Sequence record: SRR31156797_14836
Reading direction: 5' to 3' (one strand)
DNA length: 45,529 nucleotides
Shown here: in pieces, positions 1 through 45,529 of the stretch
Numbering within the stretch: position 1 is the stretch's first letter
How the letters are laid out: the number at the start of each line of letters is the position of its first letter
Notes under the pieces: generated by a model
What the model was told of the DNA's origin: nothing
Seen by the model: the letters and a program-made list of their open reading frames with translations, nothing else
Database searches by the model: none
Translations under genes and position numbers: made by a program

Positions 1-32
1 GCGTGGGGGTTCGAGTCCCTTCATCCGCACCA
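1..32 (+). tRNA. 3' part of a tRNA, probably tRNA-Leu (truncated by window start)
   Basis: T-arm GGGG-TTCGAGT-CCCT, acceptor 3' strand TCATCCGC, discriminator A and encoded CCA at 30-32. tRNA-Leu commonly precedes tig. The anticodon lies outside the window, so the isotype is inferred. Confidence 0.85.
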
Positions 33-44
33 ATAAAAAAATAT

Positions 45-92
45 AAAAACCGTCTCACTTACGATGTAAATCGGTAGTAAGACGGTTTTTTT
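45..92 (+). terminator. Intrinsic terminator after tRNA
   Basis: AAAAACCGTCT...AGACGGTTTTT stem with an imperfect inner stem, followed by a T-run. Confidence 0.75.
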
Positions 93-159
93 AAATTTAA
101 TATGTTGATTTTGATCTCTTGGAGATCACACAAAAAGTTCACTAATAATTATTTAGCCG

Positions 160-1521
160 ATGAACATCTCAAAAGAAAACATTGATGATTTAAATGCAGT
201 ATTAAAGCTTACTGTAGAGAAAGAAGATTACGAGAGCCGTGTTGATGAGGTATTGAAGGATTATCGTAAGAAAGCCAATATGCCAGGTTTCCGTCCAGGA
301 AAAGTTCCTTTTGGCATGATTAAAAAGATGTACGGTAAACATGTGTTGGCCGAGCAAGTGAACAAGATTGTTTCTGAAGAATTATCAAAATATCTTTACG
401 AAAGTAAATTAAACATTTTGGGTGAGCCACTTCCAAGTGAGTCACAAGAAACAATTGATTTTGAAACACAGGAAAACTTTGATTTTAATTTTGATATAGC
501 TGTAGCTCCTGAGTTTGAGGTGAAGTTATCGAAGAGAGAAAAGTTACCTTATTATACTATCGAAGTAACTGACGAAATGTTGGATCAGCAGATTAAGCAG
601 GCAACAAGTCGTTTTGGTACTAGCGAAACTGTAGAAGAAGCTAACGAAGAGTCAATGATTAAAGGTGATTTAGTTCAACTTGATCAGGATGGAAACGTAT
701 TAGAAGAGGGAATTAAAGCTGAGGATACAGTTCTTTCTGCCGCTACCATTAAAGATGATGAAGTTAAAGCTAAATTAAACGGAATTAAAGTAAGTGAGAA
801 TGTAGTTATTAATCCAAAAACTACATTTGAAGATGCTACTCAAATTTCATATATGCTTAAGATTTCTGCTGAAGAGGCTGAGCAAATTGACAGCAACTTC
901 CAATTCACAGTTAAGGAAATTACAAATTACGTAGCTGCTGAGTTAAATCAGGAATTGTTTGATCAGGTATTAGGTAAAGATGTTGCCACTTCAGAAGAGG
1001 AGTTTAATGCTAAAATCAAAGAAGATTTAGAAAAAACTTTATCATTCGAAAGCGAATACAAATTTTCTATGGATGCTAAAGAAAAGCTGATGAAGAAGAT
1101 TGAGATCGCGTTACCAGAAGCTTTCCTAAAGCGTTGGATTTTGACTACAAATCACGATAACGATCAAATTACTGAAGAATCTCTTGACAAGGATATGCCT
1201 AATTATTTAGATGACTTAAGATGGCAGTTGATTAAGAATGAGATTCTTAAAGTAAATGAAATTAAGATTGAGGAAGCTGATGTACTTGAAGTAGCTAAGA
1301 AATCAGCAAAAATGCAGTTTATGCAGTATGGTCTTTCAAACATTCCTGAAGAGCATTTAGAAAATTATGCTAAGGAAATGATGGGACAAGAAGAGCAACG
1401 TAGAAATATGTCAGAAACTGCAGCTCAGGAAAAGGCTTTAGCGTTTATCAAAGAGGCTGTTAAGATTGATGAGAAAACGTTAAGCAGAGACGAATTCAAT
1501 AAGCTGTTTGAAAAAAACTAG
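160..1521 (+). CDS. tig: Trigger factor
   Basis: 453 aa, ribosome-binding motif PGFRPGKVP, directly upstream of clpP-clpX. Confidence 0.96.
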   Translation: MNISKENIDDLNAVLKLTVEKEDYESRVDEVLKDYRKKANMPGFRPGKVPFGMIKKMYGKHVLAEQVNKIVSEELSKYLYESKLNILGEPLPSESQETIDFETQENFDFNFDIAVAPEFEVKLSKREKLPYYTIEVTDEMLDQQIKQATSRFGTSETVEEANEESMIKGDLVQLDQDGNVLEEGIKAEDTVLSAATIKDDEVKAKLNGIKVSENVVINPKTTFEDATQISYMLKISAEEAEQIDSNFQFTVKEITNYVAAELNQELFDQVLGKDVATSEEEFNAKIKEDLEKTLSFESEYKFSMDAKEKLMKKIEIALPEAFLKRWILTTNHDNDQITEESLDKDMPNYLDDLRWQLIKNEILKVNEIKIEEADVLEVAKKSAKMQFMQYGLSNIPEEHLENYAKEMMGQEEQRRNMSETAAQEKALAFIKEAVKIDEKTLSRDEFNKLFEKN

Positions 1522-1595
1522 GCTAAATAGCTAAAGCAAGGTTATATTTTTTTAATTTAGCTTTTCAATATTAGGAAAAGAAAAATTTTAAAATT

Positions 1596-2273
1596 ATGAT
1601 AGATCCAAAAGATTTTCACAAGTATGCAACAAAGCATGTTGGAATCAATAGCCTTGCTTTAGATAAATACACAACTGTAGCAAGCGGGTATATATCTCCA
1701 ACAATTATCGAAGAGCGTCAGTTAAACGTAGCTTCAATGGATGTATTTTCCCGCTTAATGATGGATAGAATTATTTTTCTGGGATTACCGATCGATGATA
1801 CTGTAGCCAATATTATTCAGGCACAACTTTTATATCTGGAGTCGGCAGATGCACAAAAAGATATTTCAATTTACTTTAACTCACCGGGAGGTTCGGTTTA
1901 TGCTGGTTTAGGTATTTATGATACTATGCAGTATATTTCATCCGATGTGGCAACTATTTGTACAGGTATGGCTGCATCGATGGCTGCTGTTCTTTTAACA
2001 GCAGGAACAACTGGTAAACGTTCTGCTTTAAAGCATTCAAGAGTAATGATTCACCAGCCAATGGGTGGTGCACAGGGACAGGCTTCTGACATTGAAATTA
2101 CTGCAAGAGAAATTCAGAAATTAAAGAAGGAGCTTTATACTATTATCTCTGATCATTCTGGAAATACTTTTAAGAAAGTAGAAAAAGATTCTGATCGTGA
2201 TTACTGGATGACAGCTGATGAAGCTAAGGAATACGGTATGATTGACGAGGTATTAGTCAGAGAGAAAAAGTAA
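1596..2273 (+). CDS. clpP: ATP-dependent Clp protease proteolytic subunit
   Basis: DVFSRLMMDRIIFL, NSPGG, GMAASMA (catalytic Ser), MIHQP (His), DRD motif. Confidence 0.98.
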   Translation: MIDPKDFHKYATKHVGINSLALDKYTTVASGYISPTIIEERQLNVASMDVFSRLMMDRIIFLGLPIDDTVANIIQAQLLYLESADAQKDISIYFNSPGGSVYAGLGIYDTMQYISSDVATICTGMAASMAAVLLTAGTTGKRSALKHSRVMIHQPMGGAQGQASDIEITAREIQKLKKELYTIISDHSGNTFKKVEKDSDRDYWMTADEAKEYGMIDEVLVREKK

Positions 2274-2297
2274 GATTATAATACAGGATATTATCTT

Positions 2298-2329
2298 ATG
2301 CAGAATACTGTTTTTGCGGTATTCTGCAT
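2298..2329 (+). other. Intergenic stem-loop between clpP and clpX (possible mRNA stabiliser or weak terminator)
   Basis: ATGCAGAATACTG-TTTTTG-CGGTATTCTGCAT, 13-bp stem with one G-U pair. Confidence 0.55.
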
Positions 2330-2360
2330 TGTTGTTTTTAATATTTAAACCGGGAGAACT

Positions 2361-3575
2361 ATGGATAAGTGTTCGTTTTGCGGGAGAGAGAGGAAAGATA
2401 CCAATTTATTAATTGCGGGTGTTTCAGGACATATTTGTGATAGTTGTATTGAGCAGGCGCATGGTATTTTGGAGGAAGAGTTTAAGAAAAAAGGTGGTTT
2501 TAATGTAGATGACATTACACTTTTAAAACCAACCGAGATAAAGATTTTCCTGGATCAGTATATTATTGGTCAGGATGAGGCTAAGAAATATTTGTCAGTT
2601 GCTGTTTATAATCATTACAAAAGATTACAGCAAAGAAACTCATCTGACGATATTGAGATTGAAAAATCAAATATCATACTTGTAGGTGAAACAGGTACCG
2701 GAAAAACATTATTGGCACGTACTATAGCCAGAATGTTACATGTACCTTTTACCATTGTGGATGCTACAGTTTTGACAGAGGCAGGTTATGTTGGTGAGGA
2801 TATCGAAAGTATTTTAACCAGATTGTTGCAGGCTGCTGATTATAATGTTGAAGCTGCTGAGAAAGGAATTGTTTTTATTGATGAGATAGATAAAATTGCT
2901 CGTAAGGGAGATAATCCAAGTATTACCAGAGATGTTTCAGGTGAAGGTGTTCAGCAAGGTTTATTGAAGCTGCTTGAAGGTTCTATTGTAAATGTTCCAC
3001 CTCAGGGTGGACGTAAGCATCCTGAGCAAAAAATGATTCCGGTTGATACAAAAAATATCCTTTTTATCTGTGGTGGAGCGTTTGATGGTATTGAGCGCAA
3101 AATTGGACAACGTTTAAATACCAAGGTAGTTGGTTATGGTGCCAGTAAGGCCAAAGATAAAGTTGATCAGTCTAATTTGTTGCAATATGTAGCGCCTCAG
3201 GATCTAAAATCATTTGGATTAATTCCTGAAATTATTGGTCGTCTGCCGGTTTTAACCTATCTAAATCCACTAGATAGAGAAATACTGAGACGAATTCTGC
3301 ATGAGCCTAAGAATTCAATAATCAAACAGTATGAAAAACTATTTGGTATTGATGGTATAAGCTTAACTTTTACAGAAGAGGTTTTAGATTACATCGTTGA
3401 TAAAGCGGTAGAGTTTAAGCTTGGAGCACGAGGGTTACGTTCTATTTGTGAGACTATTATGATGGATTTGATGTTTGAAGCACCATCAAAGGACGACAAG
3501 GAATTAGTGATTACGATTGAGTATGCGAAAGCAAAAATTGATAAAGAAAGTCTAGCTCGTTTAAAAGCGAGTTAA
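2361..3575 (+). CDS. clpX: ATP-dependent Clp protease ATP-binding subunit ClpX
   Basis: N-terminal C4 zinc finger CSFC...CDSC, Walker A GETGTGKT, GYVGED pore loop, Walker B IVFIDEIDK, GARGLR. Confidence 0.98.
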   Translation: MDKCSFCGRERKDTNLLIAGVSGHICDSCIEQAHGILEEEFKKKGGFNVDDITLLKPTEIKIFLDQYIIGQDEAKKYLSVAVYNHYKRLQQRNSSDDIEIEKSNIILVGETGTGKTLLARTIARMLHVPFTIVDATVLTEAGYVGEDIESILTRLLQAADYNVEAAEKGIVFIDEIDKIARKGDNPSITRDVSGEGVQQGLLKLLEGSIVNVPPQGGRKHPEQKMIPVDTKNILFICGGAFDGIERKIGQRLNTKVVGYGASKAKDKVDQSNLLQYVAPQDLKSFGLIPEIIGRLPVLTYLNPLDREILRRILHEPKNSIIKQYEKLFGIDGISLTFTEEVLDYIVDKAVEFKLGARGLRSICETIMMDLMFEAPSKDDKELVITIEYAKAKIDKESLARLKAS

Positions 3576-3593
3576 TTTTGATTAAACTATATG

Positions 3594-3633
3594 ATAAAGG
3601 CCCTTTTCTATTCTTAGAGAAGGGCCTTTATTT
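3594..3633. terminator. Bidirectional intrinsic terminator between convergent clpX and nirD
   Basis: ATAAAGGCCCTT...AAGGGCCTTTAT inverted repeat with A/T tails on both sides. Confidence 0.85.
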
Positions 3634-3978
3634 TTAATCTAAACCTATATAAACATACTCGTCATCAATTTTTACAGGATAAGTTTTTATTTCATAATCT
3701 TCTCCGGAAAGACATTTGCCTGATTTCAGAGAGAAGGATTTTTTATGAAACGGGCAGGCTACTTTGGGTTCATCTCCATCAGATCCGATTAAGCCTCTGG
3801 AAAGCGCCTGCTGTTTTTGGTGAGGGCATTGGTTATCGGTGGCATACCACTCACCTTCTGATTTAAAGTAATAAATAGCTATTTGCTTATCGTCGATCAT
3901 TACAGCTTTACCTCCGTCTTCTTCAAACTCAGAAATTGGGGCTGCTTCTATCCATTTCATTATTGTTGTATCTGTCAT
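3634..3978 (-). CDS. nirD: Nitrite reductase (NAD(P)H) small subunit, Rieske-like
   Basis: DNQCPHQKQQALSRGLIG...VACPFHKKSF motifs. Start moved from the ORF-track 4044 (which overlaps nirB) to the ATG at 3978 (MTDTT...). Confidence 0.92.
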   Translation of the reverse strand: MTDTTIMKWIEAAPISEFEEDGGKAVMIDDKQIAIYYFKSEGEWYATDNQCPHQKQQALSRGLIGSDGDEPKVACPFHKKSFSLKSGKCLSGEDYEIKTYPVKIDDEYVYIGLD

Positions 3979-4037
3979 GTTCTTGTTTTTAATGGTAAAT
4001 AAATTGATGTTACCTCTTTGGTATAGATAAAATGATT

Positions 4038-6530
4038 CTACCAATTGGCTGGTTTCTTCATCTCGCGCATAGCGACAAACTGAATTGAATTATCAGTAGC
4101 ATCTGAATTAACAAAAGGTCTGAACTTTTTAATCATTTCCGGATCGTCCACCACTTTCTTCCATTCACAAGCATAAGAGTCAATCAAATTCTCCATATCT
4201 TTCTCTAATTGCTCACCGATACCCAGAGAGTCTTCAATTACAATTTGTTTAAGGTACTCTAAACCGCCATCTAAGTTATCTAACCATTTTGCAGTTCTCG
4301 TTAATGGAGCAGCTGTTTTTACATAGTACATTAAAAAGCGATCCAGATATCTGATGCATGTTTCTTCGTCAATATCGGTTGCGAATAGTAAAGCGTGTTT
4401 GGGATTGGCCCCTCCATTTCCACATACATATAAATTATATCCTTTATCAGTAGCGATAATTCCAAAGTCTTTACCGCGTGCTTCGGCACATTCTCGAATA
4501 CAACCGGACACACCTCCTTTTAATTTATGTGGAGACCGTAGTCCCTTATAACGGTTTTCAATTTCTAGCGCAAAAGAAACAGAATCCTGCTGCCCATAGC
4601 GACACCATGTTGATCCAACACAACTTTTAACCGTACGAAGAGATTTACCATAGGCATGTCCACTTTCAAATCCGGCATCAATTAACTCTTTCCATATTTG
4701 CGGTAGCTCTTCAACTCGAGCTCCAAACATATCAATTCGCTGACCTCCGGTAATTTTTGTGTACAGATCATATTTTTTAGCTACTTCTCCAATAGCAATT
4801 AACTTGTCTGGAGTGATTTCACCAGCGGCTACACGTGGAACAACGGAATAAGTTCCTCCTTTTTGAATGTTGGCTAAAAACTTATCATTTGTATCTTGTA
4901 TGCTGGCATGTTTGGTAATGTGTTCGTTCCAAATGCTTGCTAAAAGAGACGCGGTTAAGGGTTTGCAAATTTCACATCCACGACCTGTACCATGTTTATG
5001 AAGTAGTTCCGGGTAAGTTTTGATTTCTCCTAACTTAATTAAGTCGAATAACTCCTGGCGGGTATAATCAAAATGCTCGCAAATGACTTTTTTAACTACT
5101 TTACCACTGGCTTCTAACTTAGCAGTTAATAAGTCATCGAGCATCGGTACACATCCCCCACAACCGGTTCCTGCTTTGGTCGCTTTTTTAAGTTGACCTA
5201 CCTGTGTGATGTCAAATTCATCAACAGCTTCAATTAATCTTTTTTTGTTTACGTTTTCGCATGAACAGATCACAGCTTCATCAGGAAGATCAAGAACACT
5301 TAGCTCAAATCCTCCTTCTGCATTTTTAATAATTAAGCCTTCCGGGTTTGCAGGTAGTTTTATATTACTAGCATAGGTTTGGTAGAGCATATTATAATCT
5401 TCTGTATCACCTACTAAGATTCCTCCAAGTAAGTAATTGCCATCTTCTGAGATATAGATCTTCTTATAAATTCCGTTTGGGATATTGTGATAAACAATTG
5501 GTTTTGCTCCTTCCGTTACACCAAATGCATCACCAAAACTGGCTACTTCAATCCCTATTAGTTTTAATTTAGTAGATAAATCTGCTCCTTTAAATGAAGC
5601 TTCATCTCCTTTTAAATTGTTGGCACATACCTCAGCCATATCGTAACAAGGAGCTACAAGTCCCCATATAGCACCCAAAGCAAGAGCACATTCTCCAATG
5701 GCATAAATAGAAGGATCAGATGTTGTCATTTTTTCATCTACCATAATACCACCTCTTTCTCCAACGGTTAATCCACATTCCCTTGCCAATTCATCCCTTG
5801 GACGAATACCTGCAGAAATAACCACCATATCTGTTGTTAAAACCGACCCATCAACAAATTCCATCGCATCAACTTTACCATTTCCGTTAATGCTTTTGGT
5901 ATTTTTATTTAATAAGATATCCAGATCTAATTTTTCAAGTTCGGATTTAAGCATATCAGATCCACTATCATCCAGCTGGCGTGGCATTAAACGAGGAGCG
6001 AACTCTACGACGCTTGTTTTTAATCCGTCATCCATCACTGCTTTTGCAGCTTCTAATCCTAGCAACCCTCCGCCAATAACCGCTGCAGATTTTGCTTGAG
6101 GAACATAGGCTTTAATGGCATCTAAATCTTCTACTGTGCGATATACAAAAACACCTTTTTTGTCAACTCCGGGAATGGGAGGGACAAAGGCTGCTGAACC
6201 TGTTGCCATGACTAAAATGTCATAGGCAAATTCATCACCATGTTTATTAATCGCTAACTTTTTCTTACGATCAATGCTGGTTATTTTATAGCTGGTTCTT
6301 AATTCAATACCGTTTTCCTGGTACCATTCTCTAGGTGCCATTTTGAGATCGCGAACAGATGTGCCTGTATAATAATCAGTAAGGTGCACTCTGTCGTAGG
6401 CAGCCCATGGCTCTTCTCCAAAAACAGTAATATCGTATATTTCATATAATCCTTTTTCAATAAATTTTTCGCAAAATTTGTAGCCGGTCATTCCGTTTCC
6501 AACTACAATTAATTTCTTTTTTGTGCTCAT
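4038..6530 (-). CDS. nirB: Nitrite reductase (NAD(P)H) large subunit
   Basis: FAD motif VVGNGMTG, NAD motif IGGGLLGLE, two BFD-like Cys clusters (CSC...CGGC; CEHF...CEIC), siroheme/[4Fe-4S] ligands CVGSTWC and GCIREC. Confidence 0.97.
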   Translation of the reverse strand: MSTKKKLIVVGNGMTGYKFCEKFIEKGLYEIYDITVFGEEPWAAYDRVHLTDYYTGTSVRDLKMAPREWYQENGIELRTSYKITSIDRKKKLAINKHGDEFAYDILVMATGSAAFVPPIPGVDKKGVFVYRTVEDLDAIKAYVPQAKSAAVIGGGLLGLEAAKAVMDDGLKTSVVEFAPRLMPRQLDDSGSDMLKSELEKLDLDILLNKNTKSINGNGKVDAMEFVDGSVLTTDMVVISAGIRPRDELARECGLTVGERGGIMVDEKMTTSDPSIYAIGECALALGAIWGLVAPCYDMAEVCANNLKGDEASFKGADLSTKLKLIGIEVASFGDAFGVTEGAKPIVYHNIPNGIYKKIYISEDGNYLLGGILVGDTEDYNMLYQTYASNIKLPANPEGLIIKNAEGGFELSVLDLPDEAVICSCENVNKKRLIEAVDEFDITQVGQLKKATKAGTGCGGCVPMLDDLLTAKLEASGKVVKKVICEHFDYTRQELFDLIKLGEIKTYPELLHKHGTGRGCEICKPLTASLLASIWNEHITKHASIQDTNDKFLANIQKGGTYSVVPRVAAGEITPDKLIAIGEVAKKYDLYTKITGGQRIDMFGARVEELPQIWKELIDAGFESGHAYGKSLRTVKSCVGSTWCRYGQQDSVSFALEIENRYKGLRSPHKLKGGVSGCIRECAEARGKDFGIIATDKGYNLYVCGNGGANPKHALLFATDIDEETCIRYLDRFLMYYVKTAAPLTRTAKWLDNLDGGLEYLKQIVIEDSLGIGEQLEKDMENLIDSYACEWKKVVDDPEMIKKFRPFVNSDATDNSIQFVAMREMKKPANW

Positions 6531-6551
6531 ATATGCATTGTTTTTAGTGGC

Positions 6552-9500
6552 TTATGATGGCACATAAGCGTTGGTGTCTTTAGCTTTTTCAATCATCATA
6601 GTGATTTCAGGTTTGCAACTTCCGCATCCTGTTCCAGCGTTGGTTTTTTCGCAAATCAATTTTAGGTCGGTAATTCCTTTTTCAATAAGTTCAGAGATGT
6701 TGCCTTCACCCACATTGTTGCAGGAACAAAGTACTTTTCCTTTTACCTGAACAGCAGAGGCATCGCCTCGTAGCAGTGTTTTTCTTTTGTTGTATAGTTC
6801 TGTTTTGTTTTGAATGAGATTTTTGTATTCTCCAAATTCTGTGCGGTCGCCCATTAATATAGTACCCACCATGATATCCTGATGGATAATACACTTTTTA
6901 TAGTATCGGTATTTTTTATCCAAAACAGTAACCTCTTCATAGCTACTGTCGTCTGGTGTTTTAATCATACCCACTGAGCATAGTTCAATACCAGGAAACT
7001 TGAGTATGTTCATAGGTACAGAACCTGTATAATAGGACATTAAATCTCCCATAAAATACCTCGCTAATATTGTTGCTTGTTGTTCCGCTGCTGAAGTAAT
7101 ACCATAAACATGGCCTTTAAATTCTGCAATTTCACCTAAGGCATAAATATCTTTTGAAGATGTTTCAAACCTCTCATTAATTATTACGCCTCTGTTAACC
7201 TGAATGTCGGCCTCTTTTAATAATTCAATATTTGGTTTTGTGCCGATAGCATAAACAATGGCATCGGTAGTGAATGATTTACCTGATTTTAAGTTTACTG
7301 TAGAATTACCATTGTTATTCGGAGATATGGATTCAACCTCTTCTTTCAAATACAGATCTACATTCATCTCACCAATGGTATCACTGAGCATTTGACTGGA
7401 GATTTCATCCAGCTGCTTGTCCATTAATCTTGCATTCCGATGGATTATGCTTACATGTATTCCAAACTCCAATAGTGAACTGGCTATTTCTAGACCAAGT
7501 AATCCTCCGCCAACAATAGTAACCGCATTCTTTCCTTCTAAATTTGTTTTTAATCGGTCAGCATCTTCTCTGCTTCTTATAGTATAAGTAGATTTAAAGT
7601 CAATCTTTACTCCGGGAGGAACGTTAGGACGAGAACCGGTGCATACAATCAGTTTATCGTAACTGTAATCATTACCCTTGTCGTCTATAATGTACTTTTG
7701 TTCCTTATTAATGCTAACGATTTCACATTCGCTAAATAATTCAATACCCCAATCCTTTAGATCACTTTCTTTATGTTTTTGAATATCCAGCCATGCTTTA
7801 TGTCCGGTTAAATATTCAGGTAACAGAATGCGATTGTAAAAAGGGTGTTTTTCTTTAGAAAATACCTTAATCGTATCATTCGAATTTTGGGAACGATATT
7901 CGGCAATGAATTGATATGCTGCAGCTCCTGCTCCAACAATGGCAATGGTTTCTGTTTCTTTAGTGAATTTTCTAACCTCAACTGCAGCGTATTTGAAATC
8001 AGGTTCTTTTGAAGCAGGATCAACGAGATTACTTGTTAAATTATTAGCTCGTGAGAAGTCTGAATTTAAAACTTTCCCCCAATGCATAGGTAAAAATACC
8101 ACCCCCTGTCTGATGTTATCTGTTACCACAGCTTTTACCTGAACATCACCTCTTACATTTTCAACCACGGCCATTTCACCATCTTTGATATTTCTTTCTT
8201 CCGCATCTTTCGGATGGATTTCTAAAAATGGTTCGGGGATATGCTTATTCAATTTGGAAAGCTTACCTGTTTTGGTCATGGTGTGCCATTGATCCCTGAT
8301 TCTACCTGTTGTTAAAATCAATGGAGCCTCTTTAGTTAATGGTTCCGATTGATGAGGCATTTCTATGGCAAAAAGTTGCGCTTTTGTATCCGGCGTATAA
8401 AATTTAAAATCGGTAAATAAACGTTCTTGTCCTTTGTCTTCTCCTTCAAAGAAAGGCCATTGAGCTGATTGATGCTCTTTTAGGTGGGCATAACTTAATC
8501 CACTAATGTTTATATTGGTACCTTTTGTTAGGCCTTTATGCTCATAAAAGATGGATTCACAATCAGGAAAGTCCATGTTCTTAAAACCCATTCTATTGGC
8601 AAAGTCTAACAGAATATCCACATCAGCACGTGCTTCTGCCGGAGGATCAATAGCTTTTGGTAAATAACTAATTCTTCGATCTGAATTAGTCATGGTACCT
8701 TCTTTCTCTAGCCATCCAGCAGCAGGAAGTACAACATCCGCAAACTGAATAGAAGCCGCATTTTTTGAAATGTCCTGTACAACAACAAGGTCCGCTTTCT
8801 TTAACGCTGCTTCGACTCTTCTAGCATTAGGTAAACTAACTAATGGGTTGGTACAAATAATCCAAATAGCCTTTAGTTTACCATCCAGTATAGCATCAAT
8901 CATTTGTGTGGCAGTGAATCCTGGTTTGTCAGGAATGCTGTCAACCTTCCAGTAGTTAGCTACTTCTTCACGGTGCTGAGGGTTAGCCAAATCGCGATGT
9001 GCTGGAAGCAAATTCGCCATTCCTCCAACTTCTCTGCCGCCCATGGCATTAGGCTGTCCGGTTAACGAAAAAGGGCCGTTACCAGGTTTACCTATTTTAC
9101 CTGTGATAAGTGAGATGTTTAAAAGAGAAAGGTTTTTATTTACCCCTATACTGCTTTGGTTTAAACCCATGGCCCACATAGAAATAAAACCCTTTGCATT
9201 TCCAATCAACTCCGCTGTTTCAATAATTAAGGCTAAAGGAACACCACAAGAATCTGCCAATGATTCAAGATTTTCACCATCTAGCTTTTCTTTAAGTGTA
9301 TTAAATCCGGAAGTGTATTTTTCTATAAATTCCGAATCGGTATATCCCCTCTCAATTAAAACCTTGGAAATGGCATAGTTTAAGTAAACATCAGTACCTG
9401 GCTTTAGTTGAAGATGAATATCAGCCATAAAACATGTTTGTGTTTTACGAGGATCAGCTACAATAATTTTAACATGCGGATTTTCCTGTTTGTGTTTTTC

Positions 9501-10055
9501 TATTCTCCGGAACAGAATAGGGTGACACCAGGCCGGATTAGCACCTGTGATAAAAATACAGTCAGATAATTCAATGTCGTTATACGAGATAGGTACAGCA
9601 TCCTCACCTAAAGCTTTTTTGTAACCCACTACTGCGGAACTCATGCATAAGCGCGAATTTGTATCAATGTTATTTGTGCCGATACAAGCCTTGGCTAGTT
9701 TATTAACCACATAATATTCCTCGGAAAGGCACTGACCTGAAACGTAAAAACCAACAGCGTCAGATCCATGCTTTTCAATTATAGAAGAAAAGGATGTAAC
9801 GATGGCGTTTAAAGCTTCGTTCCATGAAGTTTTTTGAAGATTATCTGATTTATTTTTTCGAATAAGAGGATGTAGCAAACGGTCTGAAGTGTCGTTAACA
9901 ACGTGTCCTAATCCCAACCCTTTAGAGCATAACATACCTTTATTAACAGGGTACATTTTGTTGCCCTCTACTTTTATGCTGTTGGTGTTGTCTTTAAGAA
10001 CGGTAACGCCACAACCTACGCCACAATACGAACAAGTTGACTGATATTTCTGCAT
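6552..10055 (-). CDS. nasA: Assimilatory nitrate reductase catalytic subunit (Mo-bisMGD) fused to a C-terminal FAD/NAD(P)H oxidoreductase and BFD-like [2Fe-2S] domain
   Basis: CSYCGVGC...C [4Fe-4S] motif, TNSRLCMSSA Mo-ligand segment, LTGQPNAMGGRE, TTGRIRDQWHTMTKT, then IVGAGAAA, IVGGGLLGLE and LCSCNNV...GTGCGSC. No Tat signal. Confidence 0.93.
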   Translation of the reverse strand: MQKYQSTCSYCGVGCGVTVLKDNTNSIKVEGNKMYPVNKGMLCSKGLGLGHVVNDTSDRLLHPLIRKNKSDNLQKTSWNEALNAIVTSFSSIIEKHGSDAVGFYVSGQCLSEEYYVVNKLAKACIGTNNIDTNSRLCMSSAVVGYKKALGEDAVPISYNDIELSDCIFITGANPAWCHPILFRRIEKHKQENPHVKIIVADPRKTQTCFMADIHLQLKPGTDVYLNYAISKVLIERGYTDSEFIEKYTSGFNTLKEKLDGENLESLADSCGVPLALIIETAELIGNAKGFISMWAMGLNQSSIGVNKNLSLLNISLITGKIGKPGNGPFSLTGQPNAMGGREVGGMANLLPAHRDLANPQHREEVANYWKVDSIPDKPGFTATQMIDAILDGKLKAIWIICTNPLVSLPNARRVEAALKKADLVVVQDISKNAASIQFADVVLPAAGWLEKEGTMTNSDRRISYLPKAIDPPAEARADVDILLDFANRMGFKNMDFPDCESIFYEHKGLTKGTNINISGLSYAHLKEHQSAQWPFFEGEDKGQERLFTDFKFYTPDTKAQLFAIEMPHQSEPLTKEAPLILTTGRIRDQWHTMTKTGKLSKLNKHIPEPFLEIHPKDAEERNIKDGEMAVVENVRGDVQVKAVVTDNIRQGVVFLPMHWGKVLNSDFSRANNLTSNLVDPASKEPDFKYAAVEVRKFTKETETIAIVGAGAAAYQFIAEYRSQNSNDTIKVFSKEKHPFYNRILLPEYLTGHKAWLDIQKHKESDLKDWGIELFSECEIVSINKEQKYIIDDKGNDYSYDKLIVCTGSRPNVPPGVKIDFKSTYTIRSREDADRLKTNLEGKNAVTIVGGGLLGLEIASSLLEFGIHVSIIHRNARLMDKQLDEISSQMLSDTIGEMNVDLYLKEEVESISPNNNGNSTVNLKSGKSFTTDAIVYAIGTKPNIELLKEADIQVNRGVIINERFETSSKDIYALGEIAEFKGHVYGITSAAEQQATILARYFMGDLMSYYTGSVPMNILKFPGIELCSVGMIKTPDDSSYEEVTVLDKKYRYYKKCIIHQDIMVGTILMGDRTEFGEYKNLIQNKTELYNKRKTLLRGDASAVQVKGKVLCSCNNVGEGNISELIEKGITDLKLICEKTNAGTGCGSCKPEITMMIEKAKDTNAYVPS

Positions 10056-10109
10056 GTTTTACTGTCTTGTGAAGAAGAATGTCCTTACGGTTTGTAAGAA
10101 TTAAGCTTC

Positions 10110-10160
10110 TTCTGATGTCAAACTAATATCAGAATCAACTCAAAAAGTAAGTAATCAAAA
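10110..10160 (-). promoter_or_regulatory. Non-coding leader motif, copy 1 (pyrimidine-rich tract plus hairpin) in the predicted nasA 5' UTR
   Basis: + strand TTCTGAT...ATCAGAA inverted repeat (10110-10134) overlapping ATCAGAATCAACTCAAAAAGTAAGTAATCAAAA (10128-10160), which recurs at 14169-14202. Confidence 0.6.
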
Positions 10161-10167
10161 GTTCAAA

Positions 10168-10175
10168 CAAAGATA
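10168..10175 (-). promoter_or_regulatory. Bacteroidota sigma70 -7 box for nasA-nirB-nirD
   Basis: Minus strand TATCTTTG matches TAnnTTTG, ~113 nt upstream of the nasA ATG. Confidence 0.6.
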
Positions 10176-10346
10176 GGGTATTTTTGTTTAAGTAAAAAAG
10201 ATAAAGAAATCATTTTTTATTTGAATTGTATTGGCAGAGTTAGTTTTGTGATGTATAAGTATTACAAACAGAATGAATTATGAATTTTGGTTGAAGGTGT
10301 TATTTTTAAATCAAAAAGAAGTAGCATGTATTAAAAGTACTATAAA

Positions 10347-10883
10347 ATGGTAACAGGAATATTAATAACCGGGGGTAAAAGTTCCAGAATGGGCTCAGAT
10401 AAAGCTTTTGTTAATTATAACGGAAAGGCATTAGGACAATGGTCTTCTGAGCTGTTAAATAAATATTGCGATCATATTATTGTAGCCAGCAATAATCCGG
10501 ATCATGCGATTTGGGGTGATGAGATAGTTGCAGATACTTTGGGAGACGGTCCTATTGCCGGATTGTATGCCGGATTAAGTAAGAGTAATACAGACTGGAA
10601 TCTGGTTTTGCCTTGTGATACGCCTAATGTAAGTGAGGCTGTTTTTGAAAAATTGTTAGAAAGTAAAGATGGGTATGATGCCGTAGTGGGCGTGGATGCA
10701 AATGGAAAACAACACCCTTTGGTAGCTTTGTATCACAGGCAGGTATTAGAAGTTATAAGCGGAGAGATTGAAAAAGGAAAACTGGCCATGATGAATATAC
10801 TGGATCAAATTCAGGTAGGTTTTGTTCAGTTTACCCAAGAGCATGTACTGGATAATATGAATTCAAAACAAGAATTAAGGTGA
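10347..10883 (+). CDS. mobA: Molybdenum cofactor guanylyltransferase
   Basis: ILITGGKSSRMGSDKA, GPIAGL, VLPCDTP, HPLVALY, terminal NMNS. Confidence 0.93.
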   Translation: MVTGILITGGKSSRMGSDKAFVNYNGKALGQWSSELLNKYCDHIIVASNNPDHAIWGDEIVADTLGDGPIAGLYAGLSKSNTDWNLVLPCDTPNVSEAVFEKLLESKDGYDAVVGVDANGKQHPLVALYHRQVLEVISGEIEKGKLAMMNILDQIQVGFVQFTQEHVLDNMNSKQELR

Positions 10884-11401
10884 TTGTAAACTCAATGATA
10901 ATGATTTGCGGAAGTGGTAAGAATGTAGGAAAAACCACTTTGTCGTCTTTATTAGTAAAGTATTTTTCTGACAAAGGGAAACGGGTTTATGCCTTAAAAA
11001 CTTCTTCGCATTTACATCAACTCGATAAAGATGAATGCATCCTAAAGGAGGGTGAAGATTTTGCCGTGGTAAAAGAAAGCCGGAAAAATAACAAAGATAG
11101 TTCATTACTATTACACGCTGGGGCTGTACAGAGTTACTACATTCAGGCATCGTATAAGTATACCATGTTTTCCCTGAGTAATGAGTTAGTACATCAATTT
11201 CCTTCTGATGCTGTTATTATTTGTGAATCGGGCGGCTTAAGGGAGTATATCCGACCTGCATTATTTTTATTTGTATTGGGAGACAAGATCGATAAAAATA
11301 TGCAATATCAACGAGAAGCAGATTATGAACTTAAGTTTGGAGAAGATTTTAATAATCAATTGATCTTAAACAAAGATATAGACCTGGAACGTTTTATTTA
11401 A
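10880..11401 (+). CDS. P-loop protein, divergent MobB-like
   Basis: N-terminal GSGKNVGKTT, ALKTSSHLH, KDS...AGA. GTG start overlaps the mobA stop (GTGA). Confidence 0.6.
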   Translation: MIVNSMIMICGSGKNVGKTTLSSLLVKYFSDKGKRVYALKTSSHLHQLDKDECILKEGEDFAVVKESRKNNKDSSLLLHAGAVQSYYIQASYKYTMFSLSNELVHQFPSDAVIICESGGLREYIRPALFLFVLGDKIDKNMQYQREADYELKFGEDFNNQLILNKDIDLERFI

Positions 11402-11832
11402 TGATGATGGTGCTGTTCTGCACAATCACAATTGGCTCCCCATTCACTGGTTCCGTCTGCAAAAAACTCATGTTTCCAAATTGGCGCTTCCTGTTTAACC
11501 CGGTCAATAATATAACGGTTGGCATCATAGGCTTCTTTCCTATGAGCGGAAGAAGTGACTACTACAACAGCCGTTTCGCAAATACCTACTTTACCTATTC
11601 TATGAACACAGGAAGCATGTTGTAACTCCCATCTCTGTTTAGCATCTTCAATTATACGGGCAATTGTTTTTTCAGCTAAAGGAATGTAGGCTTCATAATC
11701 AATATGCAATACTTCTTTGTTCTTGTTTAAATCGCGTACATCTCCACTAAACATGACAATGGCTCCTGAGCGATGGTGTTTAGCTTGGTTATAGTAATGT
11801 ACTACATCTATATTTTTATCTGTTATGTGCAT
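11398..11832 (-). CDS. moaE: Molybdopterin synthase catalytic subunit
   Basis: GAIVMFSGDVR, YEAY, HRIG, SSAHRKEA, VKQEAPIWKHE. Start set at ATG 11832 (MHITDK). Confidence 0.94.
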   Translation of the reverse strand: MHITDKNIDVVHYYNQAKHHRSGAIVMFSGDVRDLNKNKEVLHIDYEAYIPLAEKTIARIIEDAKQRWELQHASCVHRIGKVGICETAVVVVTSSAHRKEAYDANRYIIDRVKQEAPIWKHEFFADGTSEWGANCDCAEQHHHH

Positions 11833-11860
11833 GATTTTTTTTCTAAAAAATAATATTAAC

Positions 11861-12103
11861 TCAACCTCCACTTGATGGTGGAATTATAAAAACCTCCATT
11901 TGATCTTTGATCATTGTTTCCGTATCCACAAACTCTTCATTGATTGCTGCACGTGATCTGGAAAGTATTTCTGCTGCATCAGGATATTTTTCGGCTAATT
12001 CTGCGATAAGTTGTTTAACGCTTGTATTATCGTTATTCAATGTCCATTCTATGGCTTCTGGAAATGTACGTGTTAATCCTGCAAAAAAATGTATTTTAAT
12101 CAT
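11861..12103 (-). CDS. moaD: Molybdopterin synthase sulfur carrier subunit
   Basis: Ubiquitin-like size, IKIHFFA, AINEEF, C-terminal PPSSGG. Start at ATG 12103, just after the moaA stop. Confidence 0.92.
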   Translation of the reverse strand: MIKIHFFAGLTRTFPEAIEWTLNNDNTSVKQLIAELAEKYPDAAEILSRSRAAINEEFVDTETMIKDQMEVFIIPPSSGG

Positions 12104-12107
12104 GATG

Positions 12108-13052
12108 TTATCCTCCAATATGTCTCATGCTCATTTCATTCCCAATAAAACGAAGTGGTTGTTTTTGTTTAAGAGCCATCATTAATTCTTTATTGATAGA
12201 CTCACCTTGTTTAATTTTTTTCAGAACAGATAATCCTTTTACAGCACTAATGCAGCCATAAAGTTTTCCATAACTGTCCAGGCGTAGACGATCGCAGTCT
12301 TTGCAAAATGGTTCTGATTCGTTGGCGATTATACCGAATTCGTAATTGCCCTCGTTAATCTCCCAGTAGTTGGCTGTTGCTGATGCAATTCTAAGTTTTT
12401 TGTGCGTAGGATAAACCTGATGTATTTCATCCAATATTTCTTCCTGCGAAAAAAAGTAATCGTGATAATTATGGTGCAGGTAGCCCATTTTCATTAATTC
12501 CAGAAATCTAACGGGAATATCATATTTCATACCAAATTCAAGCAAAGGAATAATTTGATGATCATTGATTCCTTTTAAAATGACTGAGTTTATTTTAAGA
12601 TCAAAACCATTCTCTTTTGCTGCATAAATCCCTTTTAAAGTTTGTTTCAGCATGCGTTTACGAGTCATTTTTTCAAAAACGTTTTCATCTAAAGCATCCA
12701 GTGAAATGTTAATAGATTTAAGGCCTGCTTCTCTTAATCTGGGAGCAAGCTTTTCCAGGTAAAATGCATTTGTAGTAAGCGCAATATCTTCAATTCCACA
12801 ATCCTTAACCTGTTTAATTAAATGAACCACATGAGGGTACATAAGCGGTTCGCCACCAGTTATCCGTATCTTTTCAAGATTTAATTCATTATGGAGCACT
12901 TTTACAATATCAACCATATCAGCAGCTGTTAACGTGGGTTTTAACTGAGACCTGATATCATTTGCATGGTTTTCAGGAACACAGTATGTGCATGCCATGT
13001 TACAAGTGTCTGTTAAACTTAGTCTTAGCTTTTTGAATTTTCGTGTTTCCAT
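12108..13052 (-). CDS. moaA: GTP 3',8-cyclase (radical SAM)
   Basis: LRLSLTDTCNMACTYC, RITGGEP, TTN, FCKDCDRLRL...GC second cluster, C-terminal IGG. Confidence 0.95.
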   Translation of the reverse strand: METRKFKKLRLSLTDTCNMACTYCVPENHANDIRSQLKPTLTAADMVDIVKVLHNELNLEKIRITGGEPLMYPHVVHLIKQVKDCGIEDIALTTNAFYLEKLAPRLREAGLKSINISLDALDENVFEKMTRKRMLKQTLKGIYAAKENGFDLKINSVILKGINDHQIIPLLEFGMKYDIPVRFLELMKMGYLHHNYHDYFFSQEEILDEIHQVYPTHKKLRIASATANYWEINEGNYEFGIIANESEPFCKDCDRLRLDSYGKLYGCISAVKGLSVLKKIKQGESINKELMMALKQKQPLRFIGNEMSMRHIGG

Positions 13053-13067
13053 AATTTAAAATAATCG

Positions 13068-13075
13068 CGAAGATA
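13068..13075 (-). promoter_or_regulatory. Possible -7 box for moaA-moaD-moaE
   Basis: Minus strand TATCTTCG, one mismatch to TAnnTTTG, 15 nt upstream of the ATG. Confidence 0.35.
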
Positions 13076-13307
13076 TGAATGTATTACAGTTGATCTGAAA
13101 AAATGTTTATTGAATACATATCCAATTAGAGTTAATTTGCTTTATTTAGAGAAAAAAATGAACGAATATATCTCTTTGATGTTTATATAATTGTTTAAAA
13201 ATTAAAAATCTACAATTGTACCTCCCTTAAAATAGGCTTGTGTACTTAAAAATTGATATTTTTCTAGATTGGCCTGTTGTTTTGATAATTATTTAAAGCG
13301 TTAGTTG

Positions 13308-14021
13308 ATGTTTCCTAAAAGTACCGATTGTATAAGTTGTGTAAATGCAGAATGCCTTATAAAAAGACATATTTCTGAACCTGAATTGGAATCCTTTTTA
13401 GTGAGTAAAAATACAATGCGCTGTCGTAAAGGCCAGAGTGTAGTTCTAGAGGGTGCGCCAATTCATGGGGTGCATTTTGTGCACACAGGCAGAATTAAGC
13501 TTTTTAGTACAGGTATTAATGGAAGAGAACAGATATTGAGGTTTGCTATTAATGGTGAAATGCTGGGGCAAAGTGGATTTAGTTCGAGACAATGTTATTT
13601 GAATGGAGCTATAGCACTGGAGGATACTACGATGTGCCATTTTACTTTGGATGTAATGAAAAAGATGTTGCAGGTTTTTCCTAAACTAGCCTATGACTTT
13701 ATGGTATACTATGCAGAAGAATTGAATAGAAGCCAAACCAAAATAAGAATGTTTGCGCATATGACGGTTCGTGAAAAAGTCATTGATGCATTATTATATA
13801 TAAACAGAAAGTTCGGACATAAGAATGGTGCCATTGATATTCAGCTAAGTCGAAAAGAGATTGCTGATTTTGCAGGAACTACAGAAGAGCAGGTAATACG
13901 AATTTTGTCTGCCTTAAAGAAGGAAAATCTGATAGAAAGCTATGGAAAAAAGATTGGGATACCAGATTTGGAGGCATTAAAGAAGGAAATTGATGAACAT
14001 CATTTCTTTTTGCAGAGCTAG
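13308..14021 (+). CDS. Crp/Fnr family transcriptional regulator with N-terminal CxxCxxxxC
   Basis: CISCVNAEC, cNMP-binding fold (GRIKL...GEMLG), HTH LSRKEIADFAGTTEEQVIRILS. ATG at 13308 (TTG at 13305 also possible). Confidence 0.92.
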   Translation: MFPKSTDCISCVNAECLIKRHISEPELESFLVSKNTMRCRKGQSVVLEGAPIHGVHFVHTGRIKLFSTGINGREQILRFAINGEMLGQSGFSSRQCYLNGAIALEDTTMCHFTLDVMKKMLQVFPKLAYDFMVYYAEELNRSQTKIRMFAHMTVREKVIDALLYINRKFGHKNGAIDIQLSRKEIADFAGTTEEQVIRILSALKKENLIESYGKKIGIPDLEALKKEIDEHHFFLQS

Positions 14022-14053
14022 TTAAGTGCCATAAAATAAGATATATATAATTT

Positions 14054-14079
14054 AAACCTGCGATATAGCAGGTTTTTTT
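14054..14079 (+). terminator. Intrinsic terminator after crp/fnr-1 (possibly bidirectional)
   Basis: AAACCTGC-GATATA-GCAGGTTTTTTT. Confidence 0.85.
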
Positions 14080-14126
14080 ATGCGATAAGATTTATAAAAT
14101 AATGACAAAAAGACGGTAAAAACATA

Positions 14127-14202
14127 TCTGATTGCATATGATAGATGTTTTGCACTCCATATTTTTACATCAGAATCAATTCACAAAAGTAAGTAATCAA
14201 AA
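14127..14202 (-). promoter_or_regulatory. Non-coding leader motif, copy 2 (possible sRNA)
   Basis: TCTGAT (14127-14132) pairs with ATCAGA (14169-14174). ATCAGAATCAATTCACAAAAGTAAGTAATCAAAA differs from copy 1 by one substitution and one insertion. Confidence 0.5.
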
Positions 14203-14390
14203 ATCCATTAAGCAAAGGCATAGTGGTAAGGGATAAAAGAAAGGAATCTTTCATTTTTTTTGAGTCTATAAAAGAATTAAAGCTCTTAAATTCATTAGAA
14301 ATGAAAGTGGTATTATTTTTCAACACAAACTTATTAAAAATCAGTGTTGGTTTAACAATGGTTTTTAATGAGTTTAAAACTTAAACTCAC

Positions 14391-15740
14391 ATGAAAAAAT
14401 TATTCACATTTGTTTTAGCCGTTTTTTGTTTGGGAGCCTTAAAAGCTCAGGTCACTTTTACAGGGCAATACCGTGCACGAGGTGAAGTGCGTAATGGTTT
14501 TAAAACTCCGATTTTGGAAAATCAGGAGCCTGCTGCTTTTGTTGAGCATAGAGCTCGTTTGGAAGCACTATATAAAAAAGACAAAGTGGGCTTTAAAGTT
14601 TCTGTTCAGGATGTTCGCATTTGGGGAGAGACAGGTCAAATTAATAAGTCAGATCAATTATTAAGCGCACATGAGGCATATGGCGATTTTTATGCTTCCG
14701 ATAAAAGTACTTTCAGAATTGGGCGTCAGGAAGTAATTTATGATGATCACCGTTTCTTCGGTAGTTTGGATTGGGCCATGCAAGGACGTTCGTTAGATGC
14801 AGTAAGATATATGTATAAAAGTGAAGGTACTCAGTTTGATGTAATGTTAAGCTGGAATCAGCCAGGTTATGGTGATGGTGCTCCTGAGCCAGCTAAACTT
14901 GTAGGAAATACATATGCAATAACTACAGGAGGAGGAACAAATCCTCGTATTTTTAACCTTGGGTTACCTAAAAGCCAGCAGATGGTGTATTATAAAAAGA
15001 GTTTTGAAAGTGGTAGTGTAGGTATTATGTTGGAAAACGATTTATATAATTCGTCAACAACAAGCAGTGAAACCTATAGTAATATGACATTAGGTATTTC
15101 TCCAAGTTTTAAGTCAGGAAAATTAAAGTATGGAGGACAATTTTTCTACACCGGTGGAACTGCCAATAAAGTGGATGATGGCAATGGAGGAATTACCAAA
15201 ATAGACTTATCCGGATTCATGTTTAATGCTTATGTGCAGGCTACGGGAGTTACAGGATCTCCACTATTAGGGTTTGATTATTTAAGTGGAGATGATCAGA
15301 GTACCGGAGATAAAGTGGAAGGTTGGGCTCCTAAATACGGAACAAATCATAAGTTTTATGGTTTTATGGATTACTTCTATGTTGGTAATGGCCATGGAGG
15401 AGGTAATGCTGCCAGTGCAGGTTTAGTCGATATTTATTTAAAAACAACGTTTAAAATTGGAAAAGCTAAGTTATTGGCGCATTTGCATCAGTTTATGTCA
15501 GCAGAAGAACGGGTAAACGCAACAAGCGGAGAGAGCTACGATGGAGCTTTAGGAACTGAACTTGACTTGGTTTTTGTTAAAAAGCTAGCTCCTGAATTAG
15601 TACTAAAAGCCGGTTACTCACAAATGTTTGGAATTACGGAAACAATGAAACAATTGAAATTCGGTAACCCAGATCAGGAGATACAGGGAATGCAATCATG
15701 GGGATGGTTAATGGTTGCTTTTACACCTAAGTTTTTATAG
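14391..15740 (+). CDS. Outer-membrane beta-barrel porin, alginate-export (AlgE)-like family, nitrate-cluster associated
   Basis: Signal peptide (..LKAQ), RARGEVRNGF, QDVRIWG, RIGRQEVIYDDHRFFG, YGTNHKFYGFMDYFY, C-terminal beta strand. First gene of the nrt run. Confidence 0.8.
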   Translation: MKKLFTFVLAVFCLGALKAQVTFTGQYRARGEVRNGFKTPILENQEPAAFVEHRARLEALYKKDKVGFKVSVQDVRIWGETGQINKSDQLLSAHEAYGDFYASDKSTFRIGRQEVIYDDHRFFGSLDWAMQGRSLDAVRYMYKSEGTQFDVMLSWNQPGYGDGAPEPAKLVGNTYAITTGGGTNPRIFNLGLPKSQQMVYYKKSFESGSVGIMLENDLYNSSTTSSETYSNMTLGISPSFKSGKLKYGGQFFYTGGTANKVDDGNGGITKIDLSGFMFNAYVQATGVTGSPLLGFDYLSGDDQSTGDKVEGWAPKYGTNHKFYGFMDYFYVGNGHGGGNAASAGLVDIYLKTTFKIGKAKLLAHLHQFMSAEERVNATSGESYDGALGTELDLVFVKKLAPELVLKAGYSQMFGITETMKQLKFGNPDQEIQGMQSWGWLMVAFTPKFL

Positions 15741-15796
15741 TAAGATTATAGGATACTTGATGAAATCCATTTTTAACGAATTAAATTAAGACTGTT

Positions 15797-17176
15797 ATGA
15801 AGAAATTAAATATGATCAAATTAAGTGTTGTGGCATTTGCAGCTTTATTGATGACTGCCTGTGGTGGTTCATCTTCGAAATCAAGTGCATCTTCAGAGGA
15901 TAGTACAGCTAAAAGTACTTTATTAATTGAAAAACCACAGTTAACCTTCGGTTTTATCAAGTTAACTGATATGGCTCCTTTAGCCATTGCAAAAGAGTTA
16001 GGATATTTTGAAGAGGAAGGATTGTTTGTTACCATTGAAGCACAAAGTAACTGGAAAAATGTATTGGATCGTGTTATTGACGGGGAATTAGATGGTTCAC
16101 ATATGTTAGCAGGACAACCAATTGCAGCTGCTGCCGGTTTTGGACGCCAGGCTAATCTGGTAACACCATTCTCAATGGACTTAAATGGAAACGGTATTAC
16201 AGTGTCCAATGCCATCTGGGATAGCATGAAAGAACATGTACCAACAGATGCAGATGGAAAGCCTGTTCATCCTATTAAAGCGGATGCACTAAAGCCTGTG
16301 GTTGAAAAGTATAAAGCCAATGGTAATCCTTTTAAAATGGGAATGGTATTTCCGGTTTCTACACATAATTATGAGATAAGATACTGGTTAGCTGCCGCAG
16401 GGATTCACCCGGGAATGTATACTGCCGACAATATTCAGGGACAGGTTGATGCTGATGTATTATTATCCGTAACGCCTCCGCCACAAATGCCGGCCACTTT
16501 AGAGGCAGGAACTATTTATGGATATTGTGTTGGTGAGCCATGGAATCAGCAGGCTGTATTTAAGCAAATTGGGGTACCCGTAGTTACTAACTACGAAATC
16601 TGGAAAAACAACCCGGAGAAAGTATTTGTAATGACAGAGAAGTTTATCTCAGAAAATCCAAATACAGCTATCGCCGTTACAAAGGCTTTAATCAGAGCAG
16701 GTAAATGGTTAGATGAACCAGGCAACAGACCAAAGGCAGTAGGTATTTTGTCTAAATCAGACTATGTGGGAGCTGACTCAGTAGTAATTGCTAACTCTAT
16801 GACCGGTACTTTTGAATTTGAAAAAGGAGACAAGCGTTCATTACCTGATTTTAATGTATTCTATAAATACCATGCAACCTATCCATTCTACTCAGATGCA
16901 GTTTGGTTCTTAACGCAGATGCGTCGCTGGGGACAAATTCCAGAATCAAAATCTGACGAATGGTATGCGAAAACCGCACAAAAAGTATATCGTCCAGATA
17001 TTTGGGAAAAGGCTGCAAAGTTATTAGTTGATGAAGGAAAAATCAGCTCTACAGATATTCCAACAACAGATGGATATAAGACAGCTTCAGGAGAATTCAT
17101 TGATGGTGTGGTATTCGATGGTAAAAAACCGAATGAGTATTTAACTAAGTTTTCTATTGGTAATAAAGATATTTAA
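15797..17176 (+). CDS. nrtA: CmpA/NrtA family nitrate ABC transporter substrate-binding lipoprotein
   Basis: Lipobox LLMTAC plus Ser-rich linker, [53 protein letters not shown]. Confidence 0.93.
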
Positions 17177-17237
17177 GATGGTTCTTTGGTTTTGAACCAG
17201 GTTGCACGATCAAACCTTACCCTAAGTATGTTTTATT

Positions 17238-17316
17238 GTTTTTAGTTGGTGAAACTAGGAAAGGTACATCCTTTTCCGGAAGAAAGATGTGCCTTTCCCT
17301 CAACTAAAAACTTTTT
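17238..17316 (+). terminator. Large nested stem-loop with T-tail between nrtA and nrtB (partial terminator or mRNA stabiliser)
   Basis: GTTTTTAGTTG (17238-48)/CAACTAAAAAC (17301-11) outer stem, GGAAAGGTACATC/GATGTGCCTTTCC inner stem, then TTTTT. Confidence 0.65.
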
Positions 17317-17438
17317 AAACAAATGCCATTTAGATAGTTAGTCTTAAAAATGTAAAAGTAATGAGAGTTATGATACAAGTCTCATGTCTTTTATCTATTG
17401 TCTAACGTTCTATTCATATCCAACTAAAAGCAATTCAA

Positions 17439-18530
17439 ATGGAATCAAAAATAATACAAGCATTTAAATGGGTGGGACTAGGCTTCTTTGAGCCACTCAT
17501 TATGCTAATACGAGGTAAAGAAGTCGAGAAAAATATCAGGCTGGTATTCAGAAAAATTGTAGTACCGGTATTGTCCGTATTTTTATTTTTAGGAGCATGT
17601 GATTTAGGTGCTAAATATCTGTATAATATTGAGCGAGATCGCAAAATTGAAAAGACAAGGGATGTACAGGGAGATGAAGCTGCTGTTCAAATGCAGGAGT
17701 GTATTGATTCCGGTGATGTTAGTTGTAAACCAAATTCTTTGCCGTCGCCATCTGATGTTAAAAATGGAGCTATCGCTTTATGGGAAGATCATAAAATGAT
17801 TGCAGAGAAAAAAACTGCTTTTAAAGAAAAAACAGCTGCATTAAACAAGCAGCGAAAAGAATCAGGGCTGAAACCTATTATTTACACAGGAAGGCCTTCG
17901 TTTGTAGATCAGATTATAACCAGTTTAAAAACGGTTTTCGCAGGATTTTTATTAGCTGCGTTATTAGCTATTCCGGCCGGTATTGTATTAGGCTTGAGTG
18001 AAACCTTACGTACTGCCTTAAACTGGATCATTCAAATATTAAAGCCTGTATCTCCGGTTGTTTGGTTGTTATTAGTGTCGATGGTAATTAAAACGGTACT
18101 AGCCAATTCAGATTCGGATAAATCGTTTATCATTTCATTTATTAGTGTCGGTTTTTGTAGTATGTGGGCTACTTTAGTGAATACTGCCATGGGTGTTTCA
18201 TCGGTAGATAAAGATTTTTTAAATGTAGCTAAGGTTCTTCGTTTAGGAGTATTGAGCAATGTGTTTAAAGTGATTTTGCCTGCATCCATTCCAATGATAT
18301 TTACAGGACTAAGAATTACGCTTTCGGTTTCGTGGATGGTGTTGATTGCCATTGAATTATTAGCGCAAAGTCCAGGTCTAGGTTCTTTTGTTTGGGAAGA
18401 GTTTCAGAATGGAGCCAATGATTCAAATGCAAAAATTATTGTAGCGATGTTTGTGATCGGTATCATTGGATTTTTGCTGGATAGAATCATGATGTTTATT
18501 CAGAAGTTAGTAAGTTTTGATAGTAACTAA
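17439..18530 (+). CDS. nrtB: Nitrate ABC transporter permease
   Basis: Several TM segments, SLKTVFAGF, LKPVSPVVW, EAA-like NVAKVLRLG, IFTGLRITLSVSWMVLIAIE. Confidence 0.9.
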   Translation: MESKIIQAFKWVGLGFFEPLIMLIRGKEVEKNIRLVFRKIVVPVLSVFLFLGACDLGAKYLYNIERDRKIEKTRDVQGDEAAVQMQECIDSGDVSCKPNSLPSPSDVKNGAIALWEDHKMIAEKKTAFKEKTAALNKQRKESGLKPIIYTGRPSFVDQIITSLKTVFAGFLLAALLAIPAGIVLGLSETLRTALNWIIQILKPVSPVVWLLLVSMVIKTVLANSDSDKSFIISFISVGFCSMWATLVNTAMGVSSVDKDFLNVAKVLRLGVLSNVFKVILPASIPMIFTGLRITLSVSWMVLIAIELLAQSPGLGSFVWEEFQNGANDSNAKIIVAMFVIGIIGFLLDRIMMFIQKLVSFDSN

Positions 18531-18542
18531 ACCCGATGGATT

Positions 18543-19403
18543 ATGGCTGCATTTTTAGAATTAAAGAACGTATCCAAATGGTATGGTTCTGGAGAAAATA
18601 GGGTTGAGGTTCTTAAAAATATCAACCTGACTATTGAGGAAGGTGAGTTTATCGCTATTGTTGGTTTTACCGGTAGTGGAAAGACTACTTTAATAAGTTT
18701 AATCGCCGGATTAATTGAACCTGATGAAGGGGAAATTTTATTGAAAGGGAAAAAAATTACAGGTCCGGGACCAGATAGAGGAGTGGTTTTTCAGAATTAC
18801 TCATTATTACCTTGGCTATCTGTTCAGGGTAATGTGGAACTGGCCGTTAAGCAGGTGTTCCCAAAGATGGGTGCTGCAGAACGCTCGGAGCATGTAAAAA
18901 AATTTATAGGTATGGTAAACCTGACGCCTGCATTGCATAAAAAACCGAAGGAGCTTTCCGGAGGTATGCGTCAGAGAGTATCGGTTGCCAGAGCATTGGC
19001 TATGGATCCTGAAATTTTACTGTTGGATGAACCTTTAAGTGCGTTGGATGCGCTTACAAGAGGAACATTACAAATGGAAATTGAAAAAATCTGGAGAGAA
19101 TCCAAAAAAACAGTCATGCTGATTACAAATGACGTGGATGAGGGCATCTTGCTGGCAGATAGGGTTATTCCATTAACGCCTGGTCCTAATGCTACTTTGG
19201 GTACAGAATTTAAAATTGGTTTTTCCCGACCTCGAGATAAGGCTGCAATCAATGCAGATGATAATTTCAAAAAAGAAAGAAATGATATCATTACTTATTT
19301 AGATGAGGTTGGTGAACACAGGAGTTCAAGTAAACAAGAGGCGTTTGTGTTGCCTGATTTACAGCCGAAATTAAAGCCAAATAAATTTGTGATTAACCGA
19401 TAA
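18543..19403 (+). CDS. nrtC: Nitrate ABC transporter ATP-binding protein
   Basis: [33 protein letters not shown]. Confidence 0.88.
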
Positions 19404-19414
19404 AACCTGTCATC

Positions 19415-20200
19415 ATGGAAACATTAGAAAAAGAAAAAATAATGCTGGAGTGTTCCAATCTCAAAAAAGCATACCCTACTAATAATGGTGAGTTTGTTGT
19501 GTTGGAAGACTTTCAGCTTCAAATAAAGGAAAAGGAGTTTATTTCCATCATTGGGCATTCGGGGTGTGGCAAATCTACTTTGTTAACAATGATTGCTGGC
19601 TTAAATGATATTACCAGCGGGAAAATTCTGTTGGAGGCCAATAAAATTCAAGGAGCAGGACCCGATAGAGCGGTGGTTTTTCAGTCGCCAAGTTTATTTC
19701 CCTGGATGACTGCGCTTGAAAATGTGATGATTGGTGTAAAGCAGGTTTTTGGACATGCGACAAAAAAACAACGCGAGGATATTTGTAAATATTACCTGGA
19801 TAAAGTGGGTTTGGCGGATGCGTTTCATCAAAAGGCCCGAAGTCTTTCTCAGGGTATGCAACAAAGAGTAGGTATAGCCAGGGCTTTTGCTTTAAAACCG
19901 AAAGTATTACTTTTGGATGAACCATTTGGGATGCTGGATTCGATGACACGGGTTGAATTGCAGGATGTGTTAATTGATGTTTGGGCTAAAGAGAAAATTA
20001 CGGCTGTCATGGTTACACATGATGTGGATGAGGCTATTTTCTTATCTGACAGAGTAATTATGATGACCGGAGGACCATATGCCAAAGTAGGTGATGTGGC
20101 AAATATTAAACTTCCTCGTCCAAGAAACCGCAAAACCACAATGGAAGATCCTGACTTTTATAAACATCGTCAGCATTTGCTCGAATTTTTAGATCATTAA
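19415..20200 (+). CDS. nrtD: Nitrate ABC transporter ATP-binding protein
   Basis: GHSGCGKS, VVFQSPSLFPW, LSQGMQQR, LLLDEPFG, VTHDVDEA. Confidence 0.88.
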   Translation: METLEKEKIMLECSNLKKAYPTNNGEFVVLEDFQLQIKEKEFISIIGHSGCGKSTLLTMIAGLNDITSGKILLEANKIQGAGPDRAVVFQSPSLFPWMTALENVMIGVKQVFGHATKKQREDICKYYLDKVGLADAFHQKARSLSQGMQQRVGIARAFALKPKVLLLDEPFGMLDSMTRVELQDVLIDVWAKEKITAVMVTHDVDEAIFLSDRVIMMTGGPYAKVGDVANIKLPRPRNRKTTMEDPDFYKHRQHLLEFLDH

Positions 20201-20204
20201 TAAG

Positions 20205-20918
20205 GTGCGTATGGTAAAAGCAACATGTGATACGTGTGAAAACACCAATTGTTTAATTCAGAAACATATACAAAAGGAAACATTACAGCCTTTTATCAAA
20301 CAAAAAAATGCTTTTGCTTGCCAGTCTGGACAACAGTTTATCCTAGAGGGAGCGCCGGTTAGTGGACTTTATTTTATTTATAAAGGAAGTGTAAAAGTTT
20401 ATAAACAAACGGATGAGAACAACTTTCAGATCATTCGTTTTTCAAAAGATGGAGAGATCGTAGGACATCGGGGATTTGGTACTAACTATGTATATGATAT
20501 TAGTGCCAGTGCATTAACCAATTCTGTATTGTGCCATTGGGGAACGGAAATTTTGATAGAGATGTTGCATAAAACGCCTGAACTGATGTTTGATTTTATG
20601 CTGTTTTATGCCGATCAGCTGCAAAAGAGTGAGTCCAATGCCAAACGTTTTGGAAAGATGAGCGTGCGCGAAAAAGTGATTAACGGACTTCTTTTTATTG
20701 AAAGCAAGTTTGGTCAATCCGATGGTTTTTTCAATCTCACCTTATCCCGTAAGGATATTGCTGATTTTGCCGGAACTTCGCAAGAGCAGGTGATTAGGGT
20801 GATCTCTAAATTAAAGAAAGAAGGACTATTGGTTACAAAAGGGAAAAAAATAGGTGTGCCTGATCTTCCTAAAATGGAAGCAGAACTAGGTGAGAATGGT
20901 TATTTTCTGGAAGGTTAG
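20205..20918 (+). CDS. Second Crp/Fnr family regulator with N-terminal CxxCxxxxC
   Basis: CDTCENTNC, LEGAPVSGLYF, GEIVGHRGF, HTH LSRKDIADFAGTSQEQVIRVIS. Clear paralog of 13308-14021. Start GTG 20205 or ATG 20211. Confidence 0.92.
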   Translation: MRMVKATCDTCENTNCLIQKHIQKETLQPFIKQKNAFACQSGQQFILEGAPVSGLYFIYKGSVKVYKQTDENNFQIIRFSKDGEIVGHRGFGTNYVYDISASALTNSVLCHWGTEILIEMLHKTPELMFDFMLFYADQLQKSESNAKRFGKMSVREKVINGLLFIESKFGQSDGFFNLTLSRKDIADFAGTSQEQVIRVISKLKKEGLLVTKGKKIGVPDLPKMEAELGENGYFLEG

Positions 20919-20972
20919 CATTTGGCATATGCTGAAAATCCATCTATCTTAATCGGATAAATTTAAAAGTCA

Positions 20973-22151
20973 ATGCTCACTCATCACGAAGCTTTAAAAA
21001 AAATATTATCGGTAGCACATATTCTACCTTTGGAAAACATTAGTTTAGAGGATGCACTTCAGCGTGTGAATGCCGAAGGGATTATTTATGATATGGATAT
21101 GCCGCCCTTTCATAAATCGGCAATGGATGGTTACGCCTGTGCCAGAGTAGATTTAGAAAAGGAATTGGAGGTTGTCGATACCGTTTTTGCAGGTACATCA
21201 TTCCATGTGGAGGTAAAACCCGGACAGTGTGTAAAAATTATGACAGGAGCTCCTGTCCCCAAGGGTGCAGATATGGTTTTTATGCAGGAAGATGCAGAAT
21301 TGATTTCTGAAACATGTGTTCGTTGTACAAACCCCAATTCTAAAACAAATATTTGTTATCAAGGAGAAGACGTTCAAAAAGGGCAAGTAGTGGTAAGTGA
21401 AAATACCATCCTTGATTCCAGGCATATGCCACTTCTGGCAGGTGCCGGTTATCATACCTTGAGAGTATTTAAACAACCGTATTGTGGTATCATTACAACA
21501 GGAACAGAATTGGTTGAACCAAATGAAAAGCCTGGTGTAAATCAAATTAGAAATAGCAATGCCTCACAAATTCAGGCACAGCTGCGATCCATGAATGTCC
21601 CATTTCATTATAAAGGAATTCTTCAAGATAATGAGGAAGAATTAAAGCATAAGATTCAGGAAGGTCTTGTGCAGAATGATGTGTTAATCTTGAGTGGTGG
21701 CGTTTCTGTGGGAGAGTATGATTTGGTTCCTGATATCCTGAAAGATTTAAAGTTGAAAATAGAGGTGGATAAAACGGCCATTCAGCCTGGTAAGCCCATG
21801 GTTTTTGCGCATGGTAACGGTAAGTATGTGTTTGGACTGTCCGGAAATCCGGTGGCTTCGTTTATTCAGTTTGAGCTGTATGTGAAACCATTTTTATGGG
21901 CTTTGCAAGGGGTTAATTTTAAACCACTACGTTTTCAATTACCATTAGCCAGCAACTTTAATCGCAGGAAAAGTGTGAGACATATGTTTGTTCCTGCCAG
22001 GATAAATGAGGAAAATAAGATTGAAGTTATTCAGTTTCATGGATCGGCACATATTAATGCATTAAGCAATGCTGATTGTTTGATGGAAGTTCCTTTGGGA
22101 GTAAATCAAATTAATGAAGGAGAATTTGTATTTATTAGACCATTGTCATGA
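20973..22151 (+). CDS. moeA: Molybdopterin molybdenumtransferase
   Basis: PPFHKSAMDGYA, IMTGAPVP, TTGTEL, SGGVSVGEYD, IQPGKP, LSGNPVA. Confidence 0.96.
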   Translation: MLTHHEALKKILSVAHILPLENISLEDALQRVNAEGIIYDMDMPPFHKSAMDGYACARVDLEKELEVVDTVFAGTSFHVEVKPGQCVKIMTGAPVPKGADMVFMQEDAELISETCVRCTNPNSKTNICYQGEDVQKGQVVVSENTILDSRHMPLLAGAGYHTLRVFKQPYCGIITTGTELVEPNEKPGVNQIRNSNASQIQAQLRSMNVPFHYKGILQDNEEELKHKIQEGLVQNDVLILSGGVSVGEYDLVPDILKDLKLKIEVDKTAIQPGKPMVFAHGNGKYVFGLSGNPVASFIQFELYVKPFLWALQGVNFKPLRFQLPLASNFNRRKSVRHMFVPARINEENKIEVIQFHGSAHINALSNADCLMEVPLGVNQINEGEFVFIRPLS

Positions 22152-22594
22152 GTAAGTTAACCCATATCAATAAAAAAGGTGAAGCCAATATGGTAGATGT
22201 TGGTGATAAACCTGTTCAACAACGAGCTGCAATAGCTTCTGGTTTTATCAGCTTACAGGCCGAAACACTAGAGTTGATTGAGCAAAATAATATGAAAAAA
22301 GGGGATGTACTTGCCACTGCCCGCATTGCTGGAATTCAGGCCGCGAAACAAACCTCGGCTTTAATTCCTTTGTGCCATACTTTGCTCTTAACCAAAGTAG
22401 AGGTGTCATTTGATATGCAACCACAGGGAATAAAGGTAAAAACCTTGGTAAAATGCGACGCTAAAACCGGGGTGGAAATGGAAGCGCTTACTGCCGTGAG
22501 TACGGCTTGTTTAACTATTTACGATATGTGCAAAGCGGTTGATAAATCGATGGTGATATCCAATATTGAGTTGTTGCACAAAGAAAAAATATAG
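22148..22594 (+). CDS. moaC: Cyclic pyranopterin monophosphate synthase
   Basis: LTH...MVDVGDK, KKGDVLATARIAGIQAAK, LIPLCH, TGVEMEALT, IYDMCKAVD. Confidence 0.97.
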   Translation: MSKLTHINKKGEANMVDVGDKPVQQRAAIASGFISLQAETLELIEQNNMKKGDVLATARIAGIQAAKQTSALIPLCHTLLLTKVEVSFDMQPQGIKVKTLVKCDAKTGVEMEALTAVSTACLTIYDMCKAVDKSMVISNIELLHKEKI

Positions 22595-22600
22595 TTCGTT

Positions 22601-23092
22601 ATGGCAGATTTAAAGTTGGGTGTAATTACCATGAGTGACAGAGCATCTGCTGGTGAGTATGAGGATGAAAGTGGCCCGCTTGCAGAACAGTTATTCAATG
22701 ATTTTCTGCAAAGTAAAGGGGTACAGGTTGAAACTCAAACAGCAATCCTGCCAGATGACGAAGGAGAACTACGAAAGACTTTATTACAGTATCTCAAAGA
22801 GGTAAATATCATTTGCATTACAGGGGGTACGGGTTTGGGACCTAAGGACATTAGTCCAGATGTGGTAAAGCCTTTATTAACTAAGGAAATACCGGGTGTT
22901 ATGGAATATATCCGTGTGAAATATGGGGCAAAATTTCCCAATGCTTTACTTAGTAGAGCTTTAGCAGGAGTAATTGGCGATGTACTTATTTATGTGATAC
23001 CCGGAAGTCCTAAAGCAGTTAAAGAATATTTGGACGAAATTTTACCAACGGTATTACACTCTATTAAAATGATTCAAGGCGGAGGTCATTAA
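22601..23092 (+). CDS. mog: Molybdopterin adenylyltransferase (MogA/MoaB family)
   Basis: ITMSDRASAGEYEDESGP, TGGTGLGPKD, ALLSR, PGSPKAV. Confidence 0.88.
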   Translation: MADLKLGVITMSDRASAGEYEDESGPLAEQLFNDFLQSKGVQVETQTAILPDDEGELRKTLLQYLKEVNIICITGGTGLGPKDISPDVVKPLLTKEIPGVMEYIRVKYGAKFPNALLSRALAGVIGDVLIYVIPGSPKAVKEYLDEILPTVLHSIKMIQGGGH

Positions 23093-23916
23093 AACACGTA
23101 AGAAGTTCCTCCATAGCCGTACTCCACTGGAAAGTTTAGTTTCTCCTTCATTTTAGGAACTGCCTTAATCCCTGAACAGTGATTAAAGGCTGCTTTGTGA
23201 ATAGTAAATTGTTGTAATGCTTTTATGGTATGATCTACTAGATCTTCAGATGCCCTGTTTAAATGTGTTCCTCCAATAACAAACTCTATTTCATTGATAC
23301 CTGAATAATCTACTGCAGTACGAAGCATGTTTTCAATTCCGTTATGCGCACATCCCGTAAAAACTGTAATTTTACCTTTGTTTTGAATAACTACAAATAA
23401 CTCATCGTCAAAAGAATCCGGGATGAGTTCTCCGTTTCTGTGCACATACAAAAAGGAGTCTGTAAAAGTATAATCAGCAGGTCTGTTTATTTTTCCCAAT
23501 ACATGAAATTCCGGAATCAATTCCTGCTTATCATCCACCCATATTATTCTATCCTTGAATAGTTCCAGCTTATCTTTAATCGGAAAACTAATATCTCGAT
23601 CAACACCTGTGCTCATGCTGTGTTTATCATCAAAAGCAGCTTCCTTTTTCATTACAATTTGTGCATGGGTATTGAGTTCAAGAAAAGCCTCCAGACCACC
23701 CGTATGGTCATAGTGCCCGTGACTCAGAATTACATAGTCTACCTTACTCAAGTCCTTGTTCAGGTTTTTAGCATTCTGAATAAAAGCATCGCTTTTGCCC
23801 GTATCAAAAAGAAAGCTATTGTCCTTAAATTCAATTAACATGGAAAGTCCGTGTTCACTACGAAATACAGACTCTGTCTTTTCATTATCTATTAAAACGG
23901 TTATTTCCATCTGCAT
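23089..23916 (-). CDS. MBL-fold metallo-hydrolase (COG1237-like)
   Basis: EHGLS, LFDTG, LSHGHYDHTGG, DELF, TGCAHNG, IGGTHL, HCSG. Confidence 0.88.
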   Translation of the reverse strand: MQMEITVLIDNEKTESVFRSEHGLSMLIEFKDNSFLFDTGKSDAFIQNAKNLNKDLSKVDYVILSHGHYDHTGGLEAFLELNTHAQIVMKKEAAFDDKHSMSTGVDRDISFPIKDKLELFKDRIIWVDDKQELIPEFHVLGKINRPADYTFTDSFLYVHRNGELIPDSFDDELFVVIQNKGKITVFTGCAHNGIENMLRTAVDYSGINEIEFVIGGTHLNRASEDLVDHTIKALQQFTIHKAAFNHCSGIKAVPKMKEKLNFPVEYGYGGTSYVF

Positions 23917-24214
23917 TAGTTCATGAAATTTTCACAATTGAAGGGGTAAAGGTATGAATGAATGTGAATTTTTAAGGTATAAATGGGTAGCTTTTCTTTG
24001 TAGTTTGTTTGGGGCTTGTTCATAGGTATTTATCTGTGATTTTTAACATTGTAGTATATTGAGGCTGGTGTTTTTGGAAATTTGGTTTTGTAAATCGTTT
24101 TTGCTTTATCCAGAGATCAATACTAGCAAGAAGAATTAAGCATATTGTTTAGAATTGATAAATTATGCATGTAGGATTAAAAGCAGACAAATTAAAGAGT
24201 AATGTTTTATTGCT

Positions 24215-24222
24215 TACATTTG
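24215..24222 (+). promoter_or_regulatory. Bacteroidota -7 box for the DEAD-box gene
   Basis: TACATTTG, ~72 nt upstream of the ATG at 24295. Confidence 0.55.
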
Positions 24223-24294
24223 GATCTTTATTTTGTTATCATTCACAAAATTTCGCTCAATTATTTTTATTGTGGGGAAGAAAATTTGTAGAAA

Positions 24295-25553
24295 ATGCTA
24301 TTTGAAGATCTGAAAATTATTGAGCCTATCATTAAGGCACTAAAAAAGAAAAATATGTTGAGCCAACAGCTATACAGCAAAAAGCGATTCCATTCATATT
24401 AAATAGAAATGACGTTTTGGGTAGTGCTCAAACCGGGACTGGCAAAACTGCGGCTTTTGCTATTCCTATCTTGCAGCACCTTTATCTCGATCGGATGAAA
24501 AATAACAAATCACGTAAAATCAATGCGCTCGTTATAAGTCCCACCCGAGAATTGGCCATTCAAATCGGAGAGAGTTTTACCACATATGGAAAATTCACAG
24601 GACTTAAGAATACAGTTATTTTCGGAGGTGTGCCTGAGCGCGCTCAAAAGGAAGCCATCCGCAGAGGAGCAGAGGTTCTTGTGGCAACACCAGGAAGGCT
24701 TCTTGATCTTGTGGAACAGGGTTTTATTAATTTGGATAACGTTAAATATTTTGTGTTGGATGAAGCTGACCGTATGCTCGACATGGGATTTATACATGAT
24801 ATTCGAAAGATTATAGCCAAATTACCAACGAAAAGGCAATCATTGTTTTTTTCTGCTACAATGCCTAAAAATATAGTAGAACTTTCAAGGAAAATTCTGA
24901 GAAATCCAAAGAAAGTAGAAGTAAATCCGGTTTCTTCTACCGCTGAAACCATACAGCAATATCTGTATTATACGAATAAAGCAAGTAAGAAAGATTTGCT
25001 AATTCATATACTTAAGGATCAAGAAATGGATCAGGTATTATTATTTTCCAGGACAAAACATGGTGCCGACAAAATAGTCCGTAACCTGAAAAAGCAAAAG
25101 ATTACGTCAGCAGCTATTCATGGAGACAAGAGTCAAAACCAAAGACAAAAAGCCTTGGTGCAGTTTAAAAAGGGAGAAATAAGGGTGTTGGTAGCTACAG
25201 ATATCGCTGCAAGAGGTATTGATATTGATAAATTGAAATATATTATAAATTACGATATACCGAATATAGCTGAAACTTATGTCCATAGAATAGGTAGATC
25301 TGGCAGAGCAGGGGAAGAAGGTACGGCTATTTCCATTTGCGAACCGGAAGAAAATGCTTTTGTAAAAGATATAGAAAAATTGATCAAACAGAAAATACAA
25401 CTTGTTGAAGAAAACCCATTTCCACAAACTGATAAGCCGATGACAGAAATGGAAAAAAAGGAATGGGAAAAAGAAAAAAAACAAAGAAAGATTTTTTTGC
25501 GGCAAGAGATAAAAAGCAAAATAAACCACATATATCAAAAAAACGCAGGGTAA
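24295..25553 (+). pseudogene. DEAD-box RNA helicase (RhlE-like), frameshifted near the 5' end: pseudogene, recoded gene or sequencing error
   Basis: ATG 24295 gives MLFEDLKIIEPIIKALKK and continues to a stop at 24400-24402. The Q motif (YVEPTAIQQKAIP) and motifs AQTGTGKT, PTRELA, TPGRL, DEAD, SAT, ARGID, HRIGR are in the -1 frame. Confidence 0.85.
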
Positions 25554-25645
25554 AAAAATAGAAGCGCAGGATATGGTTAAACTAAATGCGAATGAAAACC
25601 AGCGGTTTACGAATTCTAAGAGTGTATAGCTGGCTCACTTCCCCT

Positions 25646-25710
25646 TGTTCGCAAATCCTTCGGGTTTCTTGGCAGATTGTTCGTACAGTGTTCGCAAAAG
25701 CTTCGCAAAT
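25646..25710. repeat. Degenerate ~11-bp tandem array (consensus ~TGTTCGCAAAN), 6 units
   Basis: TTCG/TTGG cores at 25648, 25659, 25669, 25680, 25691, 25702. Confidence 0.6.
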
Positions 25711-25924
25711 AGTACTTGAAGAACACTTGATGTAATGCCCATAAGGAATAATTACTATATCAAATAGGAATAAATAACTAACCACATTTGTATGGGTAAT
25801 ATTTGTATTTTTAAGTTTTAAATATGGTGGGTTATTACACCATTTTAGTATGATGAAAAGAGAGGCAAGTTAAAGGTTAGTTGAAGGACATTTTAGAACC
25901 TACCAGATAATTTTACTTAAAAGA

Positions 25925-26494
25925 ATGATTAGAAAAAATATAATTTCAATTATTATCTTATCGCTTTTTGTATCATGTACTTTCAAAAACAGAAGTAAAG
26001 AGAAAGCTATAGAGTTTAATGAAAAAGGAGTAACCTTTATGATGGATTTTAAAAATGATAGTGCAATAGCTTGTTTTGAAAGTGCCATCAAGTTGGATCC
26101 AAAAATTAAATCCGCATATCATAATTTACGATCCTTATATGTAACGGAAGGTTTAATCGAAAAAGCTATCATAGTATCTGAAAAATATCTAACGGTTGAG
26201 CCAGAACTTGCTGAAATTAGGGTAAGTACAGGGATGTTTTACGACAAAATTAGGGACTCGTTAAAGGCTAGAAGTTATTATAAAAAGGGAATAGAATTAT
26301 TTACAAAACGGCTTGACGAAAATGAAGAAGATAATCTTCAAAATAATAGGTTGAATAGAGCACTTGCATATATTCTAATTGGAAATGAAGAGTTAGGTCA
26401 GAAAGAAATAAGAGAAATACTGGTTGAAGATCCAGATAATGAAATAGCAGAAATGTTTGAAGGTTTAGGTAGAGAAGAGATATTAAATCAATAG
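25925..26494 (+). CDS. TPR-repeat lipoprotein
   Basis: Lipobox LFVSC, TPR-like helices (AIACFESAIKLDP...AYHNL; ARSYYKKGIE). Confidence 0.8.
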   Translation: MIRKNIISIIILSLFVSCTFKNRSKEKAIEFNEKGVTFMMDFKNDSAIACFESAIKLDPKIKSAYHNLRSLYVTEGLIEKAIIVSEKYLTVEPELAEIRVSTGMFYDKIRDSLKARSYYKKGIELFTKRLDENEEDNLQNNRLNRALAYILIGNEELGQKEIREILVEDPDNEIAEMFEGLGREEILNQ

Positions 26495-26551
26495 AATTGC
26501 CTACATAAAGTATAGATTTAGCGGTAGTTCAGTAAAATGCCTATGGTTCCT

Positions 26552-26693
26552 GAACAGATAATTCCAAACACCTTGAGTATATTTTCACAGAAACTCTGGG
26601 AAGCTACTTCCAGATACCTTGGAACGATAGTTTCAAACACATTGGAAAGGTAGTTCTAACGAGCATGGAACGATAGTTCCAACGACCTTGGAA
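26552..26693. repeat. Degenerate 23-bp tandem array with palindromic GGAAC-N4-GTTCC core, ~6 units
   Basis: Units start at 26552, 26575 (very degenerate), 26598, 26621, 26644, 26667, 26690 (partial), e.g. GGAACGATAGTTTCAAACACATT and GGAACGATAGTTCCAACGACCTT. Confidence 0.8.
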
Positions 26694-26773
26694 AATTAAG
26701 CTCAAGTAATCATGATAGAAATCTGATGAAATAATTTGTTGCTGTAAGTTGTATATTACCTGCTCTGCAACCA

Positions 26774-27208
26774 CTATATAACCCTTGTCCAGGAAACTTT
26801 TCGCCCAATAATTGAAACGCCGATATAGCCTTTCACGTTTAGTACATTTTCGTCATCGTCAAACCACATATAGCATTTATAGGTACTTCCTGTTTGTGGA
26901 TCGTAAATAGTGCCAGAGATCCATTCCTGATCATCCTCGTCGTATTTAAAACCTTTTAGTAATTGTAAGCCTAAAATAGGTCTGGAACGAAGTGCTTCAT
27001 CAGGGTTTTCCTTATCCAGTTTAGGTTCTCCATCATTGGTTGGTTTTTTTAACCAAACAATCTTTCCCGAAAAAGTACCGTCTTCACTTTGGCTAATTTC
27101 AATTTTAGAATCCTTGTCCTGTGTAAGCCAGGTTCCAACTACTTTGTTTTTGTTAGCCAGTAGATTAGATGAAAATATAAGTGCTAATAATATGATTTTA
27201 AAGTGCAT
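26774..27208 (-). CDS. DUF2147 family exported protein
   Basis: Signal peptide, GTWLT, GKIVWL, DKENPDEALRSRPILGL, GTIYDPQTGSTY, GYIGVSIIGR...W. Confidence 0.9.
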   Translation of the reverse strand: MHFKIILLALIFSSNLLANKNKVVGTWLTQDKDSKIEISQSEDGTFSGKIVWLKKPTNDGEPKLDKENPDEALRSRPILGLQLLKGFKYDEDDQEWISGTIYDPQTGSTYKCYMWFDDDENVLNVKGYIGVSIIGRKVSWTRVI

Positions 27209-27263
27209 AATGTTTACTTTAGTTGTAATTGACTGTAAAAATATATTCTAAAATTGATTTACG

Positions 27264-27554
27264 ATGAAAAATAAAAAAATGTTTGCCGTTTTATTGATGT
27301 TTCTGGTATTTATCATGCTCTTGAGTTCTTGCGTGCCAGGTGGAGGACATTATAATCCGGTAAAGCCAGCAGGTTTCTTTTCAGGTATATGGCATGGTTG
27401 GATTGCTCCCTTTACTTTAATACTTAGCATCTTTAATAAATCTATTTCTATTTACGAACCCTTTAATACCGGCTGGTGGTACGATTTCGGTTTTTATATT
27501 TCTATTATTTCCGGTTTTGGTGGAATTCAGTTTTTTCGAAAGAAAAGAAAGTAA
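27264..27554 (+). CDS. Small membrane lipoprotein, hypothetical
   Basis: Lipobox LLSSC, PAGFFSGIWHGWIAPF, IYEPFNTGWWYDFGF, basic tail. Confidence 0.8.
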   Translation: MKNKKMFAVLLMFLVFIMLLSSCVPGGGHYNPVKPAGFFSGIWHGWIAPFTLILSIFNKSISIYEPFNTGWWYDFGFYISIISGFGGIQFFRKKRK

Positions 27555-27742
27555 TTTCATATAAATCATAGTATTAAGCTATGATCTTAACTCTTGTGTC
27601 ATGATCAATAAACCTGTATTTTATATTTTTCTTAATAGCAATTTTTGTAAGATAGTTCGAAAATGGCAGACTTTAAAGATCAAATAATTTAAATATTTGG
27701 AAAATAAAAAGATACAAAATTAGGAGTTATTAATAATTGCAT

Positions 27743-27750
27743 TACCTTTG
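27743..27750 (+). promoter_or_regulatory. Bacteroidota -7 box for the cold-shock gene
   Basis: TACCTTTG, 25 nt upstream of the ATG. Confidence 0.65.
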
Positions 27751-27775
27751 ACGCAGTATTTTTTTAATTACAGTA

Positions 27776-27967
27776 ATGAATAAAGGAACAGTAAAATTTT
27801 TCAATGAATCTAAAGGATTTGGGTTCATTAAAGAGGACGAAACAAATCAAGAGTATTTCGTTCACGTAACAGGATTAATCGATGAAATTCGTGAAAATGA
27901 CGAAGTTGAATTCGAACTTAAAGAAGGCCGTAAAGGTATGAACGCAGTAAACGTTAGAGTACTATAA
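27776..27967 (+). CDS. Cold-shock protein (CspA family)
   Basis: GTVKFFNESKGFGFI (RNP1), YFVHVTG (RNP2), 63 aa. Confidence 0.96.
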   Translation: MNKGTVKFFNESKGFGFIKEDETNQEYFVHVTGLIDEIRENDEVEFELKEGRKGMNAVNVRVL

Positions 27968-27998
27968 TATATTATACAGCTTTAATGAAGAAATGATT

Positions 27999-28028
27999 AA
28001 GCCGGGAATAACATTCCCGGCTTTTTTT
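27999..28028 (+). terminator. Intrinsic terminator after csp
   Basis: AAGCCGGGAAT-AAC-ATTCCCGGCTTTTTTT. Confidence 0.92.
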
Positions 28029-28080
28029 ATTTTTAAAATGTTTCTTAATTTCAAGCTGTATTTATTATAACTAACCTCTT

Positions 28081-31000
28081 ATGTTTAAAAAATTTTTAAC
28101 CGTACTTTTTTGTTTAGCCACTCTAACTCCTTACGCACAACAACTCATTCCTTCGGATAGCCTGATTAATTCAGGCATAAAGCTCTACGACGAAGAAAAA
28201 TACCAGGAAGCATTAGCTCAGTTTAAGCTGGTAAATGAAAATGATACTAATTATAATTGGGCAGTGGCCGAGATAGCTATGACTTACCTGACACTGGAAA
28301 ATTATGATAGTGCCGTAATTGTAGCTGATTTAGGATTAAGTATTCCAGGTAATAATCATAAACACCTTATGCGAACCAAGGGTACGGCTTATGATTATAT
28401 GGGCGAATCTGATCTGGCTATAAAAACCTATACCGAAGCCATAGAAAAATACCCATTTAACTACTTGTTGCATTATAATTTAGGTATTACTTATTTAAAA
28501 GTAGAACAATATGCCAAAGCGCAACAACAGTTTCAGGAAGCTTTACGCTGCAACCCTTATCATGCATCCAGTCATATGCAATTGGGTAAACTTACAGCGC
28601 GTCAAAAGCAATACACAAGAGCTATGCTTTCGCTCGAGACTTTTTTAGCATTGGAACCTTATAGTGGAAGAAGTAACGATGTGTTGATTTTTGTAGAGAA
28701 CCTCTCTAATAATTATATAGATACTGCAGATGGAGATTTTATTGACCCCATTGAAGCCAATACGCTTTTCGAAGAAATCGATCATTATATCAAAGCCAAA
28801 ATTGTGCTAACTGATCGTTACCCTCTGCCTATCAGTTTTAATGCGTCGCTGGTTAAACAAACTAAAATGATGCTGGATGTATTGCCAACAAGTGGTGGCG
28901 ATAATGATTTCTGGATGCAATTATACGTACCGTTTTTTAGAGCTATAAAAAATGGAAATCACCTGGAGTCTTTGTTGTATACCTTATTACGTTCAACTGG
29001 AAGTGAAACGGTGGAGAAATATAACAGTAAACATGAAAAGGAACTGGGTGCTTTTTATAAAACAGGTTCTAATCTGAGTGACATTAAACAAAAACGTTGG
29101 GCTAACTTCAATGGAGAACCTCAATTGTTCGATTTTGAATATTACGATAATGGACGAATTTATGCAGTAGGGAACCATACCAATGAGGATAAAGAGGAAG
29201 GAGAATGGAGATATTATCATTCAAATGGGGAGTTAAATGCATTAGGTTCTTTTAATAATGGAAATAAAACCGGAAGCTGGACATATTGGGATAAACTAGG
29301 ACAAATATCTTCCTACGAAGAGTTTAAAGAAGGTAAGCTGGATGGTATTTGGAAATCTTACCGACCAACAGGGAAAGTTGGTGTAACAGCTCCTTATATT
29401 GAAGGACAGGTTGAAGGACAGGTGATTTGGTACGATATGTTTGGTAACAAAACAGGCGAAGCTTCTTACGAAAAAAGTATGCCTCAAGGTTCTTCTCAAA
29501 ACCATTTTTCTAATGGTGTTGTAAAGGAAACTTTTACCTATAAAGATGGTGAGTTGGACGGAGATTATAAATCATTTTATGCCAATGGTCAGATTAAAAT
29601 TCATGAATTTTATGCCAACGAAAAAGAGAATGGGGAGTACAAAAAATACTATGCCAATGGTAGAGTATCCATGATGGGTATTATGAAAGATGGTGAGGAA
29701 AATGGAGAATGGAAATCATATTATCCCGATGGTAGCTTGCACCAGTTAAAATATTATAAGGCCGGATTATTAAGCGGAAAGTTCACTGAATATTACCGAA
29801 ATGGTAATGTAAAGTACGAGGTGAATTATAATGATAAGGGTGAGTATAATGGCACTTATAAATACTATACTTCGAAAGGGGAACTGTATTTGGAAGAAGA
29901 GCATGTCAATGGTTTAATTACAAAGGTGTCCTCGGTAAATCGGAATGGTGAAAAATATGCTGTAAGCGGTAGTGAAGATGGTACCTTCTCTTTTAAAACC
30001 TATGATATTAATGGTCGACTGTCAAATACAGGTTTTTTTAAAGAAGGTAAGCGCGATGGAGAATGGATTTATTTTTACAAATCAGGAAAAAAATCTCAGA
30101 CTTCCTTTTATATGGATGGTCAATTAGAAGAAACCTTTACTATATTCCATCAAAATGGAAAGCCAAAGCAAATATATACATATGCCAATGGAGAACTCAA
30201 TGGTTTATATAAAGAGTTTGCCAGCAATGGAAAATTAACTAAACAAGGATTGTATAAGGAAGGAAATCAGGATAACCTTTGGTCTTATTATCGAACAGAC
30301 GGAAGTTTGGAACAGGAATATTTTTACATCGACGGCTATGTAAATGGCTGGTTAAACAGCTATGATGTGGATGGTGTAATGGAGTTCAGAAATAAGTATA
30401 TCAAAGGAAAGTTAGTCGCACATGAAAATAGAGATGTAAATGGAGACGTTATCAATATAATTGATCTGGTTGAAGAACAGCAATACCCAATAATAAGAGA
30501 AAAAGGATTTGTTAATGGAACGTGTGGAATTGTAGGTGGTCAATACGAAGGTGATTTGGTATTGTATCATCCTAACGGACAAGTTTCATCTAAACGTCAG
30601 TTTTTGGATGATAGCAGAAACGGTAAGTTTTATAGTTATTATCCAAGCGGAAAATTAAGAACAGAGGAAAACTATATTTTAGGTTTGTTGAACGGTGTAG
30701 AAACAGATTACTACGAAACGGGAGAATTAAAGATAGAAACCAATCATCTTTATGGAAATAAGGATTCCATATCCAGTTATTATTATAAAGATGGAACGCT
30801 GAAACTTCTTGAAAATTACTGGAATGATATGTTGCACGGAGATACTTATCATTACGATATTAACGGAGAAGAAATGGTAAAAGTCATTTATGAAGAAGAT
30901 GAGTTAATTGGCTTTCAGTATAAAAAAGAAGGAGAATATACCGATACAATAAAACTTGAAGGTGGAGAATTTACGGTGAATGCATTTTATAATAATGGAC

Positions 31001-31347
31001 AGAAAAGTTTTTCTCAATCCTTTAAGAATTACTTGCCTCATGGCGATAAAATTAAATATTATGCCAACGGAAAGGTTCGACAGTTTAAGAAATATAAAGA
31101 TGGTTTGCTGAATGGTAAATGTTATAGTAACTATCCTTCAGGTAACAAGAAATTGGAATATACAATTGTTGATGGTTTGTACGATGGCACCTATGTTGAG
31201 TATTATACCAATGGGAATGTAAAAAAGAGTATTGAGTATAAAAAGGATGATAAACATGGCGAAGCTAAAAACTACAATGCAGAAGGAAAATTAGTTTCGG
31301 TGGAAACATGGAATAGTGGCAGGTTTATTGGATATAAAGAAATGTAA
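28081..31347 (+). CDS. Exported TPR plus MORN-variant (YwqK-like) repeat protein
   Basis: Signal peptide (..PYAQ), N-terminal TPRs (LHYNLGITY, SHMQLG), then about 28 repeats of G-x-W/Y-x-x-Y-Y-x-N-G type counted by eye. Confidence 0.88.
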   Translation: MFKKFLTVLFCLATLTPYAQQLIPSDSLINSGIKLYDEEKYQEALAQFKLVNENDTNYNWAVAEIAMTYLTLENYDSAVIVADLGLSIPGNNHKHLMRTKGTAYDYMGESDLAIKTYTEAIEKYPFNYLLHYNLGITYLKVEQYAKAQQQFQEALRCNPYHASSHMQLGKLTARQKQYTRAMLSLETFLALEPYSGRSNDVLIFVENLSNNYIDTADGDFIDPIEANTLFEEIDHYIKAKIVLTDRYPLPISFNASLVKQTKMMLDVLPTSGGDNDFWMQLYVPFFRAIKNGNHLESLLYTLLRSTGSETVEKYNSKHEKELGAFYKTGSNLSDIKQKRWANFNGEPQLFDFEYYDNGRIYAVGNHTNEDKEEGEWRYYHSNGELNALGSFNNGNKTGSWTYWDKLGQISSYEEFKEGKLDGIWKSYRPTGKVGVTAPYIEGQVEGQVIWYDMFGNKTGEASYEKSMPQGSSQNHFSNGVVKETFTYKDGELDGDYKSFYANGQIKIHEFYANEKENGEYKKYYANGRVSMMGIMKDGEENGEWKSYYPDGSLHQLKYYKAGLLSGKFTEYYRNGNVKYEVNYNDKGEYNGTYKYYTSKGELYLEEEHVNGLITKVSSVNRNGEKYAVSGSEDGTFSFKTYDINGRLSNTGFFKEGKRDGEWIYFYKSGKKSQTSFYMDGQLEETFTIFHQNGKPKQIYTYANGELNGLYKEFASNGKLTKQGLYKEGNQDNLWSYYRTDGSLEQEYFYIDGYVNGWLNSYDVDGVMEFRNKYIKGKLVAHENRDVNGDVINIIDLVEEQQYPIIREKGFVNGTCGIVGGQYEGDLVLYHPNGQVSSKRQFLDDSRNGKFYSYYPSGKLRTEENYILGLLNGVETDYYETGELKIETNHLYGNKDSISSYYYKDGTLKLLENYWNDMLHGDTYHYDINGEEMVKVIYEEDELIGFQYKKEGEYTDTIKLEGGEFTVNAFYNNGQKSFSQSFKNYLPHGDKIKYYANGKVRQFKKYKDGLLNGKCYSNYPSGNKKLEYTIVDGLYDGTYVEYYTNGNVKKSIEYKKDDKHGEAKNYNAEGKLVSVETWNSGRFIGYKEM

Positions 31348-31419
31348 ACTTGTATATCTAAAGAATAGAAGTAGCATTGTTATAAAGAATGTAGATAATC
31401 TCCTAGAACCATTTAATAA

Positions 31420-33342
31420 ATGAAGTATACCAAATATAAATACTTGTTAGCAGTAGTGCTTTTGTTATTACACTTACTGCCAATACAAGCAAAGGAAAAT
31501 TACGATGAGTTAGCCACTAAATATCAAAAACATAATGCCGTTGTTTCTAAATTAGAGTTTGCATATGTTATCGATATGGATGACGATTCTCTCCTGATTA
31601 CTCTGGAAAAAACAAAGGAAGTTCTTATTATCAATGATTTTTTCAAGGGCTTAACCAAAGATTATATCTTTTATGGAGGTTTTACCCAAATCGAAGATAA
31701 AGAGGCTTATACATTAGTGCCTGCAGAAAAAGGATACAATAAAATAAAAGTGCAGCAATTTAAAGAAACGCATAGCAGTGATGGAGGCATCTTTTACGAC
31801 GATTCAAAAATGTACCAGTTATCCTATCCATCCTTACAAAAGGGAGCCATTACACATCTGAATTATACAACTCGTTTTTTAAATCCTAAATTTTTAAACC
31901 AATGTCATTTTCAATCTTTTATTCCGGTTGTAAACGCTAAGGTTTCGGTAAAAGTACATCGGGATGTTGAATTGGGATTTAAGGAGTTTAATTTTGAAGG
32001 AATTAAGAGCAGTTTTAATACCTACACAAAAGGGAAATATGTGTATTATGAGTGGGATGTAAAGGATTTAGAACCTTACCAATATTATGGTGAGTTTTAC
32101 ACTCCCAGTTACTATAGTCCGCATATTGCTTTTTTTATAAAAAGCATTAACAAAGAGCCATATTTTGGTACTTTGGATAAGCTCTACGATTTTTACTACA
32201 ATTTTATTTCGAGTATTAAACCCGCTGATAATGAAGAACTGAAAAAAACAGTAGATGAAATTACAGCCGGTTTAAGCGACAGGGAAAAAGCCAAAGCCAT
32301 TTATTATTGGGTACAGAGTAATATTAAGTATTTGGCTTATGAAGAGGGTTATGCAGGTTTTGTTCCAACCCCGGCAGCCGAAGTTTTTCAAAAAAGATTT
32401 GGCGATTGCAAAGGCATGTCCTGCCTGATAAAAACCATGATGGATTTGGCAGGTATCGAAAGCTATTTTACCTGGGTAGGTACGCGTCATAAACCTTATA
32501 AATATAGGGAGTTGCCCTTGCCTGCTGTGGATAATCATATGATTGTATCGCAAATTGTAAACGATACTGTCATTCTGTATGATGGAACTTTCGAATATCT
32601 CGACTATGGCGTTTATCCTTATCATATTCAAGGAAAGGAAGTGTTAATTGGTATAGATCAGGACAAGTATAAAGTTTTTGAAGTACCAATAACTCCTGCT
32701 GAATATAGTATTGCGACCGATTCTCTTAAAATAAGACTGGAGGATACCAAGCTAAAAGGTACAGCTCACTTACATTATACCGGATTTAATAAATGGCAAT
32801 TAGCTCATGCTTTAGATGGAGTAAAACCCGATAAATACAATCAGTCACTGAGTCATCATTTCGAAATGGGTAATAATAAGTTTGAAGTGACAGATCATTA
32901 TATTACTAATTTGTTTGAATACGATCAGCCGGCTGTTTTATCCTTCGATTTTGAGGTGGGTGACTATTATAAAACAATAGGTGACGAAATTTATCTGAAT
33001 ATGAATTTGGATAAATCTTACGAGCAAATGATTATTGATACCACCACAAGTACCTTTTTACCGCTTGAAAACGATTTTTATTTGATAGAGCGATATGTTA
33101 CTGAGTTCGAAATTCCGGAGGGTTTCGAGTTAACTTACATTCCTAAAAATAGTAGCTTTTCAAAGCCTGAGTTTGGCTTTAAAATTCAATACCAACAAAT
33201 AGGAAATAAAGTTATTCTGAATAAGGAACTCAAATTCGAGTTTCAGTTGGTGCTGGAAGATAAAATTGGCGAGTGGAATAAGATGGTAAAAGCATTAAAT
33301 AAGAGTTACAGAAGTACATTAGTCTTAAAAAAGAAAAACTAA
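31420..33342 (+). CDS. Exported DUF3857 plus transglutaminase-like domain protein, catalytic triad intact
   Basis: Signal peptide, IFYDD, AIYYWVQSNIKY, RFGDCKGMS (Cys), DNHMIV (His), LYDGT (Asp). Confidence 0.88.
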   Translation: MKYTKYKYLLAVVLLLLHLLPIQAKENYDELATKYQKHNAVVSKLEFAYVIDMDDDSLLITLEKTKEVLIINDFFKGLTKDYIFYGGFTQIEDKEAYTLVPAEKGYNKIKVQQFKETHSSDGGIFYDDSKMYQLSYPSLQKGAITHLNYTTRFLNPKFLNQCHFQSFIPVVNAKVSVKVHRDVELGFKEFNFEGIKSSFNTYTKGKYVYYEWDVKDLEPYQYYGEFYTPSYYSPHIAFFIKSINKEPYFGTLDKLYDFYYNFISSIKPADNEELKKTVDEITAGLSDREKAKAIYYWVQSNIKYLAYEEGYAGFVPTPAAEVFQKRFGDCKGMSCLIKTMMDLAGIESYFTWVGTRHKPYKYRELPLPAVDNHMIVSQIVNDTVILYDGTFEYLDYGVYPYHIQGKEVLIGIDQDKYKVFEVPITPAEYSIATDSLKIRLEDTKLKGTAHLHYTGFNKWQLAHALDGVKPDKYNQSLSHHFEMGNNKFEVTDHYITNLFEYDQPAVLSFDFEVGDYYKTIGDEIYLNMNLDKSYEQMIIDTTTSTFLPLENDFYLIERYVTEFEIPEGFELTYIPKNSSFSKPEFGFKIQYQQIGNKVILNKELKFEFQLVLEDKIGEWNKMVKALNKSYRSTLVLKKKN

Positions 33343-33353
33343 CCCGATAAATC

Positions 33354-35297
33354 ATGAAATATATATTTTCAATTATATTATTAAGCCTTGTTGTTGGTTT
33401 ACAAGCGCAGGAGAAGACAGAAATATGGTCGGCAAAACCAAATTTTTCCGAAATAGAGGAAAGTAATAAAGGAGAAAATGTGGTGGGCATTCAGCTCGAC
33501 GAAAAATACGAGTATTTCTATTCTGACGAAGGTGACTTATTAATGAATCATACCATCCATAAAAAGTTTCGTTTAAATAATGATGAGGCCATCAATGGCT
33601 TTAATAAGATTTCTGTTTCATTGGCAGATGTGATTGAAATAGTTGATTTAAAAGCCAGAACCATTAAGCCTGATGGAACTTCAGTGGAGTTTGATAAAAG
33701 CAATATTCGTGAAGTTAAAGATGAGGATAGTGGAAAAAGTTACCAGATTTTTGCCATTGACGGAATCGAAAAAGGAGATGATGTGGAGTATTATGTGGTG
33801 CGCAAAATGTATGGGAATAATTTCGGGCGTAATTTCTTTCAGTTTTCTTTTCCTCTGCAAAAAGCCACATTCGAATTGACCTGTCCTAAAAATCTGATTT
33901 ACGATGTGAAAGGTTATAACGGTTTCCCGGATGCTACTTTTACTCGATTAGATGAGGAAACAAATAAGTTTAAATGTGAAGCAATCAATATTCCGGCTAT
34001 CAAAGACGAAAAATTTGCTTATATCACTCCTCGTACACAACGTGTTGAGTATCGCTTAGATTTTAACTATGCTCATAATAAAGCACAAAAGCTAACTTGG
34101 GATGATGCGGCTTTAAGAGTTTATAGTTCTGTGTATTTTGATGTTTCCGACAAGATTGTCGATAAATGGGTTAACCTGATCAATATTCAGGGAATTACGG
34201 AAGAAGAAAAAGTGTTGGAAGTAGAAGACTTTCTAAAACAAAACGTTTATGTGGAAGAATACAATACTCCGGAGTTTAGTGACTTGGCTTTTGTGTTGGA
34301 GAACAAAGTAACCGGAAGTAGAGGCATTGTTAAAGTATATGGAAATATTTATAAAAAGCTGGGCATCGAACATCAATTGGTATTGACTTCGGAGCGTGAT
34401 AATGTTCGTTTTGATGGCGATTTTCAATCCTGGAACTATCTTGACCAGTATCTCATATATTTTCCTTCACTAAATAAATTTATCGACCCTTCTAATGCCG
34501 GATTTAGGTTAGGCGTGGTTAATGGAGAATTATCGGCTACAGATGGTTTATTTATTGAGCAGGTAAAAATTGGTGATTTTGAATCAGCCATTGGAAAAAT
34601 AAAGCATATTCCTGCATCACCATATAAAGAGAATTACGATAATATGATTATTGATATGACCGTAGATGTGGAAAACGACAATGTTCGTATTGTTACCGAA
34701 AGAGGTTTAAAAGGTTTGAGTGGCGGTTTTTTTATTCGTTATTATAAGATGATGGATGAGGAACAAAAACAAAATATATTAAAGGAAATGACATCAACCA
34801 AGGCGCCTAATCCAACGGTTAATGCTTTGTTTTTAAGGGAGTCGAGTGATATAGAAGCCATTAAGGACGGTGAGTTTTTGGTTCACTCCGATTTTACTAC
34901 CGATGCCTTTTTAGAGCAGGCAGGTCCTAAACTGTTATTAAATATTGGAGAGGCTATTGGTCCTCAGGTTGAAATGTACTTTGAAGAAGACCGAAAGGCA
35001 CAAGCCGAAAATAACTTTAACCGCATGTATTACCGCGAAATTACTTTGCATGTGCCAGAAGGATATAAAATTGTAAACCCCGAAGTAGCTAAAATAAATG
35101 TAGTAGAACAATCAGGCGATGAAAAAATATTCGCCTTTGAATCCGACTATACCTATCAGGGAGATACCTACAAAATCATTATCGACGAATACTACAAAGA
35201 GATTTTTGTAGAAGATGAAGCATTTGAAGGCTTTAAAAATGTGGTGAACGCCGCAGCCGATTTTAATAAAATAGTATTGGTATTAGAGGAGGAATAA
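33354..35297 (+). CDS. Exported DUF3857/transglutaminase-like paralog lacking the catalytic Cys/His
   Basis: Signal peptide (..LQAQ), LKARTIKPDG, GIEKGDDVEY. Active-site-equivalent segments read KVTGSRGIVK and LDQYLIY. IDPS and ITLHVPEGY present. Confidence 0.8.
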   Translation: MKYIFSIILLSLVVGLQAQEKTEIWSAKPNFSEIEESNKGENVVGIQLDEKYEYFYSDEGDLLMNHTIHKKFRLNNDEAINGFNKISVSLADVIEIVDLKARTIKPDGTSVEFDKSNIREVKDEDSGKSYQIFAIDGIEKGDDVEYYVVRKMYGNNFGRNFFQFSFPLQKATFELTCPKNLIYDVKGYNGFPDATFTRLDEETNKFKCEAINIPAIKDEKFAYITPRTQRVEYRLDFNYAHNKAQKLTWDDAALRVYSSVYFDVSDKIVDKWVNLINIQGITEEEKVLEVEDFLKQNVYVEEYNTPEFSDLAFVLENKVTGSRGIVKVYGNIYKKLGIEHQLVLTSERDNVRFDGDFQSWNYLDQYLIYFPSLNKFIDPSNAGFRLGVVNGELSATDGLFIEQVKIGDFESAIGKIKHIPASPYKENYDNMIIDMTVDVENDNVRIVTERGLKGLSGGFFIRYYKMMDEEQKQNILKEMTSTKAPNPTVNALFLRESSDIEAIKDGEFLVHSDFTTDAFLEQAGPKLLLNIGEAIGPQVEMYFEEDRKAQAENNFNRMYYREITLHVPEGYKIVNPEVAKINVVEQSGDEKIFAFESDYTYQGDTYKIIIDEYYKEIFVEDEAFEGFKNVVNAAADFNKIVLVLEEE

Positions 35298-35395
35298 TTC
35301 CTATTAATTGTAAAGATATTATTCGTCGATTATTTAATTTAAAATTATTGGTGTAGCAAAATTCATAAATAATGTAGAAGGAAAAAACTGTAACT

Positions 35396-35403
35396 TATAT
35401 TTG
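35396..35403 (+). promoter_or_regulatory. Bacteroidota -7 box upstream of the M48 peptidase gene
   Basis: TATATTTG, ~84 nt upstream of the ATG. Confidence 0.45.
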
Positions 35404-35487
35404 TATTGTCCGCAATGATGTAAGTTCATGTTTAACCTATTATATTATTTTTATCATTAACCAGCTTTGTAATCTTAAATTATATTA

Positions 35488-37506
35488 ATGAGGTCAACCC
35501 TTCTTATTTGCTTTATTTTGTGTAATGTAACTATAGTTGCGCAAAACTTTTCTTTTCCCATACAATACAATGGAAGTATTCCTCAACATTTCTTTTTCGA
35601 TTATAACTATGAAAAAGAATGGAGTAAAAAAGAAGTGTTTAGCGAAAATAATCGCTTAAATAAATACTCAAGAGAATTTTATCTTAAAAGTAATTATTTC
35701 GAGGATTATTTGATTAGAAGTGGAAATTTGTTAGTGAGTACGCCTTCTAATAATTATTTACAAGAGATTGTTTCTTACTTACTTCTAAATAAACCAGAAT
35801 TACAAAACCAAATACATGTTTACATATTAAAATCAACAAAGTATAACGCATATATAACACAAAATGGTAATATATATGTGAATATGGGTCTTCTGGCGAA
35901 AGTGAAGAATGAGGCTCAACTAGCATTTATTCTGGCACACGAAATTAGTCATTATGCTAATAATCATAACCTGAATACATATTTAGAACAAAAGCATATA
36001 GTAAGTGGTAAAGGTAATTATCGTAATTTGTCGTATGACGATCAGCTATACAGTATTAGTAGCTATTCTAAAAGTCAGGAATTTACGGCAGACAGTTTCG
36101 CATATACCAACTTCTATGCTCAATCCAGATATGATGATTTGGAGATAGATCAGTTATTTCAGGATATGAAATATTCACATCTTCCAATAGGAAATCAAGA
36201 TTCATTGATAACATATCTGGAGAAAAATACATTTCAGTTAACTGATAAATATCGTCTAACCCAATTAAACCCGGTTTTGCCTTTAAGTTCTTACAATGAC
36301 TCTCTAGGTTCTCATCCTAATATACAAGAGCGTTTAATAAAGCTTAAAGAACTCTATCCTTCAAATAGAAAGAAAGAAATGCATGCTTATGTAATTTCAA
36401 AAACGGATTTTGTTTCAATGCAAAATCATGCACAAAAGGAACTTACAAATTTGTATTTGAGTAATCATAATTATGAGAGCGCTATTTTAAATAGTTTTGG
36501 ATTATTGCAAAACAACAATTATGTGTCTTTTGATGAAATTACTATTGGTATAGCGTTAGAGCAGTTGTCCGTATATAAAGCAAAGGATGATTTTGAAGAT
36601 GTACATCGTAGGTATTCTAATGAACAAGGTTATTTGCAGCAGCTTTGTTTTTTAACCGAGAAATTAAGTGATATTGAAATTGCCTTCTTAGCATTGTGTT
36701 TTAATCTTAAGATAGAAGATAAATATCCAGATTCTGATATTATAAAATCAAACATTAACAATCTATTGAACCTTATCATCTTTGAATTGAATATCAATCC
36801 CTTTGATTTAGTAAAAGCTAATCAGGACTATACAGAACTTGTTCAAAGAGCCATTATTGGTTTTCCTTTTAATACTTACATAGAAAGTTATACCATAAAG
36901 CAGGTTCAGAAAAAGAAATTTGAAGACAAAGAAAAAGAGGATTTAATTCATAACCCTGTCAAAAGAAAGCAGATTGCTAATAAAAATAAGTTAATTAGGA
37001 AACATGGTTATGCTCTGGGAATTGATACAATTGTTCTGGTTAACCCAATGAGCAATTGTGCTAATGAATGTAGTTTAACTGAAATAGAGAAAGCAAATAA
37101 CCTAAGAAATAACCTTAAGAATACTATTCTTTCTGTTTCCGATGAGCTTAATCTACATACTTATATGTTGGATATTAAAAATTTTAATAACAGCGATACA
37201 GATAGGTTTAATGATTATGCTTTGCTATCCTCTTGGTTTAATGAAAAATGTTCTCACAGCAGCGATTCTTATTCTGTATATAATGCCAATTTTACCAATT
37301 ATCTTATAAGTAAATATCATACCTGTTATTTCGCCTGGACCATGATTACGCCTGGCATAGGTATTGATTTTTATCTTTTTAATATTGAAAATAACAGCTT
37401 GGTTCTTTCAGAAAGAGAGTGGTTTAAGAGTAATAATAGCTTGCCGAAAATAAGTACATCATTAAAAAAGATATTAACTCAAATAAAAACAAAACAAATT
37501 AACTAA
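35488..37506 (+). CDS. M48-family zinc metallopeptidase with long C-terminal extension, exported
   Basis: Signal-like N-terminus, NAYITQNGNIYVNMGLL, EAQLAFILAHEISH (HExxH), QEFTAD, SHPNIQERL. Confidence 0.88.
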   Translation: MRSTLLICFILCNVTIVAQNFSFPIQYNGSIPQHFFFDYNYEKEWSKKEVFSENNRLNKYSREFYLKSNYFEDYLIRSGNLLVSTPSNNYLQEIVSYLLLNKPELQNQIHVYILKSTKYNAYITQNGNIYVNMGLLAKVKNEAQLAFILAHEISHYANNHNLNTYLEQKHIVSGKGNYRNLSYDDQLYSISSYSKSQEFTADSFAYTNFYAQSRYDDLEIDQLFQDMKYSHLPIGNQDSLITYLEKNTFQLTDKYRLTQLNPVLPLSSYNDSLGSHPNIQERLIKLKELYPSNRKKEMHAYVISKTDFVSMQNHAQKELTNLYLSNHNYESAILNSFGLLQNNNYVSFDEITIGIALEQLSVYKAKDDFEDVHRRYSNEQGYLQQLCFLTEKLSDIEIAFLALCFNLKIEDKYPDSDIIKSNINNLLNLIIFELNINPFDLVKANQDYTELVQRAIIGFPFNTYIESYTIKQVQKKKFEDKEKEDLIHNPVKRKQIANKNKLIRKHGYALGIDTIVLVNPMSNCANECSLTEIEKANNLRNNLKNTILSVSDELNLHTYMLDIKNFNNSDTDRFNDYALLSSWFNEKCSHSSDSYSVYNANFTNYLISKYHTCYFAWTMITPGIGIDFYLFNIENNSLVLSEREWFKSNNSLPKISTSLKKILTQIKTKQIN

Positions 37507-37516
37507 TTAAAATTTA

Positions 37517-38428
37517 TTGATTATGAAAAAATTATTATTACTATGCTTTATGGTTCTGTGTTCTGTAGTACTTTTTTCACAGAATACAAACTCCAAAGAT
37601 GCAAGTAAAATTAAAAGCTTAAAACTTATTGTGGCATTAAAAGAGTACCCTAAAAAGGCCGATGCAGAAGAAAAAGTAATGATTGATTCAGCCAATGTTG
37701 CCTTAGAATACGCTATGAAAAATCACTGGAACTTTAATGCCGTTGAAAAATCTATGCCTTTGAGTGAAGCTAAAAAGTTTGTTAAGAGTAATAAAGGGTA
37801 TTGTTATATAACTATTGCAGAAGGAGTGACAACCTCTATGAAACATGGAGCAGGGGATGGTGCTTTTAGGTATATGTCATATTCTGAGCGTTTGGGAATT
37901 TATACTCCTTCTTTAACTGCTGCAACGTATTTACCTAAATATGGAAATACAATGACCAAAGCAACTGCTGCATTTGCAACGGCTCAACTGAATAAAATGT
38001 TAGAACTACTATATAATAAGGAGTTTAGTAATATGTTTGGATCAGTAAAATATGTAAAAGAAAACGGGCCTAATATTATTAAGAAAACATTACTTATCCC
38101 TAAAGAATATATTTCACCTAAACTTTCTAAGGAAGATATTAAGCTTGCATATCCTTATGATATCGATTTTTGTGATATCGATAAGGTAGAAAGAGCTATT
38201 TTGAATAAAGATCCTAAATATGCAGTTCTATATTATGTTCCTGTATCTATTTCTGGAAAATATTTACATCGTTTATTTATTACAAGTGCTCAGGATGGAG
38301 ATATTTATGGAGTAGCAGATGGAAATAAAGTACAATTGGATTTAGCTATCTTTGGAACGGTAGGAAATAAAAAGTACTTAATTAACGACAAAGAACTAAA
38401 GCAAATTGGTAAAATAGCTACCAAATAA
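37517..38428 (+). CDS. Exported hypothetical protein
   Basis: 303-aa ORF, signal peptide MKKLLLL...FSQ (start likely ATG 37523), followed by a terminator. Confidence 0.8.
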   Translation: MIMKKLLLLCFMVLCSVVLFSQNTNSKDASKIKSLKLIVALKEYPKKADAEEKVMIDSANVALEYAMKNHWNFNAVEKSMPLSEAKKFVKSNKGYCYITIAEGVTTSMKHGAGDGAFRYMSYSERLGIYTPSLTAATYLPKYGNTMTKATAAFATAQLNKMLELLYNKEFSNMFGSVKYVKENGPNIIKKTLLIPKEYISPKLSKEDIKLAYPYDIDFCDIDKVERAILNKDPKYAVLYYVPVSISGKYLHRLFITSAQDGDIYGVADGNKVQLDLAIFGTVGNKKYLINDKELKQIGKIATK

Positions 38429-38505
38429 AATTATTTATGAGATGGTTTTCTGAGCATGAAAATGTTTATTAAATAGATAATTGTAATATTTCAATACATC
38501 ATACT

Positions 38506-38538
38506 AAAAACCCGGAAGTTTTCTTTCGGGTTTTTTTT
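38506..38538 (+). terminator. Intrinsic terminator
   Basis: AAAAACCCGGAAG-TTTT-CTTTCGGGTTTTTTTT. Confidence 0.9.
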
Positions 38539-38548
38539 ATGGTGTAAT

Positions 38549-38695
38549 CCATAATATACTTCGATAATAACATTACACACATAACCAATAGATCCACAAA
38601 CTTCTAAGAAGAGTTTACGTACTTTTCAAGTTATCCTGCAAACTTCGACAAACATCCTACGCACTTAGATCAATAAACTACGCAGATTGAAATAT
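38549..38695. repeat. Degenerate 21-bp tandem array, ~7 units (consensus ~ATCCTACRMACTTCGAYAANN)
   Basis: ACTT-type cores at 38558, 38579, 38600, 38621, 38642, 38663, 38684, exactly 21 bp apart. Confidence 0.75.
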
Positions 38696-38961
38696 ATATG
38701 GAATAGTTAGATTAGGATGCCTTAAAAACAAGAGTTTATCCTCTTAGGTAAATGTTTAAGAGAGATGGATCAATCATATCTCGACATAGTTATCCCCCAA
38801 TAAGGAAAAATAATTTGGACAGAATTGCTTAACCATAATTAAGACGACTAGTACTTAGTTTCTTTATCTGTATAATTCATGCTATGGCATAAAAATTGAT
38901 TAGAAAATGCTCCGAATAAAAATATTTAGTAAAATAATCAATTAAGCAAAACAACCTTGGC

Positions 38962-39543
38962 ATGAAGTTCTTATTTTTAACCACTTTCATCTTCCTAACC
39001 TCTTTATCCATTTTTTCTCAAGAAAAAGCCAGTGTCGAAAAGAATATTTTTGGAGCACAAATCGGTTTACCTCCATTGTTTCTATACAACGAAACTAAAC
39101 TTAGTAATTCAATAGCTTTGCGAAGTGAATTATCTGTGTCTTTAGCATTTGAATCCTTTGGAGGAAATACAGATTGGGGTATGGCTCCTTCATTAACATT
39201 AACTCCCCGTTATTATTACAATCTCAATAAACGATTATCAAAAGACAAAAGAATTGATAGCAATAGTGGAAATTATCTAGGGTTAATGTGTGGTTATAAT
39301 ACCAATTGGTATAAACCAACGCAAATACTCAGGCAATCGCCGGAATTATTTATTATTCCATCATGGGGTATATGCAGAAATATAGGAAAGTCATTTGATT
39401 ACGAGTTTAGTTGTGGTGTTGGCTATATGTGGACTTATCACGACTACACCTATTACGATTATTTCGGAAATAAAGGTCGATATCAAAACACAGAAGGTGA
39501 TGTTTGTGTATCGCTGCGCTTGACAATAGGTTATCATTTTTAG
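38962..39543 (+). CDS. Probable small outer-membrane beta-barrel protein, hypothetical
   Basis: Signal peptide (..IFSQ), amphipathic beta strands, PRYYYNLNKR...NSGNY, C-terminal LTIGYHF BAM signal. Confidence 0.78.
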   Translation: MKFLFLTTFIFLTSLSIFSQEKASVEKNIFGAQIGLPPLFLYNETKLSNSIALRSELSVSLAFESFGGNTDWGMAPSLTLTPRYYYNLNKRLSKDKRIDSNSGNYLGLMCGYNTNWYKPTQILRQSPELFIIPSWGICRNIGKSFDYEFSCGVGYMWTYHDYTYYDYFGNKGRYQNTEGDVCVSLRLTIGYHF

Positions 39544-39594
39544 AATTGGAATATTGTAATTAAATTCTAAATAATATTAGAAAAACATCTTACT

Positions 39595-41031
39595 ATGAAA
39601 AAACTACAAATCCTAATCTGCTTAATAAGCTTAATAATCGCCTGTAAATCTAAAAATCAAGAAGTAATTATAAAAGGAATAGTACTCGAAAAGGATATTC
39701 ATACATTGTTGTATTCTCCGGTTCTTAATCATGTATCAAATACCTGGTTTATGGATTCAGTAAAGGTTAATGCTCAGGGGAAATTTGTAATTACTGCAAA
39801 AATTGATCAACCATGTTTTATGTCTTTGTTATATGACAATTCCGTTAAAAGAATGATAATTGAACCGGGTTGTTCCTATGAATTAGAAGTGAATGGTACT
39901 TTAGGTCAAATAGATTTAATCAGTGGAGGAAGTAAAGTTCAGGAGTTCTACGATAATCTGTCTCATTTTTCGCCTGTAGCATGTGATTTTTTTAATGGAG
40001 ATTTATCAGATCATCATGCTATATGTAATGATTTAAAAGCTAAAATGAACGATGAAATTTCCGGACTTGATAATATTAAATGTAATCAGAAGGTTCGGGA
40101 TTTAATAAAAGCAGATAGAGAAGTGTATTATAATTTGTCAAAGGCAACGCTCGCTTCAAGAAATAATGTTATGATGCTTCGAACAAAGGATAAGGTGCCT
40201 AATGACATTATGGATCTGTGGGGTGAAGCTGTTTCTGATTCTATTATATTGCGAGGTATAAACAAAAATGCCGATTACTTTTATAAACTACTTGATTTAA
40301 AACTTTGGTATTTAATTTTTACAAAAGTGGGTTATGATGATGAGTTTAAAAAGTTAAGGAAAGAAAAGAGGCAACAAGGATTAACACATACACATAATAT
40401 TGAATTGGCTAAAGATCTCCTATCGGGTAAAAACATTGAATATTTCACAGCAACTTATATTCAGTCATGTGCACGTCAGGATAAATTTGAAAAGGAACTG
40501 ATTGGATTATATGAGGATTTTAAAATTGACTTTCCTAATAGTCCATATTCCGGCTATATAGAACCCAATATTCGCCATATCATTAGCTTTTATGAAAAAG
40601 TAGATGCAGATAAAAAGAACGAAAGTAATTTTGTTGAAAACTATCAAAGTATAAATACTTTAGAAGAATGCCTGCGGAAATTTAAAGGCCATAAAGTATA
40701 TATAGATATTTGGTCTACATCATGTGGTTATTGTAAAGAAGAGTTTGCCTATTCTTCCCAATTAGAGAAAGAGCTCCAAAATCATAATGTCACAATGATT
40801 TATTTATCTATTGATAGTGATGGCAATGATCAAAAGTGGTTGGACATGATAAAGTATTATGAATTGGGCGGTTATAATATTAGAGCAAATAGTAAACTTA
40901 TAGCTGATTTGAGAGTTAACTTCGGAAGTTTTGGAATTCCTAAATATCTGTTATTTGATGAACAAGGTAACGTTATCAACGACAATGCTCCACGACCTTC
41001 TGACTTAGGCGGGTTGAAGAAATTATTGTAA
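39595..41031 (+). CDS. TlpA-family thioredoxin-like lipoprotein
   Basis: Lipobox LIIAC, C-terminal VYIDIWSTSCGYC, YLSID, GIPKYLLFD, APRPS. Confidence 0.88.
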   Translation: MKKLQILICLISLIIACKSKNQEVIIKGIVLEKDIHTLLYSPVLNHVSNTWFMDSVKVNAQGKFVITAKIDQPCFMSLLYDNSVKRMIIEPGCSYELEVNGTLGQIDLISGGSKVQEFYDNLSHFSPVACDFFNGDLSDHHAICNDLKAKMNDEISGLDNIKCNQKVRDLIKADREVYYNLSKATLASRNNVMMLRTKDKVPNDIMDLWGEAVSDSIILRGINKNADYFYKLLDLKLWYLIFTKVGYDDEFKKLRKEKRQQGLTHTHNIELAKDLLSGKNIEYFTATYIQSCARQDKFEKELIGLYEDFKIDFPNSPYSGYIEPNIRHIISFYEKVDADKKNESNFVENYQSINTLEECLRKFKGHKVYIDIWSTSCGYCKEEFAYSSQLEKELQNHNVTMIYLSIDSDGNDQKWLDMIKYYELGGYNIRANSKLIADLRVNFGSFGIPKYLLFDEQGNVINDNAPRPSDLGGLKKLL

Positions 41032-41070
41032 AAGTAAATATATTGTGATCTTTTGATAAAGAGTAACCTA

Positions 41071-41099
41071 ACCCGGTGTATTAACGCCGGGTAGTTTTT
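41071..41099 (+). terminator. Probable terminator after the tlpA-like gene
   Basis: ACCCGGTGT-ATTA-ACGCCGGGT followed by AGTTTTT. Confidence 0.7.
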
Positions 41100-41198
41100 C
41101 ATCATCCTCCCTAATACTTCATAGGACGCATCTTTAATGCAGAGCTACTTTAAGTCTGGATGTATATAACCAAGAATGCAAAAAACTCCATTAATAGA

Positions 41199-41993
41199 TT
41201 ACAACTCCTTTTTCCTTCCCAATATAGAATACACCATGGGTAATTTATCCTCCAAGCCTTTTATATGAAATTTACCTTTCTCTATTTCAATGGTGTTTTC
41301 AAAACAATCATATGGAGAGTAATTATATTCCTGAAAATCTTCAATTGAAATACCAGCCTTTATAAGTGCATTGATAACTGTACTCAGACCATGATTCCAA
41401 TTCACTGATTTTTCCTTAATGAAATCTTTATCATCCGTATAAGTACCTTCCAATTCCTCCACAATGGCTTCGCTGTCCGTATAAGCATATTCAACTTTTG
41501 AAAAGTCATAGCTAAACATCCAAACCACAGGATGAAACTCAGCCATAACAAATATTCCTCCTGGTTTGAGAAAGTGCTGAACTACATCTGCCCATTGCTT
41601 CATGTCCGGAAGCCAACCAACTACACCGTAGGATGTAAATACCATATCGAACTGCTCATTTAGTACCGCTTTTAAACCATACACATCGCAGCAGATAAAA
41701 CGAACATCAACACCTGTTTGGGTGCATAATTCTTTTGCTTTGTGAATGGCATTATCAGAAAGATCTATTCCGGTAACATATGCTCCTTTACGAGCCAATG
41801 AAATACTATCCTGCCCAAAATGGCATTGTAGATGCAAAATCCTTTTGCCTTGAATATTGCCGAGTAGTTCTAATTCAATAGAATTGAGAGAGTCTGTGCC
41901 CTTAATAAACTCAGGTACTTTATAAAAGTCTGATTCAAAATGAATGTTGGTTCTTTTGTTCCAAAGGTTTCGGTTGATCTCGATATAGTTCAT
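41199..41993 (-). CDS. Class I SAM-dependent methyltransferase
   Basis: ILHLQCHFGQD motif I variant, VTGIDLS, FDMVFTSYG, LKPGG...EFHP. Confidence 0.92.
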   Translation of the reverse strand: MNYIEINRNLWNKRTNIHFESDFYKVPEFIKGTDSLNSIELELLGNIQGKRILHLQCHFGQDSISLARKGAYVTGIDLSDNAIHKAKELCTQTGVDVRFICCDVYGLKAVLNEQFDMVFTSYGVVGWLPDMKQWADVVQHFLKPGGIFVMAEFHPVVWMFSYDFSKVEYAYTDSEAIVEELEGTYTDDKDFIKEKSVNWNHGLSTVINALIKAGISIEDFQEYNYSPYDCFENTIEIEKGKFHIKGLEDKLPMVYSILGRKKEL

Positions 41994-42034
41994 GTCAGTT
42001 TAGTATCAATAAAGAATATGAAAAGGGGAAGATA

Positions 42035-42375
42035 CATAAATATTTACCTTTCTAACATAGAAAACCATTATACCATCATAGCTAAGAATCTTACAGACAT
42101 AGAAAAGGTATTCATAAACATAGATCTTAAACGTATGCACATAGCCATAGGACCCATGCGCATAGATGCATAAACCATATAGAAAGCTAAGTAGTCCATG
42201 CGTATAGATACTATACCCATCTAGAAAGCCAAAGAAATTACACATATAGAATGTATAGCCATGCACATAGCCATACAATCCATACAGTCAGATGCCTTAT
42301 CTATACAGACAGATATGCAACCCATGCAGTAAGAACAAGCAGCCATATAGTTAGAAGAATGCTTTAGTGAGATAA
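42035..42375. repeat. Degenerate 21-bp tandem array, ~16-17 units (CATAG core)
   Basis: CATAA/CATAG at 42035, 42056, 42077, 42098, 42119, 42140, 42161, 42266; TATAG at 42203, 42245; GnnAG at 42182, 42224, 42287, 42308, 42329, 42350. All lie in exact 21-bp phase. Confidence 0.8.
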
Positions 42376-42677
42376 AAGAAAGGAGTATGGAATTAAAACA
42401 ATTTGCATCATTCAATACATGCTATAAATAGTATTCAGAAAGAAATATACCTAGTTGAGTCAAGTAGTTTACGCATTGAGAAAAGTATACATTCTACTTA
42501 TAAATCCGCCCAATTGAGCGAAAATAAAGTATGCTTTACTTAGCATGGAGTTATTGAGGGGTTGAAATATGTGATTGTAATACAGTAGTTTGTGTGTTTT
42601 TTTCTTTGGTTTTGCCTATTTTACGGTTTAATAATTGAGTACTATGCGTAATGATAAACCATTTAATTTAAAAATAC

Positions 42678-43433
42678 ATGAAAACGAATTATCTAATCTT
42701 CTTGTTCATTTTATTAAGCTTACCATTATCCGCACAGCAATTACCAGATATTTATAAAGGAAGATGGTATGTTCCTAATGCTAAATTAGCTGATAAAATA
42801 CTTCATTTTAACAGAGAATTAAATGATAGTGTGTATTTGGAAATGAACTTTAAGAATTCAGGTGCAGTAGAAATATCTGAGAATATTATTCCTCATTATT
42901 ACAAATATGCTAAAGACGAAGCAAAGGATATAATTTCTCTTTCCAGTAATTTAAACTATAAATGGAATGTGAACAATACTGATTCATTATTTACATTGAA
43001 ATGTAAGAAATGGAATAGAGAATATCATATTTTAGACTACAGCAAAAATCATTTCACATTAAAAATGATAGAGAATAAGGTGCATAAAAAAGGAGCTACG
43101 TATTATTTTATCTCAGAGGTAGATGGTAAAAAAGTATACCAGTTAGATACTTTAATGCTGACTTCAAGTTTTCGAAAAGGTTCATTAAATAGCTTAAAAC
43201 TAGAAGAATCTAATCAGTTCACTATGTTTTATAATGTAAAAAGAGATACGCTTACCAATCAAATGGACGATGGCACCTATGTGGAGCAAATAATTGAAAA
43301 TTCAGATCAACTGCATGGCACTTGGCAATCTCATGATCTTACTCAATTTGTAAGTCTAAAATTTAACGAAGCCACCACAAATAGTTATAAAATAACAGAA
43401 AAAGGAGAATTCGTGTATTTTATAAAAGAGTAA
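42678..43433 (+). CDS. Exported hypothetical protein (beta-rich, possibly two lipocalin-like halves)
   Basis: 251-aa ORF, signal peptide ..LSAQ, GRW and GTW strand motifs. Confidence 0.75.
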   Translation: MKTNYLIFLFILLSLPLSAQQLPDIYKGRWYVPNAKLADKILHFNRELNDSVYLEMNFKNSGAVEISENIIPHYYKYAKDEAKDIISLSSNLNYKWNVNNTDSLFTLKCKKWNREYHILDYSKNHFTLKMIENKVHKKGATYYFISEVDGKKVYQLDTLMLTSSFRKGSLNSLKLEESNQFTMFYNVKRDTLTNQMDDGTYVEQIIENSDQLHGTWQSHDLTQFVSLKFNEATTNSYKITEKGEFVYFIKE

Positions 43434-43471
43434 GCTGTTATTATTTAGTTAAGCCAATTGTTGAATATAAT

Positions 43472-43519
43472 CTTTGCGTTTCTTAGCGAGTAATCCACTT
43501 TGCGATCTTAGCGTGAAAC
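43472..43519. repeat. Short CTTWGCG x4 REP-like element
   Basis: CTTTGCG (43472), CTTAGCG (43482), CTTTGCG (43498), CTTAGCG (43507), then TGAAAC. Confidence 0.6.
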
Positions 43520-43521
43520 TA

Positions 43522-43562
43522 AATAAAAACAAAAGCCATCCCGAAATATCGAGATGGCTTTA
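43522..43562 (-). terminator. Terminator downstream of the mutase gene (likely bidirectional)
   Basis: AAAGCCATC...GATGGCTTT stem. The minus strand is followed by TTTTGTTTTT. Confidence 0.85.
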
Positions 43563-43602
43563 TTATTTAATAAATCCTCTGTGGATTAATAATCTAGTTT
43601 AA

Positions 43603-45529
43603 TTACTCAGCAGCCTGAAGTAATAATCCAAGAATTTCAGAAGCTGCTTTTGATACAGATGTACCAGGACCAAAAATAGCCACAGCACCAGACTCATATA
43701 AGAAATCATAATCCTGAGCAGGAATTACACCTCCACAGATAACCATGATATCCTCACGTCCTAGTTTCTTTAATTCTGCAATTACCTGAGGTACTAAAGT
43801 TTTGTGTCCGGCAGCCAATGAAGAAACACCTAATACGTGTACATCATTTTCAACTGCTTGCTTAGCAGCCTCAGCTGGTGTTTGGAACAATGGTCCCATA
43901 TCTACATCAAAACCTATATCTGCGTATCCTGTTGCAACAACTTTGGCACCACGGTCGTGACCATCTTGTCCCATTTTTGCAATCATAATACGAGGTTGAC
44001 GACCTTCTTTTTCAGCAAACTCTTTAGCTAAAGCAGTTGCTTTTTCAAACTCTTCATCGTTTTTAGCTTCGCTAGAATACACACCACTAATTGAACGGAT
44101 TACAGCTTTATATCTACCTGCAACTTTTTCACAGGCATCAGAAATCTCACCTAAAGAAGCATTTTTCTTAGCAGCATCTACCGCTAACTCAAGTAAGTTA
44201 CCCTCACCTGTTTCAACCGCTTTAGTGATAGCAGCAAGAGCAGCCTGACACTCTTCCTCGTTACGCTCAGCTTTTAATTGCTTCAAACGCTCAATCTGAG
44301 AAAGACGTACTGCTGTATTATCGATATCCAAAATGTCAATTGGATCTTCTTTTTCCAAACGGTATTTGTTTGTACCCACGATAGTTTGTGTACCGGCATC
44401 AATTTTAGCCTGAGCACGAGCTGCAGCCTCTTCAATACGCATTTTAGGTACACCACTCTCAATTGCTTTTGCCATACCACCTAGTTCTTCAACTTCTTCG
44501 ATAAGAGCCCAAGCTTTCTCTACAAGATCATTGGTTAATGACTCTACGTAGTATGAACCAGCCCAAGGATCAACCGCTTTACAAATTTGCGTTTCATCCT
44601 GGATATAAATCTGTGTATTACGAGCAATACGAGCAGAGAAGTCAGTTGGTAATGCAATTGCCTCATCTAATGCGTTAGTATGTAACGACTGTGTGTGACC
44701 TAAAGCAGAAGCCATCGCCTCAATACAAGTACGACCTACGTTGTTAAATGGATCTTGCTCTGTTAATGACCAACCTGAAGTTTGAGAGTGCGTACGTAAT
44801 GCTAATGATTTTGGGTTTTTAGGATTGAATTTCTTAACAATCTTAGCCCATAACATACGTCCTGCACGCATTTTAGCAATCTCCATAAAGTGGTTCATTC
44901 CAATAGCCCAGAAGAACGACAAGCGTGGAGCAAATGAATCGATATCCATACCAGCGTTAACACCAGCACGTAAATATTCTAAACCATCAGCTAAAGTATA
45001 AGCTAACTCAATATCTGCAGTTGCACCAGCTTCTTGCATATGGTAACCTGAGATAGAAATAGAGTTAAACTTAGGCATGTTTTTAGAAGTGTACTCAAAG
45101 ATATCAGCGATAATCTTCATTGAGAATTTAGGTGGATAGATGTAAGTATTACGCACCATAAACTCTTTTAAGATATCATTCTGGATAGTTCCTGATAACT
45201 GATCTAAAGTAGCTCCTTGCTCTAAACCTGCCACAATGTAGAATGCTAATACAGGAAGTACAGCTCCGTTCATTGTCATCGATACCGACATCTTATCCAA
45301 TGGAATACCATCAAAAAGAATACGCATATCTTTGATAGAATCGATAGCTACACCTGCTTTACCTACATCACCCACAACACGCTCATGGTCTGAGTCGTAT
45401 CCACGGTGAGTCGCTAAGTCAAATGCTACAGAAAGACCCTTTTGTCCTGAAGCAAGGTTTCTTTTGTAAAATGCATTGGATTCCTCAGCTGTTGAGAAAC
45501 CTGCATACTGACGAATTGTCCAGGGACGC
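43603..45529 (-). CDS. scpA: Methylmalonyl-CoA mutase large (catalytic, B12-binding) subunit, 5'-truncated by window end
   Basis: Frame open to the window edge ([18 protein letters not shown]...[17 protein letters not shown]), [19 protein letters not shown]12 motif [20 protein letters not shown]. Confidence 0.97.

Follow-up and report, generated by a model that had tools for sequence, protein, structure and literature searches.

Divergent operons whose 5' untranslated regions (UTRs) overlap in antisense, often called "excludon"-type arrangements, have leaders that are complementary over tens of nucleotides, and the expression of one operon can affect the other through RNA duplex formation. 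Leaders can also be the source of trans-acting RNAs, as illustrated by the terminated SAM-riboswitch transcripts that act on prfA. In nitrate assimilation, leader antitermination that responds to nitrate is known from NasR and nasF in Klebsiella and from the ANTAR-type protein NasT, and regulators of the Fnr/Crp family recognize operators with the consensus TTGAT-N4-ATCAA and its relatives. In Listeria monocytogenes, the published account describes an interaction between the hly 5' UTR and the prsA2 mRNA (PMC8722363). Judging by titles and abstracts, we found no paper on the regulation of nitrate assimilation in Bacteroidota.

Here we describe a short repeated motif in a stretch of 45,529 nucleotides (sequence record SRR31156797_14836), hereafter called the window, in which a nitrate-assimilation cluster was identified by Pfam domains (Table 1). 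The gene order is nirD, nirB, nasA, motif copy 1, mobA, mobB, moaE, moaD, moaA, and a gene for a Fnr-like regulator (regulator 1), followed by a terminator, motif copy 2, a porin gene, nrtA, nrtB, nrtC, nrtD, a second Fnr-like regulator gene (regulator 2), moeA, moaC, and moaB. The N terminus of regulator 1 carries a CxxCx4C pattern and a fourth Cys. Regulator 2 shares both this Cys pattern and the recognition-helix stretch of regulator 1, and the helix-turn-helix (HTH) stretch is invariant among regulators 1 and 2 and two orthologs from Prolixibacteraceae. As in the NasR/nasF system, a long structured leader is predicted upstream of a nitrate-assimilation operon; unlike that system, the cluster encodes no NIT or ANTAR regulator detectable by Pfam domains, and the motif itself is unstructured. 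The nearest genome, designated G001, belongs to an uncultured Saccharicrinis (Marinilabiliaceae); it is complete and 98% identical to the window across the copy-1 region, and it served as a whole-genome proxy.

Table 1. Positions in the window of the genes, motif copies, and predicted promoter and leader features discussed in the text
Feature	Position	Strand	Remarks
nirD	3634-4044	minus	Pfam
nirB	4038-6530	minus	Pfam
nasA	6552-10055	minus	Pfam; 1167-aa NasA fused to NAD(P)H-flavoprotein and BFD domain
Predicted nasA leader	10056-10163	minus	~108 nt
Predicted nasA-leader hairpin sequestering block A complement	10100-10145	minus	UUCUGAU/AUCAGAA plus outer stem
Motif copy 1	10128-10160	minus strand (nasA) carries reverse complement	~nt +4 to +36 of predicted nasA-nirBD leader
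Predicted -7 box for nasA, TATCTTTG	10168-10175	minus	predicted start ~10163
mobA, mobB	between copy 1 and moaE	plus	
moaE, moaD, moaA	between mobB and regulator 1	minus	
Fnr-like regulator 1	13305-14021	plus	Crp-type HTH and cNMP-binding domains
Terminator 3' of regulator 1	14054-14075		
Predicted -7-like box of porin-nrt promoter, TATTTTTA (TAnnTTTA)	14160-14167	plus	predicted start ~14172
Motif copy 2	14169-14202	plus	sense; ~nt -3 to +31 of predicted porin-nrtABCD leader
TAnnTTTG inside copy 2, TACTTTTG	14184-14191	minus	perfect box
Predicted porin-nrt leader	14172-14390	plus	~219 nt, strongly structured
Porin-leader hairpin 1 (HP1)	14205-14226	plus	
Porin-leader hairpin 2 (HP2)	14248-14307	plus	U-rich run after
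Porin-leader hairpin 3 (HP3)	14327-14375	plus	
Alginate-export-type porin	14391-15740	plus	Pfam; heads porin-nrtABCD operon
Fnr-like regulator 2	20205-20918	plus	end of nrt operon

The two copies are direct repeats flanking a segment of 4,041 bp. A first-pass annotation had described them as a near-identical repeat at 10128-10160 and 14169-14202 with one substitution and one indel, and both the coordinates and the differences were confirmed: the copies differ by C/T at 10139/14180 and by one extra C at 14184 and are otherwise identical. Read on the plus strand, copy 1 consists of block A (CAGAATCAA, 10130-10138), an 8-nt spacer, block B (AAGTAAGTAA, 10145-10154), and a tail. The motif had been called non-palindromic, and we likewise found no dyad symmetry in it. 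The longest perfect match between the copies is 18 nt, and no similarity was found between them beyond the 33 nt of the motif; a longer duplication reaching mobA and the porin gene was rejected on this ground. Both copies begin ~220 nt from the next plus-strand ATG. That the motif belongs to no known Rfam family was upheld by an Rfam 15 covariance-model scan of positions 9800-14600 (both strands, E values up to 10), which returned 9 weak matches (17.6 to 23.6 bits versus gathering scores of 41 to 85), none of them overlapping either copy.

When up to 3 mismatches were allowed, an 18-mer core of the motif had two matches in the 45.5-kb window, each of them exact (0.48 matches expected; at least two matches in 7 of 100 shuffles). 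In G001, the core was matched at up to one mismatch in three places only, two of which are the nas sites and the third of which lies inside a SusC-like open reading frame. At three mismatches there were 68 core matches in that genome versus 71 with a reversed-pattern control, so weight can be given only to near-exact matches of the core. With a sequence-only model trained on 11 copies, exactly two matches per genome were obtained in 5 of 5 genomes (30.2 to 40.9 bits; next best match, 18.5 bits); because these ten matches are the training sequences themselves, the informative result is the absence of a third copy. Neither the G001 core scan, nor a family-wide pattern scan, nor the sequence model in five genomes found a third copy or a wider regulon, and blocks A and B taken singly were not enriched at other promoters of the cluster. 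The earlier view that the motif belongs with nitrate genes agrees with these counts: five related genomes have exactly two occurrences each, both in the nitrate cluster.

Conservation was examined in the GTDB genus of G001, in which a nasA ortholog is present in 5 of 23 genomes (75 to 100% identity to the first 200 residues) and the orthologous porin in 6 of 23. A sixth nasA match in the genus (38%) proved to be another enzyme. Copy 1 lies upstream of nasA in 5/5 cases and copy 2 upstream of the porin gene in 6/6; all five genomes with nasA keep both copies (copy 2 of G018 being more diverged), and the sixth genome, which has no nasA match, retains the porin copy. Across these 11 copies, the conserved core is built of block A, a spacer (7 to 8 nt in copy 1 and 8 to 10 nt in copy 2), and block B (AAGTAAGTA), with a tail that varies. 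The two blocks show little or no sequence change, whereas the flanking intergenic DNA has diverged.

The family-wide scan gave pattern matches in 18 of 133 genomes (30 rows versus 6 control matches). Ten unique sites were the nas sites. Another 18 matches lay elsewhere, 17 of them in open frames of at least 100 codons and the remaining one in intergenic DNA between Omp85-like and NAD-kinase genes. Three genomes from two other genera of the family carry nasA behind an MFS transporter gene, and no motif was found there. The motif had been put forward as a candidate nitrate-regulon leader element; a general role of this kind in Bacteroidota was not borne out: across 79 porin loci of the phylum it occurred in only 6, all from one genus. 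Members of the sister family Prolixibacteraceae (Draconibacterium, Mangrovibacterium, and Sunxiuqinia) have the same synteny of regulator 1, porin, nrtABCD, and regulator 2, and the motif was not found in their loci. In a search of these loci for any complementary or repeated pair, from which nasA was mostly missing because it lay outside the loci compared, none exceeded shuffled controls except an AT-rich match in one locus (L096; 20.0 versus a control maximum of 18.5).

Metagenomes scanned with the regulator-1 protein yielded no relative. The motif pattern occurred in at least 119 metagenomic stretches; among the matches listed, none encodes nasA, the porin, or regulator 1, and distant ABC-ATPase matches were seen in 2 loci only. 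One look-alike (L180) was rejected, its flanks being unrelated. The metagenomes added no species to the comparison. The motif is a real, conserved, cluster-specific element.

The sigma-A box of Bacteroidota, TAnnTTTG, is described as positioned at -12 to -5 (PMC9723704), and the median 5' UTRs given for the phylum are 24 to 32 nt. A perfect -7 box had been annotated for nasA on the minus strand (10175-10168), and we found TATCTTTG there as claimed. The corresponding box is a perfect TAnnTTTG in the window and G001, in G005, and in G018 (TATATTTG in the latter two) and is degenerate in G014 and G002. On the porin side, the candidate box reads TA, two variable bases, and TTTA in 6/6 relatives, three bases 5' of block A, and it aligns with TAnnTTTG/TAnnTTTA boxes of Prolixibacteraceae porin promoters at an equal distance from a conserved AAAAGAC block. 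Blocks upstream of the promoter are conserved across the two families, unlike the motif. The sigma-A promoter pattern (-33 TTTG and, ~19 bp downstream of it, -7 TAnnTTTG, conserved in relatives) agrees with the two boxes beside the motif, but in 4 of 5 lineages it agrees with an internal box as well, which is destroyed in G014.

Both copies start within a few nucleotides of a predicted transcription start site (TSS). In each of the five lineages, as counted by eye, copy 1 and copy 2 cease to be similar somewhere within -3 to +4 relative to the predicted nasA TSS, and this end point holds despite species-specific tail sequence. As the first-pass annotation supposed, the motif is probably transcribed, inside leaders that begin at the predicted -7 boxes, and the two copies would make up the first ~33 nt of the predicted transcripts, in opposite senses.

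Orientation is the same in every genome examined: the motif is antisense to nasA-nirBD and sense to porin-nrtABCD. Because the copies are direct chromosomal repeats, with nasA on the minus strand and porin-nrt on the plus strand, the motif is read in opposite senses, and with the -7 boxes next to it the two leaders would carry complementary sequences and not one shared RNA motif. This constant orientation excludes a single cis-acting RNA element common to both leaders and contradicts the earlier view that one and the same RNA element stands in each. That interpretation was half right, since an RNA-level role is plausible for the copies as complementary partners. In excludon-type overlap, one piece of DNA is transcribed from both strands and acts in cis; here, there are two separate copies 4 kb apart, each predicted to be read from one strand only, so pairing would have to occur in trans and complementarity would require co-evolution.

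At 108 and 219 nt, the predicted leaders are long for the phylum. The nasA leader would carry the motif complement at its 5' end, followed by a conserved block, a species-specific hairpin, an A-rich stretch, and the AUG at 10055. A TTCTGAT/ATCAGAA hairpin annotated earlier at copy 1 was confirmed, with a favorable fold in the window (-13.7 kcal/mol, z score of -3.99), and the second annotated hairpin of this leader (CTTAC/GTAAG) is present too. Pairing had been described as conserved in both copies, which stood for the copy-1 hairpin in the window and failed for copy 2: the proposed partner, TCTGAT (14127-14132), is situated 5' of the predicted porin promoter and is absent in G001 and the other relatives, which makes it a chance match. 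The copy-1 hairpins of relatives use other partners or registers and are mostly no better than shuffles (z scores of -0.30, -1.08, -1.03, and -2.09). The consensus fold of the whole nasA leader is weak (-3.6 kcal/mol), and no intrinsic fold was found in the motif segments (0 and -2 kcal/mol).

The 219 nt between copy 2 and the porin AUG fold with a z score of -3.83, and 0 of 200 shuffles were as good; the first 36 nt of the leader are unstructured (0 kcal/mol). In an alignment of this leader from four species, three helices are kept, and 8 of 44 pairs have changed on both sides. Several of its G-U pairs would be C-A mismatches on the opposite strand, and these strand-specific pairs, together with the compensatory changes, argue that the plus strand is transcribed from near copy 2. 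HP2 and the U-rich run after it are conserved in relatives. A scan of positions 14081-14390 for intrinsic terminators passed none. A 27-codon ATG frame in the leader (14301-14384), considered as a possible leader peptide, is common only to the window and G001, as read by eye. As with other leader-derived RNAs, the hairpins and the U-rich run could yield a short RNA with a free 5' part for pairing; unlike the riboswitch-derived RNAs, the porin leader has no canonical terminator in the scan, no ligand-binding fold, and no Rfam match. As predicted from these alignments and folds, the finding would define the promoters and the long structured leaders of the cluster.

The motif varies among species in the tail that follows block B and in part of the spacer, but within one species the two copies agree at these positions. 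For example, each of the two copies has ATCAAAA in the window, AGTGTAAA in G002, ATTGTAAGTA in G018, and GTAAGTG in G005, and in G014 GTAA replaces AAAA in both. By copy 1-copy 2 local-alignment scores, the true pairing of species was the best of 120 permutations of the five lineages. It again ranked 1/120 by the fraction of pairable columns (0.805 versus a permutation mean of 0.755), and with five lineages of one genus 1/120 is the smallest permutation P value possible. Eleven columns have changed on both sides. At column 33, four species have A-U, G001 has G-U, and the window has G-C; such a series follows the classical compensatory route by way of a wobble pair, and it holds only when the minus strand is read at copy 1 and the plus strand at copy 2. 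Four of 4 independent between-copy transitions in the helices, read by eye, are wobble-compatible in the predicted polarity, and none is incompatible. Computed duplex energies within species range from -34.6 to -44.1 kcal/mol, and co-folds of the full leaders gave the intermolecular duplex in 5/5 species, for a net energy change of -17.7 to -26.3 kcal/mol relative to the monomers. Both extended complementarity and compensatory change are thus found, but gene conversion gives the same pattern as the latter.

We postulate, giving it a little under an even chance, that the two 5' leader ends pair in trans. The nasA-nirBD mRNA (predicted TSS at ~10163, minus strand) would have the motif's reverse complement at its start and the porin-nrtABCD mRNA (predicted TSS at ~14172, plus strand) the motif itself, and their duplex would consist of helices of ~10 and ~18 to 20 bp around a small asymmetric internal loop. 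We infer that the RNAs would meet in trans either as full-length mRNAs or through a short leader-derived RNA from the porin side, with duplex complementarity maintained by compensatory evolution. A fuller version of this proposal, which we hold tentatively and rate somewhat below evenly probable, is that the nitrate-reductase and nitrate-transporter mRNAs form a 5'-terminal trans duplex of ~33 nt that couples uptake and reduction without a dedicated small RNA (sRNA). The pairing would then tie the expression of nitrate and nitrite reduction to nitrate uptake. We can only guess at the effect, which might be mutual protection of the 5' ends or joint processing; its sign is not inferable from sequence.

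The parallel with hly and prsA2, to the extent described in that account, is that a 5' UTR would act in trans on the mRNA of the same functional module and couple expression. Unlike in Listeria, the pairing predicted here from sequence would involve both extreme 5' ends over a region of ~30 nt, in another phylum and between other genes. Two separate, co-evolving copies at the predicted 5' ends of operons of the same pathway are an arrangement distinct from the known systems.

Several considerations weigh against leader pairing. Both TSSs are predicted from consensus boxes, and the -7-like box inside the motif could put the nasA TSS near 10137, which would leave only ~10 nt of complementarity. 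Concerted change can also arise from gene conversion or from the tracking of one DNA-binding protein, and a column changed on both sides is equivalent to the same substitution in both DNA copies. The blocks are nearly invariant across species, which pairing alone does not require, and the similarity reaches 3 nt upstream of the predicted porin TSS. Pairing between mRNAs in trans is rare, so its prior is low, and it is not obvious what would be gained by pairing two mRNAs whose products are required at the same time. In Prolixibacteraceae, the regulators and the operon are the same and no such repeat is needed. Selection for complementarity between the 5' leader ends nevertheless appears to fit the facts best, although it is not proven.

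The main rival to pairing is a DNA operator, for which the prior is stronger. One protein, which could be a Fnr-like regulator of the cluster or an unlinked factor, would bind an asymmetric site of ~30 bp just downstream of both promoters and repress or otherwise control both operons; for steric repression, orientation would be irrelevant. A site shared by two promoters of one pathway, in a cluster with two regulator genes, is the commonest situation, and the start of both copies a few nucleotides from the predicted TSSs suits it. A Fnr half-site, TTGAT, is present in the complement of block A; copy 2, in a match centered on the predicted porin +1, departs from TTGAT-N4-ATCAA at 2 positions; and both regulators keep the E...R positions of what we take to be the Fnr-type recognition helix. 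Strict conservation of blocks A and B fits protein contacts, and several tails read GTAAGTA at a 10-nt period, which would suit a protein bound to direct repeats. The locus thus resembles Fnr/Crp-controlled ones in having two Fnr-like regulators and one TTGAT half-site near a predicted transcription start.

It differs from them in ways that bear out the poor fit to a Crp/Fnr operator noted in the first pass. There is no dyad, the second half-site is absent, and copy 1 needs 3 mismatches to match the Fnr box (counted by eye), while Fnr-box matches in the window are at the level of chance (66 found, 63.9 expected). The distance to block B varies, with spacers of 7 to 10 nt, that is, by up to 3 bp, and the motif is restricted to one genus despite an HTH that is invariant in the Prolixibacteraceae orthologs, which lack it. 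The promoter-upstream blocks shared by the two families are better candidates for regulator sites, and of a global nitrogen regulator one would expect more than two sites in each genome. An operator also leaves unexplained the joint change of nonconserved positions in both copies. We judge the operator somewhat unlikely.

The motif could also be a neutral relic of the event, a rearrangement or an insertion, by which mobAB-moaEDA came to lie between nasA and regulator 1, with occasional gene conversion keeping the copies similar. In favor of this, the copies are direct repeats on either side of a 4,041-bp segment, and concerted evolution is a product of conversion. Set against this, the blocks are near-invariant in all 11 copies beside diverged intergenic flanks, and the similarity stops at the 33 nt, where changes that extend it occur at the repeat edge with no homology beyond. 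The longest perfect match, of 18 nt, is short for conversion, since it does not exceed the length that RecA-mediated exchange usually requires. The adjacency of regulator 1 and the porin gene is ancestral, so the segment is no simple insert, and we consider a neutral origin unlikely. An att or target-duplication origin was rejected, because that adjacency is common to Prolixibacteraceae.

That the element is conserved, oriented, and non-palindromic would also be explained if the motif were a core promoter on the minus strand, with its -7 box (TACTTTTG/T/A) in the complement of block B and its start-site region in block A. In that case, copy 1 would be the true nasA promoter, and copy 2 would drive a leftward RNA of ~100 to 125 nt across the porin promoter to the hairpin at 14054-14075, which has A and T runs flanking both sides. 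Besides the perfect TAnnTTTG at 14191-14184 in copy 2, copy 1 has the equivalent TACTTTTT at 10149-10142 with TTTG 18 nt upstream, and the same TTTG-N18-box spacing was read by eye in G005 and G018. However, TACTTAC replaces the box in both copies of G014 and G013, whose clusters are intact, and the distance from copy 2 to its -33 element is 21 nt in the window and, counted by eye, ~35 nt in G005. The DNA left of copy 2 is conserved in Prolixibacteraceae without the motif, which identifies it as porin-promoter DNA, and the plus-strand polarity of HP1 points to rightward transcription through copy 2. These observations make a minus-strand promoter distinctly unlikely, though for nasA it keeps a small probability. 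Least probable by far is one cis-acting RNA element in both leaders, with a conserved hairpin and recognized by a protein or an sRNA: it would be transcribed according to the promoter predictions, and the block A hairpin folds well in the nasA leader of the window, yet the RNAs would carry complementary and not identical sequences, the copy-2 hairpin partner is upstream of the promoter and not kept even in G001, the motif has neither a fold of its own nor an Rfam match, and copy 1 would have the same sense only as a mobA leader, for which the intergenic scan found no plus-strand -7 box.

Labilibacter marinus Y11 and Saccharicrinis aurantiacus HQYD1 are available as cultured relatives. Post-transcriptional control in Bacteroidota, a phylum without Shine-Dalgarno sequences, is poorly understood. 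If the motif is a protein operator, it would be an unusual one, asymmetric and variable in spacing, with two sites per genome placed on the transcribed side of two promoters. If the leaders pair, the cluster would offer a rare natural case in which two operons of one pathway are coordinated by mRNA-mRNA contact at their 5' ends.

The 219-nt leader predicted upstream of the porin and nrtABCD genes carries three hairpins, HP1 to HP3, which could act as an attenuator or a translational switch separate from the 33/34-nt repeated motif. The stem sequences of HP2 are unrelated between the window and G005, a relative from the genus of the nearest complete genome (G001), whereas the apex, AAAGCTCTTAAA, is conserved despite the differing stems; a U-rich run follows this hairpin. 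Covariation was seen in HP3, and a small hairpin in the leader stops 2 nt short of the AUG. The leader also contains a 27-codon ATG frame, which G001 retains with amino-acid changes. Because neither an ATG nor an open frame was found in G005 and G014 (another relative), this frame is probably not a leader peptide.

Features of the nitrate assimilation region, in window coordinates
Feature	Position	Strand	Remark
NasA	6552-10055	-	1167-aa fusion
Fnr-like regulators (two paralogues)	13305-14021 and 20205-20918		flank the porin-nrt operon on both sides
Porin-nrt leader hairpins (three)	14205-14226, 14248-14307, 14327-14375		
27-codon ATG frame in the leader	14301-14384	+	ends 6 nt upstream of the porin ATG

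Upstream of the porin promoter, the window (14120-14160) and G001 (about 7730-7770 of its locus, L089) differ at many positions, whereas they are approximately 98% identical outside this region. There, G001 has a 16-bp near-palindrome, GGATGTTTTAACATCC, which the window lacks.

The two Fnr-like paralogues are 42% identical to each other and have an identical stretch in their helix-turn-helix (HTH), LSRK.IADFAGT..EQVIR. Both have an N-terminal CxxCx4C pattern and a fourth conserved Cys, a sequence signature that suggests an Fe-S sensor. The regulator pair and the synteny around the operon are likewise conserved in Prolixibacteraceae. These features suggest that nitrate assimilation is under oxygen or redox control in these facultative anaerobes.

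NasA joins a molybdopterin nitrate reductase to a pyridine-nucleotide-disulfide oxidoreductase, a rubredoxin-reductase C-terminal domain, and a BFD-like [2Fe-2S] domain, and in relatives it is of the same length (1171 to 1185 aa).

In five Prolixibacteraceae loci (within L093-L106), an AAAAGTTRA block is conserved ~60 to 90 nt upstream of nirB, in the intergenic region between this gene and a divergent one; it resembles AAAAGTAAG of block B, one of the motif's two conserved blocks. In some distant Bacteroidota (represented by L107 and L104), the porin, nrtABCD, and nasA are consecutive on one strand, as seen in L107, in contrast to the genus of the window, where uptake and reduction are split into two divergent units. 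A coupling device would be useful where the two functions are so divided.

Follow-up and report, generated by a model that had tools for sequence, protein, structure and literature searches.

A conserved two-box motif occurring twice in a Bacteroidota nitrate-assimilation cluster was examined in a stretch of 45,529 nucleotides from record SRR31156797_14836, hereafter the window. The second copy of the motif, in the spacer between a crp gene and a porin gene, is most likely a control element common to the porin-nrt and nitrate reductase operons rather than a small RNA (sRNA) gene in its own right. An initial annotation had described this copy as having no gene to lead and had proposed a candidate sRNA of approximately 150 nt, acting either as a decoy or as an antisense of the nasA leader. 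The conserved sequence elements described below indicate instead that the spacer (14022-14390) probably holds the promoter and 5' leader that serve porin-nrt, and genome annotations should label it accordingly instead of calling an sRNA there. A plus-strand RNA almost certainly runs through the region of the second copy, as the leader of the predicted porin-nrt mRNA. The interpretation that we favor, with moderate confidence, is that copy 2 forms the promoter-proximal start of this leader, and that the element is a duplex DNA operator placed at both transcription starts and recognized by a cluster-specific regulator.

Genomic context of the motif

The window comes from an AT-rich Bacteroidota genome and carries a nitrate-assimilation cluster with the following genes.

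3634-4044, minus strand: nirD, after nirB (Pfam)
4038-6530, minus strand: nirB, downstream of nasA (Pfam)
6552-10055, minus strand: nasA, assimilatory nitrate reductase carrying a flavin reductase and a BFD-like 2Fe-2S module as fusion partners (Pfam)
10347-11401, plus strand: mobA-mobB, divergent from nasA
beyond mobA-mobB, minus strand: moaE, moaD and moaA
13305-14021, plus strand: crp1, a Crp/Fnr-family regulator (Pfam cNMP_binding and HTH_Crp_2)
14391-15740, plus strand: porin (Alginate_exp-like), the first gene of its operon (Pfam)
15797-17176, plus strand: nrtA, followed by nrtB, nrtC and nrtD
20205-20918, plus strand: crp2, a second Crp/Fnr gene, after nrtD
after crp2, plus strand: moeA and moaC
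22601-23092, plus strand: a further gene with a MoCF_biosynth domain, after moaC

The succession of crp1 and porin-nrt is preserved in six relatives. The nearest genome (G001) is 88-98% identical to the window here. In domain searches, the two Crp/Fnr paralogs are the sole regulators encoded in the cluster. Both translations carry an FNR-like N-terminal C-x2-C-x4-C arrangement plus a later cysteine, and the NCBIfam matches of crp1 to Fnr, FnrL and CRP are all sub-threshold. The crp1 product is a candidate local regulator.

Two copies of a conserved two-box motif

The two copies of the motif lie in the spacers preceding nasA and the porin gene, respectively.

10128-10165, plus strand: motif copy 1 (box A, 10128-10138; box B, 10145-10154), located between the divergent genes nasA and mobA
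14169-14207, plus strand: motif copy 2 (box A, ATCAGAATCAA, 14169-14179; 8-nt linker; box B, AAGTAAGTAA, 14187-14196; tail)

The copies lie on the same strand at approximately 85% identity, and are separated by one indel and a few substitutions. The shared orientation claimed in the initial annotation is borne out by local alignment of the two spacers, which scores 63 for the same strand and 23 for opposite strands, compared with 25.5 +/- 3.3 and a maximum of 40 for dinucleotide shuffles of the spacers. An 18-mer common to both copies occurs exactly twice in the window.

Boxes A and B are invariant or nearly so in all 13 aligned copies from seven genomes, whereas the flanks of the motif have diverged to approximately 70% identity. 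The linker between the boxes varies from 6 to 9 nt across the 13 copies. Box B is a short GTAA tandem, and in some species only a second GTAAGT follows approximately 10 nt further on. The motif contains no palindrome. A gapped alignment of copy 1 with copy 2 extends over approximately 95 nt in the window and in G001 only, and the homology covers just 28-41 nt in four other genomes (G005, G002, G018 and G014). Because the extended homology is limited to the window and its nearest relative, we take the motif unit to be a core of approximately 35 nt. Within single species the copies also have variants in common, namely AATCAAAA in the window, AAGTGTAAA in G002, ATTGTAAGTA in G018 and GTAAGTAAGTAA in G014. 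The two copies show concerted evolution.

Distribution of the motif

A search of 133 genomes of the family with the strict two-box pattern identified the motif in the nitrate cluster of six species of the Saccharicrinis/Labilibacter clade and otherwise gave two matches, both within coding sequence. The initial annotation had left open whether homologous clusters keep the second copy. Five of the six motif-bearing genomes have two copies in the nitrate cluster, and in the sixth, which has one, the contig ends. Every copy in the clade sits at nasA or at the porin gene. We also built a sequence-only covariance model from the 13 copies and ran it on the same 133 genomes. All 11 matches of at least 33 bits are known copies, and the next match (22 bits, in G003) lies inside the coding sequence of a histidine kinase. 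At this threshold, no third, antisense copy able to encode a matching sRNA was found in the 133 genomes. As both searches recover copies of the nitrate cluster only, the motif is a local two-site element and not a dispersed repeat.

Several weaker matches were rejected as chance. These are the G003 match in the kinase coding sequence, a third near-match in G001 within the coding sequence of a TonB-dependent receptor, and the pattern matches in G014 (contig C19) and G046, which lie within the 3'-terminal part of a conserved ORF of 300 aa. A dispersed repeat of the REP or MITE-like kind was ruled out, as G001 contains just two real copies. A pattern scan of metagenomic sequence gave no locus with nitrate-cluster flanks among the 80 loci inspected of the matches listed. 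One metagenomic locus (L159) is motif-like over approximately 35 nt in an unrelated context. Rfam searches over 9900-14500 gave no family reaching its gathering score. The two matches obtained (E 0.4-0.8, 22 bits) both fall over the terminator of crp1.

A putative promoter and structured leader preceding the porin gene

On the plus strand, the spacer between crp1 and the porin gene contains an ordered series of conserved elements.

about 14054-14081, plus strand: crp1 intrinsic terminator, with stem arms AAACCTGC and GCAGGTTT around a loop and a T-run behind them (terminator scan)
14108-14114, plus strand: AAAAGAC box, upstream promoter element of porin-nrt, 36 nt after the terminator and exactly 45 nt before the -7 box
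14160-14167, plus strand: -7 box TATTTTTA (TAnnTTT[G/A]) of porin-nrtABCD, of the Bacteroidetes type
14205-14226, plus strand: leader hairpin P1, CCAUUnnGCnnnGGCnUAnUGG, with 8 pairs, 92.9% of cells paired and 3 pairs changed on both sides
14327-14375, plus strand: long leader hairpin P3, with 18 pairs, 6 of them compensatory, ending approximately 15 nt before the porin ATG

The terminator adjoins the 3' end of crp1. Its stem is invariant and its loop variable in all seven species. The terminator scan scores the hairpin on the plus strand only, the T-run likewise being on that strand. The -7 consensus of the Bacteroidetes primary sigma factor has been reported as TAnnTTTG (PMC7366714), with which TATTTTTA agrees at seven of eight positions. 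All seven species of the window's own clade have TAnnTTTA at 11 to 13 nt upstream of the motif, and the nn positions vary. A regular-expression scan for the complete layout (terminator, 36 nt, AAAAGAC, 45 nt, -7 box) matched six of the seven own-clade sequences and five of six loci of Prolixibacteraceae (Draconibacterium, Mangrovibacterium and Sunxiuqinia). The sixth Prolixibacteraceae locus has a variant box at a spacing of 44 nt, and G002 and L047 gave no match.

The Prolixibacteraceae loci help to place the promoter. A TAnnTTT[G/A] box is found in all six, 35-133 nt from the porin ATG, and in three of them it is just 35-38 nt from the start codon; this proximity argues that the box is the promoter of the operon. 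In the window's clade, the distance between the -7 box and the porin ATG is 210-334 nt. The leader thus appears to have been lengthened in this clade, with copy 2 making up its first 35 nt or so. In the Prolixibacteraceae the -7 box is followed by a sequence resembling box A, TAGAATTAC, and there is no box B. The -33 TTTG element, which is optional in such promoters, is absent from its expected place approximately 19 nt upstream of the porin -7 box in the window, where the sole TTTG (14149-14152) lies 7 nt before the box, and the Prolixibacteraceae likewise have no TTTG at the -33 distance.

From the conserved plus-strand -7 box and the fixed layout we infer that copy 2 is the start of the porin-nrtABCD leader, with transcription probably beginning at approximately 14171-14174, about 5 nt past the box. 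The statement that copy 2 leads no gene therefore holds for the minus strand, where no ORF of at least 60 aa follows it and the ORFs overlapping the spacer are just 22-53 aa long, and fails for the plus strand, where the conserved -7 box and then the porin gene are found.

Folding predictions suggest that the leader is a structured RNA on the plus strand. The plus-strand fold of 14172-14393 in the window has a z score of -4.41, and none of 200 shuffles is as stable. RNAalifold applied to seven species finds two conserved hairpins, P1 and P3. The consensus energy of the leader is -12.44 on the plus strand versus -4.56 on the minus strand, and that of P3 alone is -6.3 versus -0.16; since the energies are lower on the plus strand, the G-U pairs favor that strand. 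Pairing in the consensus structure reaches 87.4% of cells and drops to 34-48% if the 3' partners are shifted by one to three columns, and compensatory changes occur in 9 of 26 pairs, a count reached in none of 500 shuffles, although these numbers are flattered by the structure having been derived from the same seven-sequence alignment on which pairing and covariation were counted. An attenuator in the leader was sought and rejected, because the terminator scan of 13900-14500 returned the crp1 terminator alone. A weak hairpin followed by a T-run at approximately 14238-14260 is seen in some relatives only, on inspection of the alignment by eye.

The first copy in the predicted nasA leader

Copy 1 lies between a candidate promoter and a hairpin of the nasA leader.

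10168-10175, minus strand: candidate -7 box TATCTTTG of nasA-nirB-nirD (TAnnTTTG)
10071-10112, minus strand: nested hairpin of the nasA leader, in the interval separating motif and ATG, with 5 of 7 pairs of the outer stem changed on both sides among six species

In all six species 74-75 nt separate the motif from the nasA ATG, though the intervening sequence has diverged, and the inner stem of the nested hairpin differs species by species. On the minus strand, TAnnTTTG is present 111-112 nt from the nasA ATG in four of five species, and the fifth, G002, has TTAGTTTA at 108 nt. A consensus -7 box at the expected site upstream of nasA is missing in two of six species. If the box at 10168-10175 is the nasA promoter, the motif would cover approximately nucleotides +3 to +36 of the message, and the two promoters would mirror each other. 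Downstream of its -7 box the porin promoter would have box A and then box B, and the nasA promoter would have first the complement of box B and then that of box A.

We also considered copy 1 as a leader of mobA and rejected this assignment, because no plus-strand TAnnTTT[G/A] is found at the equivalent place. The motif-to-ATG distances of 217 and 220 nt in the window are, by our own arithmetic, nearly equal, and the relatives do not keep this equality. The Prolixibacteraceae offer no direct comparison for copy 1, because an MFS transporter gene precedes their nasA and has a different promoter upstream of it.

A proposed shared operator and its alternatives

Within the 133 genomes, and at a score of at least 33 bits, the element is confined to the control regions of these two operons, whose functions are linked. 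The polarity of the element is opposite in the two transcripts, so a single RNA-binding protein cannot read both leaders. Two readings remain, recognition of the element as duplex DNA or pairing between the RNAs of the two leaders. In the interpretation that we favor, plus-strand transcription would start approximately 5 nt past the -7 box at 14160-14167 and proceed through box A, box B, P1 and P3 to the porin ATG at 14391, and the same two-box element, mirrored, would open the nasA-nirBD leader just downstream of the -7 box at 10168-10175. A cluster-specific regulator would bind the element as double-stranded DNA overlapping both transcription starts, and its binding would switch the transporter operon jointly with the reductase operon.

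Either of the two FNR-like Crp paralogs of the cluster is a candidate for this regulator. The case for these proteins as the binders is weak, given that the motif has no palindrome and that FNR-type TTGAT-N4-ATCAA matches are at chance level in the window (66 found versus 63.9 expected). Moreover, the gene order crp1-porin-nrt-crp2 is also found in the Prolixibacteraceae, and both paralogs thus occur together with porin-nrt where box B does not, so the Crp paralogs need not be the binders. Two further features sit less easily with an operator. A linker varying by several nucleotides is unusual for a single dimeric regulator, and the species-specific variants found in both copies are more readily explained by gene conversion or by RNA-RNA pairing than by a site for a protein.

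The initial annotation had suggested, as one of two models, a plus-strand RNA through the copy 2 region that is near-perfectly complementary to the nasA 5' UTR and couples expression of transporter and reductase. Restated for two messages, this means that the 5' ends of the porin-nrt mRNA (plus strand, from approximately 14172) and of the nasA-nirBD mRNA (minus strand, from approximately 10163) pair in trans and that their stability or translation is coupled in this way. We regard such coupling as unlikely, although it is the chief competitor of the operator reading and several observations are in keeping with it. Given both predicted starts, duplexfold yields -49.9 kcal/mol over approximately 35 nt in the window, and the corresponding leader duplexes in five relatives range from -35.7 to -47.7 kcal/mol, again given the predicted starts. 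With G001 set aside because of its closeness to the window, duplexes of the two leaders average -40.5 kcal/mol when both come from one genome and -30.7 when they come from different genomes, and the observed assignment ranks first among 120 permutations. The variants common to both copies of a species are in line with such a duplex, and an internal loop would accommodate linker variation of this size. An alternative partner for box A within the nasA leader is a neighboring segment (TTCTGAT...ATCAGAA, 10110-10134) that overlaps the 5' arm of the next hairpin, which makes a switch conceivable.

The same within-genome signal would, however, also be produced by gene conversion or by a common protein. 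For this strand combination the differences between copies are not enriched for G-U-tolerated changes, which number 7 beside 25 transversions, 11 indels and 16 transitions of the opposite class, and many of the positions concerned are shared by descent. Pairing of two messages that are needed jointly has no obvious benefit. What survives of the earlier model is the plus-strand RNA through the region and the complementarity to the nasA leader; what does not is the separate RNA, its place being taken by the porin-nrt leader itself, and there is no G-U bias of the kind that pairing would leave. It is doubtful that the two mRNA 5' ends have been kept complementary over approximately 35 nt throughout the genus, pairing in trans without a dedicated sRNA, and that the shared variants represent compensatory co-evolution.

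A second alternative to the shared operator is that part of one leader was duplicated into the other spacer and that the copies, kept similar by occasional gene conversion, have no shared regulatory role. Neither copy would then matter beyond the promoter or leader in which it lies, where it might act through mRNA stability or as part of the initially transcribed sequence. Box A alone, as TAGAATTAC or CATCAGAA, follows the porin -7 box in Prolixibacteraceae and in another Bacteroidales genome, and its presence at the Prolixibacteraceae porin promoter makes the porin copy look ancestral and the nasA copy derived. The variants common to both copies again fit gene conversion, and the homology of approximately 95 nt in the window and G001, as opposed to 28-41 nt in other species, is also in keeping with this history. 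Such a history is nevertheless improbable, because the near-invariance of both boxes in all 13 copies amid diverged flanks, together with the fixed distance of the motif to the nasA ATG in six of six species, points to selection on both copies.

Least probable by far is the other model of the initial annotation, in which a minus-strand RNA of approximately 150 nt starts at approximately 14205, ends at the hairpin at 14054-14079 and, as a mimic of the nasA leader, titrates a regulator. On the minus strand copy 2 does resemble the start of the nasA leader, and in the window and G001 the minus strand within the motif reads TACTTTTG, a perfect TAnnTTTG; this sequence is missing from three of the seven genomes (G002, G013 and G014). 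The near -7 box proposed for the sRNA, TGCCTTTG (14213-14220, minus strand), is present in the window as described but departs from TAnnTTTG, lies inside the conserved plus-strand hairpin P1 and is not kept in five of six aligned relatives, four of which have TGCCGTTG and one of which, G002, has TACCGTTG. The hairpin proposed as the terminator likewise exists, directly 3' of crp1, but in the window scores as a terminator on the plus strand only; in G013 and G014 it is flanked by A-runs and T-runs on both sides, so that bidirectional termination is possible there. The alternative stem AAAACAT...ATGTTTT (14119-14151) is found in the window sequence but is not conserved in the relatives.

Nor does the body of the proposed RNA behave as a structured transcript. 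The alifold energy over 14080-14212 is 0.0 on both strands, with no consensus structure, and the single-sequence fold of the 159-nt minus strand (z = -1.67, with 11 of 200 shuffles as stable) draws most of its energy from the crp1 terminator hairpin. Conservation at 14100-14168 is explained by the porin promoter elements, which have the same fixed spacing in Prolixibacteraceae that contain no box B, and Rfam gives nothing above chance. With no conserved promoter, no conserved structure and a terminator that belongs to crp1 on the plus strand, the minus-strand sRNA is not upheld. The further idea that copy 2 is the relic leader of a deleted minus-strand gene finds no support, because all six relatives that hold the cluster have nothing on the minus strand between crp1 and the porin gene.

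Comparison with known regulatory systems

The putative porin promoter resembles Bacteroidetes primary-sigma promoters in having a TAnnTTT[G/A] octamer at a fixed place, in which TA and TTT are conserved and nn is variable across two families. It differs in that the box ends in A and not G in all the own-clade species, in having no -33 TTTG, and in its conserved upstream boxes, AAAAGAC (45 nt from the -7 box) and ATGTTTTGCA. The combination of conserved upstream boxes with a missing -33 element suggests that the porin-nrt promoter may depend on an activator.

As with operators common to divergent or adjacent operons of a single pathway under a cluster-encoded transcription factor, there are two sites per genome, these lie in the promoter regions of linked operons, and the cluster encodes its own regulators. 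The element is unlike them in being non-palindromic, approximately 35 nt long, variable in its linker, located in the initially transcribed region and mirrored between the operons, and its binder is only a candidate.

RNA-binding antiterminators acting on the leaders of nitrate-assimilation operons include NasR of Klebsiella and NasT of Azotobacter and Paracoccus. The structured 5' leaders that precede nitrate-assimilation operons here are reminiscent of these systems. However, domain searches find no ANTAR or NasR-type protein encoded in the window, the porin leader contains no terminator-like site, and the polarity of the motif is opposite in the two leaders. The near-perfect complementarity of the two predicted leaders over approximately 35 nt also recalls base-pairing sRNAs and mRNA-mRNA pairing. 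Unlike a base-pairing sRNA, the region shows no separate transcription unit, no conserved sRNA structure and no third copy, and the pairing partner would be an mRNA leader.

Implications for nitrate assimilation in Bacteroidota

Among the papers listed by a single literature search, none was a regulator study devoted to nitrate assimilation in Bacteroidota, and on this showing its regulation in the phylum appears poorly charted. The locus described here provides a compact and testable layout that combines a promoter architecture common to two families, two FNR-like Crp paralogs and a genus-specific two-box element that marks where the uptake operon and the reduction operon each begin. A cis-regulatory element shared within one pathway is of an ordinary kind; its unusual aspect is the mirror placement of the copies together with their concerted evolution. 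If the mirror placement acts through RNA pairing, it would amount to an unusual direct cross-talk between two mRNAs of a single pathway.

The nasA leader and the nasA-mobA spacer

The motif found in the nasA leader lies at a constant distance of 74–75 nt from the nasA start codon, and the intervening RNA contains a nested hairpin. The features concerned are as follows.

6552-10055, minus strand: nasA, encoding a 1167-aa fusion
10056-10127, minus strand: nasA leader segment with a nested hairpin
10168-10175, minus strand: candidate nasA -7 box, TATCTTTG
10179-10186, plus strand: box TATTTTTG

The fusion joins a molybdopterin nitrate reductase to a pyridine-nucleotide disulfide oxidoreductase, a Rubredoxin_C domain and a BFD-like 2Fe-2S domain. 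The stem sequence of the leader hairpin is different in each species, and the pairing is preserved. Box A also has an alternative partner at 10110-10116. This partner shares positions with the outer stem's 5' arm, so the leader may adopt alternative folds.

In the window and in its nearest relative, G001, the nasA -7 box and the plus-strand box are arranged back-to-back and divergently with 3 nt between them. The plus-strand box may serve mobA-mobB; it is not conserved in the related genomes G005, G002 or G018.

Variation among relatives

The second copy of the motif, in the porin-nrt leader, carries a 14-nt insertion 3' of box B in G005 (locus L023, about 9947-10009). The insertion lengthens a GTAA-like tandem (GTAAGTAAGTAGGTAAGTGATT), which suggests that box B is able to grow by slippage. 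The porin leaders of G013 and G014 contain approximately 100 nt of extra sequence directly upstream of the ATG, and G014 differs from the gene order of the window by an insert of approximately 5.5 kb between moaE and mobB (locus L024, 13272-18787).

Approximately 35 nt similar to box A, linker, box B and tail were observed in a metagenome contig (L159, 430-500). The surrounding spacer has no neighbouring nitrate genes, and the similarity may reflect either chance or distant kinship with the element.

Control regions of the porin-nrt operon

13305-14021: crp1, cluster-encoded Crp/Fnr regulator
14022-14167: porin-nrt promoter layout (crp1 terminator, 36 nt, AAAAGAC, 45 nt, TAnnTTT[G/A]), also at loci L049, L050, L053, L055 and L060
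14370-14388: perfect 8-bp hairpin, GAGTTTAA-AAC-TTAAACTC
20205-20918: crp2, cluster-encoded Crp/Fnr regulator

The 8-bp hairpin ends 2 nt upstream of the porin ATG, is mostly kept in relatives, and shares part of its sequence with the 3' arm of the long porin leader hairpin. In a phylum not known to have Shine-Dalgarno sites, it could gate porin translation.

The operon is flanked by the paralogous regulators crp1 and crp2 (~45% identical), an arrangement also conserved in Prolixibacteraceae. Both proteins resemble iron-sulfur FNR sensors in carrying a C-x2-C-x4-C motif near the N terminus and a further cysteine later in the sequence. The spacing of the promoter layout is identical to the base in two families, in which TTTG at the -33 distance was looked for and is absent, and ATGTTTTGCA is conserved 7 nt upstream of the TAnnTTT[G/A] box. 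Judged by its sequence, the porin-nrt promoter looks like an activator-dependent promoter with putative protein sites.
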